From: Salpingoeca rosetta
Taxonomy: Eukaryota > Protista > Choanoflagellata
Direction of reading: 5' to 3'
Length of the DNA: 64,000 bases
NCBI GenBank assembly: GCA_033442325.1
Contig: JAWQFM010000020.1
Location: 747,233-811,232, forward strand
In this document: positions 1 through 64,000 of the stretch, piece after piece
Layout: each line of letters starts with the position of its first letter
Numbering within the stretch: position 1 is the first letter of the stretch
Translations under genes and position numbers: made by a program
The notes under the pieces: generated by a model
What the model was told of the DNA's origin: nothing
The model's database searches: none
The model's input: only the letters and a program-made list of their open reading frames with translations

Positions 1-2055
1 CGAACACAACACAACACAACACAACTCCAACACATTTCAACACAACACAACTCAACACAAACACAACACAACACAACACAAACACACACACACTCACACA
101 GAGAGAGGCATGTGACTGACGTTGAGGTGGATGAACTGGAGGATGCGCTTGTGGGTGAGGATGGAGATTGCGTTGCCCGTGTACGAGTCAATCACGGGCA
201 GGCGGTGGATGCGATACTCAAGCAGCATCGTCAGCGCCTCAAGCACGCTGGGGAGGTGGGGGTGAGGTGAGGGGTGGTGTGTTAAGGGTGAGATTGGGGA
301 TGATAACATGGTGGTGTGGTGGAGTGATGGCACGCTTGGAATATGAGACGCAGGTCCACATGCGACCACATGCGCACGGCAACGCATATAACTACACACC
401 TGAGTGAAGGGTCCATGCACGCGAGTGTGTGCGGTCGCTTATCACTCGACATGTCTGATACAGGCAGGGAAGAACGCAGCCAATGTGGATCAAGTATTAA
501 CGAATGAGAAGCGCACAGTCGTGCATTGCACACACCCTTATGCAACAAACACACACACATACAACACATACAACACGCCACAACACATTCAACACGCCAC
601 AACCCCAACACACCACAACACATTCAACACGCCACAACCCCAACACACCACAACACATTACAACATACCCCCTCCACACCCAACCCCCCCCCCCAAACAA
701 AACATCAGGTTGGAGCACGGACCGCGCCACGTCTGGATCCTGTGCTCCTCAAGCTCCTCCATCTTGCTGTCGGGGGAGACGTAGTACTTGAGCAGGATGT
801 TGATGAAGTCGGTCACCGTCAACATGCCCACAAACTGCTGCTTGCGCGAGTCCCACAGCGGCGCTGAGCGGATCTGATTCTGCACCAGCGCAAAGAACGC
901 CTTCTTCACCTGTGCACAGCAAGAGGAAGAAAGGGGGGGTATGGGGTTGCGCGGGGTTGTGTGCGAATGTGCATGTGTGAGTGCACAAATGTGCATGTGT
1001 GTGCATGTGTGTGCATGTGTAAGTGCGCGCATTTGTGTGTGTGTGTGAGGCAACAGCAGAAAACGAACAGCACAACACGGCTGGGCAGGTTAACAAACAA
1101 CACGCAACAGCAGCAGAGGCAAGCAGCACCAAGCAGCACCAGCACATGTGTCAGCTGCAACGCACGTGCAGTTGTGTATCGAGGACGACCATCTTCACGC
1201 TCACGGGCATCATATCGTAGCACGTGAACCGGCTCAGAAACCGCCTGGCGCAATTGCCGTGTTGATGGCGGTGGTGGTGGTGGTGGTGGTGATGGTGGTG
1301 AAGTGAGGTGAGGAGGGAAAGCAGAGCAAGGCTTGATCAAAGGTACGGACACACACACACACACACCGACACGCACACAAGACATGAGCCATGTTGCGTA
1401 TCGTGGCAGTGCTGGCAGACCTGATGGCGTCCTGCTCTTCTTCAACGGTGGTGCCCGCCGCTGAACTGCGGGGAGGATACACGCACACGCATGCACACGC
1501 ATGCACACGCATGCACACGCGGCGTGAGGATGACAGGCTTGTGCACTGGAGCCCACACGCAAACACATGCAAACACACACGCACACATACAAACACACAC
1601 AAACACACACACACACACAAATATACACGTACAAACACACACAAATATACACGCACACGTACAAACACACAAATACACACAAACACACGCACAAATACAC
1701 ACGCACACAAACAAGCACAGCACATACGACTACAGAAGCACACAAAACCACACACAGGTACAGCGCTTTACTGCACTGTCTCTTACAGGGACTCGCTGGA
1801 GATGTTCTGTGATCGTGTTTGCGACGGCGTCGGTGACGTCGCCAAGGATGATCTCTGCATTGAGTACAATCCCGTGGACGCACACACATGAACAAACATG
1901 GGGCAGGGCGTGGCATCAGCGTACGTTGATTTGCTTCTGTGGCGGATGAAACACACACACACACACTCTCTCTCTCTCCCACTCTCTCACGCAAACACGC
2001 AAACACGCAAACACGCAAACACGCAAACACACACGCACACACGCAAGCACACGCA

Positions 2056-2116
<61 letters not shown>

Positions 2117-2813
2117 AGCTGCTGTGGTGCGCATGACATACGTCGCTGCCGTTGGCGGGAAGGGTGGCAGACGGCGCCCCCAGGGACGAGCTCGCCGTTG
2201 CAGCCACATCGCGTGGCTGCGGCCGCGATTTCGACGGCGTGTACGAGTGCTTGGTCATGGTGAGCTGTTCCTCCTTCTGGCGGGGCCGGCCGGAGAACAG
2301 CGGGCCATCCTGGAGCGGTTCACTGTCCACCAGCCGCGTCTCACTGCTCGTGCTGTCTGTTCGGGATCGCTGCGGCGTTCCGTCTGCATCCGAGGAGCCT
2401 CGCAGGAAGTGCCCATCGTTCAGCATCTGCCGCAGCGTAAGCACGGAGGGAGATGGTGGTGGCACGCGCGGTGGTTGTGGTGGTGACGACAGACGCGTTG
2501 ACAGGGGCAATAACAACGACGGTGGCGGTGGCGTGAATGAAGACGATGTCCGCGTTGATGAAGATGACGTTGTCGACGTGGTTGCAGAGGATTTGGAGGA
2601 CGAGGATGAGGCAGAGAACCGGGAGGCAGGGCCAGTCGTGGTGGGGGTGGCGGTTTTCGTCATCGTCGACACCGTTGTCGCAGTCGAAGAGGGTCGAGCG
2701 GACGGTTTCGCAGAAGATGACGGTGGGCGCGTGGCACCATGATCGCAGGAGAACCACATGATTGATTGTCAGCTCAAGCAAGTGGGATCAGCAAACACAA
2801 GCAGCAAATGGCT

Positions 2814-2844
<31 letters not shown>

Positions 2845-2997
2845 CAAGACAGAGCCTCTGCCAAGGAAGGCAAGAGCACAATGCGCACAACAAACGAGTA
2901 TTCTTCACCGTGTGCCTTCACATCGCATCAGACTGACTGACCTGCACCGCATTTGTTGTTGGTACTTGATATTGCCGCGGTGGCTGCGGCTGCTGCG

Positions 2998-3028
<31 letters not shown>

Positions 3029-3040
3029 ATGATGTGACAT
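1..3040 (-). CDS. PRKAG: AMP-activated protein kinase gamma subunit (CBS domains), multi-exon, 3' end beyond window start
   Basis: Exons encode [23 protein letters not shown] (~1165-1235), [43 protein letters not shown] (~725-910) and [26 protein letters not shown] (~120-249), which are hallmark AMPK-gamma CBS1-2 sequences. Long S/T/P-rich N-terminus (~2140-2750). The start at 3040 (MSHHQQQQ) is tentative. Confidence 0.92.
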
Positions 3041-3364
3041 GGCGAGCGAGCTGGGCAGCTCCACCAACACAAACGCAGACACAAAGACAGGAGACAGAAG
3101 ACAAAGACAAGGAAAGACAAAGCACAATCGAACAGGCCCCCTCTGTTCCTCTGGTCTTGTTCTTGTGTTCAAGCTGTTGTGTGTCAACTCGGTGGAGCGA
3201 GTGAGGAGAGGAGAGGTCAGGAGCTGAAGATCTGCCGTGGCGTGGGGTGTGTGTTGTCGTTCTTGCTGGCTGCAGTTGCAAATTGCTGCCCTGATGGACG
3301 GTGTAGATGATTTGTGAACATCTTCCACACCTTCACGTTCATCTTCTGCAATTGGCAAATAGCC

Positions 3365-3371
3365 TGGCAAC
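3365..3371 (-). promoter_or_regulatory. Candidate RFX (X-box half-site) motif GTTGCCA upstream of DRC10
   Basis: TGGCAAC on + strand, ~360 bp before the DRC10 ATG. Confidence 0.45.
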
Positions 3372-3732
3372 AAGCAAGCAGCCAACAGCAAAGACGAAGA
3401 ACACAGCAGCACAACAGCACACACCATCAACTATCGCTCACCCGACCAGCACCACCCACCTGCCTGCGTGCCCTGAGCACGCCTTGACCTCCAGCGCGCT
3501 CGCTCTCTCGCTCTCTCTCTCTCTCTCAACAGCCCGGGCTTCTTTGTGACAGCACCCTTTTCTCTTTCCTTGTTTGTTGCGTTGGTTCTTTACACAACAC
3601 AACACAACACAACACAACACAACACAACACAACACAACACACACACACACACATTCACATTCATACACCCCACAAGCACACACATAACCCCACCCCCAGA
3701 AGCACACACATAACCCCACCCCCAGACGCAAC

Positions 3733-4448
3733 ATGAGTCAACAACAGCAGCGCATCAACTCCGTGGTCGGCGAGCGGATCGCGGCCGTGGTCGACGACAT
3801 GCTGACGCGCTGTGCGCTGTTGCCGCACCTGTGCTCGGCCTGCGTTGTTCGCGACGACGCAAACGAGAGCGACGCAGAAAACGCACGCCCAGCGTCCAAC
3901 ACATCCGAGTTTGCGTGGGACGGCGCATCGCAGCTGAGCGAGGACACGCTGCAGATGCTGCAGGCACACAGACGAACAGAGAAGACATACGCCGCCGACA
4001 CAGACAACCGCGAGCTCAGCATTGCCGTGGAGGAGTCCACCCGCAAGCTCATGCACCACCTCAGCAAGCGGCCGCACGAGGCGCAGGCGCTGCGGCAGCG
4101 GCCGGTGCACCTGCCGGAATCGTTCAAGACACTCACGCAGCGGCTGCAGCAGCTCCGCGATGTGCTCTACCTCAAACTCACAACCAACGTCGAGGATGAG
4201 CGCAGCCAGCAGGAGAAGGTCAACAAGCTTCGCGCCAACGAGAAGAAGAACATTGCGACCCTCAAGTCGCTGGAGACGAAATTGCGGCAGGCGCAGCGCG
4301 AGCATCACCAGGAGACCGAGCGGAGAGACGCCATCATCGCAGACCTCGAGGTGTGTGTGTGTGTGTGTGTGTGTGTATGCGTGTAAATGTGTGTGTGTGT
4401 GCGTTTGTGTGTGTTTGCGTGTGTGTGTGTGCGTTTGTGTATGTTTGC

Positions 4449-4503
<55 letters not shown>

Positions 4504-5101
4504 AATGTGTGCGTGTGCGTGTAAACCATTTCTGTTGTGCTGCTGTGCCAATTCCTGATACCGTCTGGCAATATGTGCGACGCGCGTATAGGATGATTTG
4601 GACTTTATCGCTCACAGCGCCGCAGAACACAGCAGGCAAACCCTGCGCGAGGCCAGGCGCAAGTACGTTGCTGTTGTGCCGTGTGTGTGTCTGTCTGTCT
4701 GTGTCTCTGTGTCTGTGTGTGTCTGTGTCTGTGTGTGCCCTTGTTGCCACATTGTCTTGCGCACTCTCATGTTTGCGCCACGTCATTCTCATTCACGCAC
4801 ACGCACACATCCACCTGCACACATGTTCACACTTGCTTGGTCCAGGCAAGACCATCACGAGCACACGATGAACACGGACGGCAAACAGCTCAACGAGCAG
4901 CTGGACAAGCTGGAAAAGGTGACGACGATGACGACGATGATAGTGATGATGACGATGATGGTGATGGTGATGATGCTGGTGGTGAGAAGGAGTGAAGATA
5001 TTGTTCATATGTGTGTGTTTTCGCAAGTCATTCCCTCCCTCCTCCCACTTGCCTTCAACACTCACCCCACTCGCCACATGCCTGCTCCCAAACGCTTCTA
5101 A

Positions 5102-5133
<32 letters not shown>

Positions 5134-5835
5134 GCTCGCATCAGGAGCTTGCGAGCATGAGGAAGAAGCACAAGGACGAGGAAACAAAGCTGCGCAAGCG
5201 AAAGCTGAAGCTGCAGGCGCAGATAGAGGGGTGGATCATGAAGTACGACCAGGACATGGGCGAGAAGCAACGCGAACTCGACGGTATTCAGCAGCAATAT
5301 GGCGCAGAGTCGAAGCAGCTGCAGGAGCTGGAGGAACGGTTCAACGTGCTTGAGATTGAGTACAATCGCATTATGGAGGAGAGGCGAGCGGAGCGCGAGT
5401 ACAAGCAGCAGGCGGAGGAAGAGATGCAGAAGATGATACGCGCTGCCCTGCTCATCCAGTCCTGTTGGAAGGCATACAAGTCCCGCAAGGTACGGTGACT
5501 TCTTGGCGGGGGGGGGGCTGGGGGATTGTTGTGTGTTTTGTGTTATGTGTGTTGTGTATGCATGCACTTGTTTGTGTGTGGGTGTGGGTGTGGGTGTGGG
5601 TGGGTGCGTTTGTGGGTGGGTTTGCGTGTGTGGGTGCGTGGGTGCGTGGGTGCGTGGGTGCGTGGGTGCGTGGGTGTGTACGCAGGCCTGTGTGGTCTTC
5701 TGAGTGCGTCTCTGTGTGCGTTCCGCCATTGTACTCACTCTCCATCATGTGTGCGCCCATCCCACGTGTGGTCACCAGGCCGCACGAAAGGCGGCTGCCA
5801 AGAAGAACAAGAAGAAGGGAAAGAAGAAGAAGTAA
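3733..5835 (+). CDS. DRC10: Dynein regulatory complex subunit 10 / IQ motif-containing protein D
   Basis: Coiled-coil protein with [27 protein letters not shown] and an IQ motif ([16 protein letters not shown]), ending in a Lys-rich tail [11 protein letters not shown] (5779-5835), as in IQCD/DRC10. GT-AG introns, e.g. 4351 and 5490. Confidence 0.85.
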
Positions 5836-6154
5836 GGAACGTCCACATGCAACGAAGACAACTTGTTTTCGCTGTTGTCGCTGTACTTTTTCTCTGCTCT
5901 TCGTCCTGTTACAAAGCATCGCAGAGAGAGCGGGAGGGAGAGGGAGGGAGAGACGAGGGAAGGAGGATAAGGAGGGGAGTGCTGTTGTGGCTCGTGTCGG
6001 TGCGTGTGCAGAGGTGTCTTGTCTTGTTGGATATGAATGCCGGTGCGCGTTTGTCCCATGCCAGTGCCACAGCGCCACACAGCGCAAACGCCTCTTGCCT
6101 TGCTTGCCTTGCTGAATTTTGTAGCATATCTTTCATAAACTCTCCAGGTGCGTT

Positions 6155-6165
6155 GTTGCCAAGAC
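6155..6165 (+). promoter_or_regulatory. Candidate RFX motif GTTGCCA(AGAC) upstream of EFHC1
   Basis: GTTGCCA ~250 bp before the EFHC1 ATG; a second TGGCAAC at 6475-6481 in intron 1. Confidence 0.5.
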
Positions 6166-6409
6166 GATTGTCATTTCCACACACACACTCCATCAAACCA
6201 ACAACACCACAACACCACACCCGAAGCAACCCCAGGTCTGTGGATGTGTGTGCATGTGCATGTGTGTGCGTTTGCTAATGCCCTCCTGGTTGTGTGCCTC
6301 CTCTTCCTCCCCTCACTCCTCTCGTTTCCTCTCGTATGCTTGTGTACTGTATTATTCATACGTCATTGTCTCCTGTGCCGCTCGCTGCAGACAGCAATCA
6401 CAGCACACC

Positions 6410-8262
6410 ATGTCAAGTGTCAAGAAAACAGCGCCGCTGCTGCCTGGTTTCACCTTCCAGGATCCCACGGTTGGTGGCAACAATGAGCAGCGTGTGTCAC
6501 CTGCTCCTTGTCAACTCGCACCAGTGCTGCAAACATCACAAACATGGAACACCAACACGCGCGCGTGTCCTCTCGCATACAAGCTTGCACGCTCCCATGC
6601 ACTCACACACTCACACACACACATGCACTCACACTCACACTCACACACACGCACACACACGCACACGCGCACACGCAAATGCACACGCAAACGCACACGC
6701 CCCGTTCAGCAAACGCGGTTCCCACGATCCCAAACGCTGTCCAAGACAGCAGGCCGTGGTGATGATGCAGAAGAGGTGAGCGAGGACGACCTGCGCCGGC
6801 TGCAGGAGCAAACAAAGCGCCTTGCCTTCCAGACCACCACACGCAGAGAAACAGAGAAGGCCGCATTGCCCATTCGAACCCCAGCACACATCCCAGCCTA
6901 CGTCGCTCTTGACAAGAAGGTGCAACACACTCCCCCTCCTGCAGTGTTGCATCAAACATGGCATCATCATGTCATGTCGCTGTTGCCTTCAACCGTGATG
7001 TCGTGTATTTCATGTTGTCCATCCATTTCGTCAGACACACACACACACGCACATGCACGCACACGAAACAATGCATCGTCGCGTGTGAGCCCATCGAGCC
7101 TCACTCTGCTTGCACCTCCATGTCGCTGCTCAGGTCCTGACATTTGATGGCTACTTCAAGGAAACGGTCACAGAGTCTGCGGAGGAGCACTTCCGCGTGC
7201 GCCGCGTCAAGGTCGGTGGTCTTGATGCCACTGGGCTCTGCATCTGATGCTGATGAGTTGAACACCTCCAGCTGTGAAGCTGCTCTTCCTCACCCTTCCG
7301 TGTCGTCCACCTCCCATCACGTCCACATGCACCTGAGACGGTCGTCATGCGCTGCTGCTCAGTCTCACATTTACACACATGAACACACGTTCATTCACAT
7401 TTACACACATGCACACACACGCACACACGCACATACACGTACGTATACATTCACACACGTTCACTTTCTATTGCCTCTGCCTTGCTGACGCCTTTCTTCC
7501 CCTTCCTCAACCCCTCCAATCTCGACCATCCGCGCGCGCCATTGCACCGCGTACTCAGATCTACTACCATCTTGAGGATGACACCATGTCTGTGCTCGAG
7601 CCCCCCGTCCCCAACAGCGGTCTCCCCCAGGGCAAGCTCATTCGTCGCCAGCGCCTGCCCAAGGACGCGCGCGGCAACACGTGGTCGTGGAAGGACCTGA
7701 ACGTCGGCATGAACCTCCCCATCTACGGCCGCGTCTTCCGCGTCACAGACTGCGACGCCTTCACAAAGGTGTGTGTGTGTGTGTGTCTGTGTGTGTGTGT
7801 GTGTGGTGCGCCTGTGTGTGTGTGTGTTGTGTGTCTGTGTGTCTGTGTGTGTATGTGTGTGTGTGTGTGTGTGTGCAGGTAAGCTTACCTCGAACTGTGG
7901 TTCATTTCCTTCAGCTTCTTCTAACACTCGCACTTGCCCCATGTCACTCCCTTCCCTTACCCCACCCTCTCACCTCCCGCCACCACAAACAACCACGCCC
8001 CCCCCCCCTTCGCAGGAATTCCTTCTGTCCAACGGCATTGAGCTGAATGCGACGGAGCAAGTGCCGGAGGACCCGTACACGGTGAAGCGCAAGGTTGTGG
8101 AGCAGCCGTCCACGCTGGCCACCACCAAGAGCGACTTTGACAAGCTGAAGCAGTTTATTGAGCTCGATCGAAAGGTGCTGCGCTTCTACTGCGTATGGGA
8201 CGACCGCGCAAACCTCTACGGCGAACTCAGGCCCTTTGTGAGTATGACACACGCTGTGCGGC

Positions 8263-8325
<63 letters not shown>

Positions 8326-8704
8326 GCTGTGTGCTGTGCTGTGTGCTGTGCTGTGTTTACTTTGTATGCTTTGTATGCTTTGTATGTCTGTGTGTCATGC
8401 TTCCGTGTGTCTCTCTTATCGCTCTTTGCATCACTCCCTCCATCTCATCCCACCCTTTCCATCTCATCAGCTCACATGCCCCCGCCCTCCTTTGAAACAT
8501 CCCTCCGCCACTACAGACGCTGCTGTACTTTCTCGTTGACGACACGATTGAGATCCGGGAGCAGCACCAACCGAACGATGGGCGCGACAACTTCCCGCTC
8601 CTCCTCCGCCGCCAGCGCGTCCCAAAGAACCCAAAGAACATCCCACGTGAGCACAGCCCCGTTTGTTTGTTTGTCTGTCTGTATCTTTGCGTGCGCGCGC
8701 GCGC

Positions 8705-8785
<81 letters not shown>

Positions 8786-10305
8786 CTTTTTGCCTTTCTC
8801 ACCATTCCCTCCCCCTCGTCTCACATCAACACCACCTCACCTTGGGCACCAGGCGCGTTCCCGAAGATTGTGATGGAGCCGTCGCAGGAGGAAGAGGGCG
8901 ACTACATTGGGCCCGAGGACCTCGGCATTGGCGCACGCGTCTTCATCCTCGGAAGGTGCGCTGCCCCACACCTGTCGCAGTGGTGGTGGTGTTGCCGTTC
9001 TTGCTCTTGCTCTTGCCCTTGTTCTTGTTCCTGTTCTTGTTCCTGTTCCTGTTCTTGTTCTTGTCGCTCTTGTTCTTGTTCTTGTTGCTGTTATTCTCGT
9101 CAGTTCCTTCCCACTCTCATCCTCACCCACCTCCACCCCACCCCCATCCCTTCTTTCCTTCGCTGCCCTCCTCCTCATCCTCCTAACTCCCCCCCCCCCT
9201 TTCTACTAGAGAGCTGCTGCTGTGCGACTGCGATGAGTTTACGCGCGAGTTTTACCGCCGGAACTTCAACGTGGAGGACTTCACCCCCATTGATGTTGAG
9301 GACCCGTTGACAGAGGACGCCCCTGTGGAAATTCCGCCGCACACCGGATTTGGCACTCACGAGGACTCCATGCAGAGCGTGCTGGCCCTGCAGCCAAAGC
9401 CACCAAAGGCAGACATTGGCAAGCTCCTCAAATACGACAACAAGGTGTGTGTGTGTGTGTGTGTGTGTGTTGTGTGTGGTTTGGAACAACTTACATTCTA
9501 CCTTGAACACCATCTCCATTGTCCCTCACGACCGCTATCTCGACGCCTGTTCCCGCTTGCTGTCTTCATCCACATGCCTGCTCACCCATCCCATATCTCT
9601 CTCGGCCTTTACTGCCGCCGCCCCCCTCCCTTCCCTTCTTGTTCGTCTAGTCCCTTCGCTTCTCTGCGCGCATGAAGACGGAGAACCCCATTGACGCCGA
9701 GCGCCGGTTCATCGTGTCCTACCACCTCTCCTCGGACACCATCTCCATCTTCGAGCCACGCTCGCGCGAGACGCACGGCGGGAAGTTCCTGGAGGCCACG
9801 CGCGTGCGCAAGCCCGGCTGCGACAAGCACAACCCTGTGTACTATGGCGACTTTGACCTCTACCCTGGCATGGAATTGGAGGTGCGGCAGCATGTGGGCG
9901 ATGGAGAGATAGTGGGCGGTTTTTGGTTGCGCTGGTCGCTTGCTGTGGTGTGTTCTTGCGTCTGCGATGTGTGTCTCCAGCTGCGGTGCATGTCTCTTCA
10001 CTTGCCCCCCCCCCAATCACTTCACGCCTTCTCACAATGTTCTTCTCGCCTCACGCGCAATCCCTTGCCACCTCCCACTTGCATCTGCAGGTGTTTGGCC
10101 GCACGTTTGTGCTTGAGGACTGCGACAAGTTTGTGCTCAAGTTCATTCAAGAGAACGCGCACCAGTACCCGCAGGCCGCCCTGGACCAGCTCTCAAAGAA
10201 GTACAACATCCTCTTCGACACAAAGTACGCTCGCTGCGTCTGTGTGTATGTGTATGTGTATGTGTGTGTGTATGTATGTATGTATGTATGTATGTGTGTG
10301 TGTGC

Positions 10306-10343
<38 letters not shown>

Positions 10344-10916
10344 GTGTGTGTGTCTGTGTGTGTTTGCTTACGTGCATTTTGCGTTCTGTCGTCGTGACAC
10401 CTTCGCGTTGTTTGGTCATGCACAACCCCCCTTCTCACCACCCCCCTCTCCTCCCCCTCTCCTCCCCCCCCCCCCAAATTGCCACCACCAGTACGGATGC
10501 GGCAGATGCACTTGACTCTGCACGCAAGGCGCTGCGTGACCGCGGGTTCTCCAGCTTTGATCTCGTGCACAAGCGCCTGGCGCAACTCGACGCCAACGAC
10601 CGCGGCGTCCTCCACCAGGACACCGTCTACGACACGTGCCTCGAGGTGAGCCGCCATTCCTGCTGATGCTGGTGGAGGGAAATGCTGCTGGTGCCTGTGG
10701 TTTCGCGGCTGCGTGTATCGACACGTGTGCGCCCGTTTGTTCAGCTGTCCCCTCACCACCACCACCACGCCTCTGCGGCTCTCTTCTGTCTCTTCTCAGA
10801 TCGGCCTCCCCCTGGGCAATGGCCTGATGACGGCGCTGCTGGGCCAGTGCGACGTGGGCGAGGGCATGGTTGACTACCGCCGCTTTGTCGACATGCTCGC
10901 CAGAGACGACGCATAG
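6410..10916 (+). CDS. EFHC1: EF-hand domain-containing protein 1 / Rib72 (three DM10 domains + C-terminal EF-hands), ciliary microtubule inner protein
   Basis: N-terminal [12 protein letters not shown]; DM10 motifs [66 protein letters not shown] and [25 protein letters not shown]; EF-hand-like [14 protein letters not shown] at the end. Confidence 0.93.
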
Positions 10917-11442
10917 TGGCTGCGGGCATGTGCTTGCTTGCGTGTCGTTTGCTTCCTTTGTGTCGTTGAATTGCGAGTGTCTAACTGTCTCGGTGTGTCT
11001 TAAGATGTCTCGTTGTGTTTGCGAGCGAGTGCCTCGTGCTTACATTTTGTGAATTCATCAAACCAGCAGCATTCTATTCTGTCTGTTCATTGCGCGTTGT
11101 GTTGTGGGTTGCGTTTGTTTGTTGGTTGTCTCCCTTGGTCTTTGCCTCAATCTCCTTGTCTCATTCCTTCCCCCCCCCTCCCCAAACTGTTGCATAAACC
11201 CCCAAAGCTTTGCGTTCACAACCATGCGTTTTTGGTGCTGACGGTTCCGTGTGTGTGTGTTAATGGCGAGAACGAACGGGAAAGGGCAACAACAAACAAA
11301 AACACACTCGCACGAAACAGTCACAGCAAGGCCGCCCAAGCAAGCGACCACACATGCCCTCACTCACAGCGACATCAACGACCACATCAGTGTGCCAAGC
11401 AAGCAAGCACGTTCGTACATGCGCGCATGCGCGTGTGCATTG

Positions 11443-14400
11443 TTACTTCTTGCTCTTGGCTGCCGTCTCTTCGTCGTAGTCTGGGTTCTTGCGGCAAATG
11501 ACAAACCCTTCCAGGGTGGGCGTAAGCGGCACGTATTCCTCTGTCGCCAGCTGCGCGCGCTCTCCAAAGCCAAGCAGCACGGGCGTGTTGTTCGTCACAA
11601 AGCCAGTGATGGTCTTGGGCTTGCCTGTTGCGGTGCATGTAGCGGAGGCGGTTGTATGGTGTTGTGAGGAGCGTTGTGAGGGGGTGTACTTGTTGGAGAG
11701 ATGAGGGCAAGGGTTGCATGCAAGCAGGGAATAATGAACGAAGGCATGTGCGTTCAACACACAAGCTACGACGGGGCAGCATCACGCACCCTGCAAAACA
11801 GCCACCCCATCGAGTCGCTCACACTCAAGAACCTTCTCACTCTCCACCACGACTCAGAAGTGCAGCCGCACCTGCTTGGCCGACGACGTCGACGGCCTGG
11901 CCGACGCGGACGGTGAGGGAAAGTGGGTTGAGGTCCTCGTCAAAGAGCGACAGGATGCGCGGATGCATCGCAAGCGCCAAGTGGTACAGCATAAAGTGGC
12001 TGTCACCCAACAGCACTGCACAAGCATACATGGATGGTTAAGGGAAAGCACAGGGAAGCAGAGGGGGGGGAGGAAGTGTGAGATGCATTGCTGCGGCCGA
12101 AGCAAAGGCACAGTCAAGAAGCCTATCACTAACACACACACGCACACACACGCACACACACCTTCTTTGACGTCGACGAGGCTGAGGAGCATGGTGAGGA
12201 GGCCTGCGGCGGCGGCGGGAGACAGCAGAGAGCGCTCCGTGTGGAACGGCGACAGCGTGATGCTGCCCTTGCCCGTGTACAGCAGACCCTGCAGGTACAT
12301 GAAAATGCATGGCGCGGTGTGTGAGGGGCGGCTGGCTTACACCATACACACACACAGCACACACAACACATAACACACCACACACAGCACACGCACGCAC
12401 AACACATAACACAACACACACACAACACATAACACAACACACACACAACACATAACACAACACACACACACACACACAATGCACAACGCACAACGCCCTA
12501 CCTGTGCGATGCGGATGACAAACATGGCATCGTTGCTGCGGCTGTAGTACTGCGCAAGGTGGCGCAGCATGCCGGCAATCCTGGCGTGGTTGGTGCCGGC
12601 CCCCATGATGCCAAGTGCAAAGATGGAGTTGTACGCCACCTGCTTGTCCGGGTCGTGCGTCAGCTTGCTCAGAATGTCAAGCACGTTCAACGCAGGGTTG
12701 GACGTGCACAGCAGCGCCATGGCAATCGGCACAGCCCTGTCATTGTGCACACAGGTGGTGTGAGCACGCGGTAATCATTGACGTGGAGACGTGGAAGCAA
12801 AGGGCGGCAGGGCACAGTCACAGCAAATGTATACGCCGAAGAAACAAAGACGAACGCATTCGTGGCAAACGAAGCGTGGGCACGAGCGCACCTCCTGATG
12901 ACGGGCTCGCCATATTGGAGGAGGTGGTTCATGCTGCGCAGCGCCATCTCAACGCCAATGTCCTCCCCCATGGCAACAATCGCAATGCCAATCGTCGCAA
13001 ACGCCTGCAGCGCACGAGAAGGGAGGTTGAGGTTGAGGTTGAGGTTGGCAAGGAAGGGCATTGTGATGGTGGTGGAAGGGCAGCAAGGTAAGAGGGCAAG
13101 GACACGCATTCTATCACAGTTCACGCGTGAGCCAATACCAAGGGCATGCCACACATACATGCACATTCACCTCAACACGTAAACACGCACGTAAACGCAG
13201 AACAACACAACATACACAACATACACAACATACACAACACCACCGCACCTGTGAGAGGTTGTTGCCCTCCTCGCCTTCCTTCTCCTCAATGTGTTCCGAG
13301 CACATGTGCAGGAGCTTCTGGATCTTGAGCACGTTGCCTGTGCCGGCATAGGCGATGCTCTCCACAATCGTCTGGAACACCGTCTTGTACGGCTCCGGCA
13401 CAATGCTCAGCACGTCAGACGCAAGCTGCGCGGAAGCCAAAACGTGCGTGCGTGAGGGGCGAATGCATTGAACAGCAACATGCGGTGCAATGCCCGCGTA
13501 TCATCCACGCACGCACACACACACACACACACCATTCAAGCACACCACAAACTTCACGCACACACCACAAACTTCACGCAAACACACACACACACACACC
13601 AAGCTGCATACGTACCGATGAGCTGGCCTGCTTGCCCATGAAGATGAGGCCGACAGCGACAACAATCATGCGGGCGTGCATGGTGTTGAGCTGCTCCGGC
13701 TTGAGCACCAGCAGGCACTGCACAATGGCCTCTGCAATCTCCATGTTGCCCGTGCCGACGTGGATCTGGCCAAGCGCAATGGCGGCGGTGGCGTGCAGCT
13801 CAAGCTTGGCGTCTGAGTCGTCAAGCACGGGCCGCAGCAGCTCCGTGACAATCTCGTTGGCGGTGCCGGCGTAGGCCAGCCCGAGACCCATCACAGACGA
13901 CACGCGGAACAGGTGCACCTTGCTTGTCACATAGTCTGCGAGCGAACAACACAGATGCGAGCGGTTAATGTGAGCAGCGTCAAGAGAGTTGAAGCACAAT
14001 GCGTTGGAAGACACACCAACAATGCATCGTTGCATAACATACGAGATCGCGGGAGGCTGCTTCACAACTTTCGCACCTAGACACACACACACACACACAC
14101 ACACAACACATGCCTTGGAGGAGGGCGAGCGCGGGCTCGTGCTCGTTGCGAACGGTGGAGTTGACAATGCCAATGGCGAGCAGGGCGCCAGCCTTGACCT
14201 CCTCCTTGTCAGACATCATGTACGCGTCAATCTGGGTCAGGCCACCGTCCACGTCCCACAGCAGCAACATGCCCAGCGACGCAGCAGCAGACATGCGCCC
14301 GCGCTCCTTGTGGTGGTAGATCCACGTGTTGCCCTGCTCAACCAGAATCAACTTGTCGCTGCCAAAACCTGCACGGGTAGCATGAGGTGGATGAGAGAGG

Positions 14401-17400
14401 GGAGGGAGGGAGGAACGTGTGGATGAATGAATGACTGCATGGTGAAGTTGAATACGCGCCACAGGTGGTCAAGGGGGTTGCAATGGCGTGGTTGCCCACA
14501 CCACACACACACGAACACACACACGCGCGCGCACACACACACACGCGCGCGCGCACACACACAACGAGCAGGCGTACCGGTGTTCACAAAGGCGTTGGTG
14601 AAGCTCTTGGCCAGGTTGAGGCGCGGCACGGCAAACCCTGGGAGGGACAAACAACACAATGTCATGTAGTGGCGGATGGGTGGGTTGGTTGGTGTGAGGG
14701 ACAGAACTGAATAAGGGAGTGGGTCGACAAATTACAACAAAGGCAGTGTCGTCTCATCAACAGGAACGAGCCCACGAAGAGGTGAAGTGTGGCATGAAGC
14801 AATGTACGTGTGGCAATCTTGTCGTCGGCCTTGTACACATCATCGGGGGACTTTGGCTCCAGAATGTCGAGTTCGCGCGCCAGTGCAAGGTAACTGCTGC
14901 TCAGGTGCGTCTGGCGTAATGACAACAGCATGGCAAGCAACGCATCGTGCGCGTGGCGTATGAGAGTAAGAAAGACACCACATTCGTGGATCATGCTTGT
15001 ACTTGTGTGTGTGTGTGTGTGTCTGTCTGTGTGTGTGTCTGTCTGTGTGTGTGTCTGTGTGTGCGTGTGTGTTTGTGTGCGTGTGTGTCTGTCTGTGTGT
15101 GCGTGTGTGCGTGTGTCTGTGTGCGCGCGTACGTTTGCCATGAGGTCGCGGAGTTGCTCGAGCTCGTCATCGTCCTCCTCAATGCCGTCAAGCTCCTCCT
15201 CAACGTCAAAGAAAAACTGCTGCCGTCCAAGCAGGAACGCAAGCTGCCGCCGCGTGCTCCTGAAGCAGCAACAGTGATGTGATGGTTGCGATGGTCGTGG
15301 TGGTGGTGGCATGGTGAGGACACAGCGCAACCACACACGCGCGCGTTCTCTCACACAAGCTCACACGTTCATGCGCGCTCGCTCCCTCGTGTGCACAGTA
15401 AGCCAAACGAAGAAATCATGGCGCATGCGCACCTGTCTGGGCATGTTTTGAAGATGTCCTTGATAATGTCCATGTCGTTCAGCTTGAGGGCGACCTGCAT
15501 CGCCTGCGGCCACTTGGAAAACTTGCGGAAGATGCCGAGACATGTCTTCATCAGGATCTCGTCGTACGGCTCTGCAGGACAAGAGAGAAAGAGGGGGGGG
15601 GGGTGAAATGGGCGCGGCGGCGAGGAGAGGGGCGGGGGTTGAGTCGTGAGGGGGGAAAGAGTGGAAAGGGGAAAAGCAAGTGTCGTACAAACAGTGGCAC
15701 AAACACATGAAGTGGGCGTGCACATGACACGCCACGCGTTGGTGTATGTAACGTTGCAAGGCCACCCAAATGCAGAGGCCCAACGCGCAGGGCACTGCAA
15801 TAAGAGCGAACGCCGGAGGCGCAACGGACCTGGGACGTATGGGACGCAGCTCATGAGGTAGAGGCAGACGCGGTCGTAGCAGTTCTCGTCCACGTGCGGC
15901 TCCAGCATATCAAGGCGCTCAATCTGGTGCGAAAACAACACACGCAAGAGAAGGAGAAAGAGAGAAAGAGAGAGAGAGAGAGAAGGAGAGAGAGAGAGAG
16001 GTGTGGTGAGGGAAGGGTGAAATCGGGCACAGGTGAGGAGCGGTATTGACACACGGTCGCACACACACACACACACACATACACACACACAAACAGCGCA
16101 CCTCCATGAGGAGGTCGCAAGCGTCTGGCTCGGCGTTGTTCTTGACGCAGTATGGGACAATTTCACCGGCAAGCTTGGTGAGGTCGTCGAGCTGGGGCTC
16201 GCTGCCAGCCTCCTCTGCAGCCGCCACGCGCGCGCTGTGCTCAAGCGCAATCTCACCAATCAGGTGCCTACAGCCACCACGTGTGGAAAACAGAGGGGGG
16301 GGGTGATGAGCCGAGGAGAAGATGTGGTGGGGGTGAGGTTTGATGCAACACCACAGTACACAACACACACACACACACACATCACACGCGGAATGAGCAC
16401 GCAGGACAAATTCAGGGTGGCCACGCACCTGACGTATTCGTGGCCCCAGAGGGAGATGGGCTCATCTGTGCCCTTGAGGCGGAAGTTGAGGCAGTCGCGC
16501 TCGCCGCTGTCCACCGTCGTCGCAATCAGCGAGATGACGTCGGCAGCAATCGCCTGCGTGGCCGAGAGACGAACAGACAGTGGCAACACGGAGACGACAG
16601 CATGGTTTTGCGCGGGGCATGCACACAAGAGATGAGCAGGGACGGGCGGTTGACGCTATAGATGGATTACACCACACGGTTTCTGTGCATGCATATGCAA
16701 CGTTTCTCTCCACACGACGCCGCCCACACGTCATACAACGCGCACACGACACTCGCATGTGTACACGCTTGCAGACCTTGTGTTCTGGGGAGCTGAGCTT
16801 CTCGCGGATGTCCTTGATGCGCTGATAGTGTGGGCGAAGGAATTTGAGGGGCTTGGGCACAGAGGTCATAGATGACGTGGCTGTCTTGATCTCGGAACGC
16901 AGGTCCTTCAGGCACTGCTCGTACAGGCTCTGATCGTCCTCCTGTCAGCGACCACCCACACACGTGCACAGATGTGTGTGTGTGTGAGTGAGTGAGAGAG
17001 ACAGGCACAGAGACGGAGAGACAGACAGACAGAGACGGAGAGAGAGACAGACAGAGGCGGAGAGAGAGAGACAGACAGACAGAGACGGAGAGAGAGACAG
17101 ACAGAGGCGGAGAGAGAGAGACAGACAGAGACGGAGAGAGAGAGACGGAGAGAGACAGACAGACAGACAGACAGAGAGACAGAGACAGAGAGGGCAGGGA
17201 CAATAATTCCCACAGACGCAAGCAAGAAGGGGATGATTGGAAAGGCAATAAATGACTGCAGCGTACGTCGAGTCGGTCAAGGTAACCCTCAAGCTTCATC
17301 TTCAGCTCGCGGTCAGCTTCGGACTGCAACACGGCAGCAAATAGTGAAACGGTGTTTGGATGAGTGTGTCGCTTCGCATGACATGCAAAACAATGGGGGG

Positions 17401-17724
17401 GGGCGCAACATGCACAGTGCAAAACAAAAAGCATCAACACAAGTCTACACAGTACACACACGCGTACACACGCGCATACATACACAAGTCTACACACATG
17501 CGCGTACACATGCATGCACACGCACTCACAAACACGCGCTCACGCACACGCACACGCACACGCACACGCACACGCACACGCACACGCACAGTTCGTACCA
17601 GGTCTTCCTCGTTGATTTCCACGTCTTCTTCCTTTTCGTTCTTCTTGGCGTCTTTGTCCTTGTTCTTGTCGACGTCCTTGGAGACGTCCATCTTCTTTGT
17701 GGCCTCTTCACCGGCAGGTGGCAT
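11443..17724 (-). CDS. PSMD2: 26S proteasome regulatory subunit Rpn1 (non-ATPase subunit 2)
   Basis: [117 protein letters not shown]; roughly 20 exons. Confidence 0.97.
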
Positions 17725-18203
17725 GGCTGGCTGTTTTGTGTCGAGTTGGGGACGGGGCTTCTGAAAACTGGATGCAGCAATCAATAACCGCTGACAACAG
17801 CAGCTCGTGTGTGGGACTCACTGAAGCGTGCGCACAAACACAGAGGGTGGTGTGTGGCCCTTTGGATCACCGTTGCTCTCAAGTCACACACAGCCGCTTG
17901 CTTTGCTTGTTTTGCTTGCTTGCTGTCTGTCGTGATGGAGACTGCTCTGCTTCTTTTTGGGGTGATGGACGGATGGATGGCTGTCGTCGTCTCCTCTCTG
18001 TTCTGTCTGTCAGTTGCTGTCGGTTGTGTTTGTGTCGTCGTTTTCTTTCTTCTCTTCTTGCCTCTTGCTTCGGGCGGTTCAAGAAATCCGAGCAAAAACA
18101 TTCACAAAAGGGCGTACTTGTGCGTTGCAAATTGCAAGTGCAAGGTGCAACTGTCTGACAGGGAAGATGAAAGTCGTTTATGATTTCAGCAAGAACTCGG
18201 CGC

Positions 18204-18923
18204 TCACTGCCGCTTCTTGCTGGCAGCTGCAGTTGGCTGCTTGCTGTTTCTGTTGTTGGTGGTGGTGGTGTTTGTCTTCTTGCTGGTGTTGGGGTTGCAG
18301 AGGGCCAAAGAGATGAGCTGCAGCACGAGCATGGTGGCAAACAGAGACACCATTACCATAAACTCGTCCTGTCCACGCATGGCCTGACGTACAGCTCGTG
18401 TTCCCACACACAGCCATCTGCAAGCGAAGGGGGGGGGGCGTTGGTTGGTTGAGGAGTGAGAGAGGGGAGGTGATCGTGGGGCTCGTTGTGGTGTACACTG
18501 TCACGCAAACAAACGAATGCACGCGTCAACCCAACACACACATACACACACGCACACACACGCACACACACGCACACATACGCAAACACACGAGAACACG
18601 AGTGGAACTCACGATTCTGTGCAGGCGTCAGCATCAACGGATGGAAGGGAGCTGCGTCCGTTGTGGAAGTGCTTGCGAATGGCGGCAATGGCATTTGCCT
18701 GCGACTCCAGCGACACCTCAATCATGTACAGTCCAGGCCGCATCTCGCGCTTCCACCACTGGCCACGCAGCGGTGCCGTTTCGCCAACGGCCTCTGTCGC
18801 GTTGGTGTAGTGGTATGTCCAGTGGCGCATGCGGATGTACTTTGGTGGCCGCACGTGCATGTCATCCGGCTGCTCCTTCTCAAGCAGATCCAACACCGCT
18901 GGCTCGCCCTCAAGCAGCCTATA

Positions 18924-19001
<78 letters not shown>

Positions 19002-19257
19002 GCGCGTGGGTTTGGAAAAAGCAGTGGGGAAAAAAGAGGAGGAAGTGCGCGAGAACTGGGCGGAAACTGTGCAAACCGCACATCAGAGACGCACAAGCAC
19101 CTGATGGCAAGGTGCTGCAGCCACGGGTTGTGTTCGATGCTGCCGAGTGCGGCAAACCACATCTGCCAATCAAGCCGGGGCTGGTGTGGGGCTGTGCCAT
19201 GCACACATCGCGAGGGGAAGTGATGGGTGGTGGGTGCGTGCATGAACAAAACAGAAG

Positions 19258-19337
<80 letters not shown>

Positions 19338-21121
19338 CCGCTTCCGCATCTCAAGCAAGCACACTGCCAGGGCTGTAGAGCAAGGTACCGATAAAAGGCG
19401 GTCTGCCGGTGACCTTGCCAGGCTTGGACTTGAAGGCGTAATCGTGCCACGTGCGCGCGTCCCTGCTGCCCTCCACGGAGACCTCTGGGCGGCCGCCAAC
19501 ACCACTCATGCCGCGGAACAGCCCGTACGAAGTGACAACTTGCAGCGGATCGAGCAGCTGGTGGCTGCAACACAGTCGTGGAAAAAGTGTGTGTGTGTGT
19601 GTGTGTCGGTGTGTGTGTGTGTGTCGGTGTGTGAGTGTGTCTTGCAATGGTGTCAGCGGTGGTGGTGGGAACACACAAACGACATCACGGAACAGCTGAC
19701 CAGTTGCGTTGCCGCATGCACGCATGCAACAGACAGCATTTTTCTCCGCCATCCCCTTGGTAAAGACTGCACACACACACACACACGCACACACACACAC
19801 ACACAACACTGCACACACACACACACCCATGCCCGCCACTGCACGTGACGTTCGCACCTTTGCTGGACGACCTCATATCCGGGGGCAGTGTGGAGGCGAA
19901 AGGCGCGATCGTTCCAGCGAAGCGTCTCGATGGACGCCGCAAACAGGAGGGCGGCAACGCCCACCCGCGGCAGCACAGATGCAAGGTGCCCAAGGTTACA
20001 CCTGGTGTGTGCATGCAGGCAGGGGCGAAAATACAGCGGTGGAGGAGAGCAGTTGGCGGTGAATGGGGTGGCGATGAGGAGACTGGACAGGGGGGGATAG
20101 AAATGCATGAAGTGAGAGGGTGAGAGGGTGAGAGGGTGCGAGCACGGATATCACCACAACAAAGATCAAAACGCTGCAAGCAACAAGATGTAAGGACATC
20201 ACGCACTTCCTCAGAGCCTTGAAAACAGCAACCATGCATGGCACAGCCACGCCAATCGCTCCTGAAAACAGGTGAGGGGCGTTGTGTGCGTTTGTGGTGA
20301 GAGAAGATGTGCATCTATGTGTCTGTGTGTGCTGGTCGCGCCCTTTCTGTCTACGCCTGCCCCACTACTACAGCTTGCACAATGAGACCAAAACCAGCAC
20401 ACACGCCCGCGCGCGGCTCACCGAGGACAATGCCAGCCTCCAGGGCGCGGGTAAGCCAGTGCGAGAACTGCTGCTTGGTAAAAGCCACGGTTGCGGTGAT
20501 GGGCACATGCATATCTGCTTGCACATGCACGTCAAAAGCGTGTGCCGTGAATGTGCCAACAGCGAGGGCGGCGATGAGCAGGAACAGCGCCTCAGCCCAC
20601 CACGGCAGCCGCTTAATCAGGCGCAGGCCCTGCTTGCGCGCGGACACGTGCATGTCGACAAAGCGTGATGAGACGACGGCCTTCAGCTCTGCGGTGGAGT
20701 GTTCGGGGACAACAACGTCAGGAGAGGCGGCATTGGGGATGGGGGGAAGCGGAAGGATGTATGAGGACAAGGATGAGAACGTAGCATCAAACCAGGCTGT
20801 GTTATTCACCAGCTTCAAGCGCACGCACACATGCACACACACACACAAAGAAACACACACGCACGCACGCACGCACGCACACAAACAGAGATGACAGCCC
20901 GCAGCACCGTTGTCGTAGAGGACAGGGATGGCGAGCAGGGCAGTGAGGATGTTGAAGAAGTTGTAATTTCCTGTGACGAAGATGAGGGCCATCAGCACAA
21001 CTTGCGCCACCGCGCACACGACGCGCACGCTGGAAAACGGGAGAAAGAATCCAAATGGAAGCACCGCCTCAATCACATATACCTGCACCACACTGAACGC
21101 CTGCGCCCACGTGGTTTGTGT

Positions 21122-21161
<40 letters not shown>

Positions 21162-23134
21162 TCACAAACAAGGCGGATAAACGTGTTGTAGCAAGAAGCA
21201 TAAAGCAGGGCGCTCGCACCTGGAACCAGTGCGGCAGCTGATGCGCAAACCAGGCGAGCGGTGTTGGGATGCACTGGCTCTCGTAATGGACATCCATCGC
21301 CGTCAGCCCCCACCATGTCGGGCACTGACTGCACACATGTGCACGCGTGTGGTGCGGGTGTGAGTACGAAACAGAGCAACGTTACTTTTCATCCGCATAT
21401 CCATCATGATTGCACACGTGCACACTCTTCGCACGTACACACTCTTCGCACACACACACACACTCTCTCTCTCTCTCTTCGCACATACACACACACACTC
21501 TCTCTCTCTCTTCGCACGTACACACACACACATGTGCACGCACTTGTGCACCTTGTGAGCTTGACAATGCCGCTGAGGAACATGAGGCGAAAGAAGAGCC
21601 AGCGCACAAGCGACAGCATCAGGTCTACGTCACGTGTGTTTGTTTGCATGTATGCACACAAGCAGACAAGGAAGTAAGCAAGCTTACATTGTATGCCATT
21701 ATTGTTATTGCTGGTGAAAGCATTGTTGTGGGTTCGTAACAGCGCAATGATGTCTTGGCAACAGTCAGTCATGTTGGCTGCACAGTGATATGCCCATGCT
21801 GCAGCCTGCCTTACCTCCACCAGGGTGATATTGGTTGCGAACGCACACGAGCGGTGCTGTTGCTGCAGCTAAGAAGCCAACTTCCAGCAACAGAATGTCC
21901 CACTGCCAACAGCGCATGACCAGCGGAAGCGAGGCTGAGATGACGAAGGAGGATGCTCAGGCGTGCTCACTCTCTCGCACACGCGCGCGCGTGCGCTTGC
22001 AGCAGTAAAACACGCAAGTGCACACACACACGCGCGCGCGCACTTGCAGAAGTAAACATACATGTGCACACACACACACATACACACACATACACACACA
22101 CATACACACACACATACACACACGCACGCACACACGCACGCACACACGCACGCACACACGTACGCACGCACTTGGAAGTAGAGGAAGGTGTTGCCGACTT
22201 GGTACAGGGAAAAGTAGCAGAACCATAGTACGGCATAGACGGGAAGGCACCGGCACCGCCTACGCGCGCAAAGCATCACTGAGCGTTGAATGCACAGCCT
22301 TGCACAGACCTTGCACAGGAAGCAGGGGACACGAGCGAAGCGCCACAGCATGCACACAAACAACGCATGCACCGTTACACACATGCACACATGCACGCAG
22401 ACACATACACACAGCTACACACATGCATATGTATGCAACCGACCAGTAGATGACAGAGACGAAGGACAGAAAGGCGCCGAGCAAGGCAACAGCGTCCATG
22501 ATGGTGTCCACATGTTCATGAAGCGGCTGATATAGCCACAGTGCCTACAATTGTACGAAGCACAAGCAACCGTACATGGGGTAAGCGAGCAGTGAATGCA
22601 TGGTGAGTTGGAGAGCCTGTTGAGTGTTCTGCAGTTGCACATGTATTGTGATCGTGGGCGTCTGTGTACCGTCGGGTGTGCCTTGAAGTTCTCCAGCCAG
22701 TTGTCCTCGCTCACAGCCGCCTTCTCCAGCTGCGCCTGAGCAGGGACGAGACCAGTCGCCCCATACAAGCCCTGTCATCGCACGGCAGCGGGACGTGGGA
22801 CGCGCGAGCGATGCGTTGGAGTTACATAACATCAGTGACAGCAGTGACAGCGTGAGCAGAGGGTGCGATTGCACACGTACGCGCAGAGGGCGCGAGTGTA
22901 AACGTACACGCAGAGGCACTCACTCACCCACATGTACACTCACATGTACACTCACTCACTCACTCACTCACTCACTCACTCACTCACTCACTCACTCACT
23001 CACACAACACTGACCGGAAGCTGCAGGTAGATGGAGACGAAGGCGGCTGCGTAGACGGCGCTGATGCCCATGAGGAAGGCGTGCCGCACGGCACCCTGTG
23101 ACTTGCGTGCACCACAGCCTGAACAACAAGTCAT
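18204..23134 (-). CDS. LMF2: Lipase maturation factor 2 (ER polytopic membrane protein)
   Basis: [95 protein letters not shown]. The predicted last exon ends with a TM segment and KKRQ* (dilysine ER-retrieval motif). Confidence 0.95.
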
Positions 23135-23197
23135 TCCCACAGTCCTGTCGCTTGTTGATTCAGTGAACGGAAATCACCACAAGAAGGACTGAACAAG

Positions 23198-23227
23198 ATG
23201 AGCGGTGGTCGTGCTGGAGGGTGAGTT

Positions 23228-23305
<78 letters not shown>

Positions 23306-23540
23306 TGTGTGTGTGTGTGTGTGTCTGTGTGTGTGCGTGTCCCTCTCTCTCCCTCTCTCTCCCCTCATTCAAGATGATGGACTTGCTTGCTTGCACGCGC
23401 GCGTGCCTCATCCACAACATGCGCTGCGATGTGACATGCGATTGTGACAGCATCGTGCTCGGCTATGCGGGCTTCCTCTTCGTCATGGGTTTCCTCGGCT
23501 TTGCCATGGGTAACTTCCAGTCCAAGGTGGGCACGCGTGC

Positions 23541-23582
<42 letters not shown>

Positions 23583-24244
23583 GTGTGTGTGTGTGTCTCT
23601 GTCTGCCTGTGTCTGTTTGTGTGTGTGTCTGCCTGCCTGCCTGTCTGGCTGGCTGGCTGGCTGGCTGGCTGGCTCTGTGTGTCTGTATGTCTGTCTGTGT
23701 GTGCGTGTGTGTTTGTGTGCCTGTGTCTGTGTGTGTGTGTGTGTGGAAGGCTTGTGCACCAACCTGCATTGACGTGAAAGCCGCCTCCACTACCCCCTTC
23801 CGTCCGCAAACACCCAGGCCAAGTCCGCCATCATCGTCGGCTCGGCGTGCTCGCTGCTGCAGGTCATCGCATACTTCCTTCACATCTCCTCGTCCATGGT
23901 ATGTCATCAGCTGTGCACCTTCCATGCGCTTCGTACGTGCTTGCTAGCGACCCTTCTTCTCGGTAACTGCATCAACTCCACTCACAGCCCCGCCCTGCCT
24001 TGCCGGCTTCTCCCCTTTGCTCTCTCGACTTTAGTCTGGTGCCGGACTGATGATTGCAAAGGCGTTCATGACGGTCAACACGGCCCTGTTTGCGTGGAGG
24101 GCGTACTTGGCGTGGCAGTCGCCGGAGAAGCAGCACGTGGCCATCCTGGTCGCCGTCATGGCACTTGGGTCCCTTGCAGCACTGACAGTCCTTGCACTCA
24201 CCCCATCAGCGCCCAAGCGCCACGAGGCACAGAAGACCAAGTGA
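23198..24244 (+). CDS. Small (~130 aa) multi-pass membrane protein, possibly TMEM14-like
   Basis: Phase-consistent exons 23198-23220, 23451-23526, 23818-23898 and 24035-24244 give [54 protein letters not shown]...[30 protein letters not shown], about four hydrophobic helices. The family assignment is weak. Confidence 0.6.
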
Positions 24245-24555
24245 CGAAGTATTGTGTTGTGCTGTGTTGCGTGTATGTGTGTGGGGGGGGAGTTGTTGTG
24301 TTGTGTTGTGGTGTTCGGTTGCTTTATGTGTGGGTGTGTTGTGTTTCGTTGCGTCTTTCGCTGCGTCTCTCGCTGCGTCGTTCGCTGCTGTTGTCTCTGT
24401 TATGGCACGTTCATTTTACCTCGTACATCTCTCCTTGTCGTACATGTGAACAACAAATCATACAAGACATGAACAACCATGAAAGAGCACTCGGGCCCAC
24501 CAAACGGCTTCGCATCGTCACTGCACACACACACACGTGCGCGCGCACGGTCGTG

Positions 24556-27417
<2,862 letters not shown>

Positions 27418-27539
27418 CACCGTCCTGCCACTGCCGAAATTTCACAGATATTTTCAACAAATCTTCCCGACTTGCGCCAAAGAACACAACCACAAACAAC
27501 AAACAACCACAGCACCAACCGACCGACTGGAAACAAACC

Positions 27540-29114
27540 ATGGACCGAACGGTGGACTTTGATGGGCTGGCTCGCAGGGCGAAGCAAGGCGCGCGCGGGC
27601 CAGGAGCTCAGCAGGAAACATCGGACAGAAGTACTATTGACCGCCCAAGCAAAAGCGCACACGCGTTGCACTCTGCCTTTGTCGTGGAAGAAGACAGGCT
27701 GGCGACGCTGCTGCAGGAGCTGCTGCAAGTGCTGAACAAACCGCATGCCATCGTTGCCGCCTCCTACCCTGTTCCAACAACGTCGACTGGACTACATGAA
27801 GACGACGAAGGTGTCGCCGCTCAAGGCATCGCTACCGCCACAACTGGTTCAGCACATGTGCGGGGCATCCACGAGCAGCACGGGCTGCGGCATCGCCACG
27901 CAGGCAACGCACCCGCGACACAAACCCATCACAACGCACCTGCGCGCGCATCTGTGCTGCCACAACGGCAGCAACACGGCCACGGCCACGACAGGGCACC
28001 CGCATCAGCACCACTTGAAGCACAAGCTCAAGCACACATGCAATGGACATGGTACGACCCGTTCACCACGGCCAAAGCCTTGCAGGAGGCGCAAGCTGAT
28101 GTGGAGCGTGTCAGCCAGGTCCTGCAGAAGCTGCAGCAGCAGTTGGACGGTGTGAAGCCGGATCTGAACGGCGGCATGCAGGCCTTCCACTCCAACACGC
28201 TGAAAGAGCTCAAGGCACGCTGCGTGCTCGCCCTGGACCTGTGTCACCAGCGAGCGGCGCTGAGATGGCGCCATGAGGCCATGCGCACGTGCACAACCGC
28301 AGATGCAAGGCAGCTGTACCTCAACCTCCCGCGCTTGGCAACACGGTCGCAGGGGTTTGCCATGGGTCTGAAGCGGAAGCAGGCTCGCCGCAGAGCAAGA
28401 CGGAGCCCCGAAGGAAACCGTTCGCAGGCGGGCGCTGTGGCTGAGGCGGGTGTTGAGGAGGAACAGCACAACCGGGATGGTGTTGATCGCCGTCATGGTG
28501 CTGCAACAACTACCACAGGCGCAAGCGCGACAGAACCGGGACTGACAGAGCCGGCAGCCGAAGCGAGCAACGCACGGCCAGAAAAGGATCCACTGAGCAT
28601 GCCCAACTCCTCCAGCACAAGTTCCTCCACCAACACTCGCCGCAACAGAGGAGCAAGGCAATTACTTGGTGAACAGCAGCACAACAGGGCTGGTCGTAGC
28701 ATGGATGGTGGCAATCAGGCCCAGGGTGGTGGTGTTGGCGGTAGTAGCGACGATGCGTTTGACCTTGGGAGTATGCTAGCGGAGGTGCCAGAGGCGTGCA
28801 CGCAAGCGCTGAAGCAAGAGCATGCGCAGCTGCAGAACACGTGCCACGACATGCTGCGAGACATTGGCGCTATGCACGCGCAGGTGGGGGAGATCAGCAA
28901 GCTGCAGCAGCGCTTCTCGCAGCTTGTGGACACGCAGCAACAGACCATCACCCACATCACGGAGGCCACTGTGTCCACGCTGGGCAATGTGAGTGCAGGC
29001 AACCGTGAGCTGAAGGAGGCGAGCAGACACAACCGCGACTTTCGTCTGGTCATTATTGTCTTCTTTGCTGTGCTCACTCTTGCTCTGCTGTGCCTTGACT
29101 GGCTACACGCATGA
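27540..29114 (+). CDS. STX18: Syntaxin-18/Ufe1-like Qa-SNARE, single exon
   Basis: N-peptide MDRTVDF; SNARE motif EISKLQQRFSQLVDTQQQTITHI..NVSAGNRELKEA; C-terminal anchor RDFRLVIIVFFAVLTLALLCLDWLHA*, with the LDW ending typical of Stx18. Confidence 0.85.
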   Translation: MDRTVDFDGLARRAKQGARGPGAQQETSDRSTIDRPSKSAHALHSAFVVEEDRLATLLQELLQVLNKPHAIVAASYPVPTTSTGLHEDDEGVAAQGIATATTGSAHVRGIHEQHGLRHRHAGNAPATQTHHNAPARASVLPQRQQHGHGHDRAPASAPLEAQAQAHMQWTWYDPFTTAKALQEAQADVERVSQVLQKLQQQLDGVKPDLNGGMQAFHSNTLKELKARCVLALDLCHQRAALRWRHEAMRTCTTADARQLYLNLPRLATRSQGFAMGLKRKQARRRARRSPEGNRSQAGAVAEAGVEEEQHNRDGVDRRHGAATTTTGASATEPGLTEPAAEASNARPEKDPLSMPNSSSTSSSTNTRRNRGARQLLGEQQHNRAGRSMDGGNQAQGGGVGGSSDDAFDLGSMLAEVPEACTQALKQEHAQLQNTCHDMLRDIGAMHAQVGEISKLQQRFSQLVDTQQQTITHITEATVSTLGNVSAGNRELKEASRHNRDFRLVIIVFFAVLTLALLCLDWLHA

Positions 29115-29141
29115 TTTTGTGTGTGTGCGTGCGTGCGTGTT

Positions 29142-29194
<53 letters not shown>

Positions 29195-29586
29195 AAAAGG
29201 TACGTGTCCATCTTTGCACCTGTCTGTCTTTCTGTCTGTTTGCCTGTTTGTCCTCACTTCTGTCCTTTCTGTCCTTTCTGCTTGTCTGTCTACTTGTTTG
29301 GCGCGAGCTTTGCTTGTGCTCTTCTTACACGCAGCGCCGTTTGTTTGGCTTTGTGTTTTCTTTGCATTCAATCGTCGTCCGTCACTCAGTTGCATAAAAC
29401 GCACACGACGCACGCCATGCACATGTGCATCACTCGTGCTGCAGCCATCACACATGATGTGCATGCTTGCCCCCACACAGCGTCGACAGTGGCACCACAC
29501 CACAACCATGCAACCATGCAACCACGAAACCAAGCAATCATGTGCATCATGTGCATCATGTGCCACACATCAGTCTGGTTAGCTGT

Positions 29587-29731
29587 TTATGGATCGTAGA
29601 TGGCGTGTGCGATGCCAAGCAGCGTAAAGTGGAACAGAACAGCCGTCGTCACAACAACAAACAGCACGCCCTGCACGAAGATGAGCGTTGATAGCCAAGT
29701 GCGCGTCCCAATACAACTCCTGGTGCTGCTG

Positions 29732-29763
<32 letters not shown>

Positions 29764-29900
29764 AGTGGTGGCGCTGGTACCTGCTTGCTGTCTTCTGCGT
29801 GCGCGTGTCGCTGCAATGTGGGCAAGGGGTGCCTCCACTAACACAAACACGCCGTGCACCAGGAAAAACAGGTGCATGATCGCAGAGTGCTTCAACGGCG

Positions 29901-29979
<79 letters not shown>

Positions 29980-31467
29980 GAGGTGGAGGTGGAGGCAACA
30001 TCGGTGGTGAGTTGAGGGGTGGGTGAAGATTCGATTCCCAAGCATCACACACGAGACAGCGCAGATGCCATGGACAAGAAGCCACAATCGCAGCAGTTTC
30101 TACCTGAGAGGGCCATTGGTGCCGCATGCACCACACCCGACATGAAGAATGTCAGCAGCACAGCCGGTACGAGCGTAACAGGCTTGCCCTGGAGATGAAA
30201 TGGGTTTTGAGCACGCGCGTGGTTGTTATGTGTTCGTGGGTTAACGAAACGTTTCACAATGCATCGCGTCCATCTCACGGTCGGCGCAAGCGAAATCTTG
30301 CAACTCGCACAACACACACACGCACGCACACACACACACACACACGTACACACACACGTACACGTACACACACACACACACACACACATACACACACACA
30401 CACACACACGCACCTCTGTGTAGACTGCGAGGAAGAAAGCGTTCTTGAGGATGGGCTGCACAGCGCGGTTCCAGCGCCGCCCCCAAAAGTCGGCCACTGT
30501 CGACGCCGCAAACAACTGCACGTGGTGTCCGTCCAATTGACGAGCATGAGATTGAAGGTGGAGTGTTAGTCACAATGAGCATGACAAGGGAGCACACACA
30601 CACACACACATACACACACACACACCCCACACACACACCAAACACACCACACACACACACCAAACACACACACACGCACACACACACACACATACACACA
30701 CCACAGGTCACACACCACATGTCTCACTCACGTCCCCGAGGAGTGCGTGTGCAGTGTAGCCGAAAGCCGCATGGGCAATGGTGTTACCAATCTCAAACAC
30801 TTTGAAGGTGGTGACAAACCACTCAATGGCGGCAACGACCTCAACCACCATGAGCAGCGAGAGCCCCGTGGCCATGCAGGATGGCAGCGCGGCTTGGAGC
30901 GCAGGCGAGGCGGCGAGGAGGCCGTCTGCTGCCTCCACAATGGCGCTCGCTGTTGCTGACAACGGTGGCACGGTATTGGAAGATGTGTTTCTGTCGAGGT
31001 GGTGACAGGGAGCGTGCGTCTGGCAGATGGAATCGTGGGCAAAGGGCAGCGCCATCACGGTTTGGCCCAAGGGACTGCAGCACGCTGCGTGTGTGTAATT
31101 CGAGGCCATGCTAGGCAGGAGATACCACGTGATTATCGCCCATGGTAGGATGTGGACGCTGGCCCACAGCCGCTGCTGCACATATGCTCTCCGCTCTTCC
31201 CGTGATAAGCTCTTCAGTCGCTTGCGCACCGTCAGGTCCACAAACCCTGTGTTGGTGTTGTGAATATCGGTCGGTGGGTTACAAGGGCATCGAGGTCACT
31301 GATGCGAATTGGAGCATGCGCACTGACAGGCGCCAGGCCCATTGTGTCCGTGAACGCGTTCATCTGCACCCCCCGACACACATGCACACACATGCATACA
31401 CACACACATGCACACACACACACATACACACACACTTGCACACACACACACACATACACACACACTT

Positions 31468-31502
<35 letters not shown>

Positions 31503-31927
31503 CACACACACACATGCACACACGTACCAACGAGGTGTTGGGCGATGAGCAAGTCCGACTCCAACAACGGCTGGTAGCGCGCCGCCTTCCTTGAGAGCTG
31601 TCGCTGTGATGCCGCCTGCACGCCGTTGCATGCGGTGGTGGTGGTGTGCTTGGTGCTCTGTTGCCAGGCCTCGTATTCTGGGCGATGCATGCGTAGGACG
31701 CGGTCGAGCCCGTGTATGCTGTACAGGTAGGCGAGCCCCCACGCCACGAGCACGGTGCGCATGGGGTTGGTGGATGGCACCAGCACAAACGGCGCCATCA
31801 CCGCCAACACCCCACACAGGTGGGCCGCCACCGACCGCCGCCGCCGCAGCTGCAGCCCAGCCGCAGCCGTGAGACTCGTGATGAGGCACACACCCGCCAC
31901 CACCTCCACCCTTCCGCCTTCGTCCAT
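29587..31927 (-). CDS. Membrane-bound O-acyltransferase, wax-synthase (MBOAT_2) type
   Basis: [26 protein letters not shown] and TFFMSGVVH (catalytic-His motif), followed by [12 protein letters not shown]; many hydrophobic segments; multi-exon. Confidence 0.82.
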
Positions 31928-32346
31928 GCTGAGAAGGTCGAGCCTGTTGTCACATGCGGTGTATGTGTCTCAAATGGTGGTTGTTGTGATGGGTGGTAGG
32001 GTGCAAGTTCGCGTGCGTGTGTTTGTCGTTCACGAACGTCACACACAGTAAACACATTTCGCGTGACGAGGCACTCCTACCTCGATATCTGTTGCTGATG
32101 TCTGAGATCTCTCTTGCTGTGCCTCATGTTACATTATTGATCCCTCCTCGTCTTCAGGCCTCCCTCTCGGATCTTCTTCGTCCAGCTAACACCAGAACAC
32201 TCTGGTGTACTGCACGACAAACAGCATACGCATACGTTTATTGGCGGTCACAATCACAAGCAGTAATCAAAGTGCATCACATCACGCTCTCCCTCACCTC
32301 GCCCCTTTGCACATCATCACCATCAGCGTATCAGCGTCTATGTATC

Positions 32347-32755
32347 TCAATGCTGCCTTTGCTGCTGGCTGGCTTGCGCACTGTTCTGCTTCTGTGGTGG
32401 ACTGGGTAAGGAGCGACGAGGCCGGCGCTGTTGCGAGGAGTGCGGGGACTGCTGGGACTGCTGCCGATCTGGGTGCTGCTCCTGGTGTACCGCAGGACGC
32501 TGTACCGCATCATCTGCCTGCAGCGAAGGTGCAGAGGTGCCCAGACCGTCTCCTGCTTGCGCTGGCTTTTGCTGTCGGCCCTCCCAAACGTCACCCTCAC
32601 CCGCTGCCACGCTGTCCTGTTGTATTTGTCCCGCTGCAAGCTGTTGCCCACGCGTGCTCAACGGTTTTTGTGTGCTTTGTGGCACGTCGCCTTTGGTTCC
32701 TCCCTCGCACTGCGACCCATGACCAGGATGACGCTTCGCCCCTTCCTGCTCCTGC

Positions 32756-32789
<34 letters not shown>

Positions 32790-33486
32790 TGCACCCCTGC
32801 TGCTTGCACCCCTGCTGCTCCTGTTGCTCGCTCTCGTCAGCCCAGGCCATGATGCCCTTTGTGCCTGGTGCGCGCGGGCCGCTGCTTGGTGGCGGCGCTG
32901 GCAAGCGACGGTGCCCAGACCCTACACGATAGACAACCATCAGCGTGGGTTGTTGGGAGAGGGGATGAGGAGAGAGTACGTGCGGATGCGGGGTCACTGC
33001 AGAAGCAACGCGACAGCGGCAATCACGCGGGCGACAACAAAACCATCCAAACGATGGAAAGGGGGCGCACGAGAGAGCAAACTCATGTGAAACGAGTACC
33101 CAATTCGCACACAAGTCATGTCACCGCACCACTGCGCTCGCTGCGGGAAGGGTTGTCGCTGTAAGCGGTGTTGTTGTTGTACGCGGCCATCTGCCGCCCT
33201 TTGCCCGATGTGACTGCAGTCCTCATTCGATTTAGCTGTTGGATGGTGTATGCAGGGGGAGTAGGGATGAACAGCAGGTATGAGTTGAGTGTTTAATCTT
33301 ACAACACATTGATGCGAAGCGAAGGAAGAGAAGGAGGAGCACTGGACACACAGGTTTGCACACAGGCTTGCACACAGGTTTGCACTCACTCACTCACTCG
33401 CTTGCTCACTCACTCACTCACTCACTCACTCACTCACTCACTCACTCACTCACTCACTCACTCACTCACTCAACTCACTCAACTCA

Positions 33487-33540
<54 letters not shown>

Positions 33541-34585
33541 CACACACGCACGCACGCGCATGCAAACACACCTCGAGGTTATTGATGTTGTCGACGTTGC
33601 GACCGACACGGCAGCACACGACAATGCATGCGATGATGGCGAGGAATAGCAGGCCGCCAATGACAGAGCCTAATCCACACAGGGCACAGGAGAGGCGTAG
33701 TGAGCAGCGTAGTGAGGACAAAGCGGGTGCCCACAGTGATGTGGCGCTGTGATGGCAGCAGAGATGGCGCATTTCCTGTACAGTCTTGTCACATTACCAA
33801 TGGCTTCTTTGAAACGAGCCACTGGAAACACAGACATAGAGACATGGATCTCACACATTCACGCACATTCACGCAAGTACATTCACGCAAGCGCATGCAT
33901 ACATCCACACACATGCACACAGCACAGGCACACACAAATTTACAAACATTGACACATGCACACGCGTGTCTGACCCAATATTATGTACAGCGTGGACTTT
34001 GGGATGGCGTCCTGGCTTCCTTCTGGACTTGCAGTCGAGGTTGTGCCCATGCCCTCGCCTGAACACCCAAGACGCAAGACACGCATGAGAGAAAACACAG
34101 TGGGGTCACAGGAGGAAACTGTTGTTTATTATTATTTCGGCGCAGTCTACGCAAGCAAATCCCAGCAGCGCACAACCCAACGTACGCGTGATGGTGATAA
34201 CGTTGTCTGGCCTGAGCGTGATGAGCGGCATTTGCCTGAACGACAGTAACGGTGACAGCAGCAACCACAAGTGTGAGTTCATGAACGAGCACATTAACAT
34301 GCGTGCACATGCAAGAAGAAGGAGCCACAACAGCAACGACAGCATCGACAACTTGAACAACAGCAACGCATACATGCATGTGCATTCACACACACACACA
34401 CACACAAACACAAACACTCGCACACACACACACGCACACACAGACACGTACGGCGATGAGGATGTTGTTGAGGAAGCATCGTCTTGGCAGTGGCACGATG
34501 GCACAAGCACAGCGAGCACGCACAAGCCAACCGCAGCAACAACCAGCCACGAGCGCGGCGCTCTTGCTGCCTTTATCGTCCTCAT
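32347..34585 (-). CDS. Orphan type-I single-pass membrane protein (signal peptide, short S/T-rich ectodomain, TM + CC, long disordered tail)
   Basis: Six phase-consistent exons (34585-~34453, ~34235-34186, ~34058-33975, 33669-33572, ~33235-33130, ~32920-32347) give MRTIKAARAPRSWLVVAAVGLCVLAVLVPSCHCQDD...KSTLYIILGSVIGGLLFLAIIACIVVCCRVGR...AAYNNNTAYSDNP...RRLPAPP...RRSLPSPP. Confidence 0.75.
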
Positions 34586-34842
34586 TGTTGCTGTAGTCGC
34601 TTGCTTGCTTGGCAGAGGCACGATTGAATGCACCCCCACCTGCTCCCCACCAGCACCACCTCAACTGCCACCAAACCACGCCACGCAAATCTGCCTGCAA
34701 GCACAGCGGGGGTCAGCGTTGTTGTTGTTGTTGGGTGCGACAAGGGAAACCAAAAAAAAAATTAACATAATGAGGCAGCACACAAAAAAATCGGACACCA
34801 CCCACAACAACAACAACAACAAAACACAACGCACATGCAGAG

Positions 34843-36817
34843 ATGGTGCTGCCTGCGGATGTGGATGGGTGGCTTGAGGCTGCGTGCGATGTGCTGGTGG
34901 AGTTCCAGCACATGCACCGCACCAACATGGTGAACGCACTGCAGGACGGCGTGTACGACTGCTTGCCGCAAGCATGGATCGACGCCCTTCAATCCCTCGC
35001 AGACATCGCCAGTCGAGACAGCAGCTGTGGTGGTGGTGATGGTGGTGATGGTGGTGAGGAAGAGGGGGACGACGCACGTGATGCACTGTCAATGCAACAA
35101 CACGCACAGCAACAACAACAACACGCACAACAACACGCACAGCAACAACAGCACGCGCAGCAACAACGCAGGACAGTGTTCGATGCAGATGCGTGGTTGA
35201 GTGAGTTTGTGTGGAGGCGCGAGGTGTGGCAGAAACACGCACACAGCTTGCCACAGTATCTGCTCAGTTTCCTGCAACGCGTGCATGACCTCCATCTTGA
35301 CAGAACCCCAAGCAGCACCATCGAAGCGTGCGCATTCCCACAATACTTGCGCCAGGTCAAGGGCTTCTCGCCAAAGAAGGAGCACGAGACCACAAGGCAC
35401 GCGGCGCTGCTCCAGCACATCTGCACGCGCACGCGCGCCGAGATTGTCATTGACGTGGGCTCCGGCAGCGGATACCTGGGCCAGGTGCTGCTCAACACCA
35501 ACCCCGGCTTGGTGGTGGTGGGCATCGAGGGCGACACGAGCGTGCACGAGCTCGCCCTCAAGAAGATGGCGCGCATGTTTCAACTCCAGCACCGGCGCCG
35601 TCACCGCAATCACAACAACACACGCAACAGCCAAACACGCAATAGCAAGGACAATGGGCGGAGCGCCGCTGGCCATAATAGCCACAGTGCCCATGAAACA
35701 ACACCAATGTCAGCACATGTACAGCCACAGGCACCGGCCCCACTCACGCGTATGCTTGCTGTGGAAGGCATCTTCTCTGTTCACACGCCACGCGCCAACC
35801 TGGACGCTATCTCGACAGCGCTGGCATCCGGCGGCGCCCTTTTGCACGCAGACACACGTGCTGAACCACAGCATGGTGATGATTGTGGTGGTGGTCGTCG
35901 TGGTGGTGGTGAACATCGTAGTGGTGGTGGTGGTGGTGATGATGATGGCTGCACACAAACGCGTGATCCTGTAAAGGTGCCACAAACCACACCACAAGGT
36001 ACCCCAACACGAGACGCAGTAGCACCATTATCCTCATCACGGTCAACAACAACGCCAACCACAACAACCACCACTGCAGCTGCGTGTGTGCTGACGTGCC
36101 TGCACGGGTGCGGAGACCTCACGCCCTGCCTGCTGCGTGCCTTTGTGGAGGATGAGCGGTGCCGCGGGCTGGTATCTGTTGGCTGCTGCTACCACGCAAT
36201 CACGCCCGTCTCGGGTCGAGAGAAGGCATGGTACATCAAGCGCAGGAACATAGGACCAGCTTCGTCGTCGTCGTCCCCAACAGTGGCGCCATCGACCTCG
36301 CAGGACGCAAGTGCAACTACCGCAGCACCAACCACGGCACGCGTGCGCGGGGATGATGTGTCAAGCGAATCAACAGACACAACCGCAGCCAAAGCCGCAG
36401 ATGCAATGGAGCAACAGCAAGGAGCGCTGCGAGTGAACACAGCGGTGGACGGAGCCGGCAGCCGCGCACCGCAGTTCTACTCCTTTCCCATGAGCGCGGC
36501 GTTGACGCGGACGCTGGCACTGCGCGGGTTCCACGTGCTGCCGTCGTACTCTCTCAGGCGGGCGGCACAGCATCGCAGGCAGCAAGCGGAGGTGAAAAGG
36601 CACAAGCCGCAGGAAATGCAGAGGGGTGGAGAGCAGGAAGAGAAGGCAGGTGCTGTCAAGGACGTCAGTGGGCGGTTTGGAGCAACATCCTTGCATGTTG
36701 CGTCAACACTCTATCGCAACGTGATGGAGGACACAAAACGGAAGCACCCAACCTGGACCATTGTGAACCCCACCGTCCACGTCGTCCTGTCAGTATTCAA
36801 CTCACAGTATTGCTGCC

Positions 36818-36885
<68 letters not shown>

Positions 36886-37497
36886 CGTGCGTGTGTGTGT
36901 GTGTGATGTGTGTGTGTGTGTGTGTGCGTGCGTGTGTGTGTGTGTGTCTGTGTGTGTCTGTGTGTGTGTGTACATTGTCACAGTCGACGACTGCTTCTTA
37001 CCAGCAGCATCGCTCCACCCAAACAAACACACATACACATGACAGAAAACGTGATTGTCGGAGCTTTGACGATTATCTTCGCGCTGTGCTCGGCAAAAGG
37101 TGTGTTCGCCATCGTCGTGTGTGTGTGTGTGTGTGTGTGTGCGTGCGTGTGTGCGCGTTTGCATAGATGTAATGGCACTAACGTCCTCCCCACACGCGTG
37201 CGTGCATACTGCCGCCATGTGTGTCATCGTGCAGCCGCCTCGTGTGCGCCGAAGAGGATGGTCACACGTTCCGTACCGCACAAGGTGTGTGTGTGTCTGT
37301 GTGTCTGTGTGTGTCTGTGTGTGTGTGTATGTACATGCGCGTATTCGAATGTTTGATGGCTCTGTTCTCTGCACGTGTGTGTCTGTGTCTGTGTGACTTT
37401 GCAGCGGACCTGCACCACCGGTTCGAGTGGGCGCACGAGTCGCTGCTTCCGCTCTTGGACGAGGTCTGTAATGCGTGTCTGTGTGTGTGTGTGTGTG

Positions 37498-37558
<61 letters not shown>

Positions 37559-38052
37559 GTGTTTGAAAATATGTGCGTCCGCATCATGGCATTCTATGCT
37601 TCAAGCTGTGTGACATCATGAAACCTCGCCTCACACCCTTGTGAATGGTTGCTGACAACAAACCCATCCAGCTTGTGCACACGTACGAAAGCGTCGCACA
37701 CATCCGCTCGCGAATTGCCGTTTTCCTCGCCCTGCAGGTGTGTGGGTGGGGGTGCTTTGTGCCAGGACTATTGTGTGTACCCACTTGTATCACGCTTTCC
37801 TTGTTTCCCTTGCTCCCATCTCACCTCTAAGCTTGCAATTGTTTCGCCCTCACGCACACACACGCGCGCGCGCATGCATTTGTCACGTCTCCGCCGCTGC
37901 AGCCGCTGCTTGAGGCGTTGATTGAGGACGTGATTGTCGTGGACAGATGCCAGTTCATTGCCGAATCTGTGCCCACAGCAACAGTTGCTCTCGTTCCCCT
38001 CTTTGATCAGCACATCAGCCCACGCTGCTTTGCCATCGTTGCAACCAGATAG
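34843..38052 (+). CDS. METTL25: Methyltransferase-like 25 family (METTL25/RRNAD1) SAM-dependent methyltransferase
   Basis: [23 protein letters not shown] (motif I), [23 protein letters not shown]; last exon [34 protein letters not shown]. Confidence 0.88.
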
Positions 38053-38461
38053 CACAATGTGTGTGTGTGTGTGTGTGTGTCTGTGTGTGTGTCTGTCTGT
38101 GTGTGTGTGTGTCTGTGTCTGTGTGTCTGTCTGTCTGTGTGTGTGTGTTTGTGTCTGTGTGTCCCTGTGTGCGTACGTATCTGTGTGTGTGTTTGTGTGA
38201 GTGTCTGTTGTTGCTACAGACTGGCCACACGGAGCATGCTAATGCGTGCATTTCATGGATGTGTATTGCTTTGCCACAACTTGATTTGTGATTCGGACGC
38301 AGTTGTCGTTAGATCAAGCATCACGGCACAATGAATGAAGCATCGTGGCGGAAGCACAACAGCATCGAAGAGCAGCGGTGTGACGGAAGGCGTGGACCAG
38401 CAAACAGCGGCACCACGCGGTAACAGAGACACACACGAAGAGGAGGACAACAGCGGCAGAA

Positions 38462-38553
<92 letters not shown>

Positions 38554-38568
38554 CGTGCTCTTGTGTGT

Positions 38569-38812
38569 TCATGGGCAGAAGAGGGGAATGCCGTACCAGT
38601 CGTTTGGACGCAGGTAGTGGAAGTTGCGGTCAAGAGCCGCAATCTTCTGCATGTCCTCCTCATCCAACTCAAAACCCACAGACTCGATGTTCTGGTCACA
38701 GCGCAGTTGCGTGTTGTTGTTGGAAGTGAGGCCGGGCGAGGAGATGCAAGGGGAAGGGGCTTACACAGCACAGGCACAACGCGATAAGCCGTCGAGGAGT
38801 GCAGCACATTGG

Positions 38813-38864
<52 letters not shown>

Positions 38865-39018
38865 GGCGGATGCGGTGGTCGTGCGTGGACTTTGGAATGA
38901 CGACGGTCCCGCGCTGCACCGCCCAGCGAATGCACACCTGCACAGAAGGGGAGGTGGTGGTCGCGTTTGTGGTTGGTGGTGGTGGATGAGAAACAACGCA
39001 AAGTGGTGCAAACGCGCG

Positions 39019-39077
<59 letters not shown>

Positions 39078-40604
39078 CACGCACCTGGGCGGGGGTCTTG
39101 CCGTGCTTGGCAGCAATGGCGGCGAGGACGGGGTCCTGCAGGAGAACATCGCCGCCCGTCCAGCTGTGGTTGGAGCCTGTGCCCAGTGGCGAATACGCGG
39201 TCATGGCAATGCCGAGGCGCCTGGCGTACTCGCACAGCGCGGGCTGCTGGCAGTACGGGTGCATCTCGTTCTGGATCACGGCGGGCTTGATCTTGGCGTA
39301 TGTCATGATGTCGTGGACAATGATGGCAGGGACGTTGCTCAGCCCAATATGCTTGACGAGGCCTGCCTCCACGCACGCCTCCATCGCCTCCCACGTCTCG
39401 CGGATGGAGACGCTGTGGTCGACCTTTGCTGCGCCCGGGTTGGCCGCCTGTGTCACCTCCTGCAGCTCGCTCAGGCCGTCTGGGTCATACGTCTCGTGGA
39501 AGCCGCGCTTCGTGCCGTCATAGGGCACGTACTTGAACGCCACGGGCCAGTGCATCAGCCACAGGTCTTGGGCGAGCAGGTGGTGAGGGTGGGGAAGGTG
39601 GAATTGGGGCAGGAAGGCCGTGTGGGAGGTGCAATGAGTGGGAGGCACAGGTAGGCACGAGCGGGGCACGAGGTGACCAGCGGGTGAGAGGGGAGAACAC
39701 ACGGACACACACGCGCAGGCATACACGGACGTGCGCGCGTACGTGGACACGCACAGGCATACACGTACGCACGCGCGTACGTGGACACACACAAACAAAC
39801 ACACACACAAACAAGCAAGCAAGCAAACTCACCGAGATGGTCGAGGCGGAGGTCGAGCAGCGTCTTCTTGAGGTGTGGCATGACGTGTTCCTTGTGGTGG
39901 TACGGGTTGTTCAGTTTGCCGGTGATCCACAGGTCTTCGCGCTTCACCGCGCCACTCTCAAACAGCTCCGCCAGCGCATCCCCAATCTCATCTGTGTTGC
40001 GGGTGACCCAGCGGGGCATGTGAAGCGGGGACACACCAGTGGGGAGGGGGGTCATGAGTACGAATGACTGTATGAAAGGGGGGTCAGTGTCGCAGAAGAA
40101 AGGAATAGAAACAGAGTTGCGTCGGGAGTGTCGCACAACACACACGCACATACACACACATGTACACACATACACGCACACACATACACACACATGTACA
40201 CACATACACACACGCACACACATACACACATTCACGCACATATACACACACACAAGCAGTCACAGCAAGATCGACCTTCGTTGAGGTAGTTGCTGGCGCA
40301 GTCGAGGTGCCTGTATCCGCACTCGGTCACAGCATATTTGACAGCAGCGCCAACCTTGCCCTTCTCGGCCTTCCAGGTGCCTAGCCCAACCTGCACATGA
40401 TTGCCGTCGATAAATTATACAGTACACGACAACAACACGACAACGACAGGATGGATGGCGTGGTCAGAGAAAGTGTGGTGCTGCAGTGCGTCGTCACATG
40501 TCGCATTCCTCTCGTGCAGTGAGGAAGGGCTGTGGTGTCACCCACCAGCGCACCTGAGGAAAGGATGCACCAGAGTGCAGCTTGATGACAGGCACAGCGC
40601 TCAT
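38569..40604 (-). CDS. Aldo-keto reductase (NADPH-dependent)
   Basis: [21 protein letters not shown] (Asp/Tyr), ITGKL (Lys), LMHWPVAF (His), [39 protein letters not shown]. The catalytic tetrad is intact. Confidence 0.96.
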
Positions 40605-40772
40605 TGTTTGTTGCAGTGTTCTGGCTTGTTTGTGTTTGGGGAAAACTTGTGGAAATCTCACGCAATTCTCCGCGCCTTCCAAGCACCTGAAACCATTTCA
40701 CGCTGCTTGCGTCCACTGACTTGTGTCCTGACGTGGAGAGCAAGCCAGCAGAAGAGCAGAAGGAGCAGAACC

Positions 40773-41240
40773 ATGGCCGACGGCAATGATGAGCACCGCC
40801 TGACGGACGGCGTGTCTGTGGAGGCGGTCAAGACCTTCCTCGCAGACCTGACGAAGGAGTTCCCCGACACTTACACCGAAATGACCACGGAGGATGCCTG
40901 CAAGCAGCTCGTGGTGCCACGCACACGCCAGGACAACTGCGCCTACGTCGACCTCTTGCGCAAGCAGTCATCACATGAACACGTGAACAAGGCCACTGTG
41001 TTTGTGTCGCACGCGTGGCGATACAAGATCGCAGACGTGCTCAACGTGCTGCTGGAGTTTGCAGAGGAGCAAAGAGCAAGCAAGGAAGACGGCCAGCCCG
41101 TGTTCTTCTGGTTTGACCTCTTCATGAACAACCAAAACGCCAATGTCACCGCCAACCTCCCACAAGAGTGGTACGTCTATGTGTGTGTGTGTGTGTGTAT
41201 GTGTGTATGTGTGTGTGTGTGTGTGCGTGTGTGTGTGTGT

Positions 41241-41277
<37 letters not shown>

Positions 41278-42982
41278 CGTGTGTGTGTGTGCAGCTGTGT
41301 GTGGTTTGGTAGTGCAATGTTTCTTGCACACGCCCTCACACGCACTCTCCTCTCACACGCCCTCTCCTCTCCTCTTCCCCCCCCCACCACACAACAGGTG
41401 GAGCACGACGTTCAAGGAGTCGATTGCCAACATTGGGCGCGTGCTGTTGGTGTTGATGCCGTGGCGTGACCCCGTTCCACTGACGCGCGCGTGGTGCCTG
41501 TGGGAAATCTTCTGCGGCATCAGCAACGAGGGCACAGAGGTCACCATCCGCCTGCCCAACAGCGAGGAGAAGGCGCTGGAAGAGGCCATCCGCGGCGACT
41601 TTGAGGCAGTGACCGACACGCTGGTGCGCGTGCAGGCAGAGCGGGCAGAGGCCTTCAACCCGCGCGACAAGGACATGATCTTCGAGGCCATCCAGCACGG
41701 GGTTGGCTTTGCGGCTCTCAACCAGGCTGTGAAGGACCAGCTGCGCGCGTGGTGCCTGGAGAAGGCGGTAGCTGCGGTGGAGGCCATGCGAGCACAGGGT
41801 GAAGATGAGACAGAGGCCTTCGCGGGGTTGTGTCTCAACGTTGGGCTGGTGCTGAAGGAGTATGGCGAGCACGATGGCGCAATCACGTGCTTCAAGGCAG
41901 CCCTGCCGATTTTCCTGCGAACCGAAGGGGAGAAGGGAGAGAACGTGGCGGGGTTGTACCACAACCTCGGCATCGCGTACCACAGCAAGGGCGACTACGA
42001 CAGGGCCATTGAGCTGTATGAGAAGGCCCTCACCGTCTTCGTGGAGACGCTGGGTGAGAAGCACCCGAGTACAGCCACGTCGTACCTCGGCCTTGGCAAT
42101 GCATACGACAGCAAAGGCGAGCACGACAGGGCGATTGCATGTTTCGAGAAGGCCCTCGGCATCCAGGTCGAGACATTGGGTGAGAAGCACCCGAGCATAG
42201 CGGATTCGTACCTGGGCCTTGGCATCGCCTATCGCAGCAAAGGCGACTTCGACAAGGCCATCCACTTCTACGAGAAGGCCCTTGCCATCAAGGTAGAGGC
42301 GCTGGGTAAGAAGCACCCGAGTACAGCCACGTCGTGCAACAACCTTGGTGAAGCATGCTACAGCAAGGGCGACTACGACAGGGCGATTGCATGTTACGAG
42401 AAGGCCCTCGCCATCCAGGTCGAGACATTGGGTGAGAAGCACCCGGCAACAGCGGTAACGCTCGTCAACATTGGCCGGGTGCACAACCAAACGGGTGGCA
42501 ACGAGCGGGCCTGCGCTTACATGCAACAGGCGCTCGCCATCGAGGTGGAGGCGTTGGGCGAGAAGCACCCAAGCACAGCAAACACTTGCATCAATCTCGG
42601 CTTTGTCTACGCCAGCAAGGGCGAGTACGACAAGGCCATCCGCTACTACGAGAAGGCGCTCGCCATCCGGGTGGAGACGTTGGGCGAGAAGCACCCGACC
42701 ACAGCCACGTCGTACTTCACTCTCGGCCTGCTGCACGACGAGCGTGGCAACAAGGAGCGGGCCTGCGCTTGCATCCAACACGCGCTCGACGTTCGCACAG
42801 CCATCCTCGGGCCAGACCACCCCAGCACACGCAAGGCGGAGCGCGAACTGCAGCGCATTCGCGGCGGTGATTCCAAGACAAAACAGGACTGGGTACTGTT
42901 TGCAGTCTGCTGCCCGTGCATCCTTGCGGCTGCGCCATTTTTCTGCATGTACCACTGCGCAAAGCAGGTGTGTACGAAATGA
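40773..42982 (+). CDS. TIR/HET-like N-terminal domain + 42-aa TPR array + Cys-rich hydrophobic tail
   Basis: Exons ~40773-41170 and ~41399-42982. Domain motifs VFVSHAW, FFWFDLF, TFKESIANIGRVLLVL and LTRAWCLWEIF, then about 8 kinesin-light-chain-type repeats (LGEKHPSTATSYxxLGxAYxSKGDYDRAIxxYEKALAI). Confidence 0.9.
41810..42860 (+). repeat. Coding tandem repeat, 126-bp unit (TPR array)
   Basis: Recurring gggtgagaagcacccgag/ggcgagaagcaccc at 126-nt spacing (e.g. ~42052, 42178, 42304, 42430, 42556, 42682). Confidence 0.9.
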
Positions 42983-43187
42983 GTTGACAAGTTCCTCAGT
43001 TCCTTCCTTCCTCCCTCCCTCCCTTATGTTACAATGTTGTTCATGTCCGCAGATCTATGCGTCTTGTGTTTGTCTTCCTTTCCCACTGATTACAGCGTCA
43101 TGCACACGCACAGCCCGCCGTGAGAGTGCAAATGCAAACACATCGGTGCCTCGTTGAACATTCAGCAGCTCATGGTGCTGCAGCGTG

Positions 43188-43230
<43 letters not shown>

Positions 43231-43429
43231 GTGTGCATGTGTGTGTGATGTGAAATGATGCACGTGTGCTGTGGGCTCCTTCATTGTTCGCTGACTTGCT
43301 TGATTGGAGGAGCGTTTACTGGGCGTGGATGCCGCAATGAGCAAGCTGAACGAGGCCATGCCATGCGCCATGCCATGTCATGTCAAGTGACAGCGCACGA
43401 GCAATGAAGGGGGGGGGGGGTTATGGGTG

Positions 43430-43644
43430 CTAGTCCGCAGAGGGGAGGGCCTGGCGGTATGTCGTTCGCGAGATGGACAGGGTCTTGTGCAGTCGTCGGT
43501 CGGGTACAGCTTCCACAGCACGTGCCTTTCAGTTTGCATGTCGTGCGTGTCCGTGATGGGTACGTGATGTGGTGAGGGCGAGGGCGTGGCCGAGGGTGGG
43601 GACGGCAGGTGTTATCATACACACACACACATACACACACACAG

Positions 43645-43680
<36 letters not shown>

Positions 43681-45792
43681 CAGCGCCCAAACCTGGTGGA
43701 GGAGGGACTTGAGCTTCTGTGCGGCGAGGAGGAGCTTCTTGCGGTGGCCCGGCCGCGAAATGCCAAGGCAGTCCAAGTCATCCTGTGTCAGGTCGCACAC
43801 CACGTCCAAATCGTCGTACCCTTTGGACATGAACATGTCCGCATACGCCTCCAGCCGCAGCGCGCTCAGCCACGCCCGCACCGCCTCTTGCAGTCGCAAC
43901 TGCATATGTGTGTGTGTGGGTGTGTGTGGGTGTGTGTGGGAGCACAAAACATGCACGACAAAGCAACAATACGGCAGAAATACGAGCATGAAGAGCACGC
44001 TCCCTTCATGCAGCCCCCGTGCGCGCTTGCTTGTTTGCTTGTGTGGTCCATCTTACGTTGAGAAATGCGTACTTGACCTGCTGCCTCGGGGTGAGCTGCT
44101 GCTGCTCGTCTTCTTCTTCGTCGTTATCATCATCGGCCTCGCTCTCCGGCTCTGACGGGGTCCCGAAAGGTGTGTTTGAGTGAGTGAGTGAGTGTGTGAG
44201 TGAGTTTGAGTGTAGAGAGGGTGTGTGAGTGTTTGAGTGAGTTTGAGTGTGGAGAGTGTGTTAGTGAGTGAGTGAGTGAGTGAGTGAGTGAGTGAGTGAG
44301 TGAGTGAGTGAGTGAGTGAGTGAGTGAGTGACCATTTTGTTTCATTTGTTCGTTGGTTGTTGTTTTGCTTAAACTGTTTGTTGCTGTAGATCATAGCACA
44401 TACTTACACACGGACAACCAGCACAGCAACTTCGCACCTGTGTCGCCACCGGGAGTTTCTTCGGCGTCGTTGCCTGCAGGGAAGCTCGCCTCACTCAGCG
44501 GCTTATCCTACACACGAAAAACACGCCAACATGCAAAATCAACGGGAGGGAGCAGAGGGTGAAAGGATGCCAAAACACGATCACAAGCATGCACACAACA
44601 TACACACACACACACACACACACCACAAAACCAGACAGAGCATACACGCACCCTGCGTTTGCTGCGCTTGTGTGGATGCGGATCAATGGCACCCAGTGCA
44701 TGTGTGATGTGGTCATGGTGGTCGTGCGCGGTGCGCTTCTCACCCCGACCGCCCTGATCGCCACCAGCTGTTGCTGTTGCTGCTGCATGTGTGTGTCCGT
44801 GTCCGGGTGCGTGCGTGTGTACGGCTGAGGGCGCCTGGTTCCGCGCAGCGCTCGATGACAACACGGCCGCCGCCGCCGACGACGACGACGATGGTGGCGG
44901 CGACGACGACGACGCCACAGTGGCGTCCAGCCCTTCCACAAGGTGGTGCAGGATGGCGTAGTGGGTGCGCCCTTGCACCAGCAGCGTGTGGATCTTGTTG
45001 TCGTCCTGCATCGACACTGTCGGCTCTGTCGGCGGCTTCTTCTGAGGGGTTGTATTGTGTGGCGTTGTATTGTGTGGCGTTGTATTGTGTGGCGTTGTAT
45101 TGTGTGGCGTTGTGTGGTGTGGCGTTGTTGTTGGTGGTGCAATCACGAACAAACACAACTCCAAATGGCCATAAAGCTGTGCCCACAAACGCACACACAC
45201 ACACAACACACACAACACACAACACACACACACACAAATACACACAACACGCACACACGCACACACACACACACGCACCTTTTTCCTGCCGCGCTTCTTG
45301 CCAATGTCGCCCCTGAGCCGCTTCTCGGCAGCGCCACGATCACGACCGGGGCACGCGCACACGCGCGTGTCGATGCTGTCGCAGCCAAGGATGCGGCTGC
45401 TGTGCTCGAGGGAGACAGTGACCTCAAAGGGGCGCCGGTTCAGCCCGCCCGGGCACGACGAGAAGCACAGCAGCTCAATGTAGAACACATGCGTGCCTGC
45501 AGGCAACGACAGCGTGTGAGGAGCAGTGAGAACAACAGCACGTGCCAACGACAACTGCGATGAGGCAAAACGCAGTCATAACGACCAACCCACAACCAAC
45601 AACCAACCAACAACTCACGCCTGGGCACAACCAACCCCAACACACCATTCTGTGCAGCGCATCTGTCAAAGGGGATGCGGATGGAATAGTGGCCCGTGGC
45701 GTCCTTCTCGTACACGGCCTCGGGCATGTCGCACCGTACCAGGTGGTACGCGTGCATGCCATCGGCCCCTGTGCAGAAGTGTGCGCGCGCGC

Positions 45793-45872
<80 letters not shown>

Positions 45873-46197
45873 AATGTGTATCTGTTTGATATTCTAACTT
45901 CCAAAAAGCAAGGATCTACTGACGGTGGGTAACAAGGGTAGTGACCTCCATATCCTAGGTATTATTANNNNNNNNNNNNNNNNNNNNNNNNNNNNNNNNN
46001 NNNNNNNNNNNNNNNNNNNNNNNNNNNNNNNNNNNNNNNNNNNNNNNNNNNNNNNNNNNNNNNNNNNGCATGCACGTGTTTCTCGTTGCACTCTCAATCT
46101 TGTCGCTGGGTGGTTGTACGAGCGCATGTTGGGTTCCTGTCTACTCAAGAGATACACACACACATATGGTGAGTATGGCAAGTGGGTGTGGCAAGCG

Positions 46198-46265
<68 letters not shown>

Positions 46266-47701
46266 CGCACACACAAACACACACAAACACACACACACAC
46301 ACGCACACACACGCGCGCGCGCAGAAGCGTACGTTGCGGAACTCCGGCTGGGTGAAGCGGGTCCTGATGCGCAACCACGTGCCGTTGGGAACACGATCTG
46401 ACGAATGGAACAAGCGCAGGTGGGGGAGGGGTGTGAGTGAGCGGAAATGACGTGGGTGGTGATCAAGACAACAAAACAAAAAGGACGAGCGCCGCATGAT
46501 AAAATGAACGCCACATCAGGCAGGCTACCAAAGTTTCCGCACACACACACACACACCTGAGATGGAGAATCTGAAGGGCACTTTGTGGTTCATTTGCACA
46601 AAGAGGCGTTGTGCTTGTGGCGAGTACTGTGCAGATTGGAAATGCAGAGCAGACAATCAACAACGCGCACACCTTCGCGTAAGAGCAGCATGATGTTTTG
46701 CGAGTGCGTGTTTGTTGTCGTGTTGCACCACACTTTGAATAGCAATTTGTCCCCGTTTGCAGTGGTCACAACAGACCGTGAATGGGGTGGCGCGAGGAAC
46801 GGGTTTGCCGCCGCTATCGTCGATAAACTGAAGCTGGAAGTTGAAGGGCCCAGGATACCTTATTTAGGGGAGGGGGGTAACGGCGGAAGGAACATAGCAG
46901 CAAGGCGGCACAGCAGCAAGGCGGCACAGCAGCAAGACGGTACGCGATCAACCAAGGAAAAAAAGCAATGTGCGCTTGCATGAGTGAGCGAGAGTGCACT
47001 TGGCAAGCCATGCGTGTGTGTGTGTGTGTGTGTGTCTGTGCGGTGTCAGACAGAGAGCGAGAACCAAAAGTGGAAGCGGTGCAAGTGACTGACTTGCTCG
47101 GCGTATGCTCCAGCTCAGCCGACGTAGTTGGTACTGTGGGCCAAAACAAAACAAAGCAAAACACAGGACATGCGCAATGAAACCACAACACCGTCAATCA
47201 AGAAGAGCATGTCTAGCAGCAACAGACAGATGGACCAGAAACACACAGCCGCAATACACAGGTGGGCTTACCGCGTGGAAGCTTCACCCGCCCTTTTCCC
47301 GGCAAGTCAACCTGGCATTCATGCACAGCAGTGTGAGGCGTGCTGAACAACATGCAAACACACGCACAAAGCAGGCGTGCACTCACGCAAGAGCACACAG
47401 CACACACACACACACATATGCAAACACGCACACCACACACATACACAAACACAAAGCACGCACAGCACACGCGCACACGCGCACACGCAGCACGCACCAC
47501 TGGCGTGGGGTCTTCAAAGCCATCGTTGAGCTGCACAGTCTCGATGAGAAAGTCGCAGGTTCGATCCAGCTCCAGCTGATCAAACGGCACGTCAAACGAG
47601 CTGATGCCGATCGTAGACGCCTCGCGGGTGCTCAACAGGTCCTCAATGTCAACCTTGATGTCCCTTCCAAGGCTGTCTTCTCTCCTTGCGCCAGCCTGCA
47701 T
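43430..47701 (-). CDS. p53-family transcription factor with p63/p73-type architecture (acidic N-terminus, DNA-binding domain, oligomerisation domain, SAM)
   Basis: DBD exons YPGPFNFQLQF, YSPQAQRLFVQMNHKVPF, HLVRCD and CFSSCPGGLNRRPF..TRVCACPGRDR (45279-45496). OD DDNKIHTLLVQGRTHYAILHHLVEGLD (~44925-45005). SAM VRAWLSALRLEAYADMFMSKGYDDLD..DLDCLGISRPGHRKKLL (43693-43899). One intron contains the N gap. Confidence 0.95.
45049..45128. repeat. 15-bp tandem repeat (gttgtattgtgtggc) x ~5 in an intron of the p63-like gene
   Basis: Directly visible. Confidence 0.9.
45968..46067. other. Assembly gap (100 N)
   Basis: Run of N. Confidence 1.
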
Positions 47702-48238
47702 CGCTGAGGTGGTGCTGGCTGCTGCTGGTGTTGGTGGTGGTGTCAGTTGTTGCTGCCTCCTCTTCTTCTTCTCCTCCTCTTCTTCTTCTTCTTTTCTTTT
47801 CGTTGCCTCAAACACGTCCAAACGGCTTTTTCTTTCGGTTGTGTGTCTGAACTGAATTCAGTCTCGCGTGCCTTTTTGTCTTTTTCCCCAACAAGCAACA
47901 AGCAACAAGCAAGCAAACGTTCGCTGCCTCTTCCTTCTGCTTCCACGCTCCACAGCCACAAGGTGCGCCCACGTGGTGATGTTGGTGTGTCTGTCTGTGT
48001 GTGTGTTTGCCTCTGCCTGCCTTTGATCTTGTGGTTACTTGCCCTGTGTGAGTCTGGCTTGTATCTGGACTGACCCATGTGCACGCATTTTCCTTTGTTT
48101 ACACAGCCGCGTGTGCGAAGTGATCAATCTCTCCCCATCCCACGCCACTCAACACTTTTATTTCATTCGTCTCTCCCTCCTCAAGCGGGATCAGATTGTG
48201 ATCGTGAAGGCTACCTTCTCCCAAACACACCAACAACA

Positions 48239-48286
48239 ATGGTACGTTTGTAGTGTGTGTGTGTGTTGATGGTGTGTCTGTCTGTC

Positions 48287-48333
<47 letters not shown>

Positions 48334-49410
48334 TGTTGTGTTTTTTTGTACTTTATGCGCGCGTGTCCATGCTTGTTGTTTTGTGTGGACACACCGACAC
48401 CGACGACTGCTAGTTCGCCCTGACACTCACACTCACCACCGCCACCACCACCGCCACCACATCTACGCCCCAACCTCCCCGCTGCTTGGTTTTTTTTGCT
48501 TAGGCTGACGATGATGTGAACCCCAAGGCGTACCCTCTCGCCGACGCTTCCCTCACCAACACCATCCTCGATGTTGTCAAGCAGGCCGCTGACTACAAGC
48601 AGCTGAAGAAGGGCGCCAACGAGGGTGAGGTGCTTCGTGTTGGTGCGATTGTGATTGCGCGTGTGCGTGCGATTGTGTTGGTGTGATTGTGCGTGTGTGC
48701 GTGTGTGCGTGTGTGCGTTTTTGATACCACATGACCACGTTGTCGGCTTTGTTTGCGGTTTGATGCCACATGTCACTGCGTGTTTTTCTGTTTTGTTTGC
48801 GCTGTGCGTTCGTGCAGCCATTGAACAAGCAAGTGCCTCCTCTCGCTCCCCCCACCCTCCTCAAAGAGTTTCACCACGCTCACATGCTGCTCTCGCTTTG
48901 TGTTGGCCCAATCCACACTCCGCTTCCCCTTTCCCTCTTGTTCTTCTTCACGTACCCACCAGCGACCAAGACCCTGAACCGTGGTATCTCCGAGTTTATT
49001 GTCATGGCTGCCGACACTGAGCCGCTCGAGATTCTGCTGCACTTGCCCCTCCTCTGCGAGGACAAGAACGTCCCATACGTCTTTGTGCGCTCCAAGCAAG
49101 GTGAGGAGGAGGAGAGAAAGGGCGGGTTTCCCTCAACGAAACCGTGTATGATCGACTTTGTCGCCACACCATTGCGCGCACATTCGCACACCCACACACG
49201 TGCTTACATGCCTCACGCCCATGCATTACGTGCATCGCCACTCACCACCGTCCACTTCTTCTTCATCCTCTTGTTTGTTTCACAGCGCTTGGGCGTGCGT
49301 GCGGTGTTGCGCGGCCTGTGATTGCGGCCAGCGTGATGGTGAACGACAGCTCACAGCTCAAGGACCAGATCCAGAGCATCAAGCTCGCCATCGAGAAGCT
49401 CCTCATCTAA
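48239..49410 (+). CDS. SNU13: U4/U6.U5 and box C/D snoRNP 15.5K protein (L7Ae family)
   Basis: ATG-only first coding exon (48239-48241), then [19 protein letters not shown] / [46 protein letters not shown] / [20 protein letters not shown]. Confidence 0.98.
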
Positions 49411-49788
49411 GGAGCGCGCTCACATGGGTGTTGCGAGTGTGATGGATGGATGGATGGTGGATAAAGGGGACGCATGTGGTTGTCGTTTGTTGTTTTTTGT
49501 TTGTTGGTGATGGGAGATGGCAGATGTGGTTGGTTGGTTGGTTGTTTGGTTGTTGTTTGCTGTGTTTGGAGGTCGTGGCTTTGCGTGTGCGCGTGTGCAT
49601 GCATGTGGATGCGCGTGTATGCGTGTGTGTGTGCGTGTGCGTATGTGCGTGAGCCTCTGTCGTTCCAACAACAACACAAAGGAAGAAAGGAAACGCCGAG
49701 TCAGCACTTTTGCTTTCACTGAATTCAGTTGCTGGTGTTGAGAAACTGCCAAACCACACGCAACACACACACACACACACGATCGCGC

Positions 49789-49825
<37 letters not shown>

Positions 49826-49834
49826 AGAGAGACG

Positions 49835-55138
<5,304 letters not shown>

Positions 55139-55174
55139 TGCTCAGCACACGCACTCTTCTCTTTTGTGTGTGTG

Positions 55175-55175
<1 letters not shown>

Positions 55176-55270
<95 letters not shown>
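55176..55270. repeat. (TTG)n microsatellite between the convergent HEAT and SPIDR-like 3' ends
   Basis: About 30 perfect copies. Confidence 0.97.
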
Positions 55271-55579
55271 GTGTGTGTCATCATTGTTGTTGTTGCAAGT
55301 TGTGCACTCGCTGGATTGTTGATTTGTGCGATCACTGCTCGAATGTAGTTTGGCGTCATCATGATATGTGGTTTAGCGCATAAGTACACGGGAGAAGACA
55401 GGGGAAATGCACAGTCGCATCTTTCATGCACAAAGCAGGCTCATACAAGCTGAGCTATCTGATCATGTAAATACACCACAATATTTCCATTACGCACATA
55501 CAAGCAACACAGTTGCACACACACACACACAATACACACGCACGCATTCCTACACAACTGCACGTGAGCACATGTGCCG

Positions 55580-56117
55580 CTATGTGGGGTGCGCGTGCTG
55601 GCTGTGTGCGTTGCTGCTGTGGTTGCTGCTACCGCCGCTGCTGCTGTTGTTGTTCTCCTGTGAGGAGTCGGCGAGTTGGAGATGGCACGACGCAGCAACC
55701 TCCAACTCCTCCGCGGTCGGCCGCTCCCGTGCGCGGATGTACACGGCGTCAAACAGCACCACCCGGTCGTCTCTGGTCACGTGCTCCTTCCAGGGCGGTC
55801 GCACCTGCAGCACCATGCCCGGCCTTGATATTGGTGATGGTGGGGATGGTGGTGATGGTGGTGATGGTAATGATATTGGGGGTGGTGGGATGGTGGGGAT
55901 GGTGGTGATGCGGCAGTAATTGCAGTAATTGTGGCGGTGTGAGAAGAAGTTGTGGTGGGCGTGAAGAGTTGGATGTGAGGTCGAGCCAGCGCCCGTTCAA
56001 GTCGCACCGTTCACACATACACATGAACGACGTCACATGCATGTCATGCACGCAATCATGCCGCAAGCATTCAAATGCAGAACACACGACACACGACACA
56101 CGACACACACACACACA

Positions 56118-56149
<32 letters not shown>

Positions 56150-56151
56150 CA

Positions 56152-56183
<32 letters not shown>

Positions 56184-56443
56184 CAGGTGACTCACGCTGG
56201 CTTGACGCGGTGCTCTGTGCGTGCGGGCATGTGCAGGAAGACGTGTGTGCGAGGAATGCCGCCAAAGAGGACATGGCACTTGCAAATTGCACAGCCGTGC
56301 TGCCGTGCAATCTGCAACACCTCCAAGCACACGTCCTCCGCAGCAGCATGCAGCGATTTCTCCTGCACACGTGCAGGATGTTTGTGTGAATGTGTGTTGT
56401 GCAAGAATGGTTTGCGGCACACACACACACACACACACACACG

Positions 56444-56523
<80 letters not shown>

Positions 56524-57013
56524 AACTGACTGGTCGGTATATATCCTAGCGCGCAGACGGGTATACCTGCGACGTAGCCAGAAAATTGGTCGGGCCGAAC
56601 TTAAAGGCGCTGTCAGATATAGAATCAAAAAGTGCGTCCTCGCAAACCGGGTGTTGAATGAGAAGACTTGGACATGCGGGTGTTGTGCTCCATTGGAGCG
56701 ACCGGATGGTGATAAATCTGCCCCGAAGCTACTAGTCTTGTGTGAGAATCCTGAAAGCCTTTGTTGTGTCGACACTGGTTGATGCGGTCCATATAAGCAG
56801 TCGGCGTGTGAAGATGCCGCAATTAGTTGGTATTGGGAGTATATGCTTAGCATATATATCTTGAACATAGGAAGAGCACTGAAGAGAGCTGGGATCACAT
56901 CTTCCTACCAGATCCGCATGACGCTCAAACTTCAATCTTCAAGCAAGGTCTTCAAGCGAATTGGGATTGGGTTGGCACTATGGGTCCATCGAACGGCACT
57001 GTAGCACTCACAG

Positions 57014-57046
<33 letters not shown>

Positions 57047-57310
57047 TGCAAACGCACAGCCCGACCAACCCTGGAGAGCTGCTGTTGGCTGTGGAGCCAG
57101 AAGTTGAGTTCGGAGGAATGAAAGTTGAGCCGTCGCATCAACCGATCAGCGAGGCCGTTCCTGTCGTCGCCACCATTGTATTGGGAGGGGGGAGTTATCA
57201 ATGCAACGCAGTGGTTGAGTGGATCGTCAAAGGGCATTGCTGTGTGAAATGGAAGAGGAGAAAGAAGGTGGGCTCGAAGAGAGCATTGTCAGCGATTTGT
57301 GTATGTGTAG

Positions 57311-57360
<50 letters not shown>

Positions 57361-59396
57361 CCTGATGACCTTCCGCTTCTTATGGTTGCTGTCGAGGAGG
57401 GCGTGCATCTGTGCTGCCGGTGGTGGCCGGCGCGGTGTGAGCGGCTCAAGAAAGGGGATGGTCAGGCGTGCTGGTGACTCCTTTGTCATGCCTTGCTTCG
57501 TAGGCGTCGTCTCGGCACTTGGCGTCCCGCCCATTTCGCCACCAACAGCAGCATGCTGCTGTTGGTGCTGTGTTGAGTGGTGGTAATGACTTGCTTGTTG
57601 GGTGGCGGGGGATGCCGGGGTGTATGCGTGTGAAACCCCCGATTGGCTTGCTCGCCATGTGCTGTCCGCCACCTGTGATGCACCACACGTCTGCTGTTGA
57701 TGCTGCTGCTGTGTGAGATGAGCGCGCTTTGGCGGCGAGGATGGCGGCGACGCAATCTCCTCCACCGCCTCAGCCATTGCCAACCTGCAGGTGTGCGTGC
57801 AAGCGTGTGTGTGCAAGTGTGTGTGCGTGTGCGAGCAAGCGTGTGTGTGCGTGCGTGCAATGTGTGTGTGTGTGCAATGTGTGTGTGTGTGTGTGTGTCA
57901 GCGTAAGTATGTTTGCAGTCGACACATGCGCATGAACATACAAAGGTGTGTGTGTGTCAGCGTAAGTATGTTTGCAGTCGACACATGCGCATGAACATAC
58001 AAAGGAGAAGAAGAAGGGGAAGTTGGGTGGCGCTCGCATGCGCTGCGAACGGCCGCCACTTGGAATCGCAAACAGGTCATATGGAGACGTGATGGTGGCA
58101 CTGCTTGGACCCTGACTCGCCACATTGACTGCCGTTGCTGCCGTTGCTGCAGTTGCTGCAGTTGCTGCACCGCGGGTGCTGCTGCTGCTCTGGTTTGCAT
58201 GTGACCTTCGCCGTGTTGGTGGCGGCTGCAGATGGTGTGGCAAGAACGGCGCCGAGGTGGATGCGTGCATGGTGGTGACAGCAGCGTGACTCCGTCTCGC
58301 TTGCACACTGTAGCCGGCAACAGCAGCATCACCATCATCGTCATCGTCGTCATCATCATCGTCATCAAGCACTTCACCGCGGTCACGAAAGCCGCCCAGG
58401 CGCATTTGTGCTTCCGCCGCCTCTGCCGCCTCTGCTGCAGCCGTACACATGAAATCATCATCGTCAACATCATTGTCATCACCATCGTTGTCATCGTCAA
58501 ACTCGCTGGTTGCATGCCGCCCGGCTTCAAACTGTGAGATCATAACACGTGCATGAGTTTGCTGTTGGCTGTGCGAGGCGAGGTCAGAGTCGGCGTCCTC
58601 GGTGTCCAGGCTCTCTGGTAGTCGTTGAGACACGCAGTGCCGCTGTGCCGGTGGAGGGGATTGCGTCAGCCCATCCACGTCCTCGTCCACGTCTTCGTCC
58701 ATGGGATGGCCCTCGGGTGCCATTGTTGCGTGCGTGTGTGCCGCGTAGGCGCTGGTGGTGTTTGCATGTTCCACCATCCCCATGGGACTGTCGTCCTCCT
58801 CCACAATATCATCGTCATCCATCAACTGCTGCGTCTGTGTCAGCCCTGTATTATATGTGTGTGTTGTGGTTGGTGTGGTAGCGTGAGCGGGAATGATGTG
58901 AGCATGATGGTTTGTGCAGCGCGCCATCACAATTACACAACGACCGAACACTTGATGGCAGAAGCAGCAGCAGTGACACAGTAGCACGCACTGCGTGACA
59001 AGAGCGAGACCCACGGAGAGAGCGTTGTGATCGCGGCTGTTGTCGCCGGGATTGAATGCCACGCCTTCGCCCAGAGCCAGAGCTTGGCGGTGTGCCTCGC
59101 CCTTGCAGTAACCCTGGTTGGTTGTTTGGTTGGTTGGTTGGTTGGTTGGTTGGTTGTTTGGTTGGTTGGTTGGTGGTGAGACGAGAAACATGCACACACA
59201 TGCACACACATGCACATGCACACACACACACACATGCACACACGCACAAATACACGCACACACGCACACACGCACAAATACACGCACACGCACACGCACA
59301 CACACACACAAATGCACGCACACGCGCACACGCGCACATGCACGCATGCACACACATGCATACACACGCACCTGCAAACGCGTCACCAAACTCCAT
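55580..59396 (-). CDS. SPIDR-like DNA-repair scaffold (N-terminal DUF4502-type region only)
   Basis: [40 protein letters not shown] and [14 protein letters not shown] resemble, from memory, SPIDR GLAERLNGLQNRERSAISLWRH / VKILELHEECAMQVAMC / DTVRIFPPWQKL. They follow a long acidic disordered region (58030-58847). The start at 59396 is tentative. Confidence 0.65.
56521..57005. other. Compositionally foreign ~480-bp insert inside a (CA)n tract of a SPIDR-like intron (possible decayed mobile DNA)
   Basis: High-complexity, TpA-rich and microsatellite-free, flanked on both sides by (CA)n; no recognisable intact ORF. Confidence 0.45.
57890..58005. repeat. ~59-bp tandem duplication in a SPIDR-like intron
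   Basis: gtgtgtcagcgtaagtatgtttgcagtcgacacatgcgcatgaacatacaaagg occurs twice. Confidence 0.9.
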
Positions 59397-60588
59397 CCCT
59401 TCTTGCTTCTTGCGATGCGCGGGAAGCGCTTGTCTTGTATCCGTTGTTGGTGTTTGTCGTCTTCGAGTCTTCGCGCCAAGGAGCGCCTAAACGAGTCTAG
59501 ACGTGCTATTAAACATGAAGATATGGCGAACTTTCTCCAAAATACCCGATATTCACTTGTTACTTTAAGCGCACAGGGGGGGCGGAGCCCCCTGGGAAAA
59601 TCCGTGGGCGTGGTGGCAGCATTTCTGCGTCCGCTCGCGGACGCAGAGTTTTTCGGTGGCGCAGCCACCTTTTTCTGTCAACGTTTGCTCGACAAACTTT
59701 GCTCACATCTGCAGAATAAAAAAATTCACCAGCCAGGTACTGAAGTTGACAAGATTGTTCCTCAGCGTTTTCCCTGAGACTTGTATTGAGAGCTTTCACA
59801 GCTGAAGTAAACCTTGGTAGACAACCCACGCAGTGGTGTCGTTGGAATCGGGGACAGAAGAGAATGAACACCATGCAGTACATATCACGCATATGATAGA
59901 GGAAGAGGGTACACGTATACACTATTAAAGTGACACGTGTACATTCACACATTGTGTATCAGGAGATCACCTGATAGAGAGACAAACAAAGAGGGTCTTT
60001 CACAAAGTCAGACCATGGTGAAATCATGATGTTCCCACACGTCAAGACAAAGCATTCGTTCACACTCATTCACACACACACAAACATGTCATCGGGAATT
60101 TCCGCTGACAGAAGTCAGTCGACCAACCAGTCACCTTCCAACAATTCCAACAATGATGACCGAAGGAACAACACGCACAGCACACACCACACGCCACCGT
60201 GCACGCACGCTGTTCTTCTTCTCGCTTCCTTCGTCGGAACATGTTCGCGCAAAGCTGGCTGAGATGATGTGACACAGCCAGGCAAGCACAAACCGTCCAG
60301 CACATTGAGCAGCCACGCGCGGCCCGCTTCCGAGCGACGGAACCGCACAACCCCAGCATAATCAAGTCTGCATGCTTTTGGGGAGCGACCACGGCAGTGC
60401 TTTGTCGGAACGTGTTCAAGCAGCTGGCAAGCAAGCAGGCAACTGTGTGCACTGTCTTCCGCGACGCCGCAGACATGACAGCTGTGGGAGCGCCCGGTTG
60501 GGCGACGCGCTTCGCCTGCGCCTGCGCTTCCCTTTGCGCAAACACGTTTGTGTGGCCCTGCTCCGCCTGAAGCTGCGGCGCCGTGAAG

Positions 60589-62885
60589 ATGTCAGGCCGT
60601 CGAACTCAGCGCTGCCGGTGTTGTGGAAACCCCGGTCACAACGCACGGACGTGCCCCTTGGTGAGAAGGCGGGCAACGCCACGCGAGGCGCTCCGGGATC
60701 CAAGCTGTGGCAATGGTGACGGCGAGCCCCCTCGCCAGCGTGCACGCACCACTCATCCTCAGCCACAGCAACGCCAACAACAACCACAACAACCACAACA
60801 GCAGCAGCAACTGGGGAATCGGGCTCCAAGCTGTGGCCATGGTGACGGCGAGCCCCCTCGCCAGCGTGCACGCACCACTCATCCTCAGCCACAACAACGC
60901 CAACAACAACCACAACAGCAGCAGCAGCAGCAGCCGCCGTCGCGTGCAGGTCGGACTCGAGAGCGGCGGTGTGGCCGCGGCGGACAAACCGGTCACACGG
61001 TCACGACCTGCTCGCTGTCTGCGAACCGCATGGACGACGTGCATCTCCTGCCGCCCCTGACACGAGAGTGCCCTTATTGCGGTGCGCTGCTGTTCGATGG
61101 CCAGCGCCGCGAGGACGGCAGTGAGACCAGCTCCTTCTGCTGTGGCAACGGCCGCGTTCATCTCGAACCCATGCCAGCACCACCGGCGCCGCTGCGACAG
61201 CTCTGGGAGGACCGTGGCGAGCGTGGTCGCATCTTCTATGACTACATCCGCCTCTTCAACAATGCCCTCGCCCTGGCTTCTGCGCGAGCGTCGTGGGTGA
61301 GGGCGGAGCGTGGGTGGAACCCACACCTCATCATACAGGGGAGCCTTCATCACTGCATCGGGTCGCTGCTGCCTGCCGAGGGCGAGGAGCCGCAGTTTGC
61401 GCAGGTGTACGTGTACGACAACGTCGGCCAGGCAACTGCGCGCCGCCTGCTCGACATGCGACAGCGGATCGCGGCTGGGACGAGCGTGCCCGATTCCATC
61501 TGCGCGAACATCCTCACCACGCTCCATGACATGTTGGTGGACTGCAACCCATACGTCGACGCCTTTCGTGATGCCGCCTCGGCCGCGCTCGCGTCTTCGG
61601 GCGATGATGCTGTGCCGGACCTGCAGTTGGTGCTCAACTCCGAGAACAGGCCCGCCGATCAGCACGCGCGCCGCTACACGTCGGGCAACTCCGAGGAGGT
61701 GGCCCTGCTGTGTCCGGATGACCAGGTTGCACGGCGGGACCTGGTCGTGTACCCGAGGGACGGCGGCATTCAGTTCATCAACGAGACACACCAGGCCTGG
61801 GACCCGCTTCACTTTGTGTTGCTGTTTCCCGATGGCACACCGGGGTGGAGGATTGGCGTGCCTCTGCGTGTCCCGCCGTCGCTGGGTGGTGATCAACGCC
61901 GCCCGGATCAGTGTGGTGGTGCTGTCGTCGATGCAGAGGACGTCATGGGGCTCGGCGGCGATGGCTCGGCCGCCCGTCACGTGAGCACTCGGCAGTTCTA
62001 CGTGTACCACCTGATGCAGAGGTCGCAGTGCAACTACCTGCTGCGTGCCGGGCGGCTGACGCAGGAGTACATTTGCTCGGCGTTCTACCGCGTGGAGTAC
62101 CTGCGGCTCCTGTACGTTCGCCAGCATCAGGCAGAGCTTCGCTCCGCCATCTACCAGAACTTGGTGGACCACTCCGGGGAGGATGACGCAGACGAGCAGC
62201 AGCTTGGGCGCCGGGTTGTCCTGCCATCCAGCTTCCTTGGAGGACAACGGCACACCAAGGAGCGCTTCCATGACGCCATGGCCATCCTTGGCGAATACGG
62301 TGCGCGCGCGCCTGTATGTGTGTGTGTGTGTATGTGTGTGTGTGTGTGTTGTCGTTTGTTCGCGTGTATCGATGCATGTGTGGTGATTTGCGTGCGCGCG
62401 CTGTGTGCCCACTAACGTGTGCGTTGCGTTCTGTGTGCGGTGGCATGTGCAGGGAAGCCCGACCTGTTTGTGACATTCACGTGCAACCCGGCATGGCCTG
62501 AAATCACCCGTGAGTTAAGGGGTCACGAGCGCGCATCCGATCGCCCTGACCTCCTGGCACGCGTCTTCCATGCCAAGCTGGCAGCCTTCCGCATCGACCT
62601 TGAGCACGGCCACGTTTTCGGGCCCACCCGCGCGTTCCTGTATGCGATTGATTTTCAGATGCGCGGGTTGCCCCATGCGCATTGCTTGGTGTGGTGTGCC
62701 CAGCCCTTGCAGGGGCCGTCGGACATCGACCGCTTCATTTCAGCGGAGATTCCCGACCCCGCCACCGACGCGACACTGCACGCCTTGGTGACGCTGTTCT
62801 TTGCTTCACCGCTGCCCCATGTCGCCGATGTCGTGTATACTGAGGCGCTTGGCGCTCCCCCCCCCCTGCCCGCTGCGTCACAACC

Positions 62886-62937
<52 letters not shown>

Positions 62938-62990
62938 CCACAACAACAACCACAACAACAACAACGACGACGACGACGACGACGACGACG

Positions 62991-63069
<79 letters not shown>

Positions 63070-63447
63070 CCTGCCCCTTGCTGGACCCGTTGGTTTTCCC
63101 ACGACATGACGGTGTGGCCACCCACGAACATTAACCGGGCACATGTGACGTTCTCCTGGCTGTACATGCCCCTCATAACGGACGCTCTCTCGCCGGGCGG
63201 GAGGGGCCCTTTTCCTTTCCCGCGCCCTTCTGGCGTATGGAACCAGGTGGTCGCATCTCTGGCAGCGGTGTTCGCTGCAAACGGCATCACCACTGACACC
63301 CTTACCTACGATGGCCCCTGGCACATCCCCGCAGATGACCAGGAGCGCCTTGCGCTGCTCGCGGGCGTGGATACATACAACCTCATCGCTTCCATTGCCT
63401 TGCAGCACGCTCCCAACGCATTCCCACGCCTCACTGTTGGCGAGTAA
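60589..63447 (+). CDS. Helitron Rep (HUH endonuclease) protein, apparently truncated/fused; one spliceosomal intron 62300-62452
   Basis: CCHC knuckle CRCCGNPGHNARTC; CPYCGALLF..SFCCGNGRV; IRLFNNALALAS; PQFAQVYVYD; DPLHFVLLFPDG; GRRVVLPSSFLGG..DAMAI..YG|KPDLFVTFTCNPAWPEI; DRPDLLARVF; IDFQMRGLPHAH; IDRFISAEIPDP. Confidence 0.93.
60699..60930 (+). repeat. Near-perfect direct duplication (126-bp spacing) in the Helitron Rep N-terminus
   Basis: PSCG(N/H)GDGEPPRQRARTTHPQPQQRQQQPQQ is encoded twice. Confidence 0.9.
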
Positions 63448-64000
63448 CCAACCACATCGCCCCTGTTCCAGCACGTGTTACACGACGTGCTACATCTTCT
63501 GTTGTCCGTCATGTCTGTCATGTCATGTCACAACATCACACTGCCATCCATTGCATTTGTGCATCAAATCCTGTCCACCACCTCATAAAACAATGCCAGC
63601 GAAGCGGCATAAAAAGTCGTTGCACACTTGTTTATTATTCTTCTTGTTTGTGTGCGACGACACGACGGGTTGTCCTTTCTCTCTCAGCGCAACCCGTTCC
63701 TCTTGTTGCTGCCTCTTCCCTTATGCCCACGCAGCAGCCGTGAACAAACAAACCAAACAGCAACAACACAGCGACAACAACAGAAGCAACAACGGGCAAC
63801 AACATTCCATTGCAGGGAAGGACAGGCAGGCACACGCACGCACGCACAACAGCAGCGATTGTGTGCACGACGGCATTGGACAAGAACAAGGAACACCAGC
63901 AGTAGATCTGTCGCTTGAACGCGGCCAGAGACCGTGTTCACACGCAAACAAGCGCGCGCACGCACACGCACATTGTGTGCTTGGACAAGACAAGGAACGA

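Follow-up and report, generated by a model that had tools for sequence, protein, structure and literature searches.

A divergent TIR-like domain joined directly to a TPR array in a large gene family of the choanoflagellate Salpingoeca rosetta

We report that the N-terminal domain of XP_004991398.1, a protein of Salpingoeca rosetta, is very probably a divergent member of the TIR superfamily, because fold matches and a controlled profile-profile alignment agree. TIR domains connect bacterial, plant and animal immunity. How the related fungal HET death domain acts at the biochemical level is, to our knowledge, not established. An earlier note, made from the DNA sequence alone, had described the gene as a candidate immune receptor in a unicellular relative of animals, in which a TIR/HET-like effector is fused to a TPR sensor array without a NOD. 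The source organism is indeed a choanoflagellate.

Results

Gene structure and transcripts

In the window, that is, the whole stretch of 64,000 nucleotides that was analysed, the gene lies on the plus strand and has two exons. Exon 1 (40773-41170) starts at Met1 and ends after the second base of the Trp133 codon, and exon 2 (41398-42982) includes the stop codon at 42980-42982. The intron between them (41171-41397) is 227 nt long, has GT..AG borders and phase 2, is rich in GT microsatellite and interrupts the TIR-like core domain. The spliced product has 660 amino acids and agrees at every position (100% identity) with P0001, XP_004991398.1, an annotated S. rosetta protein that was returned by a word-based protein search with the exon 2 product. 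This protein is also listed as EGD76484.1 and UniProt F2UH85 and carries the name 'tetratricopeptide TPR_2 repeat protein', the kind of plain TPR label that the earlier note had expected. The note made no mention of the intron, the putative C-terminal membrane anchor or the size of the family.

Stranded RNA-seq covered both exons in the expected orientation, and the intron bins were empty, part of the intron having been skipped as repeat. The end of exon 1 was joined to position 41398 in loose read ends from two RNA-seq runs and one contig. Most reads at the gene were only 95-99% identical to it and several sites differed in all reads, so the signal likely includes cross-mapping from close paralogues, and expression is not assignable to this copy alone. 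In most paralogues across the genome, profile matches break at the end of exon 1, which indicates that the intron position is conserved.

Motifs and conservation of the N-terminal domain

The protein begins with a family-specific extension outside the canonical TIR domain (residues 1-65, 40773-40967), in which G13, T39, P49 and T51 are conserved in an alignment of 67 diverse homologues with 28-91% identity. The extension is modelled by AlphaFold2 with pLDDT >88 from residue 11 onwards, and a bacterial homologue has it too. It is followed by the putative TIR-superfamily (HET-like) core, residues 66-262, which spans 40968-41785 with the intron inside it. All N-domain motifs quoted in the earlier note were found in the spliced protein at the places given there. 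The first-strand motif VFVSHAW (residues 76-82, 40998-41018) aligns with the F-I-S-y-A-s block of TIR_2, and the solved Paracoccus TIR domain (PdTIR, PDB 3h16) has F-I-S-H-A-W at this position. The second-strand motif FFWFDLFMNNQ (residues 111-121, 41103-41135) contains the nearly invariant W113 and D115 and the invariant Q121. Further on, TFKESIANIGRVLLVL corresponds to residues 137-152 and LTRAWCLWEIF to residues 161-171 of spliced XP_004991398.1. The codon at 41504-41506, singled out earlier as that of the catalytic-position glutamate, is GAA and encodes Glu169 within R-A-W-C-L-W-E.

We found that F77, Q121, P158, R163, W165, C166, L167, E169 and I227 are invariant in all 67 homologues, and that S79, H80, A81, W82, W113 and D115 are conserved in at least 90% of them. 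With this degree of invariance across the alignment, the motifs go beyond chance. The conserved residues fall at three sites that line the active-site cleft of TIR domains, one in the loop that follows the first strand, one where the second strand ends and one where the W-C-L-x-E helix starts.

Predicted fold

An AlphaFold2 model of the N-domain built on the 67-homologue alignment reached a pLDDT of 93 and a pTM of 0.90. Its strands at residues 76-79, 111-114, 147-151 and 180-184 alternate with helices and are followed by a helical C-terminal part (187-265), and the domain is predicted to adopt the flavodoxin-like alpha/beta fold of TIR domains. The five best Foldseek matches in the PDB were plant TIR domains (RPP1, RPPT and SNC1; E 0.03-0.09, probability up to 0.85). 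When the best 1000 Foldseek chains were re-ranked, the top 50 were almost all TIR domains, with most of each target covered. The structural matches were almost exclusively TIR domains, ThsB, SARM1 and deoxyribosyltransferases, and not generic flavodoxin, CheY or Rossmann folds. They were weak in score (Z <8, Foldseek E 0.03-0.3), and non-enzymatic TIR domains (MyD88, TIRAP/MAL, TRIF, IL-1RAcP and Hydra TRR-2) had Z values equal to those of enzymatic TIR domains. The structural search proposed in the earlier note pointed to plant TIRs; the families named alongside it, TIR, TIR_2 and HET, gave no match at the curated Pfam thresholds.

Profile evidence for TIR-superfamily membership

Curated models were not matched at their thresholds. 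The TIR-family HMMs (TIR PF01582, TIR_2 PF13676 and ThsB_TIR) gave nothing above the gathering score, residues 1-290 of XP_004991398.1 had no Pfam TIR match even at E up to 10, and residues 1 to about 265, searched as separate exon products and as the spliced domain, returned only noise in Pfam, NCBIfam and PADLOC. TIR_2 was the commonest weak Pfam match among the 67 homologues, being found sub-threshold in four of them with a best E of 0.0057, and no locus of the 66-copy family coincided with a TIR_2 match anywhere in the S. rosetta genome. A profile of the 67-homologue alignment found nothing among PDB sequences at E up to 10. Structure searches of the ESM Atlas led to members of the same unannotated family only, and a feature search there that covered named clusters yielded no informative match (score 0.76). 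Threshold-level membership of Pfam TIR, TIR_2 or HET was therefore rejected, as the curated thresholds were not reached.

We then compared profiles with hhalign. Against a profile of 20 alphaproteobacterial TIR_2 domains, the 67-homologue alignment scored 43.0 (P 6.2e-6, probability 85%, 86-131 columns), compared with 9.7-19.6 (P >=0.03, probability <=1.6%) for one reversed and 20 column-shuffled TIR_2 controls. A cruder profile made from the TIR_2 loci of S. rosetta itself gave the identical register (P 0.0013, probability 18%). Both alignments paired the same three blocks, F-V-S-H-A-W with the first strand, F-W-F-D with the second strand and R-A-W-C-L-W-E with the glutamate block. Glu169 aligns with the TIR_2 glutamate column, the residue conserved in the solved AbTir, PdTIR and Cat1 TIR domains, an equivalence that comes from sequence alignment and not from 3D superposition. 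This conserved column is the catalytic residue of TIR NADases. The glutamate, invariant in 67 of 67 homologues, sits by alignment where the earlier note had put it. The TIR/HET fold claimed there holds for the TIR superfamily, on the strength of the fold and of the controlled profile alignment, and does not extend to the thresholds of Pfam TIR, TIR_2 or HET.

TPR array and C-terminal tail

The TPR array occupies residues 267-625 (41798-42874) and consists of one degenerate unit, seven 42-residue units and a capping half-repeat. Its period is exactly 42 residues and its Pfam matches, TPR_12 (E 2.1e-98, eight stretches) and TPR_10 (E 1.7e-77), are of the kinesin-light-chain type, in agreement with the direct fusion to a TPR array described earlier. 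Kinesin light chain itself was rejected, as only the TPRs resemble it and the N-terminus is a TIR-like domain without a heptad-repeat region. A Walker A or P-loop pattern was absent from the whole XP_004991398.1 protein, no NACHT, NB-ARC or AAA match was found in it, and in the AlphaFold2 model the TIR-like core is connected to the TPRs by helices alone. The description of the protein as NOD-less, already given in the earlier note, is correct, and the absence of a NOD places the protein outside the NLRs.

Within the last 31 residues there is a hydrophobic, Cys-rich stretch of 21 residues (631-651, 42890-42952), a candidate anchor. It probably holds the protein at a membrane, either as a transmembrane tail anchor or as a patch for palmitoylation. 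Among the paralogues we distinguished three main classes of C-terminus, namely a hydrophobic Cys-rich tail (P0001, P0008 and P0016), a CaaX-like ending and a PH domain. The CaaX-like endings read CCSVL, CCSIL and CCTLI, in which a second Cys precedes the CaaX-like box. Hydrophobic tails, CaaX boxes and PH domains are membrane-targeting devices. Since all three classes would target membranes, they suggest that the family acts at the cytosolic face of membranes.

A family of at least 66 copies

Searching the whole S. rosetta genome in six frames with a profile, we obtained 66 matches of the exon 2 type and about 60 of the exon 1 type, so the family has at least 66 copies. This answers the call in the earlier note for a count of paralogues and a test of the glutamate, which is kept at 65 of the 66 exon 2 loci, all of which were examined. 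The motif R-A-W-C-L-W-E is present at 62 of them, three others have S, T or L at the second position with the glutamate retained, and one divergent paralogue (C5:2281563-2282045) has N-A-Q-C-L-W-D. Some paralogues are annotated as 'kinesin light chain' because of their TPRs.

Close paralogues are 79-91% identical in the N-domain, and the number of TPRs varies between copies. Among 90 complete units, TPR variability is limited to positions 10, 17, 20, 21, 31 and 39, with 13 and 30 intermediate and the rest near-uniform. The TPRs of fungal NLRs are reported to be likewise homogeneous repeats with positively selected sites (PMC4986451). Furthermore, 25 of 65 loci are no more than 100 kb away from the end of their contig, compared with 13% expected (p 3e-7), these ends not being proven telomeres. 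The recent expansion of the family and its enrichment at contig ends fit a diversifying recognition repertoire. Repeated genes can also break assemblies themselves, which bears on the enrichment at contig ends.

Canonical TIR_2 domains above the cut-off occur at about 30 loci of the S. rosetta genome. Co-location of family loci with canonical TIR_2 loci was weak, with 8 of 48 within 30 kb compared with 3.3 expected (P about 0.016), the counts at 10 and 50 kb not being significant, and the position of both families near contig ends probably accounts for it. Besides choanoflagellates, the family occurs in oomycetes, haptophytes, chlorophytes, chytrids, a labyrinthulomycete-like protist and an acoel. 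Across the family the N-domain is fused to TPR, ankyrin, LRR, EF-hand, HNOB, methyltransferase and DUF285 partners. Such variety fits a regulated effector or enzyme module and is, on its own, no proof of immune function.

Relation to HET domains

The HET consensus contains S-Y-x-W-G, W-I-D-x-x-C-I-N-Q and R-G-W-T-x-Q-E. The blocks of the family, S-H-x-W, W-x-D-x4-N-Q and R-x-W-x-L-x-E, appear to have the same spacing as this fungal HET (PF06985) consensus. HET domains were described as remotely related to TIR domains through 'three main conserved blocks' (Dyrka et al. 2014, PMC4986451). The same paper reported HET homologues in stramenopiles, haptophytes, choanoflagellates and green algae, with one S. 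rosetta sequence in a figure, and this spread agrees with that of the family. As in fungal HET proteins, the N-terminal domain lies upstream of a variable recognition module, and the genes form large, variable, species-specific families. Unlike fungal HET domains, the S. rosetta family has the 65-residue N-terminal extension, the helical C-terminal part and the putative membrane anchors.

The Pfam HET model matched neither XP_004991398.1 nor, among the matches listed, any of the 67 homologues, and a six-frame search with it found no match in the S. rosetta genome, the control genomes equally giving none. In an ankyrin-fused subfamily, 4 of 10 members had sub-threshold Pfam HET matches (E 0.012-0.23) at the W-I-D..N-Q block. 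This subfamily is located on contigs of up to 500 kb, including an alphaproteobacterial MAG, and its bacterial member has W-I-D-F-I-C-Y-N-Q-H at block 2. A word-based protein search from the bacterial homologue recovered the ankyrin-fused subfamily only and no HET-annotated protein. The family is thus placed between TIR_2 and HET and caught by neither Pfam model. The motif signature of its domain looks most like those of HET domains from fungi and of TIRs from plants and bacteria.

Discussion

Comparison with known systems

The enzymatic TIR domains (SARM1, RPP1, RUN1, AbTir, PdTIR, ThsB, Cat1 and SPARTA TIR-APAZ) provide the best structural matches, the TIR_2 profile aligns in register, and the family appears to share with them the conserved glutamate at the catalytic position. 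In detail, the start of its W-C-L-x-E helix resembles the plant S-x-W-C-L-x-E-L, and its F-x-S-H-A-W resembles the first block of PdTIR. However, identity to these domains is below 20%, no curated model matches, and the S. rosetta family has extra N- and C-terminal elements. SARM1 combines a repeat sensor and a TIR domain without a NOD. In the S. rosetta protein the order of domains is reversed and there is no SAM oligomeriser. The logic of an effector with a repeat sensor is shared with NLR and STAND proteins (plant TNLs, fungal HET-NACHT-WD and NB-ARC-TPR, and bacterial Avs), as are, with the fungal NLRs, homogeneous 42-residue TPRs with few hypervariable positions (PMC4986451), but the defining NOD of these proteins is absent. 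Any switch must therefore operate without nucleotide exchange.

DSR2 is a bacterial protein that joins SIR2 to a helical repeat sensor in a single chain without an NTPase. DSR2 and bacterial TIR_2-TPR proteins are similar to the S. rosetta protein in that a domain of the NAD-consuming type is joined straight to helical repeats without a STAND module; one TIR_2-TPR protein of 661 amino acids is encoded directly beside the bacterial homologue of the S. rosetta family. They differ from it in having a SIR2 domain in DSR2 and a canonical TIR_2 domain in the bacterial TIR_2-TPR proteins, and neither has membrane anchors or a 66-copy family. Overall, XP_004991398.1 works most like the HET or TIR effector-plus-sensor proteins. 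The concept of a NOD-less effector plus sensor is not new, with Bh, SARM1, DSR2 and bacterial TIR_2-TPR proteins as precedents; fungal het-B, Bh in Podospora, combines HET with a lectin fold without a NOD (PMC10890737). The earlier note had overstated the novelty in this respect, as it came after both choanoflagellate HET homologues (PMC4986451) and NOD-less proteins (PMC10890737 and bacterial TIR_2-TPR). A TIR atlas preprint of 2026 (10.64898/2026.04.30.722052) describes uncharacterised, highly diverged eukaryotic TIR clades, and the family motif was not found among the entries listed of its table.

Proposed mechanism and alternative readings

We favour, at about an even chance, a cytosolic protein in which the glutamate-bearing TIR-like domain, the eight highly homogeneous 42-residue TPRs and the probable membrane tail form a TPR-controlled enzyme that cleaves NAD+ or a nucleotide on clustering. 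TIR NADases and nucleoside deoxyribosyltransferases use a glutamate at the equivalent position to attack an N-glycosidic bond. The TPR solenoid would bind a ligand or keep the enzyme domain separate. Once a ligand is bound, or once the protein is crowded at the membrane, TIR-like domains would come together and complete the active site around Glu169, and the resulting Glu169-dependent N-glycosidase could cleave NAD+ or a related nucleotide, leading to depletion or to a signalling molecule. The membrane anchor may raise the local concentration, with activation by clustering as in other TIR enzymes. We infer catalysis and its substrate, oligomerisation-driven activation, membrane anchoring, ligand-driven clustering, an immune or non-self role and cell death. 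A homodimer prediction with two copies of residues 1-270 scored 0.00, which gives no answer either way on self-association. Canonical S. rosetta TIR domains were reported to produce cADPR (2026 preprint), which makes TIR signalling through NAD-derived products plausible in S. rosetta.

In an alternative reading, the TIR/HET-like domain would be a non-catalytic homotypic adaptor, a membrane-anchored scaffold that recruits TIR/HET-like proteins as in TLR/MyD88, with the glutamate and the residues around it serving folding or an interaction surface. We consider this unlikely. It agrees with the equal Z of non-enzymatic and enzymatic TIR matches noted above, a role of this type was proposed for HET by Dyrka et al. 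2014 (PMC4986451), and with 66 or more paralogues and some 30 canonical TIR_2 loci in the genome, possible partners would be plentiful. However, the conserved residues gather at the three positions of the TIR active-site cleft, the glutamate is kept in 65 of 66 copies, and even the TIR domains of animal immunity are reported to retain catalysis (2026 preprint); the homodimer prediction also lent no support, though it is not evidence against binding. The enzyme might instead serve metabolism or trafficking, as an N-glycosidase or transferase like 2-deoxyribosyltransferase, another small-molecule enzyme or a cargo adaptor of non-immune, housekeeping or regulatory function, which TPRs of the kinesin-light-chain type and lipid, PH or tail anchors would place on membranes. 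To this possibility we give a similarly low weight: the sequence-level link is to TIR_2 and not to deoxyribosyltransferases, there is no coiled coil for binding to kinesin heavy chain, and at least 66 near-identical paralogues with varying repeat numbers, hypervariable positions and enrichment at contig ends would be unusual for a housekeeping enzyme.

Finally, the resemblance to TIR could be convergent, with coincidental motif matches in an unrelated Rossmann-like three-layer fold. The low structural scores (Z <8, Foldseek E only 0.03-0.3), the lack of any HMM match at threshold level and the 18% probability with the S. rosetta TIR_2 profile speak for convergence. Yet the structural matches are almost purely TIR, ThsB, SARM1 and deoxyribosyltransferase, the hhalign P of 6e-6 contrasts with P >=0.03 in 21 controls, three conserved blocks including the glutamate stand in register, and weak TIR_2 and HET matches recur across different subfamilies. 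Convergence is therefore very improbable.

Implications for the family

We suggest tentatively, and as somewhat less probable than the favoured TPR-controlled enzyme, that choanoflagellates, haptophytes, oomycetes, green algae and chytrids may hold a large and fast-diversifying repertoire of membrane-anchored, NOD-less single-chain receptors, in which a hypervariable TPR, ankyrin or LRR array directly gates a TIR/HET-type N-glycosidase. If so, this would also uncover the biochemical activity of HET-type cell-death domains, which has long been looked for. The family represents a bridge between TIR and HET that every curated model has missed and that is plentiful in choanoflagellates, a sister group of animals amenable to genetics. 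It keeps a catalytic-type glutamate and wires it straight to a diversifying TPR array and probable membrane anchors. If the domain is active, the family would provide a simple system for the control of a TIR/HET enzyme without an NTPase switch and would show what HET-type domains do, and choanoflagellates would have an uncounted immune-like repertoire hidden under 'TPR repeat protein' annotations. Should the domain prove inactive, the family would document the large-scale reuse of the TIR fold as a scaffold.

Genomic context and distribution of the family

We examined the loci of the TIR/HET-like family across the S. rosetta genome and found that 38% of 65 lay at most 100 kb from a contig end, compared with an expected 13% (p 3e-7), and that a single contig, C25, carried nine copies. 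Canonical TIR_2 loci showed a weak inclination to fall within 30 kb of family loci.

The ORF translations of the window also described the surroundings of the TIR/HET-like TPR gene. Upstream, at 38761-40253 on the minus strand, lies what appears from its translation to be an aldo-keto reductase gene, interrupted by several introns that are rich in GT/CA microsatellites. Directly downstream, on the opposite strand, is a gene (43383-45554, minus) that looks like a member of the p53 family, as one of its ORFs contains the p53 DNA-binding domain signature R-V-C-A-C-P-G-R-D-R and a separate ORF codes for a SAM-like domain. An assembly gap follows at about 45970-46070, where a run of N was read as X in the translations.

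Variation among the paralogues

The catalytic-position glutamate was lost in only 1 of 66 paralogues, the copy at C5:2281563-2282045 (minus strand; locus L109), which reads N-A-Q-C-L-W-D compared with R-A-W-C-L-W-E. This copy may be a decoy or degenerate. Three main classes of C-terminus, all with a predicted membrane-targeting role, occurred among the paralogues P0002-P0035: some proteins end in a CaaX-like box with a second Cys before it, others in a PH domain, and others in a tail that is hydrophobic and Cys-rich. One paralogue, P0029, matched Erv26 at its N-terminus (E 9e-33), and this part may be a gene-model fusion.

Relation to TIR_2 proteins and bacterial homologues

A subgroup of S. 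rosetta proteins, encoded at loci L012, L014, L017 and L020, scored above the TIR_2 cut-off and contained the HET-like blocks S-Y-S-W-G and C-W-I-D-I-R-N-I; these proteins may represent additional TIR_2-HET intermediates. Outside S. rosetta, an 8-kb contig (L045) from an alphaproteobacterial MAG encodes, all on the plus strand, a canonical TIR_2-TPR protein (1405-3387; TIR_2 E 1e-20), directly downstream of it a family homologue (4737-5936; hhalign probability 99.1), and next an ankyrin-repeat ORF (5782-6549). The MAG genome that carries this contig has 14 TIR_2 matches. One possible reading of this arrangement is that a symbiont carries eukaryote-like genes; another is that the family itself arose in bacteria.

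What the first reader, a model, noticed from the sequence alone, without database searches (positions are those of the whole stretch)
43430..43525. Post-SAM terminal exon resembles the p63/p73 transactivation-inhibitory (TI) motif
Seen: an exon absent from the ORF track (acceptor ctgaaag, phase 0 after the SAM exon) encodes ARAVEAVPDRRLHKTLSISRTTYRQALPSAD*. ISRTTYRQAL aligns with the p63alpha TI core AVRFTLRQTI (R-x-T-x-R-Q-x-hydrophobic; recalled from memory). Established: in TAp63alpha this strand locks the protein as an inactive dimer until DNA-damage phosphorylation in oocytes. Inference: the full TA-DBD-OD-SAM-TI autoinhibitory design may predate animals. The key Phe is Thr here, so it could also be a degenerate or ancestral state.
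Basis: partly seen in the sequence, partly recalled or inferred. Interest (0 to 1): 0.7.

Follow-up and report, generated by a model that had tools for sequence, protein, structure and literature searches.

The report
Choanoflagellate p63-like inhibitory tail exon
The last exon of a Salpingoeca rosetta p53/p63-like gene is real and expressed, and it encodes a short tail that lines up with the "off-switch" strand of animal p63, which suggests that this self-inhibiting design is older than animals, although its function here is untested.

Summary
Window 43525-43430 (minus strand) is the terminal coding exon of an S. rosetta p53-family gene. Two transcript contigs from two studies join it to the SAM exon at the predicted GT..AG intron, and raw RNA reads cover it as deeply as the SAM exon. 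NCBI already annotates the exon, in PTSG_07599.

- **Alignment:** unsupervised alignments of 140 family members place the tail core in the columns of the p63 inhibitory core, R604-F613.
- **N-terminal partner:** a conserved N-terminal block falls in the columns of p63's partner strand, I50-M59. The acidic pair and the basic pair are both kept.
- **Statistics in relatives:** an animal-only profile finds the motif in the post-SAM tails of Barroeca, S. infusionum, Capsaspora and Syssomonas (p from 3e-3 to 5e-5).
- **Statistics in S. rosetta:** its own copy is degenerate (p about 0.05-0.08, and two registers tie).
- **Structure:** AlphaFold2 gives a choanoflagellate orthologue the same N-terminal plus C-terminal strand pattern as a TAp63alpha control, at lower confidence.

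Autoinhibition itself is inferred, not shown. I found no paper describing this motif in unicellular holozoans. The Thr at the key Phe position looks derived in choanoflagellates rather than ancestral.

The parts
43430..43525 (-). Terminal coding exon: 31 codons plus TAG, the post-SAM tail of the p53-family protein (C-terminus of PTSG_07599).
   Evidence: Translation. Spliced transcript contigs and read depth. Identical C-terminus of P0001.
43439..43474 (-). TI-like core, 12 residues (P0001 338-349). Arg340 and Arg344 sit at the p63 R604 and R608 positions, Thr at F605, Tyr at L607.
   Evidence: It shares columns with p63 A602-F613 in the 140-sequence MAFFT alignments A3 and A4. Orthologue conservation.
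43475..43498 (-). Basic Ser/Thr-rich stretch just before the core (P0001 330-337). It offers an alternative register for the TI match and candidate phosphorylation sites.
   Evidence: PSSM register comparison. Conserved [RK]-x-[ST]-hydrophobic-[ST]-hydrophobic pattern in the choanoflagellate tails.
43300..43429 (-). 3' UTR.
   Evidence: Transcript contigs end at 43300 and 43309, and RNA depth tapers here.
43526..43692 (-). Last intron: 167 nt, GT..AG, rich in (TG)n. RNA depth is about 2 against about 30 on the exons.
43693..43899 (-). SAM-domain exon.
   Evidence: Pfam SAM_1, E = 1.3e-18. Exon limits come from the transcript contigs.
44057..44151 (-). Acidic linker exon before the SAM domain.
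   Evidence: Transcript contigs and the loose-end consensus. It matches P0001.
44928..45044 (-). Oligomerisation-domain part of the OD exon.
   Evidence: Weak Pfam P53_tetramer hit. tblastn to Barroeca P0002 338-376.
45279..45497 (-). C-terminal exon of the DNA-binding domain.
   Evidence: Pfam P53, E = 3.7e-16. tblastn at 79% identity to P0002.
45967..46067 (.). Assembly gap (run of N) inside the gene. It hides a DBD exon and splits the annotation into PTSG_07598 and PTSG_07599.
   Evidence: Sequence. The two NCBI proteins P0239 and P0001 are colinear with single orthologue proteins.
47498..47701 (-). First coding exon: the acidic N-terminal region (start of PTSG_07598).
   Evidence: 100% match to P0239. 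tblastn to P0002 1-50.
47528..47557 (-). TA2B-like amphipathic acidic strand, 10 residues (P0239 49-58). This is the candidate partner of the tail core. Asp50 and Glu54 sit at the p63 E51 and D55 positions.
   Evidence: Barroeca's near-identical block shares columns with p63 I50-M59 in A3 and A4; S. rosetta's own N-terminal half (P0239) is not in those alignments. This block is the best window of an animal-only PSSM on P0239. The orthologous block is predicted as a strand.

Best explanation
The exon encodes the choanoflagellate version of the transactivation-inhibitory (TI) strand of p63-type proteins. The gene (PTSG_07598 plus PTSG_07599, one gene split by an assembly gap) encodes an acidic N-terminus, a p53 DNA-binding domain, an oligomerisation helix, a SAM domain and this 31-residue tail.

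Most likely mechanism (inferred): the tail core forms a beta-strand that pairs with the conserved N-terminal acidic strand. The Arg340/Arg344 pair would face the Asp50/Glu54 pair. The resulting small sheet would pack on the oligomerisation domain, holding the protein in a closed, less active state until the adjacent Ser/Thr-rich stretch is phosphorylated.

Shown: the exon is expressed; the motif is conserved and sits in the equivalent position; both strands align to their p63 counterparts.

Inferred: the pairing, the inhibition and the release.
For: - **Expression and annotation:**
- **Domain order** DBD-OD-SAM-tail.
- **Conservation in choanoflagellates:**
- **Wider occurrence:** most of the 39 SAM-bearing family members detected carry an Arg-x-Thr-hydrophobic-[RK] strand-like motif in the post-SAM tail.
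- **Animal-only PSSM on tails against 20,000 shuffles:** Barroeca p = 6.5e-4 to 3e-3, S. infusionum 7e-4, Capsaspora 5e-5 to 1.5e-4, Syssomonas 5e-5 to 1e-4.
- **Alignment:** A3 and A4 place both the tail core and the N-terminal block in the p63 TID and TA2B columns, with both charge pairs kept.
- **N-terminal profile:** an animal-only TA2B PSSM picks the conserved block as its best window in 8 of 15 unicellular proteins.
- **AlphaFold2 with one sequence set (aligned separately as A3 and A4):** S. infusionum has strands at 42-49 and 533-540 (pLDDT 50-67). The TAp63alpha control has strands at 86-98 and 624-636 (pLDDT 67-78).
- **Literature:** the p63 residues and the charge-swap logic come from PMC4876613, and the core definition from PMC3032508. 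Deleting the equivalent tail of Nematostella nvp63 raises activity (PMC1964547).
Against: - S. rosetta's own core is degenerate: Ser, Thr and Tyr stand where p63 has the hydrophobic face V603/F605/L607.
- A choanoflagellate-only HMM does not recover the animal TI core.
- Four of the seven choanoflagellate tails show no significant match.
- The N-terminal strand scores are individually borderline (p about 0.06 in S. rosetta).
- The AlphaFold2 models gave no coordinates, so the pairing was not seen. Confidence is moderate, and the model is of an orthologue, not of S. rosetta.
- The choanoflagellate OD lacks the second helix (PMC4155161; no helix after 312-328), so a dimer-to-tetramer switch may not exist here.
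- p73alpha keeps a similar motif yet is not closed (PMC9091270), so the motif alone does not prove inhibition.
Confidence: 0.5

Rival explanations
1. The tail is truly homologous to the TI strand but has a different job in unicellular holozoans. It could be a beta-augmentation docking site for another protein, a stability or degradation signal, or a phospho-regulated element. On this view the closed-dimer lock is a later animal (or vertebrate p63) specialisation.
For: - The hydrophobic face that p63 needs is mostly polar in S. rosetta.
- The OD lacks the second helix.
- p73alpha keeps the motif without forming a closed dimer.
- The tail is rich in basic and Ser/Thr residues.
Against: - The N-terminal partner strand and its acidic pair are co-conserved with the tail motif across Holozoa. 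This holds even in corals and a sponge that have lost SAM.
- AlphaFold2 gives the same N-terminal plus C-terminal strand pattern as in p63.
- The cnidarian tail is inhibitory.
Confidence: 0.3
2. The resemblance is chance or convergence. The choanoflagellate tail would then be a lineage-specific basic Ser/Thr-rich C-terminus, for example a kinase target or a nuclear-localisation-like patch, unrelated to TI.
For: - S. rosetta's own match is not significant, and two registers tie.
- A choanoflagellate-only HMM fails on animals.
- Hartaetosiga, S. punica and two Logan proteins show no significant match.
Against:
- The motif occupies the same position after SAM in nearly all family members.
- Syssomonas and Capsaspora bridge the two motif types.
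- Unsupervised alignment places them in one column block.
Confidence: 0.15
3. The exon is a rare or artefactual splice form, and the main protein ends by read-through into the intron.
For: Low read depth (about 2) inside the intron. Read-through would stop after 15 intron-encoded codons (ORF 43645-43998).
Against: Exon depth equals SAM-exon depth. Two independent transcript contigs carry the junction. The orthologues, known from transcriptomes, end with the same motif.
Confidence: 0.02

Closest known systems
Transactivation-inhibitory domain (TID) of vertebrate TAp63alpha, core R604-F613
   Same: - It lies after the SAM domain near the C-terminus.
- Arg sits at the 604 and 608 positions, Thr at 606, Gln at 609, and a hydrophobic residue at 611.
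- An N-terminal amphipathic strand with an acidic pair at i and i+4 aligns to TA2B.
- AlphaFold2 predicts a strand in the orthologue.
   Different: - Phe605 is Thr, Val603 is Ser and Leu607 is Tyr.
- The tail is only 31 residues. It lacks the upstream ASTVS-type phosphorylation cluster, the PPR flank and the C-terminal sumoylation site.
- The OD has no second helix.
- No functional data exist.
TID of Nematostella nvp63 and the coral p63-like proteins
   Same: A non-bilaterian precedent for an ancient TI strand. Deleting the last 34 residues of nvp63 raises transactivation. The corals keep both the N-terminal and the C-terminal strand.
   Different: The cnidarian core is almost identical to the vertebrate one and has lost the SAM domain. 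S. rosetta keeps SAM but has a degenerate core.
Post-SAM motifs of Capsaspora CAOG_00511, Syssomonas (Colp12) and Chromosphaera (Nk52_evm78s1737)
   Same: These are unicellular holozoan p53-family proteins with SAM followed by a short tail that carries the motif.
   Different: Their cores are closer to the animal consensus, with a hydrophobic residue or Cys at the 605 position (p down to 5e-5). No clear N-terminal strand was found in Capsaspora.
p73alpha C-terminal motif (P0137)
   Same: A homologous post-SAM strand motif in the same alignment columns.
   Different: p73alpha is constitutively tetrameric because its N-terminal strands became a second activation domain (PMC9091270). This shows that the motif alone does not guarantee autoinhibition.

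Membership tests
p53/p63/p73 family, p63-like architecture | p53 DNA-binding domain followed by an oligomerisation domain and a SAM domain in one protein | tested here: met
   Pfam P53 at 3.7e-16, a weak P53_tetramer hit and SAM_1 at 1.3e-18. P0001 and P0239 are colinear with single 520-571 aa orthologues.
p63-type TI domain | Short conserved element C-terminal to SAM, at or near the protein's end | tested here: met
   The core starts 18 residues after the SAM exon and ends 2 residues before the stop.
p63-type TI domain | Core motif RFTLRQTISF-like: basic residues at 604 and 608 on one face, hydrophobic residues at 603, 605 and 607 on the other (PMC3032508, PMC4876613) | tested here: inconclusive
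   The basic pair, Thr606, Gln609 and a hydrophobic 611 are kept. Positions 603, 605 and 607 are Ser, Thr and Tyr.
p63-type TI domain | Similarity of the S. rosetta tail to an animal-only TI profile beyond chance | tested here: not met
   p = 0.02 (sharp profile; the best window is not the core) and 0.05-0.08 (softer profiles; two registers at 6.4 and 7.1 bits).
p63-type TI domain | Similarity of the orthologous tails in relatives and in other unicellular holozoans to an animal-only TI profile | tested here: met
   Barroeca 6.5e-4 to 3e-3; S. infusionum 7e-4; Capsaspora 5e-5 to 1.5e-4; Syssomonas and P0112 5e-5 to 1e-4. Eight of 17 tails fall below 0.01.
p63-type TI domain | N-terminal partner strand (TA2B) with hydrophobic and acidic faces | tested here: inconclusive
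   The block aligns to p63 I50-M59 with Asp and Glu at the 51 and 55 positions. It is the best PSSM window, but p = 0.056 in S. rosetta. Significance is reached only in the Syssomonas group and Chromosphaera.
p63-type TI domain | The core adopts a beta-strand in a sheet with the N-terminal strands | tested here: inconclusive
   AlphaFold2 on orthologue P0003 gives strands at 42-49 and 533-540 with pLDDT 50-67, the same pattern as the TAp63alpha control. No contacts were available, and the complex prediction gave no answer.
p63-type TI domain | Deleting or mutating the core opens a closed dimer and raises transactivation | not testable with these tools
   This needs SEC-MALS or AUC and reporter assays.
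p63-type TI domain | Upstream CHK2/CK1 phosphorylation cluster that releases the lock | tested here: not met
   The bilaterian N-A-S-T-V-S block seen in A3 is absent from the choanoflagellate tails. Only a short [RK]-x-[ST]-hydrophobic-[ST] stretch precedes the core.

The most novel reading that the evidence does not exclude
The whole spring-loaded autoinhibition module of TAp63alpha already worked in the unicellular ancestor of animals and their holozoan relatives. The module is an N-terminal acidic strand plus a C-terminal basic TI strand forming a sheet over the oligomerisation domain. On this reading it arose before any germ line or multicellular tissue existed, and S. rosetta, which is genetically tractable, still uses it.
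Probability: 0.35. Interest if true: 0.8.

Novelty: new member of a known kind. Interest (0 to 1): 0.62.

Why it matters
A 2022 review of p63/p73 structure lists as an open question whether TAp63alpha-type autoinhibition is conserved in invertebrate p53 homologues that guard germ cells (PMC9091270). Published notes of a conserved TI strand reach cnidarians (PMC1964547), molluscs (PMC3032508) and an annelid (PMC8901663). The survey of unicellular holozoan homologues mentions no TI and reports no TAD homology (PMC6981761).

If both strands of the lock are present in choanoflagellates, Syssomonas and Chromosphaera, the regulatory design predates animals. (Capsaspora has the tail motif, but no N-terminal strand was found there.) It then becomes testable in S. 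rosetta, where genome editing and a sexual cycle exist. The work also corrects the gene count: two of the three reported S. rosetta 'paralogues' are halves of this one gene.

Tried and rejected
- **Complex prediction.** Six chains from S. rosetta were submitted: the N-terminal exon, the OD and the tail, two copies each. The verdict was 'no answer', score 0.00. This is evidence neither for nor against binding.
- **Whole-protein scan with a sharp animal-only HMM.** The best hit lay in the tail in 7 of 18 unicellular proteins. In S. rosetta the best hit was elsewhere and not significant.
- **Choanoflagellate-only HMM against animal proteins.** No significant recovery of the TI core.
- **Free expectation-maximisation search for the N-terminal block.** It drifted to an unrelated Pro/Ser-rich motif and was discarded. 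A 19-sequence MAFFT of animal N-termini put the bilaterian invertebrates two residues out of register. The 140-sequence alignments gave the coherent register that I used.
- **The second S. rosetta paralogue (contig C11).** Its SAM domain is split over two exons, and the sequence downstream runs into an assembly gap, so its C-terminus could not be read.
- **Alternative register.** The window ending ...LHKTLSI aligns to the second half of the TI core. It ties in S. rosetta but loses clearly in Barroeca and S. infusionum. I keep it as a caveat.
- **Intron read-through as the main isoform.** Rejected by read depth.
- **Joined gene model.** Exons were searched by reference, and the database's own proteins (P0001, P0239) were used instead.
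- **Read laying.** Read laying skipped simple repeats at 43200-43249, 43611-43688 and 43896-43946.

Full report
**What is there.** The exon before it (43693-43899) is a SAM domain (Pfam SAM_1, E = 1.3e-18). Further upstream on the same strand lie a p53 DNA-binding domain (E = 3.7e-16) and a weak tetramerisation-motif hit. The SAM exon ends on a codon boundary at 43693. The intron 43692-43526 (167 nt, rich in TG repeats) begins GT and ends at the first AG downstream. In that frame only a 28-codon ORF exists, which explains why a mechanical ORF list misses the exon.

**Is the exon used?** Yes.
- Transcript contigs of two runs from two different studies (2014 and 2015 nt) join 43524/5 directly to 43692/3. 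One base is ambiguous, and GT..AG fixes the junction at 43525|43693. The contigs continue through the SAM exon to the next two exons.
- Raw stranded RNA reads give depth 21-34 on the terminal exon, 20-35 on the SAM exon and about 2 in the intron.
- Transcripts end near 43300.

**Whose gene is it?** The organism is Salpingoeca rosetta. NCBI protein PTSG_07599 (P0001, 351 aa) already ends with exactly this peptide, so the exon is annotated. PTSG_07599 is truncated at its N-terminus. The neighbouring PTSG_07598 (P0239, 170 aa) starts at the ATG at 47701 and carries the N-terminal region and the first part of the DNA-binding domain. The two proteins flank the run of N at 45967-46067 and are colinear with single 520-571 aa proteins of other choanoflagellates. 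The 2014-nt transcript is also long enough to span both. I read them as one gene. The literature counts them as separate paralogues (PMC6981761).

**Conservation of the tail.**
- *Choanoflagellates:* the orthologues are from Barroeca monosierra, Salpingoeca infusionum, Hartaetosiga balthica and S. punica (names), plus two unnamed Logan proteins. All end 24-53 residues after SAM with an aligned motif built round one invariant Arg. Barroeca and S. infusionum have R-T-T-F-R-Q where S. rosetta has R-T-T-Y-R-Q.
- *Whole family:* a profile search of 1.8 billion representative proteins returned the wider family. Most of the 39 SAM-bearing members detected carry a strand-like Arg-x-Thr-hydrophobic-[Arg/Lys] motif in the post-SAM tail.
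  - Animals: vertebrate p63 and p73, Saccoglossus, Owenia and Trichoplax.
  - Unicellular holozoans: Capsaspora CAOG_00511, Syssomonas and Chromosphaera.
  - Corals and a sponge keep the motif although they have lost SAM.

**What the p63 motif is.** The source is the literature, not memory.
- Straub et al. define the TI core as R604-F613, RFTLRQTISF (PMC3032508).
- Coutandin et al. show that V603/F605/L607 form a hydrophobic face. R604/R608 form a basic face that pairs with E51/D55 of the N-terminal TA2B strand (I50/I52/M54). The sheet is proposed to cover the tetramerisation interface (PMC4876613).

**Alignment.** The positions compare as follows.

| p63 position | S. rosetta residue | Verdict |
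|---|---|---|
| R604 | Arg | kept |
| T606 | Thr | kept |
| R608 | Arg | kept |
| Q609 | Gln | kept |
| I611 | Leu | kept as hydrophobic |
| V603 | Ser | changed |
| F605 | Thr | changed |
| L607 | Tyr | changed |

**Statistics.** I built profiles from animal sequences only and scored the post-SAM tails of unicellular proteins against 20,000 shuffles of each tail.

| Protein | Tail-level p |
|---|---|
| Barroeca | 6.5e-4 to 3e-3 |
| S. infusionum | 7e-4 |
| Capsaspora | 5e-5 to 1.5e-4 |
| Syssomonas and a relative | 5e-5 to 1e-4 |
| Two further unnamed proteins | 1e-3 to 7e-3 |
| S. rosetta | 0.02-0.08 |

Under the sharp profile the best window is also the upstream one.
- Four other choanoflagellate tails are not significant.
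- A choanoflagellate-only HMM does not find the animal core.
- The S. rosetta copy is therefore a degenerate member. Its assignment rests on orthology with Barroeca and S. infusionum, on position, and on the bridging sequences.
- The pre-animal age of the motif rests mainly on Capsaspora and Syssomonas.
- At the F605 position animals have Phe or Tyr, Chromosphaera Phe, Capsaspora Met and Syssomonas Cys. Choanoflagellates have Thr, Lys, His or Arg. The polar residue thus looks derived, with the aromatic moved to the 607 position.

**The partner strand.**
- The unicellular proteins share a conserved N-terminal block. In S. rosetta it is P0239 49-58, window 47557-47528.
- In A3 and A4 this block falls in the columns of p63 I50-M59, with Asp and Glu at the E51 and D55 positions. 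S. rosetta's own N-terminal half is not in those alignments; its block is placed through the near-identical Barroeca block.
- An animal-only PSSM picks this block, in this register, as its best window in 8 of 15 unicellular N-termini. The p values are 0.056 for S. rosetta, 0.006 and 5e-4 for the Syssomonas group, and 0.023 for Chromosphaera.
- The individual scores are borderline, and the register came from an alignment that included the unicellular sequences.
- Capsaspora shows no clear block.

**Structure prediction.**
- With the same 140 sequences, AlphaFold2 gives S. infusionum P0003 strands at 42-49 (the N-terminal block), 56-60, 64-68 and 533-540 (the tail core). pLDDT is about 50-67.
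- A fish TAp63alpha control gives a TA1 helix, then strands at 71-75, 86-98 (TA2B) and 624-636 (TID), with pLDDT 67-78.
- The patterns match, but no coordinates were available, so the pairing is inferred.
- A six-chain complex prediction with S. rosetta pieces gave no answer and is not used as evidence.

**Mechanism.**
- *Shown:* an expressed terminal exon; a conserved post-SAM motif aligned to the TI core; a conserved N-terminal acidic strand aligned to TA2B; both charge pairs retained.
- *Inferred:* the two strands pair and pack on the oligomerisation domain, lowering activity until phosphorylation of the adjacent basic Ser/Thr stretch.
- *Cautions:* the hydrophobic face is weak in S. rosetta. 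The choanoflagellate OD lacks the second helix (PMC4155161). p73alpha shows that the motif alone does not make a closed dimer (PMC9091270).

**Novelty.** TI conservation has been reported for Nematostella, with functional data, for Mytilus, and for both strands in Capitella (PMC8901663). Searches of the held literature found no description for choanoflagellates or other unicellular holozoans. The survey of those homologues mentions no TI and reports no TAD homology. I class this as a new member of a known kind, in a lineage where it bears on an open question.

**Method note.** Exons were searched by reference, and the database's own proteins were used for full-length work.

Noticed in passing
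window 45967-46067 and the genes on either side (43430-47701, minus strand): NCBI models PTSG_07598 (170 aa) and PTSG_07599 (351 aa) are the two halves of one p53-family gene, split by a 101-N assembly gap. PTSG_07599 starts with a spurious short N-terminus. A published survey counts them as separate paralogues, so S. rosetta has two p53-family genes, not three.
   Followed up: yes
window 43475-43498 (minus strand); the same position in the orthologues: Just before the core, choanoflagellate tails share a basic [R/K]-x-[S/T]-hydrophobic-[S/T]-hydrophobic stretch. In several it fits hydrophobic-x-[R/K]-x-x-S, the pattern I recall for checkpoint kinases. It could be the release site, and it is also the alternative register for the TI match.
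   Followed up: partly
window 47620-47701 (minus strand), P0239 residues 1-30: Choanoflagellate N-termini share an acidic-hydrophobic motif of the form hydrophobic-x-hydrophobic-[E/D]-[E/D]-L-L ahead of the strand block. It might be the TA1 activation helix that Pfam-based surveys reported as absent.
   Followed up: no
L005 (G000:C11:906500-915500), about 3650-4430 minus strand: The second S. rosetta p53-family gene has its SAM domain split over two exons. The sequence downstream then runs into an assembly gap, so whether it has a TI-like tail is unknown.
   Followed up: partly
alignment A3, columns before the TI core: Bilaterian invertebrate p63-like proteins share the N-A-S-T-V/I-S block that corresponds to the p63 CK1/CHK2 phosphorylation cluster. 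It is absent from unicellular holozoans and corals, so the phospho-release module may be younger than the lock itself.
   Followed up: no
proteins P0007, P0009, P0011, P0012, P0031 (corals) and P0034 (sponge Corticium): These proteins have lost the SAM domain but keep both the N-terminal strand and the TI core. This fits the published finding that SAM is dispensable for the closed state and suggests the two strands are retained as a pair.
   Followed up: partly
window 43526-43692 and most introns of the gene: The introns are packed with (TG)n/(CA)n and (CACT)n microsatellites. Low-level retention of the last intron would end the protein 15 codons after SAM, giving a TI-less form. The depth of about 2 against 30 may simply be pre-mRNA.
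   Followed up: no
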